NCBI GenBank assembly: GCA_016182185.1
Contig: JACOXU010000003.1
Coordinates: 1-55,973 of the forward strand
Direction of reading: 5' to 3'
Length of the DNA: 55,973 bases
Source of the DNA: Candidatus Levyibacteriota bacterium
Lineage (GTDB): Bacteria > Patescibacteriota > Microgenomatia > Levybacterales > UBA12049
In this document: piece after piece, positions 1-55,973 of the stretch
Position numbering within the stretch: position 1 is the first letter of the stretch
Layout of the letters: every line of letters starts with the position of its first letter
Position numbers and translations under genes: made by a program
The notes under the pieces: generated by a model
Told to the model about the DNA's origin: nothing
What the model saw: the letters and a program-made list of their open reading frames with translations, nothing else
The model's database searches: none

Positions 1-132
1 TCTTATCTGCTCAAGCGGATTTACTCCGACCAGAAGGACTGCTGCCAGAATTCCTAAGATTGCTATGACGACGAGAAGTTCGATGAGGGTGAAGCCTTTT
101 TGGTTTCTTAAATAATCTCGGACAGATTTCAT
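1..132 (-). CDS. type IV pilin-like protein, N-terminal part only (gene runs off the left window edge)
   Basis: Reverse-strand ATG at 132..130. Translation MKSVRDYLRNQKGFTLIELLVVIAILGILAAVLLVGVNPLEQIR shows the prepilin cleavage/methylation motif (G|FTLIE) plus a hydrophobic helix. Lies directly downstream of pilB-pilT-pilC. Confidence 0.8.
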   Translation of the reverse strand, partial: MKSVRDYLRNQKGFTLIELLVVIAILGILAAVLLVGVNPLEQIR

Positions 133-142
133 GTATATATTA

Positions 143-171
143 AGTAGAACATAATAAAAATCAGTTGTCAA
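143..171 (-). promoter_or_regulatory. candidate sigma70-type promoter of the pilin gene
   Basis: On the minus strand: TTGACA (171..166), 17-nt spacer, TCTACT (148..143), then 10 nt to the ATG at 132. Confidence 0.35.
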
Positions 172-205
172 GAGGGTAAAATAGCCTCAAAATCACAAGA
201 TTCGA

Positions 206-1411
206 CTATTTTATTTCCGTAATGATACTATAAATTGGAGTGATTACCGAGATGAGAAGAAATGCGACTCCCGCACCAAGAACCACCATTATAAAAGGCT
301 CAAGAGCCGTAGTGAGAGTTCTTAAAATCTGATCGGATTCTCTTTCGAAGTATTCAGATGCTTTTGCCAGAGTTTCGTCAATTTTTCCCGTTTCCTCACC
401 TACTTTTACCAACTGGACAAGAAGAGGAGGGAAAAGCGTATATGTTTCCATAGCATCTCCGATTTTTATTCCGTTTTCCACTCTTTTGGCTACATCTTTT
501 ATGGCATTCTTATAATAAATATTTCCGATTGTATCTGCTGTCTGAAGAAGAGAGTCAACCACCAAAGATCCTGAGCCAATAAGAAGCCCGAGCGTCCTTG
601 AGGCTTCTGCCAGTGTAACCTTGACAACAAGATTACCGAATATCGGCATTTTAAGCATAAGGTTGTCTATGACAAGTCTTCCTGTTTCTGTTTTATACCA
701 ACGGTTGTATAAAAAAATACCAAGGGCTCCTAGTCCTAGGATAAACGGCCAAAAAGCGATAGTGATGTTAGACATTACAATAACGATCTGAGTCGGAAGA
801 GGAAGTGAAACATTTAAACTTACATATAGATTTTTAAGCTGGGGTATTACAACAGTCATCATAATTATAACAACTCCGATCATCATAAGAACTATAATTG
901 CAGGATAGACCAAGGCCGCCTTAATTGTGCTCTTTAATTTTTCTTGTTTTTCCAAGTTATCAGCAAGTCTTTCAAGCGCTTTGTCCATGAGTCCTGAAGT
1001 TTCTGATGCTTTTATAATTGAAACGTAAACTGGAGAAAAAAAATCAGGAAATTTAGTGAGTGATTCTGAAAATGTTTTTCCCTCTTCAATATCGGCAACG
1101 ATACTGCCTACCACCTCAACCATTGCCTCGTTTTTAAGCTGCTCTCTGAGGATCGAAAGAGATCTTACCAGCGTAAGACCCGATGAGATCATCGATGCCA
1201 GCTGACGGGTGAATAAAATTAAATCGGATGACTTAAGCTTGCTTACAAAAGGCAGAATCTTGAGCATGCTATTCTCCGTATTTTTGGTAATCCGGATTGG
1301 AACAAGCTCTTTTTGCCGAAGATATGAAGCAGCTTCTGTAATATCATTTGCGTCAACAAGCCCCTGAATAACTTTATTTTCCTTGCTTATTGCTTTATAG
1401 CGAAGTCTCAT
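206..1411 (-). CDS. pilC: type IV pilus assembly platform protein PilC (GspF/T2SS-F family)
   Basis: 401-aa polytopic membrane protein with a duplicated T2SS-F-like architecture. Sits in an operon with the PilB/PilT ATPases and the pilin. Confidence 0.85.
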   Translation of the reverse strand: MRLRYKAISKENKVIQGLVDANDITEAASYLRQKELVPIRITKNTENSMLKILPFVSKLKSSDLILFTRQLASMISSGLTLVRSLSILREQLKNEAMVEVVGSIVADIEEGKTFSESLTKFPDFFSPVYVSIIKASETSGLMDKALERLADNLEKQEKLKSTIKAALVYPAIIVLMMIGVVIIMMTVVIPQLKNLYVSLNVSLPLPTQIVIVMSNITIAFWPFILGLGALGIFLYNRWYKTETGRLVIDNLMLKMPIFGNLVVKVTLAEASRTLGLLIGSGSLVVDSLLQTADTIGNIYYKNAIKDVAKRVENGIKIGDAMETYTLFPPLLVQLVKVGEETGKIDETLAKASEYFERESDQILRTLTTALEPFIMVVLGAGVAFLLISVITPIYSIITEIK

Positions 1412-1414
1412 ATA

Positions 1415-2482
1415 TCAGCCAACCAGCCTTTGAAGTTCTTCCTGACGAAGCGCATAGCTCTTGGCTGTTTCAAGACTAATGCTTCCTGAAAGAACAAGAG
1501 ATGCAAGCGATTGTTCAAAGGGTATCATTCCTTGATCTTGAGAGTTCTGAATAATCGAGTCAATAAGATGAGTCTTACCATCTCTTACATTACTTGCTAC
1601 TGCTGATGTCCCAATAAGAAGCTCAACCGCAGGAATTCTGCCTCCGCTGATTCGTGGAAGTAATCTTTGTGAAATAATTCCTTTAAGAGTTGAGGCAAGC
1701 TGAACCCTAATTTGCGCTTGCTGGTTTGCTGGAAAAGAATCGATAATTCTATCAATGCTTTGTGAAGCAGAATTAGTATGAAGGGTAGAAAAGACCAAAT
1801 GGCCGGTTTCTGCAATCGTAATAGCAGAAGAAATTGTTTCAGGATCTCTCATCTCGCCTACCAAAACTACATCTGGATCTTCGCGTAAAGCAGATCGAAG
1901 CGACAGACTCCAGGAGTTTGTATCAAGCCCCATTTCACGCTGGGAGATAAGACTTTTTCCCGTAGGATAAACGTATTCAATCGGATCTTCAATCGTTAGG
2001 ATATGCACATTTTTGTTCAAGTTTATTTCATTTATTATTGCGGCAAGCGTGGTTGATTTTCCGTGGCCAGTTGGGCCAGTGACGAGGATAAATCCCTGCT
2101 TAAGTTCTGCAAAATTATGAATAATCTTAGGCATATTCAGTTCTTCCAAAGTTCTAATCTTGGGTTCTAGATATCGAAATTCGGCTGAGATATTTCCTCT
2201 CTGATAATAAATGTTTGCTCTAAATCTGCCCAAATCCCCATAAGCGCCCCCCCCGAAACCGAAAGAAAAATCAAGCTCTTTCTGGTTGAGAAAAATTTCT
2301 TTAAGCTTGGGAGAAACAAGGGAAAAAACCATCATCTCAACATTTTCTCTTGTCAAAACTGGAAAGTTTGTTAGATATGCTAACGCACCATCAACCCGTA
2401 TGGCTGGATGCACGCCGGGCAGTAAATGAAGATCAGATGCTTTATTTGTAATGGTCAGTTGTAAAAGCTGTTGAATATCCAT
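1415..2482 (-). CDS. pilT: twitching-motility retraction ATPase PilT
   Basis: 355 aa. Walker A GPTGHGKST, Walker B/Asp box VLVGEMRD, His box GHLVFSTLHT. Size is typical of PilT. Confidence 0.85.
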   Translation of the reverse strand: MDIQQLLQLTITNKASDLHLLPGVHPAIRVDGALAYLTNFPVLTRENVEMMVFSLVSPKLKEIFLNQKELDFSFGFGGGAYGDLGRFRANIYYQRGNISAEFRYLEPKIRTLEELNMPKIIHNFAELKQGFILVTGPTGHGKSTTLAAIINEINLNKNVHILTIEDPIEYVYPTGKSLISQREMGLDTNSWSLSLRSALREDPDVVLVGEMRDPETISSAITIAETGHLVFSTLHTNSASQSIDRIIDSFPANQQAQIRVQLASTLKGIISQRLLPRISGGRIPAVELLIGTSAVASNVRDGKTHLIDSIIQNSQDQGMIPFEQSLASLVLSGSISLETAKSYALRQEELQRLVG

Positions 2483-2596
2483 GTATTCTAATTTCTAAAT
2501 CCTAATTTCTAATTATTCTAAATAAATCCTAAAATCCAAATCCCAATTTATAAACTGTTTAGACATTAGATCAATTAGATTAATTAGGTCAATTTC
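2483..2596. repeat. palindromic CTAAT/ATTAG-word intergenic repeat, ORF-less copy A
   Basis: Left arm has ctaatttctaa.../tctaattattctaa, centre has caaatcccaatt, right arm has attagatcaattag/aattaggtcaatt. Shares 12-14-nt exact blocks with 53314..53390, 53754..53790 and 31530..31647. Confidence 0.7.
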
Positions 2597-4327
2597 TCAT
2601 TCTTGTGCTACTCTTATTACCTCCTCTGGAGTCGTAAGTCCTTGCAAAACCTTTAAATAACCATCCTGCTTCATCGTAATCATTCCCTCCACAACTGCCT
2701 CTTTTTCAACAGTCTGAAGATCTGGCCTATCTAAGATTAGATTAGCAACTTTAGTTGTAACAGGCAATACCTCAAAAATTCCGACTCTCCCTAAATATCC
2801 GGAATTCCCACATTTTTCACATCCTTTTCCTTTATAAATACTGGGCTGGTTATTTCCTGAAGGATACAGCCGGCCCAAAACTGTTCTCATTTCATCGACG
2901 ATCGGTTTAAGCGGTGCAATTGCAATTTTGCAATATGAGCATATTTTTCTGACAATTCTTTGCCCGACTATTGCATTCATGGTTGATGCGAGTAAAAAGG
3001 GCTCTGCTCCTAGATCAATCAGACGTGGAAGTGCGCCGGCTGCATTTGATGTATGAAGAGTCGAAAAAACCAAATGACCGGTAAGAGACGCTTGAATTGC
3101 AAGCTCTGTAGTTTCCTTATCTCTTATCTCTCCGACGAGAATAATATTCGGATCTTGACGAAGAAATGATCGAAGTCCTGTCGCAAAAGTAAGCCCAACA
3201 GCCGGGTTAATCTGCACTTGGTTTACTCCATTCATTTGGTACTCGACTGGATCTTCAAGTGTCATTATGTTTACACGAGTCGTATTGAGTTTCTGAAGAA
3301 CTGCATAAAGAGTAGTAGTTTTACCGCTTCCGGTTGGTCCGCAAACGATTATGATTCCATGGGGCCTCAATATGCCTGCCTCCAAATTTTTAAGAGACAC
3401 TCCATCTAGGCCCAAATCCTGAAGCGTTGGTATCCCTCCTGATTTTTGAAGAAGTCTCATGGCTACTTTTTCACCAAAAACAGTCGGCATGACTGAAATA
3501 CGAAGATCTACCTCATTGATTTCCACCTTAAAATTAAATCGCCCGTCTTGAGGCGTACGATGTTCGTCAATTTTCATGTCTGAAAGAATCTTTATGCGGG
3601 ATATTACTGCCTCTTGCACTGTCTTGGGAAGACTTAATCTATCATATAAAATTCCATCTATTCTGTATCTTACTCTTATTCTATCTCCCTGAGGCTCGAT
3701 ATGAACATCTGAGGCCCTGCTTGAGACTGCATACTCAAGAATTGTAGAAACTATCTTGGCAATTGGCGCTTCCTTAATAATTTCGGCAATTTGACGGCTG
3801 TCAATAGTTTTTGTTTTGGTCAATTCTTGGTTTTCCTTAATTGCTTCACCTACTTCGCCGATTATTTCCTGTCTATATTGCTGGGTGATTGCCCGAGTTA
3901 TATCTTCTTGAGAGGCTGCAAACGTTTTAATATTTAATCCAGTTTTTTGTCTTACGAATTGAGAGGCTTCCAAATCAACAGGATTTGCCATCGCAACCGA
4001 AAGCGTTTTTGTTTTATCATCATAAAGAAAGGGGATTAAATTAAATCTTTCAGCAACTGATCTGGGAACAAATCCTAACGCATCAGGTGAAAATGAGGCA
4101 CTTGCAAGAGAGATAAAAGGAATTCCCAATAGTCTTGCCTTGATTTCAGCAATCTTCTCAATCGGAACTAAATTCAAATTAAGAAGAACGTCTTCATATG
4201 ATTTTCCTTCACTAGCACTTTTTACCTTGATATCATTGTATTGCTCGGGGGTAATTAGACGCTCTGACAGAAGAATGTCAATAAGAGTTTTATTTCCTGA
4301 AAAATCATCGATTGCTTGGGCAGACAT
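2597..4327 (-). CDS. pilB: type IV pilus assembly (extension) ATPase PilB/GspE
   Basis: 576 aa. Has an N-terminal GspE-N-like domain, Walker A GPTGSGKTTT, VGEIRD, GHLVFSTLHT, and the tetracysteine CSYC...CEKCGNSG. Confidence 0.9.
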   Translation of the reverse strand: MSAQAIDDFSGNKTLIDILLSERLITPEQYNDIKVKSASEGKSYEDVLLNLNLVPIEKIAEIKARLLGIPFISLASASFSPDALGFVPRSVAERFNLIPFLYDDKTKTLSVAMANPVDLEASQFVRQKTGLNIKTFAASQEDITRAITQQYRQEIIGEVGEAIKENQELTKTKTIDSRQIAEIIKEAPIAKIVSTILEYAVSSRASDVHIEPQGDRIRVRYRIDGILYDRLSLPKTVQEAVISRIKILSDMKIDEHRTPQDGRFNFKVEINEVDLRISVMPTVFGEKVAMRLLQKSGGIPTLQDLGLDGVSLKNLEAGILRPHGIIIVCGPTGSGKTTTLYAVLQKLNTTRVNIMTLEDPVEYQMNGVNQVQINPAVGLTFATGLRSFLRQDPNIILVGEIRDKETTELAIQASLTGHLVFSTLHTSNAAGALPRLIDLGAEPFLLASTMNAIVGQRIVRKICSYCKIAIAPLKPIVDEMRTVLGRLYPSGNNQPSIYKGKGCEKCGNSGYLGRVGIFEVLPVTTKVANLILDRPDLQTVEKEAVVEGMITMKQDGYLKVLQGLTTPEEVIRVAQE

Positions 4328-4368
4328 TAGTTCTATAGTAAGAAAAAATAAGCTATAATGTCAAGGAT

Positions 4369-5043
4369 ATGCAGTCAATTTTAATAGTTTCAAAAAATAA
4401 AACAAGCGCTCTTGAAAAAGCAATTTATATCTGTAAAGAAAACAAAATTGCAGATATAGATACAAATGTTGAGAATTTCGATAAGTCAGTTGGAATTGAA
4501 GATATCAGAAACATGCAAAAAAAACTATTTTTGAAACCAATCAAAAGCAATATTAAATCTATAATAATAAATTCTTTTCCTGGAATTACTATCGAAAGCC
4601 AAAATGCATTACTTAAAGTGCTTGAGGAACCTCCTCTCAATACTATTATGTTGATAATTACCGAAAATAAGAATCTATTTCTTTCAACTATTCTTTCAAG
4701 ATGTAAAATAATTGAGGTCAAGGAAAAAATTCAATTTTCAGACGAGGAAGTCTTAAATTATCAGAAAGATTTTAAAGAAATTTTGGAGGCAGGACTAGGA
4801 AAAAGACTTAAACTTGCACAAGATTTTGGCCAAAGCAAGGAAGAAGCGATAACGTGGCTCGAGCAAATGTTAATTACGATTAGAAAAACGATGATTGATA
4901 AAATAATTTCTTCAAAGGGAAATGAAAGTGATGGAACTTTTTACTTAAATATTCTTAAAAACTTTCAAAAAACCCATACAATAATTAAGACTAGCAATGT
5001 GAATCAGCGGTTCGCCCTTGAAAATCTATTTTTGCAGATATAA
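4369..5043 (+). CDS. holB: DNA polymerase III delta-prime-like subunit (short form)
   Basis: 224 aa. The LLKVLEEPP motif and following TILSRC motif are characteristic of clamp-loader delta-prime. TATAAT at 4354..4359 lies 9 nt before the ATG. Confidence 0.6.
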   Translation: MQSILIVSKNKTSALEKAIYICKENKIADIDTNVENFDKSVGIEDIRNMQKKLFLKPIKSNIKSIIINSFPGITIESQNALLKVLEEPPLNTIMLIITENKNLFLSTILSRCKIIEVKEKIQFSDEEVLNYQKDFKEILEAGLGKRLKLAQDFGQSKEEAITWLEQMLITIRKTMIDKIISSKGNESDGTFYLNILKNFQKTHTIIKTSNVNQRFALENLFLQI

Positions 5044-5045
5044 TC

Positions 5046-6317
5046 ATGTTTTCTGAATTTAAAAAAACACTTTATTTCCCATTTGCTTATTATTTCAGGT
5101 TTTTTGCCAAAATAAGGCTTTCGTTTTGGCAACCAAAAACTATCGTAATCACCGGATCAAGCGGAAAAACTACACTTCTTAATCTTGTCGAATCCCAAGT
5201 TGGAGAAAAAGCAAGATATAGTCATCATGCAAATAGCTCGTATGGAATTCCGTTTAATATTCTTGGACTTACACGCAGGACTCTTTCTCTTTGGGAATGG
5301 CCAGTTTTATTCGCTCTTGCCCCCCTTAAAACTTTAGGCTCTTTTCCTAAGAAAAAGATATATGTAGTCGAGGCGGATTGCGACAGACCGGGGGAAGGTA
5401 AATTTTTGGCAACTTTACTTAAGCCCGAAATTACTCTTTGGACCAATTCTACTAAAACACACAGTATGAATTTCGATATTCTGATAAAAAATGGAAAATT
5501 TAAAAGCGTCGAAGACGCGATTGGATACGAATATGGATACTTTCTTGAGTATACATCAAACCTAGTAATTGTAAACAGTGATTCCGAGACAATTAGAAAT
5601 GAACTTTCAAGAACAGCGGTCAAAAAAGAATTAGTTAAAATTTCAGAACTTACCTCTTATTCTGCAACTTTGGAAAAAACAGAGTTTAAAACTAAAAACC
5701 ATTTTTTTAAATTTAACTTTTTACTGCCAAAAGATTTTTTCTATTCACTTGTCATGTGTTCGAAGCTCCTTACTATTTTAAAAATTCCAAAAGATCGTAC
5801 ATTTAAGAAATTTAAGCTTCCACCGGGCAGAAACAGTGTTTTTAGGGGAATTAAAAATACTACTATTATAGACAGCAGCTATAATGCCAATCTTGATTCA
5901 ATGACTGTAATTTTGGAGATGTTTGATAATTTAGACTCAAATAATAAATGGGTGGTGTTGGGAGACATGCTTGAACAGGGACAAAGCGAACAAGAAGAAC
6001 ATGAAAAATTAGCAGATATAATATTAAAAATGAAACTTAAAAAAATTATTTTGATGGGACCAAGGGTTTCTGAATTTACATTTCCAAAATTGAAAAATCA
6101 AACAGACAAAAAAATAGAAATTGAAAAATTCTCAGGGCCTAAAGAAGCTCTTGACTACATTAAAAAAAATATTAACGGGGAAGAACTTATACTTTTTAAA
6201 GGTGCGAGATTTTTGGAAGGAGTCGTGGAAAATCTTCTTCTGCATAAATCTGATTCAATAAATCTTTGCAGAAGAGAAAAAGTTTGGCAAGAAAGAAGAA
6301 AGAAATTCGGTCTATGA
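5046..6317 (+). CDS. Mur ligase family protein, MurF-like
   Basis: 423 aa. P-loop ITGSSGKTT and DSSYNAN motif as in UDP-MurNAc-pentapeptide synthetase. The substrate cannot be determined by eye. Confidence 0.6.
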   Translation: MFSEFKKTLYFPFAYYFRFFAKIRLSFWQPKTIVITGSSGKTTLLNLVESQVGEKARYSHHANSSYGIPFNILGLTRRTLSLWEWPVLFALAPLKTLGSFPKKKIYVVEADCDRPGEGKFLATLLKPEITLWTNSTKTHSMNFDILIKNGKFKSVEDAIGYEYGYFLEYTSNLVIVNSDSETIRNELSRTAVKKELVKISELTSYSATLEKTEFKTKNHFFKFNFLLPKDFFYSLVMCSKLLTILKIPKDRTFKKFKLPPGRNSVFRGIKNTTIIDSSYNANLDSMTVILEMFDNLDSNNKWVVLGDMLEQGQSEQEEHEKLADIILKMKLKKIILMGPRVSEFTFPKLKNQTDKKIEIEKFSGPKEALDYIKKNINGEELILFKGARFLEGVVENLLLHKSDSINLCRREKVWQERRKKFGL

Positions 6318-7024
6318 AAAATTCAAAACCTAAAATTTTCATTTTACATGGATGGACATATTCAAAAGACAGATGGAATTCATTCCTGTCGCTTTTAAAA
6401 TCAAAAGGGCTCAACCCCTATTTGCTTTCAATTCCCGGTTTGACAGGTGAAATAAATAAACCCTGGACTATTGATGATTATATTAAATGGTTGCTTCAAA
6501 CGCTAAAAGAAGAAGAAAAGGTTATATTAATCTGCCATTCAAACGGAGGCAGGATCGCCCTAAACTTTGTCGGAAAATATCCTGAAAAAACAGAAGAGCT
6601 AATACTGATTGATAGTGCTGGAATTTACCATAATGATATTTATATTAAATTGAAAAGAAATATCTTTTTGTTTTTCGCCAAAGTTGGTAAGAAAATTATT
6701 CCTTTTGATATTGCGCAAAAACTTCTTTATTCTCTAACAGGGGAAAAAGACTATTTCTCTGCAAATCAAAATATGAAAAAAACTATGGTAAATTTACTTC
6801 AATCTGATAAGTCTTTGAATTTAAGCAAAACTTCAGTTCCGACACTTATTATTTGGGGAAGGGAAGATGACATAACTCCCTTATCCGATGGGGAATTATT
6901 AAATAATAAAATAGTCAATAGTAAATTGTTCGTTGTCAATGGCGCCAAACATTCACCTCAATTTACTCACTCAGAAGAAGTCGTAAATATTATTACTGAA
7001 CAGCTGAATAAAATAACAACGTAA
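6314..7024 (+). CDS. alpha/beta-fold hydrolase
   Basis: Start moved to ATG 6314 (ATGA overlap with the upstream stop). Begins MKNSKPKIFILHGW, with nucleophile-elbow-like CHSNGG and a C-terminal GAKHSP His region. Confidence 0.6.
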   Translation: MKNSKPKIFILHGWTYSKDRWNSFLSLLKSKGLNPYLLSIPGLTGEINKPWTIDDYIKWLLQTLKEEEKVILICHSNGGRIALNFVGKYPEKTEELILIDSAGIYHNDIYIKLKRNIFLFFAKVGKKIIPFDIAQKLLYSLTGEKDYFSANQNMKKTMVNLLQSDKSLNLSKTSVPTLIIWGREDDITPLSDGELLNNKIVNSKLFVVNGAKHSPQFTHSEEVVNIITEQLNKITT

Positions 7025-7036
7025 CAATTTCATTTT

Positions 7037-8221
7037 ATGTCTATTTTCAATTCCTTAGGGTCAAACTATGATCTTGGATTTGCCGTAAAAGCATTGTTTA
7101 CATCCGGAAAAGCAAATCTTAAAGGTTCTTTAGAAAAAAAATATAACGGAGAAGCAATTTTACTTTTTAAAGGAAGGCAAGCAATAACTCTTGCGCTTAA
7201 ATTATTAAATCTTCCTACAAATTCTGAAGTTGCGATAAATGGTTTTACCTGCTACGCGGTTTACAAAGCGATTGAAGAAGCTAATCTTATGCCCGTTCTG
7301 ATAGATATTCCGAAAGATGATTTAAATTTCTCAGCAGTTTATCTTGAAAAAAAATTAAAGACCAATCCCAATATTAAAGTCGTCATTGTTCAGAATACCC
7401 TCGGATTTCCCTGTGATATTGAAGCGATATCAAAAATCTGTAAAGAAAAAAACATATTTTTAATAGAGGACTTGGCCCACTGCGCCGGAGCAAAATATGA
7501 AAATGGTGTTGAAGCAGGAAGAGTAGGGAATTTTACAATACTTTCATTTAGCCAGGACAAGATTATTGATGTAGTCTCAGGCGGCGCATTAATAATAAGA
7601 AACAAAAAATATCAAAAAAACTATACTGACTATTTTGAGGAGCCTCCGACAAGAAAAACTTTAACAGATAAATTATATCCGACATTTACATTAATAATTA
7701 GAAGCACCTACGGAATAGGACTTGGTAAGTTTATTCATTCCTTCTTAAAAAACTTGAGCCTGTTGTCTTATCCAATGGACAACAATTTATACAAAATGAC
7801 TTCGCTTCCAAGCTGGTATCAATTGCTTGCGCAAGTAACCCTTTATAATCTTGAAAAGCAAATAAAGCATAGGAAAAAAATTGCAAATATATACAAAGAA
7901 AATATTGATAAATCAATTTTATTAAATTCAGTGACAGACGGTACTGATTTCTCTTCAAATCTTCGATTTCCTATTTTTACGAAAAAAAGAGACGATTTAA
8001 TCAAATTTCTTAAAATATACAATATTTATGTTTCGGATATTTGGTATGATGCTCCGATCGGACCAGTAAGATATATGAACAAAGTAAATTACCAGAATGA
8101 CTGTCCAAATTCTGAAAAAATTTCATCTCTAATCTTAAATCTCCCGACTCATAAAAACGTTTCTATAGAAAAAGCAAAGTTTATTTCAGAAAGGATAAAT
8201 GAATGGCTGGAATCGTTGTAA
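7037..8221 (+). CDS. DegT/DnrJ/EryC1/StrS-family PLP-dependent aminotransferase
   Basis: 394 aa. EDLAHCAGAKY and SFSQDKII (PLP lysine context) are typical of sugar aminotransferases. Confidence 0.7.
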   Translation: MSIFNSLGSNYDLGFAVKALFTSGKANLKGSLEKKYNGEAILLFKGRQAITLALKLLNLPTNSEVAINGFTCYAVYKAIEEANLMPVLIDIPKDDLNFSAVYLEKKLKTNPNIKVVIVQNTLGFPCDIEAISKICKEKNIFLIEDLAHCAGAKYENGVEAGRVGNFTILSFSQDKIIDVVSGGALIIRNKKYQKNYTDYFEEPPTRKTLTDKLYPTFTLIIRSTYGIGLGKFIHSFLKNLSLLSYPMDNNLYKMTSLPSWYQLLAQVTLYNLEKQIKHRKKIANIYKENIDKSILLNSVTDGTDFSSNLRFPIFTKKRDDLIKFLKIYNIYVSDIWYDAPIGPVRYMNKVNYQNDCPNSEKISSLILNLPTHKNVSIEKAKFISERINEWLESL

Positions 8222-9228
8222 AACCTATAATAGATAAGGCAGAATGGGAAAATTTCATGATCAGTCATCCTGAAGGAAATTTTCTTCATTCATGGTGCTG
8301 GGGAGAATTCCATGAAGCATTAGGTAAGCCGGTTCAGAGAACCGGATTTTATAATAATGAAAAGCTGTTGGGCGCAGTTTTGTCTGCCATCGAAGATGCA
8401 AAAAGAGGAAAGTACCTTACTGTTGCGGGGGGTCCGATTATAGAATGGGACGATAAACGATTAGTAAAAACTTTTTTTGATGAAATAAAAAAAATCGCAA
8501 TTTTAAACGATTGCGTTTTTATAAGAATTCGGCCCCAGCTTATCTCAGACAATTTTTCCAAGAATATTTTTAAAGAAAATGGTTTCATAAATGCTCCCAT
8601 GCATCTTCATGCAGAACTGACTTCGCAGCTTGATATAACAAAATCTGAAGAAGAACTTCTAAAAAATATGAGAAAAACGACCCGATACGAAATTAAAAAA
8701 GCCCAATCTCTTAAAATAGAAATTAAAGAAAACACTGATCCTAAAGAAATTAGGCAGTTTTACCAACTGCAAATTCAAACTTCAAAAAGACAGAGATTCG
8801 TTCCATTTTCATATAAATATCTTTACGAACAATTTAAAGAATTTGCAGAAAATAATATGGTTATTTTATACAAGGCGAAAATAAAAAATAAAACTCTCGC
8901 TGAGGCTTTTATAATTTTTTATGGAAAAGAGGCTGTTTATCATTATGGCGCATCAACGGATGATGGGAAAAAATATCCGGGTGCTTATCTGATTCAATGG
9001 AGAGCAATTCAGGAAGCCAAAAAACGCGGGATGACCCGCTATAATTTCTGGGGAGTCTCACCGATTGATAAACCCAAACACAGATTTCACGGCCTGTCAC
9101 TTTTTAAACGAGGTTTTGGCGGGGAAGATGTTGAATATCTCCATGCTCAGGATTATGTGATAAATTACCCCAGATATGCGCTGAATTTTTTCGTCGAAAC
9201 TGTAAGAAAAATAAGACGAAATGTTTGA
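8203..9228 (+). CDS. FemAB-family peptidoglycan interpeptide-bridge peptidyltransferase
   Basis: 341 aa. Has the YHYGAS...YLIQWRAIQEAKKRGMTRYNFWG pattern typical of FemX/MurM-type enzymes. Overlaps the upstream gene by 19 nt. Confidence 0.65.
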   Translation: MAGIVVKPIIDKAEWENFMISHPEGNFLHSWCWGEFHEALGKPVQRTGFYNNEKLLGAVLSAIEDAKRGKYLTVAGGPIIEWDDKRLVKTFFDEIKKIAILNDCVFIRIRPQLISDNFSKNIFKENGFINAPMHLHAELTSQLDITKSEEELLKNMRKTTRYEIKKAQSLKIEIKENTDPKEIRQFYQLQIQTSKRQRFVPFSYKYLYEQFKEFAENNMVILYKAKIKNKTLAEAFIIFYGKEAVYHYGASTDDGKKYPGAYLIQWRAIQEAKKRGMTRYNFWGVSPIDKPKHRFHGLSLFKRGFGGEDVEYLHAQDYVINYPRYALNFFVETVRKIRRNV

Positions 9229-9252
9229 TTTTTACTCTGGAAATTAGTATGA

Positions 9253-11241
<1,989 letters not shown>

Positions 11242-11251
11242 TTTAAGAATT

Positions 11252-11830
11252 ATGATTGATGCAATAGAACAACCGCAGCCAAATCCTAAACTAGTTCCTG
11301 CTCCTGAATTGAGAGAAAGGTATATGGCTGCAGACAAAGGATATTTTAGTTTAGCTGATGAAATAGGTAGTTTAAGCGATGACGATATAACAGATTACAC
11401 TGCTCCATTCATCGCAGGTCTTTTACTATCAAGAAGAATTGAATTTAATTATCTATATAATCATGTTATCGAAGACTTGATTTCCGAAGAGCATGTTGAT
11501 GAAAAAAGTTTAAAATGGGCAAAAGACCATAGAGTATATGTTGGTGAAATACATCAAATATTGATAGATGCAAAAAGAGGTGATTTTACTAGCTTAAAAC
11601 AATTCATTAAAGAGGAATCTGACGTATTTAGCGATATGGAAGCCGACGAAGAAGAAAAACAGCTGGAAGAAAAATGGAAAAGAAACAGTGAGAAATTAGC
11701 GTTAGTTGCCGAAAGGCTACCTAATGGGGGAGATGGATCAACTGTAAAAGCGCCGAGCCCTGCGTGGATGGAAGAACCAACACCTTTGAGAATTCAATTA
11801 CAGATGTTAAAAGAAGGACAAGCGAAATAA
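11252..11830 (+). CDS. hypothetical acidic protein between gyrB and ppa/gyrA
   Basis: 192-aa ORF packed tightly between gyrB (10-nt gap) and ppa (1-nt overlap, TAATG). No recognisable motif. Contains Asp/Glu-rich stretches. Confidence 0.5.
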
Positions 11831-12342
11831 TGGATATTAAGAATTTGCCGGTGGGGAAGAATCCGCCGGAGGAAATAAACGTATATATAGAAATACCGCA
11901 GGGTGTTTCGGTGAAATACGAGCTTGATAAAGACTCGGGTTTTATTTTTGTGGACAGATTTCTTTTTACGGAAATGAATTATCCGTTTAATTACGGATTT
12001 ATTCCAAATACTCTGGCTGATGACGGTGACCCGGTCGATGTTTTGGTATTAAGCAGCAAACCGGTCGTGCCGGGAGTGGTAATTGCCTGCAGGCCCATCG
12101 GAATGCTCGAGATGGAAGATGAGGCAGGAATTGATAACAAAATCGTCGCAGTGCCAATGCCCAAGGTCGACAATAAATTCAAAGATTATAATGACGTAAC
12201 TGACATTCCGCAAAAGACAAAAGATGATTTAAGATATTTTTTTGAAAACTATAAAAAAGGTGAGTCGGGTAAATGGGTAAAAATAAAAGAGTGGAAAGGC
12301 AAAAAAGAAGCTTTGGAAGATATAAAAAAAGCAATGAGATAA
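11830..12342 (+). CDS. ppa: inorganic pyrophosphatase (family I)
   Basis: Start set at ATG 11830 ([23 protein letters not shown]). Motifs [27 protein letters not shown]. Confidence 0.9.
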
Positions 12343-12428
12343 TTATTAGTAATTAGCCACTAGCGACTAGCAACTAGTGGTTTATTGTTTTACTAATGGC
12401 TAATTAACTAGTAGCTAGTTGCTGACTT
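12343..12428 (+). promoter_or_regulatory. structured CTAG-rich gyrA leader with interleaved inverted repeats
   Basis: taattagcca (12350..12359) pairs with tggctaatta (12397..12406). agcaactag (12369..12377) pairs with ctagttgct (12415..12423). There are three tandem ACTAGNN units and five CTAG tetramers. Confidence 0.45.
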
Positions 12429-14906
12429 ATGAGCGATATAGGAAAAGTTAATAAAACAGAAATTACCACAGAGATGAAGAGTGCGTATCTGGATTACGCG
12501 ATGTCTGTCATTGTCCAGCGCGCCCTTCCTGATGTCCGTGATGGACTCAAGCCAGTCCACCGAAGAATCCTTTATGCCATGCATGAGATGGGTCTCTCTC
12601 ATTCGGCAAAATATTCAAAGAGTGCGAAAATCGTCGGAGAAGTTATGGGTAAGTATCATCCCCACGGAGATATGCCTATATATGATGCCCTAGTGCGCTT
12701 GGCTCAGGATTTTTCCATGCGATACCCATTAATCGACGGGCAGGGAAACTTTGGTTCACTCGACGGAGATCCACCGGCTGCCATGCGTTATACCGAAGCA
12801 AGAATGGCTGCAATAACCTCTGAGATGCTTTTTGACTTAGATAAAGAGACAGTTGACTATCTGGATAATTTCGATGCCACACTTAAAGAACCTATTTTCC
12901 TGCCCGCCAAACTGCCAAATCTGCTTCTTATGGGAAGCGAAGGAATAGCAGTTGGAATGGCGACCAAAATTCCTCCGCATAATCTGGGTGAAGTCATTGA
13001 TGCAATTATTTTCATAATTGAGAAAGCTAAATTTGAACCAAAGGCAAACGGAGAACATACCTTAATTTCAGACATAGTTGTTGATGATCTTTTGGAATTT
13101 ATAAAAGGCCCAGATTTTCCCACCGCAGGTAACATTTATGATATTTCGGAAATAAAAAATGTCTACACAACAGGAAGAGGGAAAATTCTGATTCGGGGAA
13201 AAGCAGAGATTGAAGATATAGGACAGGGGAAATCAGCTATTATCATCACGGAACTACCTTATCAGGTCAACAAGGCTCTTCTTGTCTCACGCATCGCAGA
13301 ACTTGCAAAAGAGAAAAGAATTGAAGGAATTTCAGACCTTCGGGATGAATCAGACAGACACGGAATGAGAGTCGTAATAGAACTTAAGCGCGATGCAGCA
13401 CCCAGGAAAGTTCTAAATAATTTATTCAAACATACGAGCCTTCAGACTTCTTTCCCCGCAAATATTGTAGCGCTTGTCAATGGAACCCCTCAGACTTTAA
13501 ATCTTAAGACGATTCTTGAAGAATATCTAAAGCATAGGTTCCTAGTCGTAAAAAGACGCTCAGAGTACGAACTCAAGCAGGCAAAAGCAAGACTTCATAT
13601 CTTAGAGGGACTTAAAATTGCGGTTGAAAATATTGATGCAGTGATAAAAACGATAAGAGAATCCAAAGATCAGGAAGATGCCAAAAACAATTTAATTACA
13701 AGGTTTAAGCTGACAGAAATTCAGGCAACGGCAATTTTGGATATGCAGCTTCGCCGCCTTGCAGCGCTTGAGAGACAAAAAATTGAAGATGAATACATAA
13801 TGGTTAAAGAAACCATTGCATATCTTGAGGATCTTCTCGCAACTCCTAAAAAAATTTTGACGGTAATTAAAGAAGAATTAGTAAAAATCAAAGAAAAGTA
13901 TGCAGATCTAAGACGGACAAAAGTATTCAAGAGTAAAGTCGGTGAATTCTCAGATGAAGATCTTATACCGAACGAGTCCACTGTCATGACGCTTACGAAT
14001 ACTGGCTATATCAAACGTCAAAGTCTTACCAGCTTTAAGACTCAGCATAGAGGAGGTAAGGGAATAAAAGGTATGACTACCAAAGATGAAGATGTAATTG
14101 CTCACATAAGATTTGCCCAAACTCATGACAACCTGCTTTTTTTCACAAATAAAGGAAAAGTATACCAGCTAAGAGCTTATGAAATAAACGAATCTGCCAG
14201 AACCAGTAAGGGAACCGCAATTGTAAACCTTTTAAATATAGAAGCAGGCGAAAAAGTCGAGTCTTTTATAAATTATAAAAAAGATGAAAAAAATGTCTTT
14301 ATTTTTCTAACTACCCGAAAAGGCACCGTTAAAAAATCCAGGCTCACTGAATTTGAGAATATAAGGAAAAACGGAATTGTAGCCATAAAATTGGATCGCG
14401 GAGATGAGCTTGTTTGGAGCGAACTTACAGATGGAGAAAAAGACATTATTCTTGCAACCAGAAATGGAAAAGCTATAAGGTTTGATGGCAAAAATGTGAG
14501 GCCAACTGGAAGAAATACCATGGGAGTACGTGGAGTCAAATTGGACGGAGACGATGTCGTAATAGGTATGGATATTGTCTCCCAAAAAGGCGATGCAGAT
14601 CTTTTCACCATTATGGAAAACGGTCTTGGCAAAAAGACTTCCTGCAAACTCTTCAGGGGTCAAAAAAGAGGAGGAAAAGGAGTAAAAGTTGCAAAAGTCA
14701 CACCAAAAACAGGAAAAGTAGTTCTTGCACAAGTAATACCTCCAAATAGTGAAGAAATCATTATAACCTCTAAGAAGGGGCAGGTAGTAAAACTTGAGAT
14801 ATCTTCAATTCCAAGACTTTCCCGAGATACACAAGGTGTAATCCTTATGCGTTTCTCAAATCCAAATGATCACGTAGCATCAACAACATTTGTCGAAAAA
14901 GATTAA
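12429..14906 (+). CDS. gyrA: DNA gyrase subunit A
   Basis: 825 aa. Motifs [41 protein letters not shown] (catalytic Tyr context), and a C-terminal beta-pinwheel repeat region. Confidence 0.95.
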
Positions 14907-14909
14907 TTA

Positions 14910-15746
14910 ATGAAAATAGATGGAAAAAAAATTGCTGCCGAAATCTTGGACGATCTTGGACAAGAAATTACAACGCTTAAAAAAAGAGAGATTGTTCCTC
15001 ATCTTCATATAATCACACTCACAACCGATGCAGCATCCGAAGCATATGTTTCTCAAAAAAAACTTAAAGGTACAGAAATTAGAGCAGAGATTATTGTCGA
15101 AAATTTAAACCCTAAAACAACTACATCAGAGCTTTTGCAAAAAATTAAACTTTTAAATAAAGATCTAAAAGTTCATGGAATTATCATACAAAGACCTATA
15201 CCTTCCCAAATATCAGAAACGGAAATTGCCAATTCTATTGATCCTCAAAAAGATGTCGACGGATTTCATCCTAACTCAGATTTTATGCCTCCGGTCGCAT
15301 TGGCTGTGTTAAGAATTCTGGAAGAAGTTTATAAAACTCAAGCTGAAAATTTTAATTTTACTGAAATTCTGAAGTCAAAAAAAATTACCGTGGTAGGTAG
15401 GGGAGTAACTGCGGGTAAACCAATCATAAGAACTTTACAAAAATTAGGGGCTCAACCGCTAATAGTAACGAGCAGAACGGAAAATAAACAAGAAATTTTA
15501 AAAAATTCAGATATTATAATAAGTGCCGTCGGAAAACCAAATATTATTAGAGGAGAAAATCTTAAAAACGGAGTAATTTTAATTGGAGTCGGTATGTTTA
15601 AAGATGAAAACGGGAAGTTCAGGAGCGACTATAACGAAGAAGAAATAAAAGATATAGCTTCTTTTTATACCGCTACTCCCGGCGGTGTGGGTCCGATCAA
15701 CGTCGCAATGCTCCTCTCAAACCTGGTAAAATCCGCCGAAAATTAA
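14910..15746 (+). CDS. folD: bifunctional methylenetetrahydrofolate dehydrogenase/cyclohydrolase
   Basis: 278 aa. Motifs YVSQKKLKG, DVDGFHP, VVGRGVTAGKP, TPGGVGP. Confidence 0.9.
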   Translation: MKIDGKKIAAEILDDLGQEITTLKKREIVPHLHIITLTTDAASEAYVSQKKLKGTEIRAEIIVENLNPKTTTSELLQKIKLLNKDLKVHGIIIQRPIPSQISETEIANSIDPQKDVDGFHPNSDFMPPVALAVLRILEEVYKTQAENFNFTEILKSKKITVVGRGVTAGKPIIRTLQKLGAQPLIVTSRTENKQEILKNSDIIISAVGKPNIIRGENLKNGVILIGVGMFKDENGKFRSDYNEEEIKDIASFYTATPGGVGPINVAMLLSNLVKSAEN

Positions 15747-15748
15747 TA

Positions 15749-15777
15749 TTGACATAACAATAATCTAACGATAGAAT
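15749..15777 (+). promoter_or_regulatory. near-consensus sigma70 promoter, leaderless geometry
   Basis: TTGACA 15749..15754, 17-nt spacer, TAGAAT 15772..15777, then 7 nt to ATG 15785. Confidence 0.5.
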
Positions 15778-15784
15778 AGCTCAA

Positions 15785-16120
15785 ATGACAACCGAGATTG
15801 AACAGAAAATCCAAGTACGTGGGATTCATTTTGAAAACCCTCTAAGAAAAAATGTTATCAAGGCAACAGCAACAATAACAGTTAGTAGGAAAAGATTTGG
15901 ATTAATTCAGTCAAGAATGGGTGTTATTACCGCAAGTAGTGGAGAACCTGGTGAAGATCTTAGAAAACTATTTTTGTTGGGACTTAATGTGGCAAATATC
16001 CTGATGCCTAGTCTTGTACATCATGTTCTGAAAGAAACCTTAACTCCAAGGCAATACCAGAGAGCGCTAAGGGCAAATCAGGAAGGAAAAATCTTAAAAT
16101 TTGCTAGGGCTAGAAAATAA
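15785..16120 (+). CDS. hypothetical protein
   Basis: 111-aa ORF with its own promoter-like element. No recognisable motif. Confidence 0.45.
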   Translation: MTTEIEQKIQVRGIHFENPLRKNVIKATATITVSRKRFGLIQSRMGVITASSGEPGEDLRKLFLLGLNVANILMPSLVHHVLKETLTPRQYQRALRANQEGKILKFARARK

Positions 16121-16164
16121 ATTCGACAAGTTGACATGATTTGAAAATTCTGTTAAAGTTTAAT

Positions 16165-16194
16165 CCCAGAACCCAAAAGGTCCTGGGTTTTTTT
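16165..16194 (+). terminator. intrinsic-terminator-like hairpin plus T7 run
   Basis: cccagaacc / ggtcctggg stem (9 positions, one A.C mismatch), 5-nt loop caaaa, then ttttttt (16188..16194), immediately before ATG 16195. Confidence 0.55.
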
Positions 16195-16596
16195 ATGAGA
16201 AACCAAGCAGAGAAAGAAAAACGCAATTCAGCTCCTACTCAAACTTCGCAACGTGACTTGATTAGCAACAACAATGTAGAAAACGTATTACAAGATCTCA
16301 ATAAGACTACCATTCTTAATGCCGGACAGGTGTATTTAAACGGGAAAAACTCGATCTGGATTGTTGAACATCATTATTTTAGCTCTAACTGTGAAGGAAA
16401 AGTCTATTTTGTTGCTCAAATTGAAAACGGGAATGTATTTAAAAACGTTGGTAATGATTGTACTAAATGCCCTGGATCAATGCCCAGATTAAATATTTCA
16501 ATTACAAAAGCAGAGTTAGAGCGAAAAATTGAAGAAGATGCATTTAAGGAACGCAAGCTTCACGAACTGAGATCTCAAGCCAATGGATCTAAATAA
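16195..16596 (+). CDS. hypothetical protein (Cys-containing, possible CxxC)
   Basis: The ORF-track TTG start at 16141 lies inside a promoter/terminator region. The first ATG is 16195 (MRNQAEKEK...). Contains NCEGK...DCTKCPG. Confidence 0.45.
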   Translation: MRNQAEKEKRNSAPTQTSQRDLISNNNVENVLQDLNKTTILNAGQVYLNGKNSIWIVEHHYFSSNCEGKVYFVAQIENGNVFKNVGNDCTKCPGSMPRLNISITKAELERKIEEDAFKERKLHELRSQANGSK

Positions 16597-16611
16597 TTTT
16601 TTTAGATAGTA

Positions 16612-16639
16612 TTGACATAAAATAAATAAAACTTATACT
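16612..16639 (+). promoter_or_regulatory. candidate sigma70 promoter
   Basis: TTGACA 16612..16617, 16-nt spacer, TATACT 16634..16639, then 14 nt to ATG 16654. Confidence 0.45.
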
Positions 16640-16653
16640 ATTAATAGATACCT

Positions 16654-17400
16654 ATGAAAGAGCAGAATGGAGCATTAGTCGCGGTAATCATCTTCTTCAT
16701 TGGGCTTTTTATTTACACCAAACTTGCCGGGCCGATTCCTTTTTTTGTCAATAGTGTTCAGACTAGTAAAGCCAGTTTTTTCCAGGCAGATGGCACAGGT
16801 AAAGCAGCAGCTGCCCCTGATATTGCGAAAGTTTCTTTTGGTGTGACCAAAAATGCCACAACAGTAGCTGATGCACAAAATCAAGTAAATTCAAATATTG
16901 AGAATATTTTAAAATCCCTAAAAGACCTCTCAATTGAAGAAGAAGATATAAAAACAACTAATTATTCTGTTTACCCCAACTATAATTTTAACGAAACCCG
17001 CCAGCAAATCTCAGGTTATACAGTTACACAGAATATCGATGTTGAAATTAAAAAAATTGATAAAGTAAATAACGCAGTCGATGCCATAACCAGCAATGGA
17101 GGCAATCTTGTCGGACAAATTACCTTTGATTTTGACAAAGAAACCCGAAGGAAACTTGAAGATCAGGCCCGAAAAGAAGCAGTTGAAACTGCTAAGGAAA
17201 AAGCCCAGAGCCTGGCCAGAGCCTCTGGAATTCGCTTGGGCAAGATTATAAATGTAGAAGAAAACACAAATATCAGGCCCATGCCTATTTATGCGGACAC
17301 TGTCGGCAGAGTAGGGGCGCCTGCTGAGAAAGCAACCGAAATCACGCCCGGACAATCTTCAATTCAGATAACCGTAATATTATCCTACGAAATCCGGTAA
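16654..17400 (+). CDS. SIMPL/DUF541-domain periplasmic protein (BP26-like)
   Basis: 248 aa. N-terminal TM/signal anchor, then the pattern YSVYPNY...ISGYTVTQNIDVEIKKIDKV...AKEKAQSLA...LGKII typical of SIMPL-domain proteins. Confidence 0.65.
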   Translation: MKEQNGALVAVIIFFIGLFIYTKLAGPIPFFVNSVQTSKASFFQADGTGKAAAAPDIAKVSFGVTKNATTVADAQNQVNSNIENILKSLKDLSIEEEDIKTTNYSVYPNYNFNETRQQISGYTVTQNIDVEIKKIDKVNNAVDAITSNGGNLVGQITFDFDKETRRKLEDQARKEAVETAKEKAQSLARASGIRLGKIINVEENTNIRPMPIYADTVGRVGAPAEKATEITPGQSSIQITVILSYEIR

Positions 17401-17556
17401 TTGACTTATATAAAAGGGCATCTTAGAGAAACTCAAGATTTTGTTCACGCAAAATTACTGACAGTTGATGATGGAAAGGTATTATTTGGATCACATAATT
17501 TGACGATATCCGGAGTAAATACGGACACGCAGGAAATAGTTTTTTTCAAGCAGTAA
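17401..17556 (+). pseudogene. C-terminal remnant of a phospholipase-D/HKD-family gene (cardiolipin-synthase-like)
   Basis: In-frame translation LTYIKGHLRETQDFVHAKLLTVDDGKVLFGSHNLTISGVNTDTQEIVFFKQ* contains a complete HxK(x4)D(x6)GSxN motif. There is no ATG and no upstream domain. It starts right after the SIMPL gene stop. Confidence 0.6.
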
Positions 17557-17558
17557 AT

Positions 17559-18488
17559 TTACTTATTTCCGCTGTGGAATTTTTCGTGGATATTTTTAAG
17601 CTGGGGGTTTGTAATATGTGTATAAATTTGGGTTGTAGAGATATTTTTATGTCCCAACATTTCTTGTACCGATCTTATGTCGGCTCCATTGAAAAGAAGG
17701 TCGGTGGCAAAGGAATGACGAAGTGTATGAACTGTCGCATCAACTGGAAGTCGGGCTGCTTTTACATATTTTTTGACAATCCTTTCAATGCTTCTTGAAG
17801 TAAGTCTCATTTTCTCTCCTCGATTTTCAGGGGTTTCCCGACCCGAATAACGGCGGAAAAGAGGTGCAAAATTATCTTTTCTTTCACTCAAATACTTTTT
17901 TATCCATTCGGCCGCACGGTCCGAGATAAATACCAATCTGGATTTTCCGCCTTTTCCGATTACTCCAAATTCTCTGCGTTCTACATTTATTTTTTCCCGG
18001 TTTAAAGACACGAGCTCTGAAACACGAAGACCGGTAGAGAAGAGAAGTTCCAAAATCGCCCTGTCTCTCACTCCTTCTTCTTTTGAGGTATCGATTGAAA
18101 TTATAAGCCTGTCAACTTGATCTTTATCCAAAAACTTCAACGATCTGCTTTCTGTCTTGGGAAGATCGATCTTTGAAGGCTCTAGGGTCTTGTGGTCGTT
18201 CTTAATCAGATAGCGAAGAAATGACCGAAGTGCAATTACATAATAATTTTGAGTAACTCTTTTTAAAGTCATTCCCTTATCATCGGCTCTATTTGAAAGA
18301 AAAACTCTATACTTTCTTACAATTGATAAATCTAAATTTTCTATGGATTTATCAGGCAGGGCAGAGGAGAACCACTGGTTAAAGACATCAAGATAGTGCC
18401 TGTAATCTCTTATCGTAAGCTTTGAGCAGTTCCTTTCAACCTCAAGATATTCTAAAAACTCGTCTATAAGTTCGGGCAAATGTTTCAT
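17559..18488 (-). CDS. tyrosine site-specific recombinase, XerC/XerD-like
   Basis: Catalytic set present: GLRVSEL (Arg), HTLRHSFAT (HxxR), LGHKNISTTQIYTH (His, Tyr). The ORF track extends to 18656, but ATG 18488 (MKHLPELIDEFLEYLEVERN) is preceded by a good promoter. The extra 56 codons look non-coding. Confidence 0.8.
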   Translation of the reverse strand: MKHLPELIDEFLEYLEVERNCSKLTIRDYRHYLDVFNQWFSSALPDKSIENLDLSIVRKYRVFLSNRADDKGMTLKRVTQNYYVIALRSFLRYLIKNDHKTLEPSKIDLPKTESRSLKFLDKDQVDRLIISIDTSKEEGVRDRAILELLFSTGLRVSELVSLNREKINVERREFGVIGKGGKSRLVFISDRAAEWIKKYLSERKDNFAPLFRRYSGRETPENRGEKMRLTSRSIERIVKKYVKAARLPVDATVHTLRHSFATDLLFNGADIRSVQEMLGHKNISTTQIYTHITNPQLKNIHEKFHSGNK

Positions 18489-18499
18489 AAGACATTTAA

Positions 18500-18528
18500 A
18501 GTATACTCGTTTATTTTGCGACGTGCAA
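18500..18528 (-). promoter_or_regulatory. candidate promoter of the xer-like gene
   Basis: On the minus strand: TTGCAC (18528..18523), 17-nt spacer, TATACT (18505..18500), then 11 nt to ATG 18488. Confidence 0.45.
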
Positions 18529-18690
18529 ATGTCGTAAAAATAAACGAAATTATGCGACACGCGTGTCTGCACAATGGGCTCAAATTTTCCGACATGCATA
18601 TTGGAAAATTTTTCTTCTGCGACATACTCGGTTATTTCCTGAAGTAAACTTGACAATCAAAGCCAAAACAACTCATACTAAATATATAGT

Positions 18691-20202
18691 ATGCGGGAAG
18701 AATATATCAAACTAATTAAGGAGTACATTAAACTTAAACCGGAGTACAGACACACACTTGATGAGATAAAGGCAAATGTTTTGAGCGTAGGGGCAACAGA
18801 GACAGAATTTGAACAGGCAATTAAAGAAATAACAGGGTTACCAACTCCATCAATTGTTTTAATTCAAACTATAAAGCCGCAAATTCAAGCAATAAAAAAA
18901 GAAAAATATTATAAGGAAATACATGATAAAGCCTCTGGCTTCTTAAAAAATTTAAACGGGCGCTTTAAAAGGAACAAACGGTGGTTTGCCGCAAGCTTCC
19001 TTTCAGCAGTTGTTGCAACTTCTTTTTCATTTGTAAATTTTAAGCTGCCGCCGCAGACCTCTAATAATATAGTCCAGGTTTCAAGAAAAATAATTGAAAA
19101 TAAAACTAAATTTCCAATTGTTTACGCAAATTCTATGCCAATAGATGCAGAAAAAACATTTTCCTTCAAACCTGTTAACGACATAAGGCTCACAGTTACC
19201 AATAAGCCAAGAAGGGAAGTGCTAGGTTTTTTCCCCTACTGGATGCTTCCAATTGAGGAAAAAATCAGCCTTGATACGCTTACCACGATAAGTCTTTTTG
19301 CTATTGAGATAGATGGAACGGGAAATATCGTTACTCAAAATTCTGAAGGGAAGCTCGATGGGGGATGGACTATGTGGCAGAGTCCTGAATTAAATACCCT
19401 TATAAAAAGAGCCAAGAACCAAAATATAAAGATATACTTAACATTGAAATCATTTAGTAATGAAAACATTGTAAATCTTGCTTTAAATGACGAATCGCAA
19501 AAAAGTTTTATTTCAAACGCTTTGTATCTCGTGAATTCCAAAAATCTTGATGGAGTAAATATTGATTTTGAATATACAGGAGAAGTAAATCTTGAAATTA
19601 AGAAAGGCTTCACCAGGCTAATTACAAACCTAAATTCTGAACTCAAAAGACAAATTCCAGAATCAGTTCTAACTATAGATACCTTTCTCGTTTCAGGATC
19701 AGAAAATGGTATCTTTGACATCCAAGCTCTATCAAGGGAAAGTGATGCGTTTGTGATTATGGGATATGATATGCATACGCCGCTTGGTGATCCCGGGCCG
19801 GTCTCCGCCATGGGAGGCACTACAAATATAGTAGGGTATGTGCAAGGGTACCTTGAGAAAGCACCTCCTGAAAAGATAATTTTGGCGGTTCCTTATTATG
19901 GCTATGACTGGCCGGCCGATTCAAATGCAGAACAAAGGGTAAAAATTCTACCATTTGCCGAAATCCTAGAGCTGAGTCAAGATTTTAAGCTTGCCTGGGA
20001 TGAAACTTCACAAACTCCACACTTTAACTACACCGAAGATGGAATAAAACGAGTAGTCCATTTTGATAATGTACGCTCTCTTGGAATCAAATATGATTTT
20101 ATTAACAAAAAGGATTTAAGAGGTGTTGGGATCTGGGCATTGGGCTATGACGGCTTAAATTCGGACTTGCAGAAGTTAATTCTGGACAAATTCTCTGATT
20201 GA
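18691..20202 (+). CDS. glycoside hydrolase family 18 protein (chitinase/YaaH-like), membrane-anchored
   Basis: 503 aa. Has an internal TM segment (WFAASFLSAVVATSFSFVNF) and the GH18 catalytic signature LDGVNIDFEY. Confidence 0.7.
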   Translation: MREEYIKLIKEYIKLKPEYRHTLDEIKANVLSVGATETEFEQAIKEITGLPTPSIVLIQTIKPQIQAIKKEKYYKEIHDKASGFLKNLNGRFKRNKRWFAASFLSAVVATSFSFVNFKLPPQTSNNIVQVSRKIIENKTKFPIVYANSMPIDAEKTFSFKPVNDIRLTVTNKPRREVLGFFPYWMLPIEEKISLDTLTTISLFAIEIDGTGNIVTQNSEGKLDGGWTMWQSPELNTLIKRAKNQNIKIYLTLKSFSNENIVNLALNDESQKSFISNALYLVNSKNLDGVNIDFEYTGEVNLEIKKGFTRLITNLNSELKRQIPESVLTIDTFLVSGSENGIFDIQALSRESDAFVIMGYDMHTPLGDPGPVSAMGGTTNIVGYVQGYLEKAPPEKIILAVPYYGYDWPADSNAEQRVKILPFAEILELSQDFKLAWDETSQTPHFNYTEDGIKRVVHFDNVRSLGIKYDFINKKDLRGVGIWALGYDGLNSDLQKLILDKFSD

Positions 20203-20236
20203 TACAGGAACTTCATCTTCATCGAAGCAAAATAAA

Positions 20237-21613
20237 ATGAAATATAAAGAAAAATACAAGGATTGCCTTGAATATATAGAATCATATTGGAATAAGATTA
20301 TCCGAAAACCTGCAAGGCAAAAGATTAACAATAATTTCATAACTATTCCCAATCACTTCCTTACTCCCAATGATAAAAAATTTTCCTATATATTTTATTG
20401 GGATAGTTTTTTCATGTTTAGAGGTCTGATGGGCACCAAGAAAGAGTGGCTTATGAAAGATATGGTGGAAAATTTTGTCTTTCTTTTCAACCGTTACCAT
20501 ATTATTCCAAACCTCAATTCTCATGCTGCCGTAAACAGATCCCAGCCTCCATTCCTGACTTCTATGATTCTTGATGCATATAAGACATTCAACAATGGTA
20601 ACGGTTCTCTTAAGGGCTTTTCTTTATTTAAGAATCTTTTACTTAGCCCTAGAGCAACATTTGGAAATATAAATTGGCTCAGGGAAAAAATGGAAATTGC
20701 CAAAAAAGAATATGATCAGGTTTGGAATAATAATACTCACTATAATCATTTTGTAAAAAAATATTCTTTAAATAGATACGGTGATAGAGATATAGGCTAC
20801 GCTCATTCATCAGAACTTGAATCAGGTTGGGATTTCACTTCGAGATTCTATAACAGATGTAATGAGTTCTTGCCAATAGATTTAAATTGTTATCTTTATA
20901 AATATGAGAAAGATTTCGAACTAGTCTCTTCGATGCTTGGAGATAAAGATGAAGCAGACTATTGGCAAAGTCTTGCATCGAAAAGAAAAAACATTATAAA
21001 TCGTCTGATGTGGAATGAAAAAACAGGTTTTTTCTTTGATTTTGGCCACCATTTTAACAGACAAAGTAACTTTTATTCCCTTGCGGGATTTGTACCTCTA
21101 TGGACAGAACTTGCATCTTTTGACCAGGCAAAAAAAATGGTATCAAATTTAAAACACTTTGAAAGTGATTATGGTCTTTTTATAACTTCTGAAAAATCCA
21201 TTCCGCCAAAGATAGATCTGTCCAAAATTCCAACTCGTTTCAGGCCTGCAATAGAAGAAATAGTTACAGGTAAACAATGGGATTTCCCCAATATCTGGCC
21301 GCCTCTTGAGTATCTTACGGTTATTGGGCTTTTGAAATATGGATTTATTGAGGAAGCAAGAAAAATCATGGAAAAATCCGTTGCTGCGCATGCCGGGATT
21401 TACAGAAAATATAAAACTTTCTTCGAAAGAATAGATGGGGCCACGGGCGATAAGCCCAAAAATTCTCAGTACCCTATTCAATCAGGTTTCGGCTGGACAA
21501 ATGCGATATTTTTCAGATATATACGGATTTTGGATGACTTGGAAAATGGAAAAAATATTTATACGTTCCCTAAGGAAGAGGCTCCGCCTTTTGATTTTTC
21601 AATATTGAATTAA
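20237..21613 (+). CDS. trehalase (glycoside hydrolase family 37)
   Basis: 458 aa. Motifs QPPFLTSMI, ELESGWDFTSRF, PNIWPPLEY and GFGWTN match GH37 signature regions. No signal peptide. Confidence 0.75.
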   Translation: MKYKEKYKDCLEYIESYWNKIIRKPARQKINNNFITIPNHFLTPNDKKFSYIFYWDSFFMFRGLMGTKKEWLMKDMVENFVFLFNRYHIIPNLNSHAAVNRSQPPFLTSMILDAYKTFNNGNGSLKGFSLFKNLLLSPRATFGNINWLREKMEIAKKEYDQVWNNNTHYNHFVKKYSLNRYGDRDIGYAHSSELESGWDFTSRFYNRCNEFLPIDLNCYLYKYEKDFELVSSMLGDKDEADYWQSLASKRKNIINRLMWNEKTGFFFDFGHHFNRQSNFYSLAGFVPLWTELASFDQAKKMVSNLKHFESDYGLFITSEKSIPPKIDLSKIPTRFRPAIEEIVTGKQWDFPNIWPPLEYLTVIGLLKYGFIEEARKIMEKSVAAHAGIYRKYKTFFERIDGATGDKPKNSQYPIQSGFGWTNAIFFRYIRILDDLENGKNIYTFPKEEAPPFDFSILN

Positions 21614-21624
21614 ACTTCCAAAAT

Positions 21625-21653
21625 TTGACAAAATTCTATGCGCGTACTAAACT
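21625..21653 (+). promoter_or_regulatory. near-consensus sigma70 promoter, leaderless geometry
   Basis: TTGACA 21625..21630, 17-nt spacer, TAAACT 21648..21653, then 9 nt to ATG 21663. Confidence 0.45.
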
Positions 21654-21662
21654 GGTATCAAT

Positions 21663-22370
21663 ATGGAAGGTTCAAGTGAAGCTCCGCCATCAGTAAAGTA
21701 TCGTACGGGTTTAAATGTAGGTGAGTTCAAAGAAAGACAAGCGGCGACAGAAAAACCCAAGCAGTCTTTACTGGCCAAAGCAAGAAATGTCGTTTTGGCT
21801 GGTCTTGGAATAGCAGGAGCGGGAGCCGCAGCCGAAACAACCGTACATCCTGCCGAACACATAGCCGACGCTGTTGTTCAAGGAGCAGAAGGAATAAAAC
21901 AGGCTGGAGAAAGATTGGTTGACTTACACAACGAAGATCCTGCAATCCGGCAGAAAAGTGAAGAGATCGCAGGTAAACTAAATGGGACTATTCCTCTTTT
22001 AGAAGGAGAAGGAATTGAAAAAATTAAACTCGTTCCGGCCGGTGCTACTTTTGAAGAACGCCAGCAAATGGAAAGAGACCAAACTCTCATCAATGTAAGA
22101 AATTATCCGGGAACAAATACACCTGACGGCAGGTTTAGTACTATTATCGAACAATTACCCCAGGGAACTATTATAGAACATGCAGTCTTAGTAAAAGGCG
22201 GCGTGCCTCATCCATCAAACCCTACTGACACTCAGGACTGGTGGGGTTTTATATACAGAAAACCTGGTGAAGATCCAAATGAGCCTGGCAAAATAGGATT
22301 TGCCTTTGGTATTTATGGTGAACCCGTTCAAGCAGAATCAGCACCTCCAATTCCTCCTACTCTTGAGTAG
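21663..22370 (+). CDS. hypothetical protein, possible C-terminal SH3b-like domain
   Basis: 235 aa and visibly G+C-richer than its neighbours. C-terminal pattern INVRNYPGT...GTIIEHAVLVKG...DWWGFIY...IGFAFGIYGE resembles bacterial SH3 domains (weak). Confidence 0.45.
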   Translation: MEGSSEAPPSVKYRTGLNVGEFKERQAATEKPKQSLLAKARNVVLAGLGIAGAGAAAETTVHPAEHIADAVVQGAEGIKQAGERLVDLHNEDPAIRQKSEEIAGKLNGTIPLLEGEGIEKIKLVPAGATFEERQQMERDQTLINVRNYPGTNTPDGRFSTIIEQLPQGTIIEHAVLVKGGVPHPSNPTDTQDWWGFIYRKPGEDPNEPGKIGFAFGIYGEPVQAESAPPIPPTLE

Positions 22371-22568
22371 TTATTTTCTTATGCTGCTGTGATTAAACGC
22401 TAAGGAAAATGGTCTTTTAAAAACTTCTGGTAAAGTTCCGATAGGTTTTTTAAAAACATCAGGAAGTGTACCGTGATTATTATTAAATACCCTTGGCAGT
22501 CTTCTTAGTTGCTCATTCTTTTTCATTTTTAATGGGCTGATTAAACCATAAATGATAATTAGTGTCAA
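22371..22568 (-). CDS. small hypothetical protein with tandem GTLP(D/E)VFK(K/R)P repeat
   Basis: 65-aa ORF overlapping the upstream gene stop by 4 nt. Its stop abuts the convergent gene stop (22370/22371). Confidence 0.3.
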   Translation of the reverse strand: MTLIIIYGLISPLKMKKNEQLRRLPRVFNNNHGTLPDVFKKPIGTLPEVFKRPFSLAFNHSSIRK

Positions 22569-23581
22569 GCATCTTCTTCTTTGAGGCGGACCAAATTCCG
22601 CCCTTTCAAATTAGCAAAAGCCATTCCTCTTAAAACTCTATCGATTTCAAGAGGCGGTAAGAAGTATTCATATAAAGATGAGCTCTGTTTTTCTCGTGAT
22701 TTTGATAAATGTGCAATTGGATAATATAGTGCTGACAGCATAAAAGGAATCATAATGGAAATTGTGTTGAAACTTCTTGTTGGAAGACTAACGCCAAGAA
22801 AACCCCACCAAGGAGCAGTTGTCCAAATAATTTTATATTGAAGGTTATCCTTCTGATTTGTTAGTTTTTCTCTAAATATTATTTTCCTCATTGAATCTCT
22901 AATTACTTGGTTAAATTTTGCTGTAAATCTCCTATCAAGCGGAGTTTTCGACTCCTGTCTTGATAGCCGATCCAAAATTTCCTCTCCGGGGATTTCTATT
23001 TTCCACCCCTCGGGGATCGGCTTGACCAAAGCTTTTGATCCATCTTCCTCGATTTCCTCGCCCCAAAACAAACCTCGCCTTTTGGTTACTGACCCATCTG
23101 CATTTACTCCGGCAATGCCTCGATTCCTATCCATAGGTACGTTTGTCAGCATAACCCGTCCTTGAATCGCCGCAACATCCAAAAGTCTGTCTGCATTGGC
23201 GCGGTTTAATTCCATTTGTTGACTAAATGGGCCATCATAAAGATTTATAAATCTTTGATTTGGAGTCGGTTCAAGATTAAACGGTTCCCACGGACTTATA
23301 TCCGGCCATTCAAATTTGGAACTATTTCTTGCAGATTTTCTTTCTCTTGCAAAGACCACACGTTCATTACGACTGTCGTTTTTTAGTCTTGCTTCTAATT
23401 CTGGGCTTTTGACCTCTATATTATTAGTATTTCCAGCCAAACCTTCGTCTATATTATCAGCTTGTGAAATACGAACAGCATCCACTCTCCCATGTGTATA
23501 ATTTTCGGGGGAGACGGTTAAACCTGGCTCAAATTCTTTATTAAGCATAGAATCAAAGGATTTTAGCAGTTTTAGATTCAA
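22565..23581 (-). CDS. hypothetical protein with C-terminal transmembrane hairpin
   Basis: 338-aa ORF with a TTG start at 23581 (alternative ATG at 23548). C-terminal hydrophobic segments WWGFLGVSLP... and ISIMIPFMLSALYYPIAHL. No recognised family. Confidence 0.5.
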   Translation of the reverse strand: MNLKLLKSFDSMLNKEFEPGLTVSPENYTHGRVDAVRISQADNIDEGLAGNTNNIEVKSPELEARLKNDSRNERVVFARERKSARNSSKFEWPDISPWEPFNLEPTPNQRFINLYDGPFSQQMELNRANADRLLDVAAIQGRVMLTNVPMDRNRGIAGVNADGSVTKRRGLFWGEEIEEDGSKALVKPIPEGWKIEIPGEEILDRLSRQESKTPLDRRFTAKFNQVIRDSMRKIIFREKLTNQKDNLQYKIIWTTAPWWGFLGVSLPTRSFNTISIMIPFMLSALYYPIAHLSKSREKQSSSLYEYFLPPLEIDRVLRGMAFANLKGRNLVRLKEEDA

Positions 23582-24376
23582 TATTCAACAAAAATGCTAA
23601 GCTCCTAAAAATATTGGGCATCCCATAGTAGGGGAGGGTATGATTTTTGGACCTTGGGATTTAACAGAGAATAAATACGGGAAATATAGGTACGCAATTA
23701 AAATTGTTAAATAATATGCACAAAAATTTGTACAAAAAAGACCACTTCTCCCATCCATCGTGCCTGAGTTATGTCGTAAAAGTATTATTGTACGACATAA
23801 TCACTTCCTCCCACCCTTGCACAAATACCGTAGATTTTTATAGACCTAACCATTTAGGGAAATAAGATAATCCATATAATGGAAGAAATAAGTCTTTGTA
23901 CTCTATCAGCGCAAAGAAAGTACTTTCTGCCATATCTTTATATAATCTTTACAACTCTCTCCTCTCTGTATCTTTGATAAGTCTTAGTTTAGCCCATTAA
24001 ATCAATCTAAATGTTAATTTTTAGCCTCAGAAATTGTAATTTTAGAAATATCAAAGGGCTCTATTAAGAGGAGAATGAACAAGCGTTCCACCGATTTAAT
24101 CGGTGTTCGTATTTATTTCAATTTGTAAGGATCTGTGGCTAAATATCCCTCTATTGTGTCTATATGCCCTCTGGGAGAAGGCTAAGTACGTATCCGTGAA
24201 AACTTAAGTTATAATATCGTGAAAATCAAAAGTTATCCACATCCGCCAGCTGGCGGCTGTCCTATAATATTTTCATCTACTATATCAAACAGTATCATCT
24301 ATGCATGGGTTAAAGCTTGAAAAAAAATCCGGCACTCGCCTCTCTCCCCTCTCCTGAGGATGGATAAAAATTTTAA

Positions 24377-25201
24377 TTATGTCCAAGGAGTAAATAGAAG
24401 TAACGTCACAAAAACAACTACGGCGATCCACATATATTCCCACAAAACCCCTTTAAATAGCCTCTTCTCTATCCAAACCTGTGATATTCCAACTGTTGCA
24501 TAGAAAATACCGGTCAAAAATAAAGCAAGAACCGTAGGAGTGGACGGCCAAAACCAAACTAATATCCCAATCTCGATCAAGCAAACCGTAAGACCCAGAA
24601 CCCAGTAAAGATTTGCGAAGACATTTTTATCAAGGGTATGAGTCCATAAAGAATGAATAATTAGAAGGAATGAATAAATAAGTAAAAATGGAATAAAAAT
24701 ATAGATATTAAAATGTAATGAAAGGACAACGTTTGAGAGAAAAAAATAAGAAAGAAGAGTTATGGTAAAAGAGACAGTTCTGGCTGATGTAAGAAGAGCA
24801 ATTGTTCTGATCGATGAAACAATAAATATGTTTTCGCTTAAAAAAAGCGAATATAAACCCAGTGCATAAAGCGAGGTGGTGGCTAATCTCGTCAAAAATC
24901 TAGCAGGAACTAAAAAATAAAATAGTCCAAACGCAAGACTGAAAAGAAAGGGCAATATAAAAAGCTGCGGAGAAAAATTTTCCTTAAGATCCCTATAAAG
25001 AATCAAAAGAAGAATAATATCCGTTAAAAAGGCCAAGGAAAAAACTGTATAAACACCTGATTTACCGAGTAAATTTTGGCTTATAAACAACCCCAAAGAT
25101 AAAACCAGTACTCCGGCAATTAATTTCTGCCGTTTACTGAATGTAGGAAAAAATTTAAAAATATGTCTTCGATTAAATCTAGTTTTTCTATTATTTGCCA
25201 T
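24377..25201 (-). CDS. polytopic integral membrane protein, unknown function
   Basis: 274 aa, almost entirely hydrophobic helices (about 8). Confidence 0.55.
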   Translation of the reverse strand: MANNRKTRFNRRHIFKFFPTFSKRQKLIAGVLVLSLGLFISQNLLGKSGVYTVFSLAFLTDIILLLILYRDLKENFSPQLFILPFLFSLAFGLFYFLVPARFLTRLATTSLYALGLYSLFLSENIFIVSSIRTIALLTSARTVSFTITLLSYFFLSNVVLSLHFNIYIFIPFLLIYSFLLIIHSLWTHTLDKNVFANLYWVLGLTVCLIEIGILVWFWPSTPTVLALFLTGIFYATVGISQVWIEKRLFKGVLWEYMWIAVVVFVTLLLFTPWT

Positions 25202-25228
25202 TTTATATTAAGTACATGAGTAAATTTA

Positions 25229-25987
25229 CTATTCGTCTTTAAGAGCTATAATTATATTTTCGGGGATATCGAAATTCGCATATACGTTCTGCACATCTTC
25301 GAGGTCTTCAAGCTTGTCTACGAGAGATAAAATTTTTTTTGCCATTTCAGGATCTTTTACCTCAACGGTTGTAGTACTGTTTTTTGTAAGCTGCGCATCT
25401 TGAACACTCAATCCTTTATTTTCCAGCGAATTTTTTATGCTATAGAGTTCATTGGGTTTCGTATAAATTTCAACCAGCTTCCCTGCCTCCTTTACATCTT
25501 CTGCTCCCAAATCTACTGCTACTTCGAAAATTTCATCATAAGTTTTATTTCCCCTAGTAATTGCAATTAGCCCCTGATCTTTAAACATCCAGGAAACTGC
25601 ACCTAAGCTTGCAAATGTTCCCCCGTTTTTTTCGAGTAAATTTTTGATCTCAGACGTTGTACGATTTTTATTGTCGCTCGCAGCTTTTATAACAAGAGCG
25701 ACTCCACCCGGAGCAAATCCTTCATAGACTACTTCTTCCAAATTCCCCGCTTCCTTTTTAAGAGCCCGCTGAATTGCTCTTTCGACATTTTCTTTGGGCA
25801 TGTTTACGGATTTTGACGCATCGATTGCAAGTCTGAGCCTGAAATTTTGCGTTGGGTCAGCCACCCCTCCCCCATCTCTCACTGCAATTGTTATAGCATT
25901 GGCAAGTTTGGTAAAAACTAAACCTCTTTTAACATCTGCTTTTTGCTTCTGTCTTTTAATTTGCGACCATTTAGAATGTCCAGACAT
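25229..25987 (-). CDS. yebC: YebC/PmpR-family transcriptional/translational regulator
   Basis: 252 aa. The N-terminus MSGHSKWSQIKRQK and overall pattern are diagnostic of the YebC family. Confidence 0.9.
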   Translation of the reverse strand: MSGHSKWSQIKRQKQKADVKRGLVFTKLANAITIAVRDGGGVADPTQNFRLRLAIDASKSVNMPKENVERAIQRALKKEAGNLEEVVYEGFAPGGVALVIKAASDNKNRTTSEIKNLLEKNGGTFASLGAVSWMFKDQGLIAITRGNKTYDEIFEVAVDLGAEDVKEAGKLVEIYTKPNELYSIKNSLENKGLSVQDAQLTKNSTTTVEVKDPEMAKKILSLVDKLEDLEDVQNVYANFDIPENIIIALKDE

Positions 25988-26153
25988 ATTAAAAAATTTC
26001 TAATTTCTAAAATGCGGGGAGATATAAAATTTTTGCAGTTTTCACTAGCAGGTTTATGAATCTAGTTTGGGTATTGAGTTTTTTCGCGCTGAAAACAAGA
26101 AAATTTTTGTATCGACCTCAGCATTTTAAGTAATTCTATTATACGTTTCCGTA

Positions 26154-26182
26154 TTGACTTTTGCAATAAATAATAGTAAAAT
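26154..26182 (+). promoter_or_regulatory. candidate sigma70 promoter
   Basis: TTGACT 26154..26159, 17-nt spacer, TAAAAT 26177..26182, then 29 nt to ATG 26212. Confidence 0.45.
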
Positions 26183-26211
26183 TTTCGTCATCTTTTGTAT
26201 TAAATCCTCGC

Positions 26212-26949
26212 ATGATATCACTTAAAGATCAAGCTATAAACACCGCACTAAACGGAGATTGGGAAAAGGCAATTTCTCTTAATAAAGCACTTGTCAAGGC
26301 AAATCCCAATGACGTAGATGCCTTAAACAGACTTGCATTTGCCCTGCATATCCAAGGCAAAACGCAGGCTGCCAAAACTACTTACCAGAAGGTGCTCAAG
26401 ATTGACGGGCTCAATTCTCTAGCCCTTAGAAATTTAAAAAAATTATTGGAATCAAAAAAATCAGGTAAGAATTTTACCTCAAATAATTTTTCTATTCAAA
26501 CTGACAATTTATTTCTCGAAGAACCGGGCAAAACCAAAATTATTGAACTTGTAAATATTGCCCAGCCCAATGTGATTAATATGCTCAGAACCGGTCAAAT
26601 TTTAATGCTTTGCGTAAAACGTTTGAAAATATTTTTACTTGCAGAAAACAAAATATTTGTCGGTATGCTTCCTGACAATATTAGTAAAAGATTGATCAAA
26701 TTTATCAAGGCAGGTAATGAATATAATGCGTATGTCAAATCCGCCAATAATAGACGTCTTGTTGTTTTTATAAAAGAAACAAAAAAATCTAGTAGGTTTA
26801 AGGATCAATTTTCATTCCTGTCGGGAACTGACAAGGCATTGGACTTTGATTCTTCAGCTAAATTAAGAGCAGGTAAAAGAAAATCCAAGCTCATCGAGGA
26901 AAAGGATGAAAATGATGGTCAAGATTATGATTCAGAAGACGAATCTTGA
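26212..26949 (+). CDS. TPR-repeat protein with unknown C-terminal domain and acidic tail
   Basis: 245 aa. N-terminal TPR-like repeats (GDWEKAISLNKALVKANPNDVDALNRLAFALHIQGK...AKTTYQKVLKID). Confidence 0.55.
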   Translation: MISLKDQAINTALNGDWEKAISLNKALVKANPNDVDALNRLAFALHIQGKTQAAKTTYQKVLKIDGLNSLALRNLKKLLESKKSGKNFTSNNFSIQTDNLFLEEPGKTKIIELVNIAQPNVINMLRTGQILMLCVKRLKIFLLAENKIFVGMLPDNISKRLIKFIKAGNEYNAYVKSANNRRLVVFIKETKKSSRFKDQFSFLSGTDKALDFDSSAKLRAGKRKSKLIEEKDENDGQDYDSEDES

Positions 26950-27089
26950 TCTTTATGAAAAATTACCCTTCCTTTTGAAAGTTCCTTTGCTGCCTTTTTA
27001 ATTTCCGATCTGGCGCTTTGACCTCGAAGCGAAAAAAGTGCCAGAACCACTGAGATCAAAAAAATTATAATTATTGCACCAATAAACAT
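26925..27089 (-). CDS. small single-pass membrane protein (54 aa)
   Basis: Hand translation MFIGAIIIIFLISVVLALFSLRGQSARSEIKKAAKELSKGRVIFHKDQDSSSES*. The ATG lies 1 nt after the upstream gene stop. Below the ORF-track size cut-off. Confidence 0.35.
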   Translation of the reverse strand: MFIGAIIIIFLISVVLALFSLRGQSARSEIKKAAKELSKGRVIFHKDQDSSSES

Positions 27090-27090
27090 A

Positions 27091-27891
27091 TTAGTATTTT
27101 ATAAATTTATTATAATCTTTTCCCACCCTGATAGTAATATCCCCTATCGTTTGCTTATTTTCCTGCGTATTAAATCGCAAAATTTTTTTCAATCTTTCAA
27201 GTGTATATACTTGCTCGCCTTTATAGAAAATGGCCGATTTTTCTTCTAAATTTTGCGAAGTTGAAACCAGTATAACATTGCCTCCTATATTGGTTAGAAG
27301 TCTTGCAATTCTGTTGCCAAGTCCGTATTCTCCAGCCGAATTAACTACCTCAATATTAATTTTTTCTTGTGCAATTTTTTCCTCCTCAAAAACTTCTGAC
27401 AGTATTTTATCTCTTTCAGCTTCGTCTAAATTTATTGATAAATTTTCTTCTTTTATACTCTCTTCTTTTACCGTTATTAGGAAAATCCAGAGTTTCACAA
27501 TATCAGCCGTATTAAGATCTGACTTGGTATCTCTACTATTTAAGACTGCACTTGAAAGCAACTGTTTTATATCATTGTTGAAATTTTTGCTGTCCGTTGA
27601 AATATGCGCATCAAGAGGTATTTCAAGAAACTTATATATATCAATCTCTCCCCTATCCCCCTCAATCCTAAGTACTGAAATTGAACCCTTGTCAGGCGAA
27701 AAAGATAATACCTTAATATTTTTATTGTCCCAAACTAATACATTGAATTTATTATCGCTGTCGAATCGACTTCTCCCTATCAATAGAATCGTTTTATAAA
27801 CTAAAGAGGCAAAAACAATAAGCGCAATGAATGCAAAAAAAATAATGGCAAACTTTGTATTTTTGCCAGATAAATCTTTCTTTTTTTTCAT
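27091..27891 (-). CDS. membrane-anchored LytR_C-domain protein
   Basis: 266 aa. N-terminal TM, and a C-terminal IEVVNSAGEYGLGNRIARLLTNIGGNVILVST...AIFY pattern typical of the LytR C-terminal domain. Confidence 0.55.
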   Translation of the reverse strand: MKKKKDLSGKNTKFAIIFFAFIALIVFASLVYKTILLIGRSRFDSDNKFNVLVWDNKNIKVLSFSPDKGSISVLRIEGDRGEIDIYKFLEIPLDAHISTDSKNFNNDIKQLLSSAVLNSRDTKSDLNTADIVKLWIFLITVKEESIKEENLSINLDEAERDKILSEVFEEEKIAQEKINIEVVNSAGEYGLGNRIARLLTNIGGNVILVSTSQNLEEKSAIFYKGEQVYTLERLKKILRFNTQENKQTIGDITIRVGKDYNKFIKY

Positions 27892-28031
27892 TAGTAATCT
27901 TTTTTCTTTTTGGAAATAATCTCAGGCATTGTAATTGTGGGAGAAAAAACTGAAGGATTAGATATGCTTTTTTCTAAATCTTTCTTTTTCTTTTTCTTTT
28001 CACCTTTATAAAATCCGCCAAACTTCCCCAT
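27891..28031 (-). CDS. Lys-rich microprotein (46 aa), speculative
   Basis: Hand translation MGKFGGFYKGEKKKKKKDLEKSISNPSVFSPTITMPEIISKKKKDY*. Its stop overlaps the downstream ATG (TAATG). Confidence 0.25.
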   Translation of the reverse strand: MGKFGGFYKGEKKKKKKDLEKSISNPSVFSPTITMPEIISKKKKDY

Positions 28032-28050
28032 CAATAATCACCATCCCTTG

Positions 28051-28107
28051 CCCGCCGAAGCCTTCTTGACCTTCGAAGTTTTTAACGAAGGAGGTGGCGA
28101 AGGCGGG
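28051..28107 (-). other. GC-rich imperfect hairpin between rluD-like gene and downstream ORFs
   Basis: Basal stem cccgcc (28051..28056) pairs with ggcggg (28102..28107). Apical stem ccttcg (28070..28075) pairs with cgaagg (28086..28091). Conspicuous in an AT-rich spacer. Confidence 0.4.
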
Positions 28108-28173
28108 TTTATATATAAAACTATATCAATAATTACTCATAAAAACAACCATCACTACGACCTAAGTGAAAAG

Positions 28174-28950
28174 TTAATTTAACTTTGAAATGAAGCTTTC
28201 TAATTCTTTTGGGAGCGGAGATTCGAGCTTAATAATCTTGTTTTCGATCGGATGGATAAAGGAAATTCCGGCAGCGTGGAGAAAAAGACGGGGCAATACT
28301 TTTCTGTCATTTCTGGCAGTTTTACGCCCTGCGTAAAGAAAATCTGAAAAAACAGGGTGGTTAAAATATTTAAGATGCACTCTTATCTGATGCGTTCTTC
28401 CAGTTTTAGGTTTTAGCTCTAATAAACTTAAGGTCTCTTTCTCTAAATACTTAATATTTAATACTTTATACTGAGTGCTTGCCTCCCTTCCTCCTGCTAC
28501 GACTCCGAATCTTTTTCTATTAAATGGTAATCTTCCTACCGGCACACTTATTTCTCCCTCCAAAGGCGTGACTTTCCCATGGACCAGGGCGATATATTTT
28601 TTCTCAATTTTTCTTTCTTTAAACTGCCTCTGAAGATCAACAAATACCTCTGGGGTCTTTGCAATCAGAAGAATTCCCGAAGTTTCTTTATCAAGCCTAT
28701 GCACTATACCAGCTCTGCTGGTAAATTCCAAATCCCAAGCACCAAATCCCAATTTTTCTTTGTTTTTGATATTTAAATTTTGGAATTTATTTGAGATTTG
28801 AGATTTGAGATTTGAGATTTGAAGATGCCTTTCTGCCCAATCTTGTATTGTCTGCTGGTCCCCAGTTGTATCTGATCGATTAACAGTTATTCCGGATGGC
28901 TTACCTATTGCGACTAGATAATCATCTTCATATAATATTTTTATGTCCAT
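28174..28950 (-). CDS. RluA/RluD-family pseudouridine synthase carrying a 33-aa repeat-derived insertion
   Basis: 258 aa. Has YEDDYLVAIGKPSG, the catalytic HRLDKETSGILLIAKT, and GRTHQIRVHL. No S4 domain. Confidence 0.85.
   Translation of the reverse strand: MDIKILYEDDYLVAIGKPSGITVNRSDTTGDQQTIQDWAERHLQISNLKSQISNKFQNLNIKNKEKLGFGAWDLEFTSRAGIVHRLDKETSGILLIAKTPEVFVDLQRQFKERKIEKKYIALVHGKVTPLEGEISVPVGRLPFNRKRFGVVAGGREASTQYKVLNIKYLEKETLSLLELKPKTGRTHQIRVHLKYFNHPVFSDFLYAGRKTARNDRKVLPRLFLHAAGISFIHPIENKIIKLESPLPKELESFISKLN
28723..28821. repeat. palindromic CAAATCCC/GAGATTT-word repeat copy inside the rluD-like CDS
   Basis: ccaaatcccaagcaccaaatccc (28728..28750), tttttgatatttaaatttt (28763..28781; 18/19 identical to 41104..41122), and 4 x GAGATTT (28793..28820). 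Encodes QISNLKSQISNKFQNLNIKNKEKLGFGAWDLEF in frame. Confidence 0.6.
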
Positions 28951-28958
28951 AGAGAATC

Positions 28959-29675
28959 TTATCTTTTTATTTTGGAAAACTTTGCCAATAAATCTTCTTT
29001 ATCCATAAACAATACCAAACTTACCAAAAGCGCTCCCAAAAGAATGTAATTCTGCGGTTGGTCGACAAATTTGAAATTTTTAAATTGTGTAACAATATTC
29101 GTAAAAAGAGAGATTAATGAAAAAGAAAAAATAAATATTAATCCTATTGTACCGTCTTTAAGTTTTCCCTTAAAAAGGAGTCCAAAGCAAAGAAATTTAA
29201 TGAAAATAAAGAATAACATTGTATAAATAAGTGTGAGAATCATTATTTCAAGCGAAAAACCTTTGGGAAGAAGGATCAGTAAATACCCCAGATAGCCAAT
29301 AGGAAATGCGGCTAAAGTCGAAATAGAAAAAAAATCAAATATTCGCTCCATTGGCATCTTCTTTACTTTAAGATAGTAAATTAAAAATAAAGTTCCTCCC
29401 AAGACTCCTCCCGTAAGAGAAAGTCCCGGAAAATATGGAAAAAGGAAGAAGACCAAAGGCTTCATAAGCATATCTATGCTATTGAAAATTGCATAAAACA
29501 GCCTGGCAAAAAATAATCCCGCAAAAAATGTGGTAAAAGAAGTATTAAAAATTTTCTCAAGGGAAATATCTTTACGAAGAAGACTAAGATCATCGCGCGA
29601 TAGAAAATGAAGACAAAAAAGGAATGCTAAAAAACAAATAAGTAAAATAAAAATGAAATACTCCATACTATTCAA
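28959..29675 (-). CDS. polytopic membrane protein, possibly Lgt-like (prolipoprotein diacylglyceryl transferase)
   Basis: 238 aa, hydrophobic. Only a weak resemblance (FFARLFYAIFN; LTGGVLGG). Confidence 0.35.
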   Translation of the reverse strand: MNSMEYFIFILLICFLAFLFCLHFLSRDDLSLLRKDISLEKIFNTSFTTFFAGLFFARLFYAIFNSIDMLMKPLVFFLFPYFPGLSLTGGVLGGTLFLIYYLKVKKMPMERIFDFFSISTLAAFPIGYLGYLLILLPKGFSLEIMILTLIYTMLFFIFIKFLCFGLLFKGKLKDGTIGLIFIFSFSLISLFTNIVTQFKNFKFVDQPQNYILLGALLVSLVLFMDKEDLLAKFSKIKR

Positions 29676-30963
29676 AAACCCAGAAAAAAATTCCCAGTAT
29701 TATCATTATAATACCAAAACCTACCACCACTCTTGGAATTCCAAGGAGGTCGGCCAATCCTCCGGCCATGATTATTGGTAAAAAAGATACCGCACCTATA
29801 ACAGCATTTAGCAAGCCGTAGACTCTTCCCCGCATAGATTCATTGGTTTCAGTTTGAAGAGTTGTGTTTGAGGGAATAAATACAAAGGAAATCGCAAATC
29901 CGACAATAAATGCCATTACAATTGCTATCTGGTACATTGAGATCGTCAAAAAGTAAGGAAGTATGCTGTTTATCGATTTTATTATTGAAAGTGAAATTAC
30001 TTTGTTTCCGAAAGGAAATAGAATAAAAACAGCTCCTCCCAAAAGAAATCCTATTCCGCTTAGCCATCTGGGGTTAAAATGTTTTCCAAAACTTCCGAGC
30101 ATAAAGGCAGAAATTCCCATTCCAAGCGCCGCAGGACCGATGAGAACAAGAGATAAGCTTTCAATTTGAGCATTAAGAATTCTAGTCATATATCCCGGTG
30201 CAAGCACTGCGAACATGTAAATGACAGACTGGGCAATTGTCATCATAAGAAGTGCATGAAAAACTTTTCTTGCCCGTCTTATAAAGCTGAAGATCTCCCG
30301 AGCCTCATTCGTCAATGATGCTTTTGCAGGAAAAGAAAGAAGTTGGCCTAAAATCCTTTTCTTTTTTTCTGGTAAATTTATGAAGAGAACAAAAATACTA
30401 CTTAGATAAAAAAAGACAGCCAATAAAAGAAACGTGTTCTGTTTTCCGACCAGAAGAACTATTGGACCTGAAAATATGTAGCCAAGCAGCGTTGTTCCGT
30501 AAATTCCAAATGAAAAAACTGCATTGGCAGAAAGTAGCAGTTTCCGAGGAACCAAACTTGGTATGACCGATGCATGCGCAGGAATAAAAAATTGCGTTGC
30601 TACAGCTATCAAAAAGGTTAGTAAATAAATAAAGCTTATATGAAGATCGGGTATTAAAAAAGGTAAAATCAAAAATCCTCTAATTAAATTGGTGAAAAAT
30701 AAAACTTTTTTTTTATTCCATCTGTCGACATATACGCCTGAAACTATACTGAAAAGAAGTGCAGGAATAGTAAATGAAAGAATTATTCCCGAAACTGCCG
30801 TACTTGATCTGGTTGATTCATATACTACAAAAATAAGTGCGAAATGCTGGACACTGAACGCAAACTGCGAGATAAGTTCAGATATCATCATGAAGAAGAA
30901 AGAACGAATACCAAGAACGCGCAGCATGTCATTTGACTTGGCAGTTTTTTTGATAAACTCCAT
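29668..30963 (-). CDS. MFS transporter
   Basis: 431 aa, about 12 TM helices, with the motif DRWNKKKV between TM2 and TM3. Confidence 0.75.
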   Translation of the reverse strand: MEFIKKTAKSNDMLRVLGIRSFFFMMISELISQFAFSVQHFALIFVVYESTRSSTAVSGIILSFTIPALLFSIVSGVYVDRWNKKKVLFFTNLIRGFLILPFLIPDLHISFIYLLTFLIAVATQFFIPAHASVIPSLVPRKLLLSANAVFSFGIYGTTLLGYIFSGPIVLLVGKQNTFLLLAVFFYLSSIFVLFINLPEKKKRILGQLLSFPAKASLTNEAREIFSFIRRARKVFHALLMMTIAQSVIYMFAVLAPGYMTRILNAQIESLSLVLIGPAALGMGISAFMLGSFGKHFNPRWLSGIGFLLGGAVFILFPFGNKVISLSIIKSINSILPYFLTISMYQIAIVMAFIVGFAISFVFIPSNTTLQTETNESMRGRVYGLLNAVIGAVSFLPIIMAGGLADLLGIPRVVVGFGIIMIILGIFFWVFE

Positions 30964-30974
30964 ATGTGGGCTTC

Positions 30975-31529
30975 CTATACTTTTTCTGTATATTCCCCTG
31001 TTCTAGTATCAATACTTACCATATCTCCAACCTTAATAAAAAGTGGAACTTTTGTTTTGAGCCCGTTTTCCAAAATTGCGTCTTTATAGATGTTAGTGGC
31101 TGAATTCCCCCTCTCTGACGGACCAGTATCTGTAATTTTGAATTTCATCTTGGGTGGAAGGGTGATAGAAATCGGCTGATCATTCAAGATATTGACAGAA
31201 AAATTTTCTCCTTCCTTGAGGTATTGATGGTCAGAAATTGTCGTGATGGGAATATGAATTTGCTCAAATGATGATAAATCCATAAAATAAACATTCTCCT
31301 TATCTTTATACAGATATTGAAGATCTTTTTTAAATACGCGAGCCAATTTTACCCTGGCCCCGTTTATAAAACTTTTACTGATTATGGCACCCGATTTCAA
31401 ATTTTTGACTTTAACTTTTATATTGGCACTTCCCCTTCCCATCTTTATATGTTCGTAAGAAAGGACCTGAAAAATTTGTCCGTCATCGTCAAAGACCGTG
31501 CCGTTTCTAAGTTCTGTTACTGAAATCAT
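30975..31529 (-). CDS. efp: translation elongation factor P
   Basis: 184 aa. MISVTELRNGTVF...YEHIKMGRGSANIKVKVKNLKSG and the C-terminal OB-domain pattern. Confidence 0.9.
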   Translation of the reverse strand: MISVTELRNGTVFDDDGQIFQVLSYEHIKMGRGSANIKVKVKNLKSGAIISKSFINGARVKLARVFKKDLQYLYKDKENVYFMDLSSFEQIHIPITTISDHQYLKEGENFSVNILNDQPISITLPPKMKFKITDTGPSERGNSATNIYKDAILENGLKTKVPLFIKVGDMVSIDTRTGEYTEKV

Positions 31530-31647
31530 AAATAAAAAAATTTCTAATTAACCTAATTGACCTAATTTCTAATATATAAAACTTTTTGGGATTTGGGAAT
31601 TGGGCTCTGGGATTTGATTAGATCAATTAGTCATTAGAAATTAGAAA
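31530..31647. repeat. palindromic CTAAT/ATTAG-word intergenic repeat, ORF-less copy B
   Basis: 31539..31565 (aatttctaattaacctaattgacctaa) is the exact reverse complement of 53757..53783. gggaattggg and gggatttgattag match the reverse complement of 53347..53368. attagatcaattag is shared with 2565..2578. Confidence 0.7.
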
Positions 31648-32604
31648 TTATTTTGTTCTTTTCACTCTTATAAGACCTGAGCAAGGTATCGTTTTTACTT
31701 TTCTCTTCTCAAGCTGATCAAGAAAGATATTTGCGCCGATTGAATCAGATGCCATGTGCCCCGTGTTGATCACATTGATATGAAGTTTTTTGACTTCCTG
31801 CAAAGCCTCCTCAGGTATGTGCATATCAATAATTGTTCCAATTCCAGCCTTTGCCATTTCCATATAAAGCTCTTTTGATGGATTTGTTCCACCCGTAAAT
31901 GAAATGAAGATCTTGCCTGCTCTTGATCGTTCGGATCCTGACAAAATCATAGGACCTGCTTTTCCCCGTCTTGCCTCAATAAACTCTGGAATTTTATTTA
32001 TTTCATCAATTATTTCTCCCACGGTATCAAATTTTTTCTTTGAAAGATAATCTTTCATAAATTTATGTCCGAGATTGTCCCAAATGGTATGAAGAGCAAG
32101 AAAAGGAATATCCAAAAGCCTTGCCGCATCTACATCCTGCCCATGGTTTCGAGGGTCAATTCTTCTTCTTACTGCGTTTTTTCGTTCTTCAAACAGAGCA
32201 TGCGCAACATTTGGAGCAATTCCTGCTTCTTCAAACATATCAACCTGAATATCCATTACCTCATGAAGACTTGCTAAGGCATGGCCTGTAGGATGATGAG
32301 AAATAAGAAGATCTATGCCCCGACCTTTCTGATTAAGTCTGTCCAAAAGTAAAAGATCGGCAACTCCGGCATCAATTCCGACCATAAGAGTATCCACCCT
32401 TATCTTTGAACCTCCATAGAGAATTCTTGAATCAGAATATGGGTTTTTCAAAGATTCTTTGTCGAAAAATTCTTTCTTCTTAAGAGAAAGTTCTTCGTAA
32501 TCTTTTTTGGTACGTGCCAAAAATTTCCTCACCCCTGCTTCACCTCTTGGATCTGCTTTAATCCCCATTTCAACTGCCAAATCGTAAATTTCTTGAAGTG
32601 TCAT
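31648..32604 (-). CDS. NIF3-family (DUF34) metal-binding protein
   Basis: 318 aa, with LISHHP and LHTIWDN motif contexts. Confidence 0.55.
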   Translation of the reverse strand: MTLQEIYDLAVEMGIKADPRGEAGVRKFLARTKKDYEELSLKKKEFFDKESLKNPYSDSRILYGGSKIRVDTLMVGIDAGVADLLLLDRLNQKGRGIDLLISHHPTGHALASLHEVMDIQVDMFEEAGIAPNVAHALFEERKNAVRRRIDPRNHGQDVDAARLLDIPFLALHTIWDNLGHKFMKDYLSKKKFDTVGEIIDEINKIPEFIEARRGKAGPMILSGSERSRAGKIFISFTGGTNPSKELYMEMAKAGIGTIIDMHIPEEALQEVKKLHINVINTGHMASDSIGANIFLDQLEKRKVKTIPCSGLIRVKRTK

Positions 32605-32653
32605 AAAGGACAGTATATAATATGAAGGCTAAAAGGTCAATTATTCTAGCCTG

Positions 32654-32736
32654 GGGCAAGTGGCGGAATGGTATACGCGGTAGTCTCAAAAACTACTAGC
32701 CGCAAGGCTGTGTGGGTTCGACTCCCTCCTTGCCCA
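32654..32736 (+). tRNA. tRNA-Leu (anticodon CAA), class II with long variable arm, CCA not encoded
   Basis: Acceptor GGGCAAG/CTTGCCC. D arm GCG-GAATGGTATA-CGC. Anticodon stem GTAGT/ACTAC with loop CTCAAAA. Variable stem GCC/GGC. T loop TTCGACT. Discriminator A. Confidence 0.85.
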
Positions 32737-32802
32737 CAAGTTTTCTCCGGGTATTCAATTTATATCAAATTTTTGGTAGAATAATTGTTGCTGCAGTTCT
32801 TC

Positions 32803-33360
32803 ATGGATCAGATAAAAAAATTCATCAGAAAATTTAAAGTCGGCAAGCATCATCTAGACTGGGTTGCTGGTCTTCTTTCAATTCCTGTGCTTTTGACAGT
32901 CATAATTCTTAACTTAAACAATTTAAATTCTCAGAAAAAAAACTCCAATAATTCCTCTGAAAATAAACCTACTGAAAAGGTTATTGTTGTTCCCGAAACT
33001 AAAGATAAGCAACAAACACTACCCACAACAACTACACTGGCTTGCAAAAAAGAGATTGGACCAATATCAATAACATCTCCCAAAGAAGGTGAAGCAGTAA
33101 AAAACAATCCGGTCTGCATTAATATAAATTATGACAGTCAAAATTATTGCTCAGTTGTTTGGTCTTATAGAATAAACGAAGGAAACTGGTCTGAATTTTC
33201 AAGTAGCTCCCCTTGTATCTATAATGCCCCAAATGGAGACATAAAATTTGAACTAAGAGTTCAAAGCACAGCTTCGCAAGACCAGCAAAAAACAATCATA
33301 AGAAATTTTAAGTATGAAGGGACTCCTGTTGCCTCACCCTCTGCTGCAGCAAATTATTGA
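32803..33360 (+). CDS. membrane-anchored hypothetical protein
   Basis: Start set at ATG 32803 (MDQIKKFIRKF...) with a TM segment WVAGLLSIPVLLTVIILN. Extended -10 TGgTAGAAT at 32774..32782. Confidence 0.5.
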   Translation: MDQIKKFIRKFKVGKHHLDWVAGLLSIPVLLTVIILNLNNLNSQKKNSNNSSENKPTEKVIVVPETKDKQQTLPTTTTLACKKEIGPISITSPKEGEAVKNNPVCININYDSQNYCSVVWSYRINEGNWSEFSSSSPCIYNAPNGDIKFELRVQSTASQDQQKTIIRNFKYEGTPVASPSAAANY

Positions 33361-33390
33361 AGAAGTTGATGTTAACATACTATTTGACAT

Positions 33391-33422
33391 AACGAAAAAC
33401 CTTATGATCTAAGGTTTTCGTT
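33391..33422. terminator. bidirectional hairpin between convergent genes
   Basis: aacgaaaaacctta / taaggttttcgtt gives a 13-bp stem with one bulged A and loop tgatc. Confidence 0.55.
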
Positions 33423-33441
33423 AATTCACTTTAAATATTGA

Positions 33442-33678
33442 CTACATTCCGGGTGTCCCCATTCCGCTACCACTTGTTGGGCCAGAAGTTCCGGAATTGT
33501 CTCCTGTAGGCGGTGTCTGATCACTTCCAGGAACTGAACCTGGTGTAGGTGCAGTAGGTTCAGGTGTTGTTGGCTCAGGTACTGCTGGACCAGGTGTTGG
33601 CTCAGGTGTTACCGGACCAGGTGTTGGCTGCTGGTTTTGATCGCCTCCCTGTCCAGGCATTTGTCCTTGATTATCCAT
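33442..33678 (-). CDS. Pro/Thr/Gly-rich low-complexity microprotein (78 aa), speculative
   Basis: Its ATG overlaps the dnaB stop (TAATG). Imperfect 27-nt tandem units encode TPGPVTPEP-like repeats. No signal peptide. Confidence 0.3.
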   Translation of the reverse strand: MDNQGQMPGQGGDQNQQPTPGPVTPEPTPGPAVPEPTTPEPTAPTPGSVPGSDQTPPTGDNSGTSGPTSGSGMGTPGM

Positions 33679-35006
33679 TAACTATCACCTCCTTCCCTTT
33701 TTCTCTCCACATTATAAAATCTTATCCTATCGCCGCGAAAAAGTAAATCTATCTCTCCAGTTGGTCCATTTCTATGCTTGGCAACCAAAAGCTTTGTCGG
33801 CATAACGTTTCCTACAGCTTCTTCTGCTCTATACAAAAACATTACAACATCTGCATCTTGTTCAATCGCGCCTGATTCACGAAGGTCTGCGAGTTGAGGC
33901 CTCTTCTCGCCTCTGTGCTCGACTGCTCGCGATAATTGTGATACAGCGACAACCGGAATCTTAAGTTCTCTCGCCAAATTCTTCAAAGACTGAGAAACTA
34001 CTGAAACCTCTTGAACTCTATTATCATAGTGCTTTCCCGGATTGACAAGCTGTAAATAATCTACGATAAATAAGGCGATATTATGCTCAAGCTGAAGCCT
34101 CCTTGCTCTGGTTCTTATCTCAGCAACCGATATTCCAGGTGTATCATCGATATAAATCGGAGCATCAGCCAAAAGGCCCATTGCTTCTGATAATTTTGCA
34201 AAGTCAGTTTCTGAGAGCTTACCAGTCTTGAGTCTCCAGGCGTCAACATCTGCCTGACCGACCAAAAGTCGGTCAACAATTTCCTCTTGACTCATTTCAA
34301 GAGAAAATATTCCAACTGGAGTTTTTTCATTTACCGAAACGTACTGGGCAATATTTGCAATCATTGCGGTTTTACCCTGTCCCGGCCGAGCAGCTAAGAT
34401 CAGTAAATTTGAAGGCTGCATTCCTGACAAAATACTATCCAAGTCCGTGAATCCCGTTTTTATTCCCCGAAGTCCGGCTCCCTTTTTATGCAGTTCATCT
34501 ATCCGATCAAAGCTCTCGGCAAGCATTTCTTTAAGAGGAATAAAGCCTGTTACTCCATGCCCCTGCGAGATGGAAAAGATGGACGATTCTACCTTATCAA
34601 GCAATTCATCGGCGTTTTTTTCATCCATAAAACCCATTTCTGTAATTTGTCCGCCCAAGGAGATTAGAGATCTTTTGATCGAATCTTCTTTTATAATCTG
34701 CGCGTAGTGCTCGATATTAGCCGCAGTAGGAACCACATTTACCAGATCTGAAAGATATGAAAAATCAACTTTATCGAAAACCTTATTTTTTTTAAGTTTT
34801 CTGGGCAAAGTCAAAATATCAATAGGTTTTCTTTCCTCGTACAGAGACAGCATTGCGTCAAAGATAATTCCATTGATGTTATTATAAAAATCTGAAACTT
34901 TTATAACTTGGGATGCAATACTTATAGCATTTGAGTCTATAAGAATTGCCCCCAGAACACTTTGTTCTGCTTCTTCATTATGAGGGGGAACTTTAATGTT
35001 TGCCAT
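33678..35006 (-). CDS. dnaB: replicative DNA helicase DnaB
   Basis: 442 aa. PHNEEAEQSVLGAIL, Walker A ARPGQGKT, IVDYLQL, and SQLSR...RESGAIEQDAD. Confidence 0.95.
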   Translation of the reverse strand: MANIKVPPHNEEAEQSVLGAILIDSNAISIASQVIKVSDFYNNINGIIFDAMLSLYEERKPIDILTLPRKLKKNKVFDKVDFSYLSDLVNVVPTAANIEHYAQIIKEDSIKRSLISLGGQITEMGFMDEKNADELLDKVESSIFSISQGHGVTGFIPLKEMLAESFDRIDELHKKGAGLRGIKTGFTDLDSILSGMQPSNLLILAARPGQGKTAMIANIAQYVSVNEKTPVGIFSLEMSQEEIVDRLLVGQADVDAWRLKTGKLSETDFAKLSEAMGLLADAPIYIDDTPGISVAEIRTRARRLQLEHNIALFIVDYLQLVNPGKHYDNRVQEVSVVSQSLKNLARELKIPVVAVSQLSRAVEHRGEKRPQLADLRESGAIEQDADVVMFLYRAEEAVGNVMPTKLLVAKHRNGPTGEIDLLFRGDRIRFYNVERKREGGDS

Positions 35007-35114
35007 AAAATAATAAAAATCAAACCCCAGTAATCAAATCTCAAATTCCCTTTTTGATATTAGAATTTTAAAAATTACAATTTATTTGGAATTTGTAATT
35101 TGGGTTTTGGTATT
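35007..35114. repeat. palindromic CAAATC/GGAATTTG-word intergenic repeat, copy D
   Basis: 35049..35110 is colinear with 41102..41163, including an exact 22-mer atttatttggaatttgtaattt (35080..35101 = 41133..41154). Left arm caaaccccagtaatcaaatctcaaattccc is roughly complementary to right arm ggaatttgtaatttgggttttg. Confidence 0.6.
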
Positions 35115-35648
35115 TTACCCCAGTATTACTACCTGTAATTCTGTTGGCAATTTTTCTCGGACTACAGAGAATTTTTTTAGACTTTCGCTCTCTGTCTTTC
35201 CTAAGGTTTTTATATTTTCTTTACTTGCTCCTTCACCATATAGTATTAATAAATTTGCCTCAAAAGAGGTAATTAAAGACTGGTTTATCTCCGAATCGAC
35301 ATTTAAAATTAGTATCTGATAATCTTGGCTTTCCTGGAGACTTTTATCAAGAGCGCTGATTTTCCCTAGTAAAATATTGATGTTGTCAAAATGGAAACTA
35401 TAAACGTACTTGCCGTCTGATTTCTGACCGTGAATTTTTATTCCGCCGACTTCATATTCCCCTTGACCTTCAAGAACCACACGATGCTCATCAACTCTTG
35501 AAGCATCATATCCTTCCTTAAAACTCTCAAGGAAAATTACGGCATCGGCGTTTGTTTTGGGTGTCTTCACATGTGGATCCACTACCAAACTTGCATTTTT
35601 TCCCTTTACTTTTATTGAATTTTTATCAAGAAGTACTACATCCATCAA
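35115..35648 (-). CDS. hypothetical protein (MBL-fold-like outline without His motif)
   Basis: 177-aa ORF. Only a vague resemblance to small metallo-beta-lactamase-fold proteins. HxHxDH is absent. Confidence 0.45.
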   Translation of the reverse strand: MMDVVLLDKNSIKVKGKNASLVVDPHVKTPKTNADAVIFLESFKEGYDASRVDEHRVVLEGQGEYEVGGIKIHGQKSDGKYVYSFHFDNINILLGKISALDKSLQESQDYQILILNVDSEINQSLITSFEANLLILYGEGASKENIKTLGKTESESLKKFSVVREKLPTELQVVILG

Positions 35649-35673
35649 CTCATCCTATCACAGGATATTTTTC

Positions 35674-35702
35674 TTGACAAGTAGATTTTTTTGTCTTATT
35701 AT
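35674..35702 (+). promoter_or_regulatory. near-consensus sigma70 promoter
   Basis: TTGACA 35674..35679, 17-nt spacer, TATTAT 35697..35702, then 15 nt to ATG 35718. Confidence 0.5.
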
Positions 35703-35717
35703 TCGCAAGACACTTAT

Positions 35718-36143
35718 ATGAAAAAAGAGCGCATATTACTTTCTTTTATTGCAACTCTCATAGGAATTTTGGTAACGGCAATTGCATTTTACTTCTATCA
35801 ATCGACCAAAACAACTCCAGCATCGAAAGGAAAAACTATAACCATTGCGACTCCGACCCCTACTCCCAAACCCTCCATTTTTCTTAACATATTAAAACCA
35901 GATGATGAGTCAGTTGTAAGCAAAAAAGTTATAACGGTGTCTGGTAACACAGCTGCTGATGCAACTGTTATAATTCTTACTCCGATAGACGAGGTATTAG
36001 CAATTCCTACATCAAATGGCGATTTTTCAACCACTGTTGATATAGACGATGATCAAAACATAATTGAGATTACCGCCATAAGACCAAACGGTGAAGAAGC
36101 AAAAGTTCAAAAAAATGTGACGTATTCGCTCGAGGAATTTTGA
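35718..36143 (+). CDS. membrane-anchored exported hypothetical protein
   Basis: Start set at ATG 35718 (MKKERILLSFIATLIGILVTAIAFYF) because the track's TTG 35691 lies inside the promoter. A PT-rich linker is followed by a beta-rich domain. Confidence 0.5.
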   Translation: MKKERILLSFIATLIGILVTAIAFYFYQSTKTTPASKGKTITIATPTPTPKPSIFLNILKPDDESVVSKKVITVSGNTAADATVIILTPIDEVLAIPTSNGDFSTTVDIDDDQNIIEITAIRPNGEEAKVQKNVTYSLEEF

Positions 36144-36877
36144 TGAACAAATATATATTTTCAATACTATTATTATTAAGTTTATTTCTTTTAACAAGCG
36201 TAAGCTTTGCAGTGACCAATACCCCGACCCCAAAGGAAGAAAAAGAAGGAATTGAAAAACAAATAAATGACCTGACTGAGAAAATAGCATCAAGAGTTGC
36301 CCAGCTTAAATTAGTTGAAAAAAGAGGCCTGATTGGGAAAGTTACTGATGTTTCAAGCACACAAATCACCATCTCAGATATTCACAACAATACTCGTTTT
36401 GTTGACGTTGATGAATTAACCAAATTCTCATCCCCCAACACTAAATCATCTTTTGGAATTTCAGACATAGAAAAAGATTCAACAATCGGAATTCTTGGAC
36501 TTTACAATAAGGAGTCGCGCCGCATTATGGCAAGATTTGTTACGGTTCTTAATCATCCTCGTTATATACACGGAACTATTTCATCGATTGACGAGGACAA
36601 TTTTCAGGTTGCAATTAAAACAAAGGAGAATGATGAATTAAATATCGATGTCGGAACTACTACGATCACTTCTTCGGTAACTAGTTCTTTAAAACTTACC
36701 AAATCGGGCTTCTCAAAGCTGAATGTTGGCGACTATATAATAGTAGTAGGATTTGAGGATAAAAAGGATAAGAATTTAATTATTGCCTCAAAAATTATTG
36801 CTTTTCCGGATCTTAATATGTCTTCTGAAGAATCATCAGAAGAAACCCCAATCCCCACCAAGACAAATGAAAGATAG
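36140..36877 (+). CDS. secreted hypothetical protein
   Basis: 245 aa. Signal-peptide-like MMNKYIFSILLLLSLFLLTSVSFA. 4-nt overlap with the upstream gene. Confidence 0.5.
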   Translation: MMNKYIFSILLLLSLFLLTSVSFAVTNTPTPKEEKEGIEKQINDLTEKIASRVAQLKLVEKRGLIGKVTDVSSTQITISDIHNNTRFVDVDELTKFSSPNTKSSFGISDIEKDSTIGILGLYNKESRRIMARFVTVLNHPRYIHGTISSIDEDNFQVAIKTKENDELNIDVGTTTITSSVTSSLKLTKSGFSKLNVGDYIIVVGFEDKKDKNLIIASKIIAFPDLNMSSEESSEETPIPTKTNER

Positions 36878-37946
36878 ACTTGACCGCCTAAAATCTATAA
36901 TTACAAAAAATAATCTCGACGCCATTGTGATATCTTCGGTTCCTAATATTATTTATTTAACGGGTTACTCCGGGTTTTCCTATTTTGAAAGAGAAGCTTT
37001 CCTAATCATTACAAGCAGGGAAAATTTTCTTTTGACTGATGGCAGATACTCAGAAGCAGTCTCTAAAGTTCCAGGTTTTAACTTATTGGAAATTTCAAAT
37101 TCAAATTCACTTGATGATGTTCTAAAGATACTTTCAAAAAAGATAAAAAGAATTGGACTCGAAGAGGATGATGTAACTCTCTCTGAAGGCAAGAGATTTA
37201 AAAAATATTTTAAACTCCATCCTGCAAAAGATTTGGTAAGCTTAAGGACTGTCAAAAGCGAAGATGAAATTAAAAAAATTAAAATTGCCTGTAGAATTGG
37301 CGATGAAACTTTCTCTTTTATTCTTGGCAAAATAAAACAAGGAATCTCAGAGAAAGAAGTTGCACATCAGGTTGAAATGTTTGTCAAAGAAAAAGGCGCT
37401 GATCTTTCTTTCCCGTCGATAGTTGCATTCGGAAAAAATTCTTCCATCCCTCATTATCAAACAGGTAACGAAAAATTAAGAATTAATAACATGGTTCTTT
37501 TGGATTTCGGCGTAAGAGTTGATAACTATTGTTCCGACATGACGCGAACTATCTTTTTCGGCAAAGCAGATAAAAAAATTAAAGAAATCTATAATACGGT
37601 TTCAACTTCTCAACAATTAACAATTAAACAGTTAAACAATTTACTAATTGATAAAAAAACGTTTGAAGCTTCCTTTATAGACAGCATTGCTAGAAATCAT
37701 ATTGTCAAACAAGGATTCCCTACTATTCCCCACTCTCTCGGGCACGGCGTAGGAATTGAAGTCCATGAACCTCCCCGTCTTTCTCCGAGATCAAATGAAA
37801 TATTAAAAAATGGTATGGTCTTTTCTATAGAACCCGGCATCTACTTGCCAAATATTGGCGGCGTCCGAATAGAAGATTTAGTTTTTATTCGAGATAATAA
37901 AATAGAACTCCTCACTCACTCCCCAAAAGATCTAATTGAAATTTAA
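36867..37946 (+). CDS. Xaa-Pro aminopeptidase / M24B-family peptidase
   Basis: Start set at ATG 36867 (MKDRLDRLKSII). Metal-ligand contexts DFGVRVDNYCSDMTRT, HSLGHGVGIEVHEPP, and GGVRIED. Confidence 0.8.
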   Translation: MKDRLDRLKSIITKNNLDAIVISSVPNIIYLTGYSGFSYFEREAFLIITSRENFLLTDGRYSEAVSKVPGFNLLEISNSNSLDDVLKILSKKIKRIGLEEDDVTLSEGKRFKKYFKLHPAKDLVSLRTVKSEDEIKKIKIACRIGDETFSFILGKIKQGISEKEVAHQVEMFVKEKGADLSFPSIVAFGKNSSIPHYQTGNEKLRINNMVLLDFGVRVDNYCSDMTRTIFFGKADKKIKEIYNTVSTSQQLTIKQLNNLLIDKKTFEASFIDSIARNHIVKQGFPTIPHSLGHGVGIEVHEPPRLSPRSNEILKNGMVFSIEPGIYLPNIGGVRIEDLVFIRDNKIELLTHSPKDLIEI

Positions 37947-37956
37947 TTAGATAAGA

Positions 37957-37985
37957 TTGACAAATCAACCCTTTTCTTTTAAAAT
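37957..37985 (+). promoter_or_regulatory. near-consensus sigma70 promoter, leaderless geometry
   Basis: TTGACA 37957..37962, 17-nt spacer, TAAAAT 37980..37985, then 8 nt to ATG 37994. Confidence 0.5.
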
Positions 37986-37993
37986 CAGGCCGC

Positions 37994-38818
37994 ATGACGC
38001 ATGAGGCAAAAAGACCGGAAGCACTGCCCCGACACGGATTATCGCAAACAATCCGAAGATATATAGATTCAGATGATTTCTTAAGACACGCAAGAAGCGA
38101 AAACACCAGACACGCATATGAATCAGACTTGGTAAGTTTTGGAGATTACTGTGCTAGTTCGGGATCCGGCTCCATAGAAACCCTTTCGAATAAACGCATA
38201 GACAATTGGTTCGAGACAATGAGTCAAAGCGGATTTTCTGAGGCAACTTTGAACAGAAAAAAATCAAGCCTATTAGGTTTTCTACACTGGGCGGCCGAAA
38301 GAAATTTATTTGATACGAGTCTATTAAGAAAACCTCTTTCCAATTGGTTGGAAATTATCAAAAGTAAACCCAGTAATGGATTGACCGGTGAGCAGCTAAC
38401 AATATTACTTAATGCTGCTGGGGACCAGCCAAGCTTAAGAGATGCCGTATTTATCCAAATAGCCTTACAGACGGGAGTAATGCTTGAGCAGATTGTAGAT
38501 CTAGATCGCCGTGATATTGTCATCCAAGAAAACGGACAGATGGGAATTAGGCTTTATAATAGAAAAGATGATGATTATGACATTAAACCACTCGATGAAG
38601 AGGCAAAAAATGTGGTACTTGGATATCTTACCAATGAAAATACTGATCCTGACAATCCTCTATTTCCGGGCTGGAGACACAACGAAAGGATAACAAGACA
38701 AGGACTCTGGCTTATTCTAAAAAAATATAGAGCTATAATAGGTGTCCGTAATTTAACGCCCACCACACTTCGCAACACATATTTCGACCATCAACGAGAG
38801 AAGAAATCAGAATTTTAA
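37994..38818 (+). CDS. degenerate tyrosine-recombinase-like protein lacking catalytic Tyr
   Basis: 274 aa. Has a SAM-like N-domain (NTRHAYESDLVSFGDYC). The core reads LQTGVMLEQIVDLDRRDI (Arg I replaced by Met), LTPTTLRNTY (His of HxxR replaced), and the protein ends before the His/Tyr box. Confidence 0.6.
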   Translation: MTHEAKRPEALPRHGLSQTIRRYIDSDDFLRHARSENTRHAYESDLVSFGDYCASSGSGSIETLSNKRIDNWFETMSQSGFSEATLNRKKSSLLGFLHWAAERNLFDTSLLRKPLSNWLEIIKSKPSNGLTGEQLTILLNAAGDQPSLRDAVFIQIALQTGVMLEQIVDLDRRDIVIQENGQMGIRLYNRKDDDYDIKPLDEEAKNVVLGYLTNENTDPDNPLFPGWRHNERITRQGLWLILKKYRAIIGVRNLTPTTLRNTYFDHQREKKSEF

Positions 38819-38860
38819 ACCCTACTTCCTCAAATTAACCTCTTAAGCTATAATATAAGA

Positions 38861-40045
38861 ATGAATATTAAACCTAAGACGCTTAAAGGGTTTCGGGATT
38901 TTTTGCCCAAAGAAACCCGAAAAAGACAATTCGTTATAAACACCATAAAATCGGTGTTTGAGTCTTATGGCTTTGAGCCGCTTGAGACACCGGCTCTTGA
39001 GTTCTCGGATTTTTTGAAAGGAAAATATGGAGAGGAAGAAAAACTAATCTATGAATTTGAAACAAAAGGAAAAGACAAGGTTGCCCTAAGATATGATCAG
39101 ACGGTTCCCCTCTCCCGTGTGATAATTCAATATCAAAATGAACTCGTTTTTCCCTTTAAACGTTATCAAATTCAAAATGTTTGGAGAGGTGAAAATCCGC
39201 AAAAAGGAAGATACAGGGAATTTCTTCAATGTGATGCAGATATAGTCGGCTCTTCCTCTCCCCTTTCCGATGCAGAAATTTTAAAACTTGTTTTGGATAT
39301 TTATAAAAAGTTAGGACTTGATGTGACTATAAAAATAAATGACAGGGAAAATTTTAAAGATCTTGATAGAAAATATATTTCGGCCATCGATAAACTTGAA
39401 AAAATTGGTGAAAGCGCGGTCTTGTCCGAGATGATTGACAAGGGAATGACTGATGATGATGCGAAAATTGCGCTAAAAAACCTACAGGAAAAACCGCAAA
39501 CGCAAAATATCAAAGATATTTATTCAGAACTTAAGTTGTTAGAAGCTGATCTTAATAAGATTATTTACGAACCGACACTCGCCCGAGGCCTAGATTACTA
39601 TACTGGAATGATTTTTGAAACCTTAACTGAGGGATACTCCGGATCTCTTTGCTCAGGCGGCCGTTACGATAAATTAATCGGAAAATTCTCAGGAGTTGAA
39701 ATGCCTGCGGTCGGATTTGGTCTTGGATTTGACAGAACTCTTGAAATCCTTGAAGAAAAAAATCTTATCAACATTCCTTTTTCATCTGTTCGATTATTGG
39801 TTATTCTAAACAATAACACAAAAGACAAATCGCTTGAAGTTTATCAAAAATTAAGAAATGCAAATATTAGTGCAGAACTTTATCTTGAGGAAAATGCAGC
39901 TTTGGAAAAACAACTCAAATACGCAGATCGGAAAAATATACCCTATGTATTGATTGTTAAAGAGAATGTTCTTGAGTTAAAAGATATGAGTAAACGAGAA
40001 CAGAAAAGCTTAACTATAGAGGAGATTCTGAAGACGCTCCAGTAA
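38861..40045 (+). CDS. hisS: histidine--tRNA ligase
   Basis: 394 aa. LRYDQTVPLSRV, motif 2 RYREFLQCDADIVG, motif 3 GGRYDKLI...AVGFGLGFDR, and a C-terminal anticodon-binding domain. TATAAT at 38849..38854 lies 6 nt before the ATG. Confidence 0.9.
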   Translation: MNIKPKTLKGFRDFLPKETRKRQFVINTIKSVFESYGFEPLETPALEFSDFLKGKYGEEEKLIYEFETKGKDKVALRYDQTVPLSRVIIQYQNELVFPFKRYQIQNVWRGENPQKGRYREFLQCDADIVGSSSPLSDAEILKLVLDIYKKLGLDVTIKINDRENFKDLDRKYISAIDKLEKIGESAVLSEMIDKGMTDDDAKIALKNLQEKPQTQNIKDIYSELKLLEADLNKIIYEPTLARGLDYYTGMIFETLTEGYSGSLCSGGRYDKLIGKFSGVEMPAVGFGLGFDRTLEILEEKNLINIPFSSVRLLVILNNNTKDKSLEVYQKLRNANISAELYLEENAALEKQLKYADRKNIPYVLIVKENVLELKDMSKREQKSLTIEEILKTLQ

Positions 40046-40046
40046 C

Positions 40047-40709
40047 TTATTTTCTTTCTTTTTTACTGCTTGAGGCTGTAATACTTCTTGATATCTCCCT
40101 TCTAAGCGCCTCGTTCGGCGAATCAACAATTATTCCACCCTGCTGACCTGATACAACCGGTTCTCTCCAGCGTCCATCTTCATCTTCTCTGAAATAACCG
40201 ATTTCATCCCTCTTCACACCCACAGGATCCTCTACGAAATTTTCTCCGATAAAATCTTTTTCTTTTTCAAGACTCGCGTCTGAAAGATAGGATGGTAAAG
40301 AGCTCTCAATTTCCATCAATCGACTCAGGACGGCTGGCTCTCCCTTTTTTGCGTTTCTAATTCCGGTCAAAAATACCTCAAGCCTCAGTCGATCAGAGAA
40401 TCTTGCAGAGAGAAACCTTCCGTGCTTTTCATAAAGTGCTACCATATTATCCCAATCCCAAAGGCTTTCACTTAATAGTTCTTCAGCTATTATTTTTCGT
40501 GTAATTTCTATGCCTCTCTTTCCGCTCCCCTCAGGGACCCATTTTTTTACAGGAAACTTCAGGATCCCGGATTTTTTTCCCGTATTTCCGCCCAGTTTTT
40601 TTATTGTTTGTTCTATAAAGAGTCCTGAATAATCCGTAATCTCAGCAATTTCATACGCCTCTGCTCCCCTATCAAAAAGTGATCGTATAATTTCTTCAGG
40701 CTTTCTCAT
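40047..40709 (-). CDS. hypothetical protein
   Basis: 220-aa ORF, visibly G+C-richer than hisS. Convergent with hisS with a 1-nt gap. No recognised motif. Confidence 0.45.
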   Translation of the reverse strand: MRKPEEIIRSLFDRGAEAYEIAEITDYSGLFIEQTIKKLGGNTGKKSGILKFPVKKWVPEGSGKRGIEITRKIIAEELLSESLWDWDNMVALYEKHGRFLSARFSDRLRLEVFLTGIRNAKKGEPAVLSRLMEIESSLPSYLSDASLEKEKDFIGENFVEDPVGVKRDEIGYFREDEDGRWREPVVSGQQGGIIVDSPNEALRREISRSITASSSKKERK

Positions 40710-40718
40710 ATTTAATTC

Positions 40719-40747
40719 TTGCCTTGAGACTCAAAACAAGCTATAAT
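40719..40747 (+). promoter_or_regulatory. candidate sigma70 promoter, leaderless geometry
   Basis: TTGCCT 40719..40724, 17-nt spacer, TATAAT 40742..40747, then 9 nt to ATG 40757. Confidence 0.5.
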
Positions 40748-40756
40748 TATAGCATT

Positions 40757-41056
40757 ATGAAGACAAATGTCCATCCCCAATATTTTGAAAATGCACAGGT
40801 AATATGTGCCTGCGGCAACAGGTTTACTGTGGGCTCGACCAAAGAAATAATTCATATCGAACTTTGCCACAAATGCCATCCTTTCTATACAGGCGAGCAG
40901 CGCTTTGTCGATAGCGCATCGCGTATCCAGAAATTCCAAACCAAGCAAAAGAAAGCGCAGGAGTATGTAGTCAAAAAAGTCAAAAAAGTCGAACAGAAAA
41001 AACAGCACGACAATGCCCCCAAGACTCTCCGGGAAATGCTAATGTCACTTGAATAG
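40757..41056 (+). CDS. rpmE: 50S ribosomal protein L31 with Lys-rich C-terminal extension
   Basis: Start set at ATG 40757. MKTNVHPQYFENAQVICACGNRFTVGSTKEIIHIELCHKCHPFYTG matches L31 (Cys-containing form). Confidence 0.85.
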   Translation: MKTNVHPQYFENAQVICACGNRFTVGSTKEIIHIELCHKCHPFYTGEQRFVDSASRIQKFQTKQKKAQEYVVKKVKKVEQKKQHDNAPKTLREMLMSLE

Positions 41057-41178
41057 ATTAAATTACAAATAATATTTAAATTCTAATAATCGAATTCTAA
41101 ACATTTTTGATATTTGAATTTTGAAAATTGGTATTTATTTGGAATTTGTAATTTTGAATTTTGGAGCTTAATAATATT
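41057..41178. repeat. palindromic CAAATC/GGAATTTG-word intergenic repeat, copy E
   Basis: Colinear with 35049..35110. tttttgatatttgaatttt (41104..41122) is 18/19 identical to 28763..28781. The left part (aaattacaaata...aataatatttaa) resembles 55942..55969. Confidence 0.6.
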
Positions 41179-42054
41179 ATGGATTATCTTAAATCTCAAA
41201 TTGAAGAACTTAATAAAAAAATAGAAGAAACCAAAATTCTTCTTGATGATCCTTCTATGGCTGATTTGGCTGAAAAAGAAATAAAAGAACTCGAAGATCA
41301 AAAAATCACACTTCAAAAAAATTTCGAACCCCGAGCAACAAATATTGAGGACTCAATCGATCAAAGAAATGTAATTTTGGAGATAAAAGGCGCAGCAGGC
41401 GGAGATGAAGCCAAAATCTGGGCAGAGGAACTAATGAGAATGTATTCAAGATTTGCTCAAAAAATAGGATTTAATGTTGAGCAGGAAGACGAGAATATCC
41501 TAAAAATTTCAGGAAAAAATGTTTTCGGAATGCTTAAGTTTGAAGCAGGTGTTCATAGAGTCCAGAGAATTCCTGAAACAGAAAAACGAGGAAGAGTTCA
41601 CACCTCAACCGCAATCGTTTCTGTGCTTCCTGAGCTTGATGACATTGATCTTCATATAAATCCTGAAGATGTGGAATTTGAAGCCTTCAGAAGCGGAGGT
41701 CATGGGGGTCAAAATGTCAATAAAGTTTCAACTGCAGTAAGACTTAAGCACAAACCAACCGGAATAGTAGTTACTTGCCAAACAGAGCGTCATCAAGCAC
41801 AAAACAGAGAAAATGCCCTCAAAATGCTTCGTGCAAAACTTTGGGAAATTGAGCTTGAAAAAAGATCAGAAATGGTTTCGGAGCTTAAATCAACTCAGGT
41901 CGGAAAAGGTATGCGGGCTGAGAAAATAAGAACATACAATTTCCCTCAAGACAGACTTACAGACCATCGTATTGGAAAATCATGGCATAATCTTGAAAAA
42001 ATAATGGATGGTGAACTTGAAGAGGTAATTAGTCTTACTCAAACACAAATTTAA
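41179..42054 (+). CDS. prfA: peptide chain release factor 1 (short N-terminal domain)
   Basis: Start set at ATG 41179. Has a PxT-type tripeptide context ([14 protein letters not shown]) and the GGQ motif [18 protein letters not shown]. Confidence 0.85.
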
Positions 42055-42063
42055 AATTTAAAA

Positions 42064-43797
42064 TTATTTAATATACTCCAAGTCCTTCCTCTTAAGATTT
42101 TCGATCCCATCCAGATGATTTTCCGAAATGAGCTTTGCAATTTGCCTGCCGCCGGCCAAGTGAGGCAAAATTACATAATCGGCTCCGGCTTTATATAAAT
42201 TCTTTGCCTCTGTTGTGTCAAACGCCATCACGACTACCTTGGCTCGCCTATTCTCGTGTTTTAATTCTTTGAGAAGTAAAAGATTGTCTTCAAGATCCGG
42301 ATTCGTCGAAATTACTAATTTTGCACTGTCAAGTTTGGCTCGTTCCTGAATATCAAGATCAGATATATCTCCGTAAAGCCTGTGCACCTTTTTAATCTCA
42401 AGATTTTTAAGAATTTCCGGATCGAAGTCTACAACTACCACTTCTACTTCAATATCTTCCAATGCATTAAGGATACTCTGCCCCATCTGATCCCCGCCTA
42501 TCAAAACCACATGATTCTTAAGCTCCGAAAGTCCGTCGGGTGACTCGATTTCATCTTCTCTTTTGATAGGAACAAGCTCCAGAAACGAAAGATATCGATG
42601 TATAGCCTTATAGAGATCTTTATTTCCTGAAAGTAAATAAGTCGACAGGGTAAAAGTGATGATCGCAGAGAAAGTTACAATCGAAATTACTTCGTTTGAG
42701 ACATGCCCTAATCTTTGACCTAAAAAAACCGTGATAAGCGAGAATTCTGAGATTTGAGCAAGGCTTACGCCTGTCAAGAATGATGTTCTCTTCTTGTACC
42801 CCATCACTCCCATAATAATCATGACGATAAATGGTTTAATGACGAGTGCCAGAAATGAAAGCGTCAGGGCAGGTATAAAAATTTTGAGAAATCCTCCAAG
42901 CGAAGTAACAAAAACCATCTGAGCGCCCAAAAGGACGAAAAACAAGACTATAAAAAAATCCTGCAAAATTTTGGCGCGGGCTATAATTTGATAATTTACA
43001 ATTGAGTTTGCCAAAGCAATACCTGCCAGAAACCCTCCTATTTCAACCGAAAATCCGGTCGAACTTACCAAAGCTGATAAGCCGAAAACCCAAGCTATAC
43101 TTGCGAGAAAAAGCGTTTCGGTAGATCGGGCAAGTTTTTCGGTAACTTTAGGAAATACATATTTCTGCAAAAGAAAAACAGCTGCGAAAAGCAAGAATCC
43201 CTTCAGGAGTATTTGCGAGAAGACAAAAATTGGTTTTGCTGACAGAAACTGCGGATTAAAAGCCGACAAAAAAACAAGAATTCCGATTGCCAATAAATCC
43301 TGAATCAGAAGTATACCTACTGCTATTTTTCCGTAAAGACTGTGGAATTCTTTTCTTTCAGAGATCATCTTAACAACTATAACCGTGCTTGAAAACATGA
43401 GTGCTATTCCGATATAAATTGCACTTGTTACCGAAAAACCGAAAAGAAGAGAGGCTATGTATCCAGCAAGAAAAGAAAAAAGCATTTGGACTGAGGCGAC
43501 TACGAATACTACTTTACTTATCGAGGCGAAATTTTTTATTTTTATCTCAAGACCAAGGGTAAAAAGCAGAAAAGTAATCCCCAGCTGAGCCAAGGTATTT
43601 AGTAAATCATGATTTGAAACATCAAAGAAACCTAAAAACCCGATCAGGATTCCGGTAAGGATGTATGCAAGAATCGCGGGCTGCTTAAGAATTCGGAAAA
43701 GATAGCTCAAAATTGCCGCAAGGCAAACAATAACAGTAATTTCTATAAAGGCAGGTCCCACAATTTTATGATAGCAGATAAAATTTATTCTTGACAA
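42064..43797 (-). CDS. Kef-type cation:proton antiporter (CPA2) with C-terminal RCK/TrkA-N domain
   Basis: 577 aa, about 12 TM helices plus the Rossmann motif VVLIGGDQMGQSI. The start is uncertain (TTG 43797 or GTG 43761). Confidence 0.8.
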   Translation of the reverse strand: MSRINFICYHKIVGPAFIEITVIVCLAAILSYLFRILKQPAILAYILTGILIGFLGFFDVSNHDLLNTLAQLGITFLLFTLGLEIKIKNFASISKVVFVVASVQMLFSFLAGYIASLLFGFSVTSAIYIGIALMFSSTVIVVKMISERKEFHSLYGKIAVGILLIQDLLAIGILVFLSAFNPQFLSAKPIFVFSQILLKGFLLFAAVFLLQKYVFPKVTEKLARSTETLFLASIAWVFGLSALVSSTGFSVEIGGFLAGIALANSIVNYQIIARAKILQDFFIVLFFVLLGAQMVFVTSLGGFLKIFIPALTLSFLALVIKPFIVMIIMGVMGYKKRTSFLTGVSLAQISEFSLITVFLGQRLGHVSNEVISIVTFSAIITFTLSTYLLSGNKDLYKAIHRYLSFLELVPIKREDEIESPDGLSELKNHVVLIGGDQMGQSILNALEDIEVEVVVVDFDPEILKNLEIKKVHRLYGDISDLDIQERAKLDSAKLVISTNPDLEDNLLLLKELKHENRRAKVVVMAFDTTEAKNLYKAGADYVILPHLAGGRQIAKLISENHLDGIENLKRKDLEYIK

Positions 43798-43851
43798 TAG
43801 AAATTTTTACTTCAAACTAAATCTGTGATATTATTCTCAGGTTAAAATAAT

Positions 43852-44217
43852 ATGACAGAAATATTATCTCGCCTCAGATTCCAACATGAAGCCGATAATA
43901 CCTTAAAACAAATAAGAGAAAATTTACGACATATAATGTCTCGGTTTTATGAATCAGAAATTAAGATGTTTCGTAAAAAAGACAAAAGAGGAATTATAAT
44001 AGATTACGGATCTCCTACAAAGCCTGCAATTTTGCTCCCATCTGATGGAAATCTGCGTCTTATTCAGTATGGTTGGACACCTGAACCTGAAAAAAATGGT
44101 GAGCTATCAGATTCAGACTTTTGTATTTTGGCAATAGAGTTATTAAAAAATCCTCCAAAATACCCACAGGCGCTACTAAAATCAAGATTTATAAAATCAC
44201 ACGCATGGCCCACTTGA
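43852..44217 (+). CDS. hypothetical protein
   Basis: 121-aa ORF with no recognised motif. Confidence 0.4.
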   Translation: MTEILSRLRFQHEADNTLKQIRENLRHIMSRFYESEIKMFRKKDKRGIIIDYGSPTKPAILLPSDGNLRLIQYGWTPEPEKNGELSDSDFCILAIELLKNPPKYPQALLKSRFIKSHAWPT

Positions 44218-44248
44218 CAATAACATTTATCCCTTCTACCATAGAAAT

Positions 44249-44953
44249 ATGGCCGATGAAACCGCACAAGAACCCGTACAACAACCCTCTCAGCCTGAAC
44301 AACCGGTTAATCAGGGAAAACCTGAGGGATTAAAAGGTCTTGCGCTTCTTGAAGTGGGACTCTTTGAGCTTCTTTTTATAGTTGGCGGCCTTCTTATTAT
44401 CTTTGGACTACTTAACTATTATAATGTCCTTCCTATCTCCCGATCTATTCCCTTTCTTTCTTTCCTACCGCAAAAGCAAAAAATTATCGAAAATAAAACT
44501 CAGGAAAAAACTGTCGTGATAAGCGAGGTAGAGCTTTATAAAAAAATTAAAAATGAGCTTCCCTTTTCGGGCTGTCCCATCGGACCTGATCTTTGCAAAA
44601 ATGCTGAAATAATTCAAGAAGAATCAAGCCAATCTGCCCAATGGATTTTACGCTTCTCAAATATTCCGCAGGATTCAGAAATACTGGCGGCTCTTGATGG
44701 AACTTTGGAAATCGATAATTCAACCATAATTCTCACCAATAAAGGCCGCTTGCTCAAAGCATATTATGAATTTGAAAAGGATTCTTTTGAAAGTCAAGCC
44801 AGTTCCTCTGCCATAGTCAAACAAGGAGAGGTTTTGGGTAAAATTACCAGTGCTTCTGATTTTGACTTTTATCTCAAAAATACAACTAGTAATAGTTATG
44901 TCCAAGTCAAACCCTCACCAGACGGAAGAAGCCTACTCTACGCCGGGCTCTAA
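44249..44953 (+). CDS. membrane-anchored degenerate LytM/M23-like protein (paralogue 1)
   Basis: 234 aa. Has a TM segment (LFELLFIVGGLLIIFGLL), the Cys pair CPIGPDLC, then AALDGTLEI...VKQGEVLGKIT...FDFYLKN. The outline is M23-like but without His ligands. Promoter is TTGACA 44214..44219 / TACCAT 44237..44242. Confidence 0.45.
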   Translation: MADETAQEPVQQPSQPEQPVNQGKPEGLKGLALLEVGLFELLFIVGGLLIIFGLLNYYNVLPISRSIPFLSFLPQKQKIIENKTQEKTVVISEVELYKKIKNELPFSGCPIGPDLCKNAEIIQEESSQSAQWILRFSNIPQDSEILAALDGTLEIDNSTIILTNKGRLLKAYYEFEKDSFESQASSSAIVKQGEVLGKITSASDFDFYLKNTTSNSYVQVKPSPDGRSLLYAGL

Positions 44954-44968
44954 AAATAGCCTCAAAAC

Positions 44969-44997
44969 TTGACAAGAAAATCCCAAAGTAATATAAT
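44969..44997 (+). promoter_or_regulatory. consensus sigma70 promoter
   Basis: TTGACA 44969..44974, 17-nt spacer, TATAAT 44992..44997, then 11 nt to ATG 45009. Confidence 0.55.
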
Positions 44998-45008
44998 CCT
45001 ATAGTTAT

Positions 45009-45704
45009 ATGATCACAACTGAAACCAGCAGAAAAATCTCAAGAAGAGACCTTTTGTCTATGGTGATAAAGAGTGTAACTCTTCTTGGATTAGCGAAGAT
45101 AAGTGTTGCCTGTGGCAAAGACAATACTCCATCGGGTGCAACTCAAGAAACCCCCAGTGCATCATCTCAAATACCATCAGAATCCCCTACTGCAAAAGCA
45201 ACTGAAGCTCCAACACTTGAGCCAACCCAAGCTTCAACACGAACAGAAATCCAGCCCACTCCTCCCTGTCAGATTTTGGAAGATAAATACTGCAGTTCCG
45301 CAAGATTAACCGAGTGGAAAAATAGCGTTGGTCAAATATTTAAGGTTGTCTCTCTTGATCTTCCGGAGGGAGTTTCTATCATAACTCCATTTGATGGAAC
45401 ATTTACGTACTCTGATGGTCCCGGGAATCTTGTTGATCCCAATGCTCCTGCTGCTGTAGTTTATAAACCTGTGAGTGAAAGTGATCAGAGTAATCTAACC
45501 TTCATGGTTACAGGAGATATAGAATTTGACAGAAGTCAGATTGAAATTAAAAAAGGTGATGTCATTGCAAGAACCGGAAATACCGGACTTAAGGTGCTTG
45601 ATGGAACAATAGCGATCGTGATTACATCGCTTGATCCTGAAAAAAAGACATTCGGCACAGATGAGGCGCTTCTTGAGAATTTATTTCCGAACCTAGTAAA
45701 ATAA
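45009..45704 (+). CDS. exported degenerate LytM/M23-like protein (paralogue 2), Tat-like signal and possible lipobox
   Basis: 231 aa. SRRDLLSMV twin-Arg-like motif, ISVAC, a PT/S-rich linker, and CQILEDKYC...PFDGTFTYSDGPGNL...IKKGDVIARTGNTG. Confidence 0.5.
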   Translation: MITTETSRKISRRDLLSMVIKSVTLLGLAKISVACGKDNTPSGATQETPSASSQIPSESPTAKATEAPTLEPTQASTRTEIQPTPPCQILEDKYCSSARLTEWKNSVGQIFKVVSLDLPEGVSIITPFDGTFTYSDGPGNLVDPNAPAAVVYKPVSESDQSNLTFMVTGDIEFDRSQIEIKKGDVIARTGNTGLKVLDGTIAIVITSLDPEKKTFGTDEALLENLFPNLVK

Positions 45705-45711
45705 TAAATAT

Positions 45712-46728
45712 ATGATCGATAAAGAACTGTCCGAAAAAAGAAGCCGAAATCCTTTGAAGCGTTTAGCTAAGTTAGCCGTACCTGTTATAGCAGCAGGAAT
45801 GGCCCTATCAGACAATAATACTGCAAAAGTTAATGAAGCAGCCACTTCTTTCCCATCAGATACTCCGGCTCAATTGGCAAATCTTGATCCGTCGTTGACA
45901 GAAGAGCAGAATCAAGTTGTACCTATCGACAGTCAAGAACTTGCCTCGTTTAAACAATCGATATCAGAAAGGTTAGGAGTAGAAATACAGACATTTGATG
46001 AGATTTCCCAACACCCGCAGGTTAAATTATTCTACGGATTTCAAAATATTATACCTGTAAATCAGGAATGGAACGAAGATAATTTAAGACTTCTGGAAAA
46101 TGTGTTCGGTTATATCCCTGAAGATTTCTACGAAGTAAGAGATGGAGAAAAAGTTCACGTGATACTTGGTCCTTCATCTCATTGCGGGTACGACATAAAA
46201 GGTTTTACCCCAAAGTATCCTTATGAAGTAATGCTTTCATATCAGTTATTTATGCCTGAAAGACCTCTGACCGCCGCGCTTGTAGCAACTCATGAGTTCG
46301 GACATCTTAAGACCACTGAATCATGCAATTCGCCTCTTGGTCCCAACTACATAGACCAGATCGAAGAAATTCTAGGAGAAGACTTTGCAAAAACCCAGGA
46401 AGAATTACCTGAACAGATTGACAGAAGAGCAAGTGAACTTGAAGTAAAAGTAAGAAAAGGTGGGCTTTTCACCTCTGTCGATTCGCTAACGCCTGAGAAG
46501 GAAGAATCTTTTCGATTAACAAGGCTAAATTACGCAGCGAAAAACTCTAAAGAATTTATAGCAGTGGGTTTTGAATCTTATTTTATGGGAAGAAATTATT
46601 TTGAGAGAATGTATGAGCCCTTCTTTGGAAAATCTAAAACCGGAGAATTATATGATATGATAAAAAACATATATCAAGGAAAAGAATTCCCCGATTATCA
46701 TATTACAGAGAAGGAACTCCAAAAGTAA
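45712..46728 (+). CDS. predicted exported zinc metalloprotease (HExxH zincin)
   Basis: 338 aa. Has an N-terminal hydrophobic anchor (LAKLAVPVIAAGMAL) and LVATHEFGHL. The family is not assignable by eye. Confidence 0.5.
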   Translation: MIDKELSEKRSRNPLKRLAKLAVPVIAAGMALSDNNTAKVNEAATSFPSDTPAQLANLDPSLTEEQNQVVPIDSQELASFKQSISERLGVEIQTFDEISQHPQVKLFYGFQNIIPVNQEWNEDNLRLLENVFGYIPEDFYEVRDGEKVHVILGPSSHCGYDIKGFTPKYPYEVMLSYQLFMPERPLTAALVATHEFGHLKTTESCNSPLGPNYIDQIEEILGEDFAKTQEELPEQIDRRASELEVKVRKGGLFTSVDSLTPEKEESFRLTRLNYAAKNSKEFIAVGFESYFMGRNYFERMYEPFFGKSKTGELYDMIKNIYQGKEFPDYHITEKELQK

Positions 46729-46757
46729 TTTCAAAATTTAATAACGTAAAAGAATAT

Positions 46758-47810
46758 ATGTCACCAGCAGAAAAGGGTCATTTCCCGCAAAAGAAAAAGG
46801 GTCCAGGAATAGTCCTCAAGACTACAGCAGCTATTGCAGGAGGTGCGGCTGTTGTAGGAGGAGCAGTTGGAGGAATGGATGCTTTAAATGTCGGACCTTT
46901 TGCAGGAAGTTCACCTGATCAAGGAACTCATGACGCGCTTCCGGACGGAATGCCTTCTACCACTGCCACTGCTACTCAAATTACAGAATCCCCCACTCCA
47001 ATTACAACTGCGGAACCTACGCCAAGTCTTGGATATCACGAAGGAACTGATGGAATTTCTTTTACAACGGAAAAAGGCGAGGTGCTGAATGTTCCCCAAA
47101 TTGATGGACTTAAAGCATCTCTTCAAACCGCAGAAGACGGACAGCAAAAAGTTATTTACACAGCCCTTGAACAAAATCCTTATGGAATGTCGCCTGAAGA
47201 ATACGCCGGAGAATATAAGCCAAATGTGGATTACAATCTTAAGCAAACAGGAGCAGTTGTCTTACGCTCTCCTGTAACATCAAAGCTTATTGAAAATAAA
47301 TTAAATATCTCAGAAGAAAAATGGGCAGTAGCTCTTCCTCTTGATATTAGAAACTATGACAGAACTGATTATAATATAGCGGTAGTCTTTTCAAAGGGAT
47401 ACGGAGACTACGAATTTCCAATGGTAAAGATTGTATTTGGCGGTGAACTTTCTCTGACAAATATTATTCCAGGTTCTCAAACAGTAAAGGTGCTGGCAAA
47501 TGGCTACTATAAATGGCTTTATTACATAGGCGGAGGCGTACGTACAAAGCCTATTGTGCCCGGAAACGAAATGGATTATATTACTGTCACAGGTCCTCTA
47601 ATTGGTTTTACAGATAATGGGCGAGAAATAAATGCAGCTTTTGGTGATGTAATCGCAAATACAAACAGCCCAATTAACGTAACAGTACAGGGTATTGATT
47701 CTGATAATAACGGTTTTAAAGCTTTTAGTATTGATCAAACCAAAATTTTGTCAGTTGAAAGTAATGCTGGCGAACAAGTACCGGTTTTCCTAGCTTCAAA
47801 TACCCCCTAA
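46758..47810 (+). CDS. exported hypothetical protein
   Basis: 350 aa. Gly/Ala-rich anchor (TTAAIAGGAAVVGGAVGG), a T/P-rich linker, then a beta-rich domain. Confidence 0.45.
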   Translation: MSPAEKGHFPQKKKGPGIVLKTTAAIAGGAAVVGGAVGGMDALNVGPFAGSSPDQGTHDALPDGMPSTTATATQITESPTPITTAEPTPSLGYHEGTDGISFTTEKGEVLNVPQIDGLKASLQTAEDGQQKVIYTALEQNPYGMSPEEYAGEYKPNVDYNLKQTGAVVLRSPVTSKLIENKLNISEEKWAVALPLDIRNYDRTDYNIAVVFSKGYGDYEFPMVKIVFGGELSLTNIIPGSQTVKVLANGYYKWLYYIGGGVRTKPIVPGNEMDYITVTGPLIGFTDNGREINAAFGDVIANTNSPINVTVQGIDSDNNGFKAFSIDQTKILSVESNAGEQVPVFLASNTP

Positions 47811-47872
47811 TTTTCCAAAAATTCAGAATATACCTCTTGACACATTAATACTGCATCAATTACTCTTAAATT

Positions 47873-48481
47873 ATGCTTTCTGGTTTGCTGAGAAAACCAA
47901 TTTTTTGGATTGGACTTATCATCATATTTATAATAGTACTCATAGTTCTTCTCTTTGAAACAAAATCTACTGTAGTTACCTCGGACAACCAACAAGCTAC
48001 GCGAGATAAATCTCCCCAAAGCATTTCTCAGAAACAGAAATTAAAACCTGGAACTTGTCTTATTCTTGAACAGAAATATTGTGATTTAGGAAAAGCTTCT
48101 GAATGGAAGAATCCCGCCGGACAAGTATTTAAAATTGTATCCTTTAATCTCCCCGAAGGGGTTTCTATTATGGCTCCATTTGATGGAACATTTACGTACT
48201 CTGATGGACCCGGAAATCTTATAGATCCTAATGCTCCTGCTGCTGTAGTTTATAAGCCGGTGACTAAGACTGATCAAACTAATTTAACTTTCATGGTCAC
48301 AGGGGATATAGAATTTGACAAAGAACAAACAATTATCAAGAAAGGTGACCAAATTGCCAGAGCTGGAAATACCGGATTTAAAGTTTTGGGGGGAACGGTA
48401 GCAGCGTTGGTGACGAAAATTGAAAATTCAAAAACTATAAACGATGAAAATTTATTTAACATAATTTTGAATAAGAAATAA
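47873..48481 (+). CDS. membrane-anchored degenerate LytM/M23-like protein (paralogue 3)
   Basis: 202 aa. The C-terminal about 125 aa are highly similar to 45009..45704, with exact 34-nt and 26-nt DNA runs. Its stop is 4 nt before the giant gene. Confidence 0.5.
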   Translation: MLSGLLRKPIFWIGLIIIFIIVLIVLLFETKSTVVTSDNQQATRDKSPQSISQKQKLKPGTCLILEQKYCDLGKASEWKNPAGQVFKIVSFNLPEGVSIMAPFDGTFTYSDGPGNLIDPNAPAAVVYKPVTKTDQTNLTFMVTGDIEFDKEQTIIKKGDQIARAGNTGFKVLGGTVAALVTKIENSKTINDENLFNIILNKK

Positions 48482-48485
48482 TCCG

Positions 48486-51400
48486 ATGAATAAAATCAAA
48501 AACCTCTTCTTGAGTATTCTTGGCATAATATTCCTGTTTTCTTTGTTTTCTTTATCCGTTTCAATTTCTCAGAAAGCATCAGCCCAAACAACTGTTTATA
48601 TCGAAGGGTCTATTCCGTCTGGCTGGGCTCCATGTAATTCAAGTTCATGTCCGGCTAATCCCTTTCCTGGAGGAACCTGTGCCAACGGAAGCGGTGTCGG
48701 AGTCCCAGTTGGTGCCTGTGGTTGGCCTGCATGTGAAGGAGGGTCTGCCTGGCAAAGATACCAATTGGCAAGTTCTTCCACCTGTTACGCAAACGGTCCA
48801 TTATGTTATTGGGTATTCCAACTATCGAGCAACGTCTGCAGTCTTGGTGATAAATGTACTGCAGCACAGCCCTATCTTAATTATGGATATCCCAATTGCG
48901 AGACTGGCGCATGTCAGGTAGGTGGAATATATAAAACCTGTTGCTCTGGATCAAATATTGATGGAGCATGCGTACAAAGCAATATTGATAATATTTCTCC
49001 GCCTGAAGGATCTTGTCCCTCGGGCACATCTACTGTAATGTGTCTTGACAGCGCCAACACAGGAAGCACCTGTGAGGCTCTTTTCGGATGCAACAACTGT
49101 AATGTAGGAGGTGGGGTATATTGCACTAACTCTGCTTGCGGGGCGAGTGCGTGTCAGGCTATATTTCCCCAAGCGACTCCTGTCCCCACCACTTCTCCCA
49201 CCGGAGCTATTCAGGGATATCATGTAGAAATGCCGGCTCTTAATGCTTATCCAATGGGAGCAAAGACCGCTTTATTGGACGGCGGAAATCAGACTACAGA
49301 TAACCCCTACGGAACAGGTTCTCAATTTGCCTCCCCTGCCTGGAATAACATCTCTGCAGGAAATCACACAGTCTCGATCAACAGTGTCTCAACCGCCTGG
49401 GGCGCAGGCTATACGCTTTGTTATAACGTAACCAATTGCCACAACAGTTCTCCGACAGCCGGTACTTCTGTAACAGTCAATGTTCCTTCAGGCGGCTATG
49501 CGGATCTTTGGTGGCACTACTTCCCTCCTCCCACAGCTTCTATTAATATTGTCGGTTCAACAACACGGACGATCGGCGAAAATATTACTTTTAATGCTAA
49601 TGCAAATGATGGAAATAGTAACTTGCAGTCAGGTGAAATATTCTGGTCTACGAATTCATCTCCCGGAAGCTGGAACTCGCTTGGATCAAGTGCAATCTCA
49701 GGAAGCACCGCAACTTTTTCAAAGACATGGAATACATCAGGCAGATCTGCCGGAAGCTATGTGGTGGTGGTTAATGCAAGCAGCAAATATAGCGCCCACT
49801 GTACAGGAAATCCATTTCAATTAGTCAATGACGTCAGCTGCGGTCCAAACGGCGCCTCAACCAACGATACTGACGTGGTAGTTGTCAATTTGATTGATCC
49901 GGTTCCCACCTATTCAGTTTCAGGACGCGTGTACATTGATAATGGAAAGGATATAAATGGCAATAATGCCGGGACTTATGGAGATGGTTTTCAAACCTGC
50001 AGCGGTGCATGTGACAACGGAGCAGGAGATGAAAGGGGTTACACCACCGAGGTGGATATCTCAAGCGGCTTATTTGCTGATCTTAGAAATACAAACTCGG
50101 TCGGATATTATATATTCTCGTCTCTGCCTTCGGCCATATATAACATTTACCCGATTATTGGATCAGGATATTCCTGCTCGCCGGGAAATACCTGTAACCG
50201 TAACATAAACGTTACTGCAAACACCACAGTCAATTTCGGCCTCGTCCCTGCTCCGACCAATACGCCAACACCGACTCTAACCCCTACTCCCACAACAGTC
50301 CCGGGCTATACAATTTCAGGAAATGTTTTTAATGACACAAATAGGAATGGTATACAGGACTGCTCGGGCGCTTGCGATAATGGATCGGGAGATGAAACAA
50401 ACTATTCGGGCGCATCATTAACTCTGCGGACTGGTTCATGTACGGGCACATCGTTAGGATCAAGAACATCTGGCTCCACATCTCCTGGATATAGCTATAC
50501 GGGCCTAACTAATGGGACGACTTATTATGTTGTTTTGACCCGTCCTTCAGGGAAAGATATTACCACACCCAATGCCACTCTTTGTAGCGGGTCGAATTAT
50601 TATGTAACAAGAACTATAGCAGGAACAAACGTAACTTTACACTGGGGGCTTGCTAACCCGATTACTCCGACTCCAACCCTTGCTCCCACTGCGACCCCAA
50701 TCCCTGCAAGCGTATGGGGAAAATATTTTGCGGATGATGGTCCTGGTGCATGTTATGGGAATAGGGTGCAAGATTGCGGGGAGCCGCCAATAGTTAGCCA
50801 GGGGATATATGTACAAGATGGTGATTGTTGGTGGGCACCTAGTTGTAATTGGAGCTCTGTTACCGATTCATCTGGTAATTATTCGATTTCTGGACCAGCT
50901 AGCGGCCGAACGTATCGATATAATACAGGCATACCTACGGATTATTCTTCTTTGGGATATGTAAGAGATAGAATATGTAAACCATTTACCCCAGGTTGTG
51001 ATATTGCTAGCGTTCCTGAGCCTCCGTGGTGGTTTTATCTCTCTCCTCCAGTACAAATTGATGTTTTACTAGAGCCACCTCCGCATGATATTGTGGGAAA
51101 CATTTTTGTAGATTCAAATGGAAATGGCGTACAAGATTGTTCGGGAACTTGTAACGATGGCCCGGGTGATGAAGTAAAATACACTCAGGAAAGAATAATA
51201 GAACTTAGAACTGGATCCTGCACCGGTACTCTTGTAGGAGACTATACTGCAAGAGGTAGTTATAGCTTTAGAGATTTGTCTCCCCAAACCTATTATATAA
51301 TTTTCCCTCTTCCCTCAGGTTATACGCTAACAACGCCAGCTTCCGCGACTATTTGTAGCGGATCAAATTACTTTGCGGAAAGGGTTATGCCACAACTGGG

Positions 51401-53294
51401 AGGCATAACCCAGGATTGGGGGATACAACCTATCCCCACAAATACCCCAACCCCCACTCCGGTTCCAAATAACATCACGGGGATTGTCTTTGTTGACACA
51501 AATAGAAACGGCGTGCAAAACGTAGGAGAAGTGGGCTATCCTGGCGGAGCAAAAGTAGATTTACTTGACTGCCGCGGAAGCTGTACCCAGCTAGACAGTA
51601 AGCTAACAGACCCAAATGGACAATTTGCTTTCAATGGTCTGGCGGCGGCAACTTATTCAGTCTTTTTAAACCGTCCTCTAGGATATACTCTTACAACCGT
51701 GAGTCAAAGAAACTTGACTCTGCCTCCTGATGGCACTGCCAACTTTGGTATTGCCGCAAATGCCTTTATTCACGGAACTTTTGTAGATAAAAGCCTAAAT
51801 ATCTTAACAACCAACATTGGCCAGAATGTAACAATCAATAAGAACGTAGTCGTATCTTCAAGAACAAACGGAACTTATAGTTTTGAGGTTATTCCTGCAA
51901 CCGGCTTTTCTGCTACAGCTACTGTTCCTGTCGGATATACAGTTTTGTCTTGCATAGCCAGTATAATAGTAAATGGCGTTACTCAACAACAGAATGACTG
52001 CTGGCAATTGTCTTCCTATCAACCTGTTAACCCGGTTTCAAATATTGATCTTCCTAATGCATTTGATGATGCAAATATCTGGTTCATGTACTTCAGTCCC
52101 AAGACAATTTCAGGAAATGTGTTTGTGGATACGGATAAAGACGGATTTAAGGATGCAACAGAATCAAACTATACAGGAGGAGGAATAACAATATCATCTG
52201 GTGATGGAACTGTAAACGTCAATCAGGCGGCAGGAACTTACCAGATAACCAACCTTGACTCCGGAACTTACTTTGTCTCCTATTCAGGAATTCCGGCAGG
52301 CTACGCAGCGACATTTCCTGTTCCAACCTCCTATTCTGCCACAGTTGGGACAGGATGCACATGGTCGCCCAACACTATCCCCCCGCTTGGCAACCCGACC
52401 AATGCATCTTGCGATGTCAATAACAATATCAGAGATCTTAATTTTGGAATTACCGATTCACAACCTTGGATTCAGACAGAAGGCGGAGATATAAGAGTTG
52501 ATGATGGATTTGTAGACAACATTCCTCCATCAACCGGTCCCGGAGGCACGGATTCTTGTCCGACGAGTTCTGACGCATCGGTTCCGCCTGCCTCAGGATC
52601 TCCGGGCGTAATCTTCTCAGGTGATTCAATTCCAGATTTTGGTCAGGGACAAGCTTCGGCTCCCAACTGGCAGATTGGAGATCCAACATTTGGCGAAATT
52701 TACATTCCTCCCAATCCGGGAGAACTCTCAACTTCCTACAACAGCATGATGACCAAGATCAACCAGGCAGGTCTTACCCCGACAACAATCACGAGTATTA
52801 CAGACATTACCGCCAATGGACTATATCTGGTGAATGGTGACCTTTTGGTCAATAGTGATTATAATTTTGGAGCAAACCAAAATTATGTCATTCTTGTCAA
52901 CGGCAACATGTGGATCGGCGGAAATATTGACGTTCCGACCGGTTCAACTGCAGTCTTTATCGTCAAGGGAAATACTGGTTCATTCCCCAGCAATCGAGGA
53001 ATAACTGTCGCCCCGGCAACCACTCGAATCGAAGGATACTTCAGCACTGACTGGAACTTTATCATCCCAAGCGCAAGCGCCTGCGCTCTGGGACCAGACA
53101 CCCAACTAATAATAGAAGGTGCAGTAGTCGTTAATGCGGTTACTGCAAATGGAGGCCAATTTATCCTTGAGAGAGACTTGTGTTCGGGAAACGTCTGCCC
53201 TGCCGTAGTTGTAATTGTCAGACCAGACTTTGTTCTCAATGCTCCGGCAATCCTGATGAGGACAAACGCCCTCAGACAAGAAGTAGCACCATAG
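48486..53294 (+). CDS. giant secreted surface protein: Cys-rich N-domain, SdrD-B-like repeats with PT linkers, unknown C-terminal domain
   Basis: 1602 aa. Signal peptide ...SQKASA|Q. 22 Cys within about 190 aa. Five (I/V)(S/T/V)G.V(F/Y).D.N..G repeats. PTNTPTPT linkers. Visibly G+C-richer than its flanks. Confidence 0.7.
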   Translation: MNKIKNLFLSILGIIFLFSLFSLSVSISQKASAQTTVYIEGSIPSGWAPCNSSSCPANPFPGGTCANGSGVGVPVGACGWPACEGGSAWQRYQLASSSTCYANGPLCYWVFQLSSNVCSLGDKCTAAQPYLNYGYPNCETGACQVGGIYKTCCSGSNIDGACVQSNIDNISPPEGSCPSGTSTVMCLDSANTGSTCEALFGCNNCNVGGGVYCTNSACGASACQAIFPQATPVPTTSPTGAIQGYHVEMPALNAYPMGAKTALLDGGNQTTDNPYGTGSQFASPAWNNISAGNHTVSINSVSTAWGAGYTLCYNVTNCHNSSPTAGTSVTVNVPSGGYADLWWHYFPPPTASINIVGSTTRTIGENITFNANANDGNSNLQSGEIFWSTNSSPGSWNSLGSSAISGSTATFSKTWNTSGRSAGSYVVVVNASSKYSAHCTGNPFQLVNDVSCGPNGASTNDTDVVVVNLIDPVPTYSVSGRVYIDNGKDINGNNAGTYGDGFQTCSGACDNGAGDERGYTTEVDISSGLFADLRNTNSVGYYIFSSLPSAIYNIYPIIGSGYSCSPGNTCNRNINVTANTTVNFGLVPAPTNTPTPTLTPTPTTVPGYTISGNVFNDTNRNGIQDCSGACDNGSGDETNYSGASLTLRTGSCTGTSLGSRTSGSTSPGYSYTGLTNGTTYYVVLTRPSGKDITTPNATLCSGSNYYVTRTIAGTNVTLHWGLANPITPTPTLAPTATPIPASVWGKYFADDGPGACYGNRVQDCGEPPIVSQGIYVQDGDCWWAPSCNWSSVTDSSGNYSISGPASGRTYRYNTGIPTDYSSLGYVRDRICKPFTPGCDIASVPEPPWWFYLSPPVQIDVLLEPPPHDIVGNIFVDSNGNGVQDCSGTCNDGPGDEVKYTQERIIELRTGSCTGTLVGDYTARGSYSFRDLSPQTYYIIFPLPSGYTLTTPASATICSGSNYFAERVMPQLGGITQDWGIQPIPTNTPTPTPVPNNITGIVFVDTNRNGVQNVGEVGYPGGAKVDLLDCRGSCTQLDSKLTDPNGQFAFNGLAAATYSVFLNRPLGYTLTTVSQRNLTLPPDGTANFGIAANAFIHGTFVDKSLNILTTNIGQNVTINKNVVVSSRTNGTYSFEVIPATGFSATATVPVGYTVLSCIASIIVNGVTQQQNDCWQLSSYQPVNPVSNIDLPNAFDDANIWFMYFSPKTISGNVFVDTDKDGFKDATESNYTGGGITISSGDGTVNVNQAAGTYQITNLDSGTYFVSYSGIPAGYAATFPVPTSYSATVGTGCTWSPNTIPPLGNPTNASCDVNNNIRDLNFGITDSQPWIQTEGGDIRVDDGFVDNIPPSTGPGGTDSCPTSSDASVPPASGSPGVIFSGDSIPDFGQGQASAPNWQIGDPTFGEIYIPPNPGELSTSYNSMMTKINQAGLTPTTITSITDITANGLYLVNGDLLVNSDYNFGANQNYVILVNGNMWIGGNIDVPTGSTAVFIVKGNTGSFPSNRGITVAPATTRIEGYFSTDWNFIIPSASACALGPDTQLIIEGAVVVNAVTANGGQFILERDLCSGNVCPAVVVIVRPDFVLNAPAILMRTNALRQEVAP

Positions 53295-53313
53295 CTTCAT
53301 CAATAATGAAGCT
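53293..53313 (+). terminator. hairpin overlapping the giant-gene stop codon
   Basis: agcttcat-caata-atgaagct gives an 8-bp stem. No T-run follows, so terminator function is uncertain. Confidence 0.35.
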
Positions 53314-53390
53314 ACAATTACCTAATTACTCTAATTATTCTAATTACTAATCAAATCCCAATTCCCCAATCTCAAGCTCTTAGGTTAATT
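53314..53390. repeat. CTAAT-word arm flanking the four-helix-bundle ORF (copy C, left arm)
   Basis: cctaattactctaattattctaattactaatcaaatcccaattccccaatctcaag. Shares tctaattattctaa and caaatcccaatt with 2483..2596. Confidence 0.65.
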
Positions 53391-53753
53391 CTATTTGACC
53401 TTCTTATAAATCGAGTTAAAAATCAAGTTAAGTTCTTTTGCCTCTTGCCATAAAACCTTAGCATCTTCCTTTAACTCTGGAACTGCAACAACAATCATTC
53501 TTATAAAATGTTTGGCTTCCCTTGATTCCTTTTTGCAAATTCCAATCTTATGTTTAAAATCTAACTTACTTTCTGCATCATCTGCTTCGCAATAGTTAGC
53601 ACCAATACTTGTTCCGCACTTTATAAATTGATTAATCAAGGGATCCGTAATTGGCCCTCTTGGAACTTTTTTACAAAATTTTATCGTATCTTCTCCAAAC
53701 TTTGCCGTCCTCTCTTCCAGATCATATTTTTGGACATTAGAAGTATTAGTCAT
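53391..53753 (-). CDS. four-helix-bundle protein (23S rRNA intervening-sequence protein / Avd-like family)
   Basis: 120 aa. YDLEERTAKFGEDTIKFCKKVP...INQFIKCGTSIGANYCEADDAESKLDFKHKIGICKKESREAKHFIRMI matches the family pattern (YDLEER..F......G.S..AN..EA....S..DF.HK..I..KE..E..YWL). Confidence 0.8.
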   Translation of the reverse strand: MTNTSNVQKYDLEERTAKFGEDTIKFCKKVPRGPITDPLINQFIKCGTSIGANYCEADDAESKLDFKHKIGICKKESREAKHFIRMIVVAVPELKEDAKVLWQEAKELNLIFNSIYKKVK

Positions 53754-53790
53754 TTTTTAGGTCAATTAGGTTAATTAGAAATTAGGTCAA
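53754..53790. repeat. ATTAG-word arm flanking the four-helix-bundle ORF (copy C, right arm)
   Basis: tttttaggtcaattaggttaattagaaattaggtcaa. 53757..53783 is the exact reverse complement of 31539..31565. The arm abuts the murB stop codon. Confidence 0.7.
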
Positions 53791-54741
53791 TTAAATTATT
53801 GTGATTTCTTCTTCAAGTTCTACTCCGAATTTTTCTTTTATGGTTTTTTTGACAATTTTGATAAGTTCAAGGACATCATCGGCTTTCGCATTCCCTAAAT
53901 TTATAATAAAATTAGGATGTTTCTCAGATACCTGCGCATCCCCGACTCTTCTCCCCGGAAGGTCTGAGAATGCAATAAGCTTAGCAGTAGGGAGAACCGG
54001 AAAGGGATCATTTTTAATTGAACTTTTAAATTCTTTTATCACTTCTTCAGGAACAATTTCAAGGGGAATATTTTTGAATATGCTTCCCACATTTGGATAT
54101 TCCAATGGATGGCGGTTTTTTCTATAAGTAATTTTTTCTTCAATTTTCCCCTTAATGTCCTTGCTCTTATCCTTTTTGAGCCGAAATACTGCAGAAAGAA
54201 TAATTTCATCCTTACCTCCTCCGGTCTTAAAAAGACTACCTCTGTAATTAAATTCACACTCTCTATTTTTTCTTTTTTTAATCTCGAATGTCTCTATATC
54301 AAAGCTTTCTGTCTCTAAAAGTATGTCTTTGGTTTCTCCTCCAAATGCGCCGGCATTGCCTCTTACTGCGCCCCCTACTGTCCCGGGGAGTCCGCCTGCC
54401 CACTCAAAGCCAGACAAAGAATTTTCTATACAAAAAGTAAGTAAGTCACTCACCAGAACCCCTGCGCCGACCGCAACCTTATCTGAATTTAATATTTCAA
54501 TATTGTTTACCTTGTTATGAATTACTAGTCCTGAAAAACCCTTGCTGCCAAAAAGAATATTTGTCCCATCACCTAATATCAGAGTTCTATTTTTATCGGA
54601 ATTTTTAGATATTTCTTTCCACTCTTTAAGTCCTGAAAGTAAATTTTGAACGTTTTTGATTTCCAAAAAATAAGCGGCAGTCCCGCCAATCTTAAAATTT
54701 GAATAGTTTTTAAGAGGAACGTTTCGTCGGATCGTACTCAT
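53791..54741 (-). CDS. murB: UDP-N-acetylenolpyruvoylglucosamine reductase
   Basis: 316 aa. NFKIGGTAAYF (FAD domain), GGLPGTVGGAVRGNAGAFGGE, and a C-terminal MurB domain. Confidence 0.9.
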   Translation of the reverse strand: MSTIRRNVPLKNYSNFKIGGTAAYFLEIKNVQNLLSGLKEWKEISKNSDKNRTLILGDGTNILFGSKGFSGLVIHNKVNNIEILNSDKVAVGAGVLVSDLLTFCIENSLSGFEWAGGLPGTVGGAVRGNAGAFGGETKDILLETESFDIETFEIKKRKNRECEFNYRGSLFKTGGGKDEIILSAVFRLKKDKSKDIKGKIEEKITYRKNRHPLEYPNVGSIFKNIPLEIVPEEVIKEFKSSIKNDPFPVLPTAKLIAFSDLPGRRVGDAQVSEKHPNFIINLGNAKADDVLELIKIVKKTIKEKFGVELEEEITII

Positions 54742-54773
54742 TGTTGTATTATACCCAAAATTTGTAGCCAGAA

Positions 54774-55922
54774 CTAGCTATTGGGAGCTGTTTGAAGAGT
54801 AACTTTAAACTCTAAGGTTTTGCCATCACGCCAAATAGTTATTGACATAGTATCTCCGACTTTTTTCTCAGAAATTATTTTGGCAAGTTCATTACCGCCT
54901 GCTTGAACTTTCTTCCCGTCTATCTTTGTAATAATATCTCCTGATTTTATTTCTGCCTTATCGGCTGAGGAATCGGTAACTACATTTTGGACCAAAGCAC
55001 CCTCAGGGACTTCATTCAGAAGCGCCAAATCGCGGCTTATCATCTTGTATTCCACTCCTAAGAACGGACGGTTAAATTGCCCTGTTTCATTAAAATTTTT
55101 AATAGAATCTTTGATTACATTTATGGGAAGTGCAAAGCCGATATTCTGGCCGCCTGAGGCAACCGCAGTATTGACACCAATAACTTGAGCCGATGAGTTA
55201 AGAAGCGGACCGCCTGAATTGCCCGGATTTATTGCGGCAGACGTCTGAATTACATTATCAAGTCTTTCCACGTATCCCGCAAATTCATCCCCTGCTGTGA
55301 TACCTCGCCCAAGACCTGAGATGACACCTGTAGTTACCGTATTTTTAAACTCACCCAGCGCAGTTCCAATTGCAATCACAAATTGACCGACTTGAAGACG
55401 GGACGAGTCCCCTATTTCAACAGTTTTAAGTGTATTTCCCGGATTTTCAGACGGTTCAATTTTGATAAGCGCTACATCATTTAGGGGGTCTCTATAGATT
55501 TTCTGAACTTGGTATTTTTTGTCATTACTTGTAATTATCTGGTATTTTACCTCTCTGTCTGAAACAACATGCTTGTTGGTAACGATTAGCCCATCCTTTG
55601 TAACAATAAAGCCTGAGCCAATATTTACCGACTGCTGTTCTTCCCCTCCCGGAACTCCAAAAATTGAAAAGGGTCCGAATTCAAATTGCCTGAGGCTTTG
55701 AACTGTTCTTTCTTCAACGATTGTGACAACTGAAGGGCCAACTTTTTTGACCGCATCTATTACAACTGACTCTTCAGTAACAATTTTTACTTTTTCATTT
55801 GTAAACTGGGGTGTCGTTACTCCCGGAAGAAAATTAGAAATTTGCGGCAGATAATTTGAAAAAGCACTTATAACAGCAAGCATTATTATAAGAATAGCGA
55901 CGAGGACAATTAACCTTCTCAT
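54774..55922 (-). CDS. htrA: HtrA/DegP-family serine protease with PDZ domain
   Basis: 382 aa. N-terminal anchor, catalytic contexts TNKHVV, DVALIK and GNSGGPLLN, plus a C-terminal PDZ. Confidence 0.9.
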   Translation of the reverse strand: MRRLIVLVAILIIMLAVISAFSNYLPQISNFLPGVTTPQFTNEKVKIVTEESVVIDAVKKVGPSVVTIVEERTVQSLRQFEFGPFSIFGVPGGEEQQSVNIGSGFIVTKDGLIVTNKHVVSDREVKYQIITSNDKKYQVQKIYRDPLNDVALIKIEPSENPGNTLKTVEIGDSSRLQVGQFVIAIGTALGEFKNTVTTGVISGLGRGITAGDEFAGYVERLDNVIQTSAAINPGNSGGPLLNSSAQVIGVNTAVASGGQNIGFALPINVIKDSIKNFNETGQFNRPFLGVEYKMISRDLALLNEVPEGALVQNVVTDSSADKAEIKSGDIITKIDGKKVQAGGNELAKIISEKKVGDTMSITIWRDGKTLEFKVTLQTAPNS

Positions 55923-55973
55923 ATAAATAAATCACAAATCCAAAATTACAAATACTAAATAATATTTAAGCTA
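55923..55973. repeat. partial copy of the CAAATC/AATTACAAAT-word repeat (copy F, cut by window edge)
   Basis: cacaaatccaaaattacaaatactaaataatatttaagc. Shares aaattacaaata and aataatatttaa with 41060..41090. Confidence 0.4.

Follow-up and report, generated by a model that had tools for sequence, protein, structure and literature searches.

A 99-nt segment within the reading frame of an RluA-family pseudouridine synthase gene of Candidatus Levyibacteriota is, in the reading that we consider probable, an old in-frame copy of a palindromic family dispersed in the Levybacteria (Patescibacteria/Candidate Phyla Radiation, CPR), and would be a passenger evolving by DNA-level processes. The gene lies in a stretch of 55,973 nt, all of which was analysed and is here called the window. 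The repeat within the gene had been noticed in a preliminary description of this DNA and is confirmed here; its parts and its intergenic relatives are listed in Table 1.

The host gene and its in-frame repeat

The host ORF matches PF00849 (PseudoU_synth_2; E 9.5e-31, 107.5 bits, gathering cut-off 26.8), and the sequence matches of its protein in the PDB are RluD, RluC and RluA. The catalytic aspartate is present in the motif H84-R85-L86-D87, of which H84, R85 and D87 are invariant and L86 nearly so among 35 orthologues. An AlphaFold2 model of the protein (pTM 0.79) was matched by Foldseek to RluD, RluA and RluC (11wx, 1qyu, 2i82; TM 0.73-0.82, E 1e-20 to 1e-22). No N-terminal S4 RNA-binding domain is present: PF00849 is the only domain found and the protein begins at the first strand of the catalytic domain. 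The ORF had been called rluD-like; it is a pseudouridine synthase of the RluA family, but because of the absent S4 domain and this starting point it is not RluD proper. The source organism is an uncultured groundwater bacterium, and in its relatives the gene lies within a syntenic operon, efp-MFS-lgt-rluA.

Codon 44 begins at 28821, so that the 99 nt form exactly 33 codons, QISNLKSQISNKFQNLNIKNKEKLGFGAWDLEF, which end seven residues ahead of HRLD, in agreement with the frame and place first assigned to them. Since I45 and the residues of the last two codons, E75 and F76, are conserved host residues, the truly extra part is about 18-26 codons. TRF reads the mRNA-5' arm (28789-28822) as ATTTGAG x 4.9 with period 7 and 100% matches, so the arm described earlier as four GAGATTT units holds 4.9 perfect heptamers; a stricter period-7 scan of the window gave no second such array. 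The mRNA-3' arm (28723-28752) is read as AAATCCC x 4.3 with 69% matches. The 19-nt core, TTTTTGATATTTAAATTTT, recurs with one mismatch at 41104-41122 (18/19, the same count as previously given) and with two at 35051-35069 (17/19). Allowing up to three mismatches there are 7 core matches where 0.56 are expected, a number reached in 0/100 shuffles.

Table 1. Host gene, parts of the in-gene element and related elements in the window
Feature	Position	Strand	Description
RluA-family pseudouridine synthase, host gene	28174..28950	-	258 aa; without S4 domain; HRLD at residues 84-87
Palindromic heptamer-repeat element, in frame	28723..28821	-	residues Q44-F76; profile match, hairpin, stop-free used frame, nucleotide-level conservation
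mRNA-5' arm	28789..28822	-	(CAAATCT) x 4.9; encodes ISNLKSQISNK
AT-rich centre (hairpin loop)	28753..28788	-	holds the 19-mer common to the intergenic copies
mRNA-3' arm	28723..28752	-	degenerate (GGGATTT)-type units, encoding LGFGAWDLEF; G.U pairing with the 5' arm
Weak relative E2	31530..31647	.	CTAATT-nonamer palindrome around four TTTGGGA heptamers; between NIF3-like gene and efp
Intergenic member E3	35007..35114	-	fills spacer between Lactamase_B_3-like gene and dnaB
Intergenic member E4	41057..41178	-	fills spacer between rpmE (L31) and class-I release factor gene starting at 41179
Probable further member E7	55923..55973	.	truncated by the window edge; upstream of HtrA-like protease gene

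Intergenic members of the family

Sequence comparison indicates that the 99 nt belong to the same family as the intergenic palindromes. In gapped local alignment against the rest of the window their best scores were 45 (E3) and 42 (E4), while dinucleotide-shuffled queries under the same scoring reached 30.8 +/- 2.4 with a maximum of 37. The likeness to the intergenic copies that had been proposed is thus beyond what composition gives, as is also seen with an nhmmer profile built from nine orthologous in-gene copies of other genomes, from which the window was excluded. This profile matched the in-gene copy at 28820-28723 (E 9e-16), E3 at 35115-35023 (E 6.5e-6, profile positions 2-85), E4 at 41167-41078 (E 6.6e-5, profile positions 3-86) and four intergenic copies in relatives; all seven intergenic profile matches are near full length. 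Repeat clustering of the window likewise placed the in-gene copy, E3 and E4 in one family, which numbers three to four copies in the 56 kb and has further copies in relatives. E4 shares an identical run of 31 nt with a non-orthologous copy in relative L084 (2263-2355). In E7, 27 nt are 89% complementary to 41135-41161 and 41 nt are 78% complementary to 35075-35115. E2 is matched at an nhmmer E of 0.042, has a hairpin z of -3.6 and has an inverted copy at 2483-2596.

The neighbouring genes of E3 and E4 were named from Pfam. Upstream of dnaB, L083 and L084 have a family copy in the spacer as the window does; L081 has no copy there, and the spacers of L123 and L125 hold other palindromes. Inspection by eye of the sequence beside the in-gene and intergenic copies gave no recognisable target-site duplication, a weak test in flanks of low complexity; the arms, which are arrays of heptamers in inverted orientation, have indistinct ends, and neither a transposase nor defined termini were seen in the 56-kb window. 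For this reason we infer mobility only from presence and absence at syntenic sites. A profile survey of 424 kb of Levybacteria DNA matched no CDS besides the host gene. Looking for (AAATCTC)n arrays translated in further proteins gave only ORFs of 54-73 aa and no second host protein family; these ORFs are probably calls across intergenic arrays in diverse organisms. In viral contigs the family-specific pattern was absent, and the bare heptamer array occurred in seven stretches, which is uninformative.

The in-gene element may instead have grown in place, by expansion from AAAATC...GATTTT through slippage and template switching, in which case its likeness to the intergenic elements would be convergence on the heptamer. 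Minimal loops of related genes already have three to four heptamers (IFNFQFSI is (ATTTTCA)3 and IQNSKFKV is (ATTCAAA)3), (GAGATTT)n-like arrays are common in many unrelated contigs from the same metagenomes and elsewhere, and the core itself consists of degenerate heptamers, TRF reading 41105-41163 as period 7 x 8.7. However, the full-length profile matches cover the non-repetitive centre and have the unit variants in the same order, and the 19-mer of the in-gene copy agrees better with the intergenic copies of the window (18/19 and 17/19) than with the orthologous copies in L081 and L082 (about 14-15/19, counted by eye). The flanking conserved codons K-I (AAAATC) and D/E-F (GAxTTT) are mutually complementary, and because of this we still grant growth in place a small probability, although we think it unlikely.

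Far more improbable is an assembly artefact, a chimeric join at the repeated heptamer. Logan contigs of four runs do break at 28793-28815, and hundreds of foreign contigs carry the heptamer run, but a 140-nt contig spans 28675-28814 in two runs, and more than ten related genomes, assembled independently (NCBI, JGI, ENA and Logan), show the matching architecture. We reject the artefact because these independent assemblies agree. Among the sequencing runs searched, the gene occurs in contigs of four groundwater DNA runs and in no RNA run, and these contigs show no variants.

Age of the insertion

The spacing between KPxG and HRLD is 63 aa in the host protein, whereas 62 unrelated RluA-family genes range from 32 to 55 aa with a median of 37 and the shortest Levybacteria forms have about 45 aa. 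This control on loop length was obtained by scanning contigs with full-length alignment and the universal patterns GRTHQIRVH and IVHRLDKE, and 79/80 of its loci are from other phyla. Of the 120 closest orthologues, all Levybacteria-like, most have a homologous segment at the equivalent position, and dozens of Levybacteria orthologues with the segment have 58-80% identity. The preliminary description had taken the 33 aa for an insertion that unrelated lineages should not share. The segment is indeed extra relative to the RluA norm and its carriers among these orthologues are all Levybacteria-like, but it is neither recent nor private; the distribution of orthologues points to an old, lineage-wide event, and the ancestor of a large Levybacteria group already carried the segment.

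In other orthologues the site carries a deletion or a palindrome of another kind. In P0008/L126 the centre is shorter by 48 nt, and minimal loops of 27 aa and unrelated palindromes also occur, as in L086 (-59.5 kcal/mol, z -6.0), L096 and L092. Insert lengths differ among genomes by whole codons. Array length is identical in all long-form genomes, and a phase-variation switch was rejected on the constancy of this length.

Translation of the segment

The segment is predicted to be part of the gene's transcript and to be translated without interruption, which would add about 30 residues to the protein. The used frame is free of stops in 10/10 genomes, the other five frames usually having one to five stops, and only 8-36% of shuffled sequences are stop-free. 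In E3 and E4 none of the three sense frames is free of stops. In the AlphaFold2 model pLDDT falls below 50 for residues 51-68 within an otherwise good RluD/RluA fold. The copy appears, from the model, to occupy a permissive loop that follows the N-terminal strands and precedes HRLD, and the segment is best read as a tolerated surface loop, predicted to be disordered, as had been suggested as one of two possibilities.

The other possibility was that the element is removed or used at the RNA level. Removal before the mature protein, as an intron, an intein or by translational bypass, is favoured only by the hairpin and by the position within a gene. Every orthologue has an open frame, even though evolution of the nucleotides shows no codon bias. 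Differences in length are of whole codons, no intron family is matched (in Rfam there was no match at E up to 1 in 27850-28900 and none at the gathering score), and the junction residues of an intein are absent. Bypass elements need not stay open, whereas the in-gene element does. We therefore rejected all three forms of removal, since the reading frame is kept open, and consider them very improbable.

Conservation of nucleotides and of pairing

In the segment it is the nucleotides and the complementarity of the arms that are conserved, and not the peptide. Across the three codon positions the insert diverges by 0.27/0.28/0.33 and the remaining gene by 0.27/0.15/0.53, and synonymous differences at identical two-fold amino acids are 0.18 versus 0.37. 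The insert falls beyond every one of 163 control windows, each 32 codons long, with synonymous differences of 0.235 against a minimum of 0.412 and an amino-acid identity of 0.498 against a minimum of 0.504. The seventh base of the 5'-arm unit varies between genomes and is uniform inside each array, being T in the window, C in L081 and L085 and A in L083 and L084. Its change across all heptamers yields S/L/S, P/P/S or T/H/S, which protein-level selection would not produce, and this joint change argues for evolution at the DNA level. Concerted evolution of genic and intergenic copies within one genome was considered and gained no support, as a BLAST matrix from a small sample did not separate own from foreign genomes. 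CGAAAT-type arrays were absent from the 20-kb flanks of CGAAAT-type genomes, also a small sample.

On the sense strand the window element forms a hairpin with G.U pairs (-22.2 kcal/mol, z -3.0; 0/200 shuffles as stable), and on the antisense strand z is -0.6. The hairpin of the preliminary description therefore exists in the window. Its asymmetry had been taken as a hint of selection on mRNA structure, an argument that fails because the preferred strand flips across the ten genomes compared: sense and antisense z are -3.4/-1.1 in the window, -2.7/-4.2 in L081 and -2.1/-3.5 in L125, and L084 has no significant hairpin on either strand. The perfect complement of (CAAATCT)n is (AGATTTG)n, which would bring TGA in every frame within 21 nt, so G-for-A changes are needed to hold the ORF open. 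The arms covary: between the CAAAT-type and the CGAAAT-type lineages, four pairs of the stem are turned from C-G into G-C, and 91.4% of cells are paired in the 10 genomes, compared with 84.3% in shuffles (0/500 as high) and 11-61% in slid controls, a signal that comes essentially from two clades.

These observations also bear on a co-opted cis-element, in which the hairpin or heptad array in the ORF itself is selected and the peptide is a by-product. It could take the form of an mRNA stem-loop for processing or stability of the efp-MFS-lgt-rluA transcript, of an internal or antisense promoter, or of an array of 7-bp sites bound by a DNA-binding protein, like the omega/ParB heptads of pSM19035. 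Nucleotide conservation above every other part of the gene, arms that remain complementary through two-sided changes, the recurrence of hairpins of unrelated sequence at the insert site, the gain of matching GC-rich segments by both arms in L100, and 31-nt identical runs in non-orthologous intergenic copies despite saturated synonymous sites all speak for such an element. So does the presence in L083 and L084 of four contiguous AATCACA units, an exact WATCACW heptad, at least four contiguous copies of which are needed for omega/ParB function (PMC9499535). The omega/ParB arrays of pSM19035 (PMC9499535) are similar in having at least four contiguous 7-bp units, direct and inverted, by promoters, and the exact WATCACW x 4 of L083 and L084 is a resemblance only; the window unit, AATCTCA x 4, differs from them in being one mismatch off the WATCACW consensus, and the central base of the heptad varies between genomes. 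Against a cis-element, moreover, the hairpin is insignificant in L083 and L084 and deleted in several lineages, and its strand preference is inconsistent. Promoter- or terminator-like sites are not enriched (52 versus 41.6 +/- 6.9 in shuffles), no element matches an intrinsic terminator (GC-rich stem with T run), and the best -10-like hexamer of the intergenic copies comes from an additional heptamer that is absent from the in-gene copies; a reading of the intergenic centres as TTGAYA-16/17-TRNAAT is a guess. We regard co-option as possible, but doubtful.

How the proposed passenger copy may evolve

In the passenger reading, which we prefer, each family member consists of two inverted arrays of 7-nt units flanking an AT-rich centre. 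Within an array the heptamers would be homogenised by slippage, and the two arms would be held complementary by hairpin-templated strand switching (quasipalindrome correction) or by selection for pairing; template switching at quasipalindromes is an established mutational mechanism (PMC7202029). The sole coding constraints would be that indels comprise whole codons and that no stop codon arises, and the G.U-type imperfections of the window copy would follow from this need for an open frame. The enzyme would tolerate the segment and not use it, because relatives with a deleted centre or with different palindromes keep an intact gene. The intergenic copies fill spacers of co-directional genes in either orientation, which fits an orientation-independent stem-loop or protein-binding role, like that of REP-type elements. 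For a passive passenger neutral decay is expected, yet synonymous change is two-fold too low, which suggests some constraint or homogenisation.

Relation to known repeats and significance

Among known systems the Rickettsia palindromic elements (RPE; Ogata et al. 2000, reviewed in PMC10969869) come closest, and we liken them to the Levybacteria element by behaviour and not by sequence. RPE are dispersed palindromes of about 100-150 nt, found in intergenic regions and in frame within housekeeping genes, translated where the fold tolerates them and kept at orthologous sites across species. By this analogy the in-gene element may work like an RPE; it belongs to a multi-copy family, has a dyad hairpin and an in-frame open ORF, and has a surface position that is predicted only. 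We do not claim RPE membership, given the different phylum. The Levybacteria element differs further in that its arms are tandem 7-nt arrays, in its nucleotide-level rather than peptide-level signature of conservation, and in that a single host gene is found in 424 kb, whereas RPE occupy dozens in Rickettsia and many unrelated host genes are typical of such elements.

Other short palindromes are more distant. REP/BIME, ERIC, Correia and MITE-like elements are also short hairpin repeats in spacers of co-transcribed genes, in either orientation, with presence and absence varying at syntenic sites, but the Levybacteria arms are microsatellite-like, and neither defined terminal inverted repeats nor, by eye, target duplications were seen. 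PARCELs are likewise coding DNA with dyad symmetry, thought to spread at the DNA level, but they are 25-residue tandem units in surface proteins of unknown function, whereas the Levybacteria element is a single hairpin in a housekeeping enzyme.

Cyanobacterial STRR are heptameric simple-sequence arrays. Bacterial arrays of this kind include GGGNATC/GGGGAYT of Xanthomonas and Nostoc (PMC4692102) and TAACTGA of Beggiatoaceae (PMC4679880). They share with the Levybacteria element 7-nt units, with about four copies favoured, and a location mostly between co-directional ORFs near stops or starts, and the GGGATTT variant of L081 and E2 has the four G-tracts of a quadruplex motif. The 4.9 perfect copies in the window exceed the minimum of at least four tandem units for a heptameric simple-sequence repeat, but the window array is without four G3 tracts: GGG tracts are confined to E2 (31585-31616) and to the antisense strand of L081 and L085, and the GAGATTT unit cannot form a G-quadruplex. 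The known heptameric arrays are, moreover, plain direct arrays, whereas the Levybacteria element consists of two inverted arrays round a conserved centre that form one hairpin, and the window copy lies inside a CDS.

It is conceivable, though we would not count on it, that a nucleic-acid element (stem-loop or heptad array) has resided inside a housekeeping CDS since early Levybacteria, selected as DNA or RNA while the peptide drifts. If so, this would be coding sequence with two uses, and a first visible part of a heptad-armed palindromic family in the CPR that has so far not been described. Its elements would settle at permissive sites, in intergenic spacers as well as in protein loops, and then turn over. 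In-frame palindromic repeats have hitherto been mainly a Rickettsia curiosity, and our literature searches found no description of them in Patescibacteria; if the finding holds, the phenomenon recurs in another reduced-genome lineage. It would also be a clean natural case in which nucleotides are conserved but amino acids are not, with synonymous change at half the level seen elsewhere in the gene. Such a segment would be misread by annotation and dN/dS pipelines, and the finding is a caution that predicted CPR proteins contain translated repeat elements. The loop would further be a marked permissive site in RluA-family enzymes, at which many different hairpins have landed or grown, and would be useful for studying both the origin of repeats, by slippage and hairpin-templated switching, and the tolerance of proteins towards them.

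The host gene and the in-gene element

The DNA of the window is AT-rich (GC 0.38) and comes from an uncultured Patescibacteria/CPR bacterium whose nearest named proteins are those of Candidatus Levybacteria. Its rluA-like gene, which is found in groundwater metagenomes, encodes a synthase in which codons 44-76 are formed by the 99-nt element. Comparison of domains and PDB homologues found no S4 domain in this protein, and the element region had no match in Rfam. The analysis covered 56 kb of the genome and, for each relative, about 20 kb.

Features of the in-gene element, its host gene and other loci of the window
Feature	Position	Strand	Description
RluA-family pseudouridine synthase	28174..28950	minus	258 aa; PF00849 as sole domain; catalytic HRLD at residues 84-87
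In-gene element	28723-28821	minus	99 nt
5' arm (mRNA sense)		minus	(CAAATCT) x 4.9; perfect tandem, the cleanest period-7 array of the window
Centre (mRNA sense)		minus	AT-rich; AAATAAATTCCAAAATTTAAATATCAAAAACAAAGAAAAA
3' arm (mRNA sense)		minus	inverted, degenerate; TTGGGATTTGGTGCTTGGGATTTGGAATTT
Lysine-rich small ORF	27891-28031	minus	46 aa, conserved; MGKFGGFYKGEKKKKKKDLEKSISNPSVFSPTITMPEIISKKKKDY; between rluA and LytR_C gene
PF05635 ORF ('23S rRNA intervening sequence protein')	53391-53753	minus	120 aa; Pfam match; region 53295-53790
Intergenic palindrome of a different type	12343-12428		TAGCAAC/CTAGT units; ttagtaattagccactagcgactagcaactagtgg...ctaattaactagtagctagttgctgac

Kinship with the intergenic repeats

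The preliminary description placed the 99 nt in one family with intergenic repeats of the window, and the core, the local scores and a profile search agree with this. The 19-mer core recurs at 41104 with one mismatch and at 35051 with two, at these two places only, and the gapped local scores of 45 and 42 exceed the maximum of 37 obtained with shuffled queries (30.8 +/- 2.4), so that the likeness goes beyond composition. The strongest test is an nhmmer search of 424 kb of Levybacteria DNA, with a profile that combines in-gene copies from nine other genomes and excludes the window. This profile recovers the in-gene copy of the window (E 9e-16) and matches intergenic copies at 35023-35115 (E 6.5e-6) and 41078-41167 (E 6.6e-5), as well as in the relatives L084 (E 6.8e-8, 5.8e-7 and 8e-4) and L083 (E 7e-4), every family match being close to full length; no second CDS with a family match was found in this search. 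By these sequence comparisons the likeness is real.

The intergenic copies have a common order of unit variants and one additional heptamer after CAAATAAAT, and a run of 31 nt is identical between 41078-41167 and a non-orthologous copy in L084 (2263-2355). Each occupies the spacer of a co-directional gene pair, and both orientations are seen; the other spacers of the window are mostly short and repeat-free, with plain TTGACA-17-TATAAT promoters. In the release-factor gene that follows the copy at 41057..41178, the initial codons TTAAAATCTCAAATT (41179-41200) repeat the rluA-arm unit AAATCTCAAAT, and the arm may extend into the start of this gene. Because (GAGATTT)n arrays abound in the source metagenomes and also elsewhere, the arms alone are hardly informative, and it is the centre and the unit order that support the family assignment. 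When 28784-28831 was compared with the contigs of four groundwater DNA runs, (GAGATTT)n was present in more than 100 unrelated contigs per run, with a summed depth in the thousands, and assemblies break at the array. Short (KSQISNL)n ORFs have been predicted in many metagenomes, GC-rich flanks accompanying some of them; together with the foreign contigs they show that the heptamer array is not limited to CPR bacteria.

Insertion, age and turnover

That the 33 aa are an insertion, as had been proposed, is borne out by the KPxG-to-HRLD distance, which is 63 aa in the window compared with a median of 37 (range 32-55) in 62 RluA-family genes of unrelated phyla and about 45 in the shortest Levybacteria forms; where this protein has about 49 residues, PDB homologues have about 20. 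Among the 120 closest orthologues, with 58-80% identity, most have a homologous segment of 31-33 aa (I.N.K.QI.NK..IQNSN.QN.FEFR.S.FEF), and these lie in syntenic efp-MFS-lgt-rluA operons. On this distribution the insertion event is old.

The long form occurs in most clades of a quickly built neighbour-joining tree, where it is mixed with unrelated inserts, partial deletions and minimal loops of 27 aa that still have three heptamers; within the closest clade, P0008/L126 is without 48 nt of the centre. Different hairpins stand at exactly the same site in L086 (-59.5 kcal/mol, z -6.0), L096 (z -3.6) and L092 (z -3.0), and in some lineages, for example L100, small GC-rich palindromes are nested within the arms. 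The syntenic spacer upstream of dnaB has the same turnover, with a family copy in three genomes and elsewhere an AAAGTTC-type palindrome (L125), a GC-rich hairpin (L123) or nothing (L081).

Mode of evolution of the insert

The most informative result is the way in which the insert evolves. Across ten genomes, divergence at codon positions 1/2/3 is 0.27/0.28/0.33 in the insert versus 0.27/0.15/0.53 in the rest of the gene, and synonymous differences at identical two-fold amino acids are 0.18 versus 0.37. The insert has the lower amino-acid identity (0.50, elsewhere 0.69) but the higher nucleotide identity (0.71, elsewhere 0.68). Compared with 163 control windows of 32 codons from the rest of the same gene, the insert is extreme in every measure, with synonymous differences of 0.235 (control minimum 0.412) and a position-3 to position-1+2 ratio of 1.21 (control minimum 1.68), and the pattern is present inside each of the two sub-lineages. 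The heptamers are uniform within each array and their seventh base varies among genomes (T, C or A), altering the peptide in step (S/L/S, P/P/S or T/H/S), which argues for array homogenisation and not protein selection.

Between the CAAAT-type and CGAAAT-type orthologue lineages, the C of each 5'-arm unit and the G of each 3'-arm unit are swapped, changing four stem positions from C-G to G-C, a covariation that comes essentially from two clades. Paired cells make up 91.4% of the total, a value reached by none of 500 shuffles (84.3%); in slid controls the share is 11-61%. Without selection, the arms could be held complementary by hairpin-templated strand switching, which is an established mutational route (PMC7202029); the alternative is that selection for pairing would keep them so.

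The G.U pairs, which would be C.A mismatches on the other strand, had been read as a sign of selection on RNA structure, and this reading does not hold. The fold in the window does favour the sense strand (z -3.0 versus -0.6), but the preference reverses or disappears among orthologues. The perfect partner of (CAAATCT)n is (AGATTTG)n, in which 21 nt suffice for TGA to appear in each of the three frames, and the perfect partner of the CAAATCA unit of L083 and L084 likewise puts TGA in all frames. The G-for-A changes that make the G.U pairs are thus needed to keep the frame open, a conclusion that comes directly from the sequence.

Probable translation and the predicted protein loop

All the indirect evidence indicates that the element is translated. 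The frame used is stop-free in all ten genomes, the remaining five frames usually having 1-5 stops; in the intergenic members each of the three sense frames is interrupted by stops, of dinucleotide shuffles only 8-36% are open, and length differences among orthologues are whole codons. The earlier suggestion of a tolerated surface-loop insertion agrees with the AlphaFold2 prediction (35-sequence alignment; pLDDT 81, pTM 0.79), in which residues 51-68 fall below 50 and the remainder superposes on RluD, RluA and RluC with TM 0.73-0.82. A second heptamer run within the gene (28446-28472, AATACTT x 3.9, encoding KVLNIKYL) lies at a second variable loop, with other inserts in the orthologues P0007, P0039, P0047, P0104 and P0118, some resembling translated GC-rich palindromes.

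Other features of the window

An 828-nt ORF-free region (23549-24376) adjoins a gene whose syntenic counterparts in relatives are DUF5656 genes, and the gap (about 600-1200 nt) is kept in all syntenic relatives examined. Conserved islands within it span 778 nt at 71% in L081 and 34-60 nt at 85-95% in L084, L123 and L124, at a divergence where synonymous sites are saturated. The region had no Rfam match (best E 0.26) and is a candidate for an unannotated large non-coding RNA; the L125 version holds a LAGLIDADG endonuclease ORF. The PF05635 ORF is flanked by inverted CTAATT/TTAGG nonamer arrays (53295-53390 and 53754-53790), the latter complementary at 27/27 positions to one arm of the ORF-less palindrome 31530-31647. 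This palindrome and that at 2483-2596 may represent an IVS-like element in its empty form. The lysine-rich small ORF, with a GC-rich inverted repeat ahead of it, is a gene call in several relatives, and a palindrome similar to that at 12343-12428 is located after dnaB in L083.

Known analogues and overall reading

The nearest known kind to the in-gene element is the Rickettsia palindromic elements (reviewed in PMC10969869), and its arms resemble the heptameric simple-sequence arrays between co-directional genes of Xanthomonas, Nostoc and Beggiatoaceae (PMC4692102, PMC4679880). In L083 and L084, four contiguous AATCACA units are an exact match to the WATCACW heptad to which the omega/ParB protein of pSM19035 binds (PMC9499535). 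The window unit differs from this heptad by one base; we regard this link as speculative, a resemblance only. A sequence-specific constraint is indicated both by the two-fold synonymous deficit and by the high identity among non-orthologous intergenic copies; it might lie in a role as stem-loop, in a binding protein or in mobility. The insert most likely changes by DNA-level processes, with staying open as the sole coding constraint. Most likely, the in-gene element belongs to a dispersed family of heptamer-armed palindromes as an old in-frame copy, probably read through as a disordered surface loop, which the enzyme tolerates and is able to do without.

Follow-up and report, generated by a model that had tools for sequence, protein, structure and literature searches.

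The protein family PF05635/TIGR02436 came to light in the early 1990s, in intervening sequences of 23S rRNA, and to our knowledge has had no known role since, a puzzle of about 30 years. Another type of small gene associated with hairpins is that of the RAYTs, relatives of HUH/Y1 transposases which carry catalytic motifs, while REPs are short G+C-rich hairpins. Intervening sequences carrying an ORF for an S23p/IVS protein have been described in the 23S rRNA of Leptospira and Coxiella (PMC4990558), the Coxiella element having a 28-bp, near-perfect stem and a decaying ORF (PMC4990558). Genes of the family have also been found wedged in cas operons (PMC3936711) and inside rRNA insertions of CPR genomes (PMC11270868). 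The searchable literature held no description of conserved arms, arms-only copies or junction-specific placement for such genes, in agreement with the preliminary description of the DNA studied here, which knew of no precedent.

We analysed a window of 55,973 nt (GC 37.6%), the whole stretch of Candidatus Levyibacteriota contig JACOXU010000003.1 (GCA_016182185.1) to which all positions below refer. The region 53316..53793 is one copy (copy C) of a small inverted-repeat gene cassette, and two ORF-less copies (A and B) lie elsewhere in the window. The features are as follows.

53754..53793, minus strand: 5′ (left) arm of cassette copy C, AATTGACCTAATTTCTAATTAACCTAATTGACCTAAAAA, spanning the interval between the murB stop codon and the start (ATG) of the four-helix-bundle gene
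53391..53753, minus strand: four-helix-bundle gene, 120 aa, PF05635/TIGR02436 (HMM and structure model)
53316..53390, minus strand: 3′ part of cassette copy C (sequence reading and profile match 53319-53390)
53288..53318, minus strand: terminator-like hairpin just past the cassette (14-pair stem, T-rich tail; also present in the predicted transcript fold)
2483..2596, minus strand: ORF-less copy A (profile E 4e-15), with left arm, short centre and right arm
31530..31647, plus strand: ORF-less copy B (profile E 2e-16), sharing a 27-mer with copy C

Read in the orientation of its gene, the cassette begins with about four CTAATT words at 9- or 7-nt spacing, followed by the 120-aa gene, an inner TTGGGATTT and four to five AATTAG words. 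The first word of the left arm of copy C overlaps the murB stop codon, which runs directly into AATTGACCTAATTTCTAATTAACCTAATTGACCTAAAAA. On the other side, the minus strand 3′ of the ORF stop codon reads AATTAACCTAAGAGCTTGAGATTGGGGAATTGGGATTTGATTAGTAATTAGAATAATTAGAGTAATTAGG and comprises, in this order, a residual left-arm word AATTAACCTAA, the inner GGGGAATTGGGATTTG and the right arm GATTAGTAATTAGAATAATTAGAGTAATTAGG, made of AATTAG words; the same layout recurs in related loci. As read from the window, several reading frames of the arms contain stop codons, which would let the element sit harmlessly against a host stop codon. Copy A occupies the entire gap between a pilB-like and a pilT-like gene, and copy B fills the gap upstream of efp, inverted with respect to the flanking minus-strand genes. 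The gene neighbours of the copies in the window are thus pilB-like, pilT-like, efp, murB and a giant SdrD_B-repeat gene; the label NIF3 previously attached to 31648-32604 found no confirmation at E≤1e-5.

We examined whether these likenesses exceed chance. The 27-nt exact reverse-complement match between 31539-31565 and 53757-53783, reported earlier, was reproduced, and the 27-mer had two matches in the window and none in 100 shuffles. Similarly, CTAATTNNNCTAAT with at most one mismatch had 12 matches, all within copies A, B and C, compared with a mean of 2.9 and a maximum of 8 in shuffles. A profile trained solely on ORF-less elements from other genomes was then run on the window. It recovered copy B at 31541-31648 (+, E 2e-16), copy A at 2491-2591 (−, E 4e-15), the 3′ part of copy C at 53319-53390 (−, model positions 27-100, E 1e-9) and its 5′ arm at 53755-53790 (−, model positions 2-39, E 9e-5). 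Hence the ORF-less copies with CTAATT/AATTAG arms proposed from the window alone stand far above shuffles and are matched by a foreign profile, and the orientations given for them, A as C and B inverted, are correct since the strands of the profile matches are −, + and −. The 27-mer itself marks family membership rather than recent duplication, because exact arm matches of at least 27 nt are common to 1.9% of element pairs from different genomes; as a sign of recent duplication it is weakened accordingly. The longest exact arm matches were slightly longer for copies within a genome than between genomes (median 17.5 versus 15 nt, p=0.01).

The assignment of the 120-aa ORF (53391..53753, minus strand) to the four-helix-bundle family held, with 37.1 bits for PF05635 (gathering score 33.8) and 58.2 bits for TIGR02436 (cutoff 24). 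The AF2 monomer model of the protein has four helices and a pLDDT of 91.9; residues 1-8, encoded by CTAAT words, are predicted to be disordered. Top Foldseek matches were 2RLD, an entry with five chains (TM 0.59-0.85 over these chains; phmmer E 2.3e-9), and 2GSC (TM up to ~0.8). The fold-level link to DGR Avd was recovered as well, with weaker matches to 8UB7 and 4DWL (TM 0.61-0.72; sequence identity ~14-18%). The protein is basic (pI 8.8). It falls in no transposase family of Pfam or NCBIfam, PADLOC and PHROGs give it no family at all, and no transposase, recombinase or catalytic motif was found in or near the cassettes. Two other identities were considered and rejected: carriage by phage, as the viral contig collection held no relatives and PHROGs and PADLOC gave no matches, and a HEPN-type RNase, which neither HMM nor literature supports. 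Relatives comprise at least 7999 database proteins at E≤1e-3 (of 8000 scored candidates), and the closest homologues of the window gene come from CPR/Microgenomates genomes.

At least 554 loci encoding a relative were found in species-representative genomes. The same arms flank the gene in 78/86 related loci (69-89% amino-acid identity), the score requiring two or more CTAAT words within 60 nt upstream and two or more ATTAG words within 120 nt downstream; the arm-word background is 0.09 for CTAAT upstream and 0.20 for ATTAG downstream. The best 80 of the at least 554 loci (69-87% protein identity) belong to Microgenomates, several Parcubacteria lineages and other labels, the non-CPR ones including Bacteroidota, Ignavibacteria and Caldithrix; not all of these labels can be trusted, and the list of phyla is approximate. 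The cassette is conserved as a whole unit over many CPR lineages and some other phyla. Hence the arms are not peculiar to the source genome, since they are conserved with the gene in hundreds of genomes and several phyla, and a reading of the ORF as cargo taken up by a repeat of the source genome does not hold.

Genomic contexts are unrelated (FtsK/HTH, M48 peptidase/Obg, hypothetical/ATP synthase, mreB, pilin genes, murB), and the sites are gaps of a few nucleotides that separate neighbouring genes in housekeeping operons. The conserved stretch reaches as far as AAATT(A/G)AC on the left and AATTAGAAATTT on the right, with AATT on both sides. The number of words has a mode of four in the left arm and is four to five in the right, with 9 or 7 nt spacing, and both arms draw on one small set of spacer triplets. 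The words are kept in hosts of 28-54% GC, the arms themselves having 15-36% GC. A location in rRNA was rejected: the only Rfam match in the window is one tRNA and no rRNA was found there, rRNA motifs were absent beside any of ~170 related loci, and the flanks are protein-coding.

Gene and upstream host gene share a strand in 75/78 loci, with a split of 57 to 1 among co-directional contexts; a second, diverse set gave the same picture (44/53 co-oriented with the upstream gene). The ATG lies a median of 40 nt past the upstream stop codon. This orientation bias suggests that the gene is read through from the host operon, and the simplest reading is that it has no promoter of its own and is retained only where host transcription reads through. 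A promoter function of the arms was considered and rejected, consensus scans being at shuffle level and the right end lying 0 to ~12 nt from the next start. That the copies are confined to gene gaps could be due to selection and need not mean targeted insertion. Among related genes dN is ~0.1 and dS is saturated (dN/dS ~0.07): the protein is under strong purifying selection.

We then searched for elements without the gene, using a pattern of left arm, GGGATTT and right arm. At least 120 stretches were matched; 123/124 pattern matches had no family gene within 250 nt. About 10 non-CPR matches are chance matches in coding DNA and the remainder are clear ~90-nt elements. Arms-only copies fill the complete gene gap, the neighbouring genes lying a median 6-12 nt away on either side. 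They lie between co-directional genes in 60/67 cases (split 38:22 by orientation), between convergent genes in 4/67 and between divergent genes in 3/67. Gene-bearing and arms-only copies occur together in the same genomes, the window's and others.

Comparison of orthologous gaps showed that occupancy varies. One gap was found in four states: empty in L243 (~2 nt) and, without any element, in L248, L249 and L250; arms-only in L207; filled by a full CTAATT cassette in L087, where the host stop codon comes from the element's first word (AAT-TGA-CC); and filled by another subfamily with GTTCAT/ATGAAC arms in L315. Similarly, the gap holding copy A is arms-only in L225, empty (5 nt) in L140 and occupied by a hairpin of other words in L205. 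An arms-only copy is present in L150 at a place where the two genes of L003 have no gap, and the insertion downstream of murB is common to L023 and the window. The inverted-repeat element is accordingly dispersed, with and without ORF, as copies A, B and C, the arms-only scan and the four-state gap illustrate, and the MITE-like insertion and loss suggested beforehand are seen in the occupied and empty orthologous gaps.

Because related genomes share some insertions, inheritance is mostly vertical with occasional gain and loss. Movement is slow, since synonymous sites are saturated and several insertions are common to related genomes. Two look-ups for an identical protein in differing contexts gave a single context each, with no very recent transposition. 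For copy C, the closest MurB relatives in the genome collection are 47-49% identical and lack the element; they are too distant for its junctions to be read from an empty site. The element ends are palindromic (AAATT/AATT) and the empty sites are too diverged for base-by-base alignment, so that no target-site duplication is definable. In about 12/70 gene-bearing copies, including that of the window, a left-arm segment follows the stop codon; the gene thus stands between direct repeats, and if these recombined, only the arms would stay behind. A AATGACCAAT-like centre resembling the first codons of the gene is retained in many arms-only copies, and since this stretch is also part of a CCAAT/ATTGG inner palindrome, the change could have been a deletion or an insertion. 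As read from these comparisons, the cassette is widespread and would come and go in tiny gene gaps, leaving gene-less hairpin copies.

The same plan was observed in other subfamilies of the protein. A scan with a canonical member gave loci at 30-57% identity in Chloroflexi, Bacteroidota, Planctomycetes, Campylobacterales, Nitrospirae and CPR. In these diverse members too the arms consist of short words in tandem, and each lineage has its own. For 58 diverse genes, own flanks pair at −33.9 kcal/mol versus −24.5 for flanks of other loci (p<5e-5), the own partner ranking in the top three for 25/58. Individual examples are a family member in L076 with ATCAATT/AATTGAT arms, a second gene in L087 with CATAGC-type words, and L231 beside mreB with CTGACAA/TTGTCAG arms, where several cassette subfamilies are found in one operon. 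The cassette of L241 is nested inside another hairpin.

Compared with the described systems, the cassette lacks one defining feature of each of the rRNA intervening sequences, MITEs, REP/RAYT and DGR. It resembles the rRNA intervening sequences by the same protein family, an ORF bracketed by inverted repeats, a similar size (~430-760 nt), ORF-less variants, and a sporadic distribution for which horizontal transfer has long been suspected; stem-capable complementary ends around the ORF are present both in the CTAATT subfamily and in the diverse members. Unlike them, it lies between protein-coding genes and not in 23S rRNA helix 25 or 45, its arms are arrays of short words whereas the Coxiella element has a single near-perfect 28-bp stem, it shows no sign of selection for RNA pairing, and its ORF is intact and strongly conserved where that of Coxiella is decaying.

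MITEs and their autonomous parents share with it terminal inverted repeats, short non-coding derivatives that outnumber gene-bearing copies, an intergenic location, and presence or absence varying at orthologous sites. However, the gene-bearing cassette encodes only a 120-aa helical bundle and no recognisable transposase, and the synonymous sites between cassette copies are saturated, with slow turnover. The likeness to REP/REPIN-RAYT lies in a small gene within its own inverted repeats, gene-less intergenic doublets and lineage-specific repeats, but the 120-aa protein has no HUH/Y1 domain and its arms are A+T-rich word arrays. DGR Avd belongs to the same Pfam family and fold, both being basic small helical bundles; no reverse transcriptase is adjacent to the cassettes examined, in contrast to DGRs. 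No RVT domain was found among the genes around five other contexts, and the window neighbours are murB and the SdrD_B-repeat gene. An unsystematic reading of the window brought no template or variable repeats to notice.

We consider that the locus is probably best explained as a mobile, selfish-type inverted-repeat cassette, corresponding in protein operons to the 23S rRNA intervening sequences, with arms that function at the DNA level. As to how the cassette moves and what its protein does, we infer the following scheme. The arms would be multi-site terminal repeats at the DNA level, like transposon ends with several binding sites, and the encoded protein, a putative pentamer former, would probably recognise them. 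Cutting and joining would be supplied by a factor not encoded in the cassette. Arms-only copies would arise by loss of the gene, for instance when the left arm recombines with the residual left-arm word behind the stop codon, and would then persist in the manner of MITEs.

The main competing scheme places the arms at the RNA level: they would pair on the operon transcript and RNase III would cut the stem, excising the mRNA of the gene or punctuating the polycistron, arms-only copies then being host processing or stabilising hairpins. Several observations agree with this. In the 506-nt transcript the two arms are paired with each other in both the minimum-energy and the centroid fold, and the arm-arm duplex of gene-bearing CTAATT copies reaches −28.3 kcal/mol versus −12.7 for shuffled arms. 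Copies A and B have fold z-scores of −1.7 and −3.6, nearly all copies are inside co-directional operons, and the rRNA elements with the same protein family are stem-flanked and cut by RNase III (PMC4990558). However, complementarity is not specific to the element: in gene-bearing CTAATT copies own arms pair no better than those of different elements (−28.3 versus −28.7, p=0.75), and in arms-only copies they pair worse (−19.5 versus −22.4), which may reflect avoidance of perfect palindromes. Nor is there a bias for G·U over A·C mismatches on the transcribed strand (142 versus 145; 42 versus 55 in the diverse set). The arms-only copies, moreover, occur in both orientations, and the stems are mostly 6-bp A/U-rich helices broken by unmatched triplets, whereas the Coxiella stem is nearly perfect over 28 bp. 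Words and spacing are conserved rather than pairing, which points to recognition at the DNA level, as for multi-site transposon ends; a DNA-level reading fits better, and we hold the RNA scheme to be unlikely. The first interpretation of this locus was thus partly supported: it was right about the dispersed, MITE-like nature of the element, whereas RNA processing found no support, for want of element-specific complementarity and of G·U bias.

The array of words would also suit a domesticated regulator, a protein ring binding the words in single-stranded RNA (TRAP-like) or in DNA, with arms-only copies as targets in other operons and the gene's own arms serving autoregulation. The four to five conserved 6-nt words per arm with variable 1-3-nt spacers, the solved relatives crystallised with five chains, a left arm which abuts and overlaps the start codon, the strong purifying selection, the co-occurrence of gene-bearing and arms-only copies in the same genomes and the membership of the fold relative Avd in an RNA-protein complex (8UB7) are all in line with it. 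Yet the occupied gaps vary among related genomes and are often empty, unexpected for a conserved regulon, different subfamilies occupy one gap (L087 versus L315) and several share a single operon (L231), so that such a role would be rather improbable. Even less probable is the shuffling of the gene among existing hairpin gaps by homologous recombination or gene conversion between arms, with incoming DNA perhaps from uptake. Ordinary arm-to-arm recombination comes into question because all copies share one word vocabulary, and arms are as complementary and similar across elements as within one; the direct repeats of the ~12/70 gene-bearing copies could delete or capture the gene, and the slightly longer matches within genomes and the nested cassette of L241 point the same way. 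Against this, the arms, at 35-50 nt and with their 6-nt words interrupted, offer no more than the usual minimum length for RecA-type recombination, or less, and neither the first arrival in gaps that measure 2-5 nt in relatives nor the private words of every protein subfamily would be explained. Finally, a chance likeness of AT-rich, low-complexity intergenic DNA beside an ordinary small gene could be imagined in a window of 37.6% GC where several other gaps hold word-like palindromes; shuffle controls, profile E values of 1e-9 to 2e-16 and arms in 78/86 loci elsewhere refute it, leaving it a negligible probability.

Under the mobile-cassette reading, the old guess that the ORF serves mobility of its element becomes testable, on a unit with subfamily-specific arms, insertion at gene junctions of essential operons, an orientation locked to host transcription and arms-only relics. 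This would account for a portion of the odd palindromic sequence between the genes of CPR genomes, and it is a warning to annotators not to take such gaps for promoters or CRISPR-like arrays, since they are repeat elements. It also suggests how DGR Avd may have originated. More tentatively, IVS proteins might be the sequence-specific end-binding factor of a large, hitherto unrecognised class of mobile cassettes encoding no transposase, with four to five words per arm as binding sites of the pentamer and with cutting and joining borrowed from an enzyme of the host or one acting in trans, possibly a reverse transcriptase as with Avd; we regard this generalisation as doubtful. If true, it would explain the rRNA intervening sequences, the scattering over operons including cas operons, and the origin of DGR Avd.

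Two minor observations concern the window itself. Several of its other gaps hold word-like palindromes. The terminator-like hairpin at 53288..53318 separates the cassette from the convergent giant SdrD_B-repeat gene and is host context, outside the repeat family.

The arms-only elements, gene-less versions of about 90 nt of the CTAATT cassette (a four-helix-bundle gene between CTAATT- and AATTAG-word arms), were examined for pairing between their arms. Across 67 such elements from other genomes (L111-L230), complementarity between the two arms of one element was significantly lower than that of the same arms with those of unrelated elements, possibly a sign that perfect palindromes are avoided. 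Separately, in locus L087 (about 2960-2975) the host gene that precedes the cassette takes its stop codon from the first word of the element (AAT-TGA-CC), and in L243, a close relative lacking the element, the same gene ends with its own TAA.

In L231, mreB is flanked on both sides by four-helix-bundle cassettes (3001-3363 and 4588-4962) in one operon; the two belong to different subfamilies and differ in their arms, one having CTAATT and the other CTGACAA/TTGTCAG words. A hairpin of AAATCCGAA/TTCGGATTT words in L241 (760-847 and 1210-1300) encloses a nested CTAATT cassette; loops of hairpins may be sites where insertion is tolerated or even favoured. Finally, two Planctomycetes contigs (L300 and L265, about 1200-2070) carry a four-helix-bundle gene of another subfamily between homologues of the pilB-like and pilT-like genes that flank arms-only copy A of the window. 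This shared site is either a recurrent target or a coincidence.

A second family of palindromic elements fills gaps in the window, with an architecture identical to that of the CTAATT arms-only copies:
28715-28825, second-family element
35007-35114, second-family element
41057-41160, second-family element
55923-55973, second-family element
These copies have in common TTTTTGATATTTnAATTTT as their core and ATTTATTTGGAATTTGTAATTT as an arm, made of AAATnnCAA/TTGnnATTT words.

Two further features of the window are a hairpin and a short fragment:
12343-12428, gap of 86 nt forming a strong hairpin (-27.2 kcal/mol, z -3.6)
25988-26015, lone AAATTTCTAATTTCTAAAA fragment adjoining the start of the (-) strand gene 25229-25987
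The hairpin combines ATTAG/CTAAT and CACTAG/CTAGT words, the G-containing arm coming first. The AAATTTCTAATTTCTAAAA fragment, absent from the matches of the window search with a profile of ORF-less elements from other genomes, looks like a solitary half-arm.

Many short gaps share one layout (TTGACA, about 17 nt, TAnAAT), which leaves only some 5-10 nt to the start codon and contains no Shine-Dalgarno sequence:
4328-4368, TTGACA/TAnAAT gap
15747-15784, the same
16597-16653, the same
37947-37993, the same
44954-45008, the same
47811-47872, the same
This layout suggests that leaderless or very short-leader mRNAs are widespread in the source organism.

Two other features were recorded:
23582-24376, stretch of 795 nt without a long ORF
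45267-45566 and 48056-48355, 300-nt direct repeat (76% identity) in two neighbouring genes
For the former, the Rfam search gave nothing above noise and neither tRNA nor tmRNA was found; possible explanations are an RNA gene that has escaped recognition and coding sequence that has decayed. The direct repeat probably corresponds to paralogous domains.
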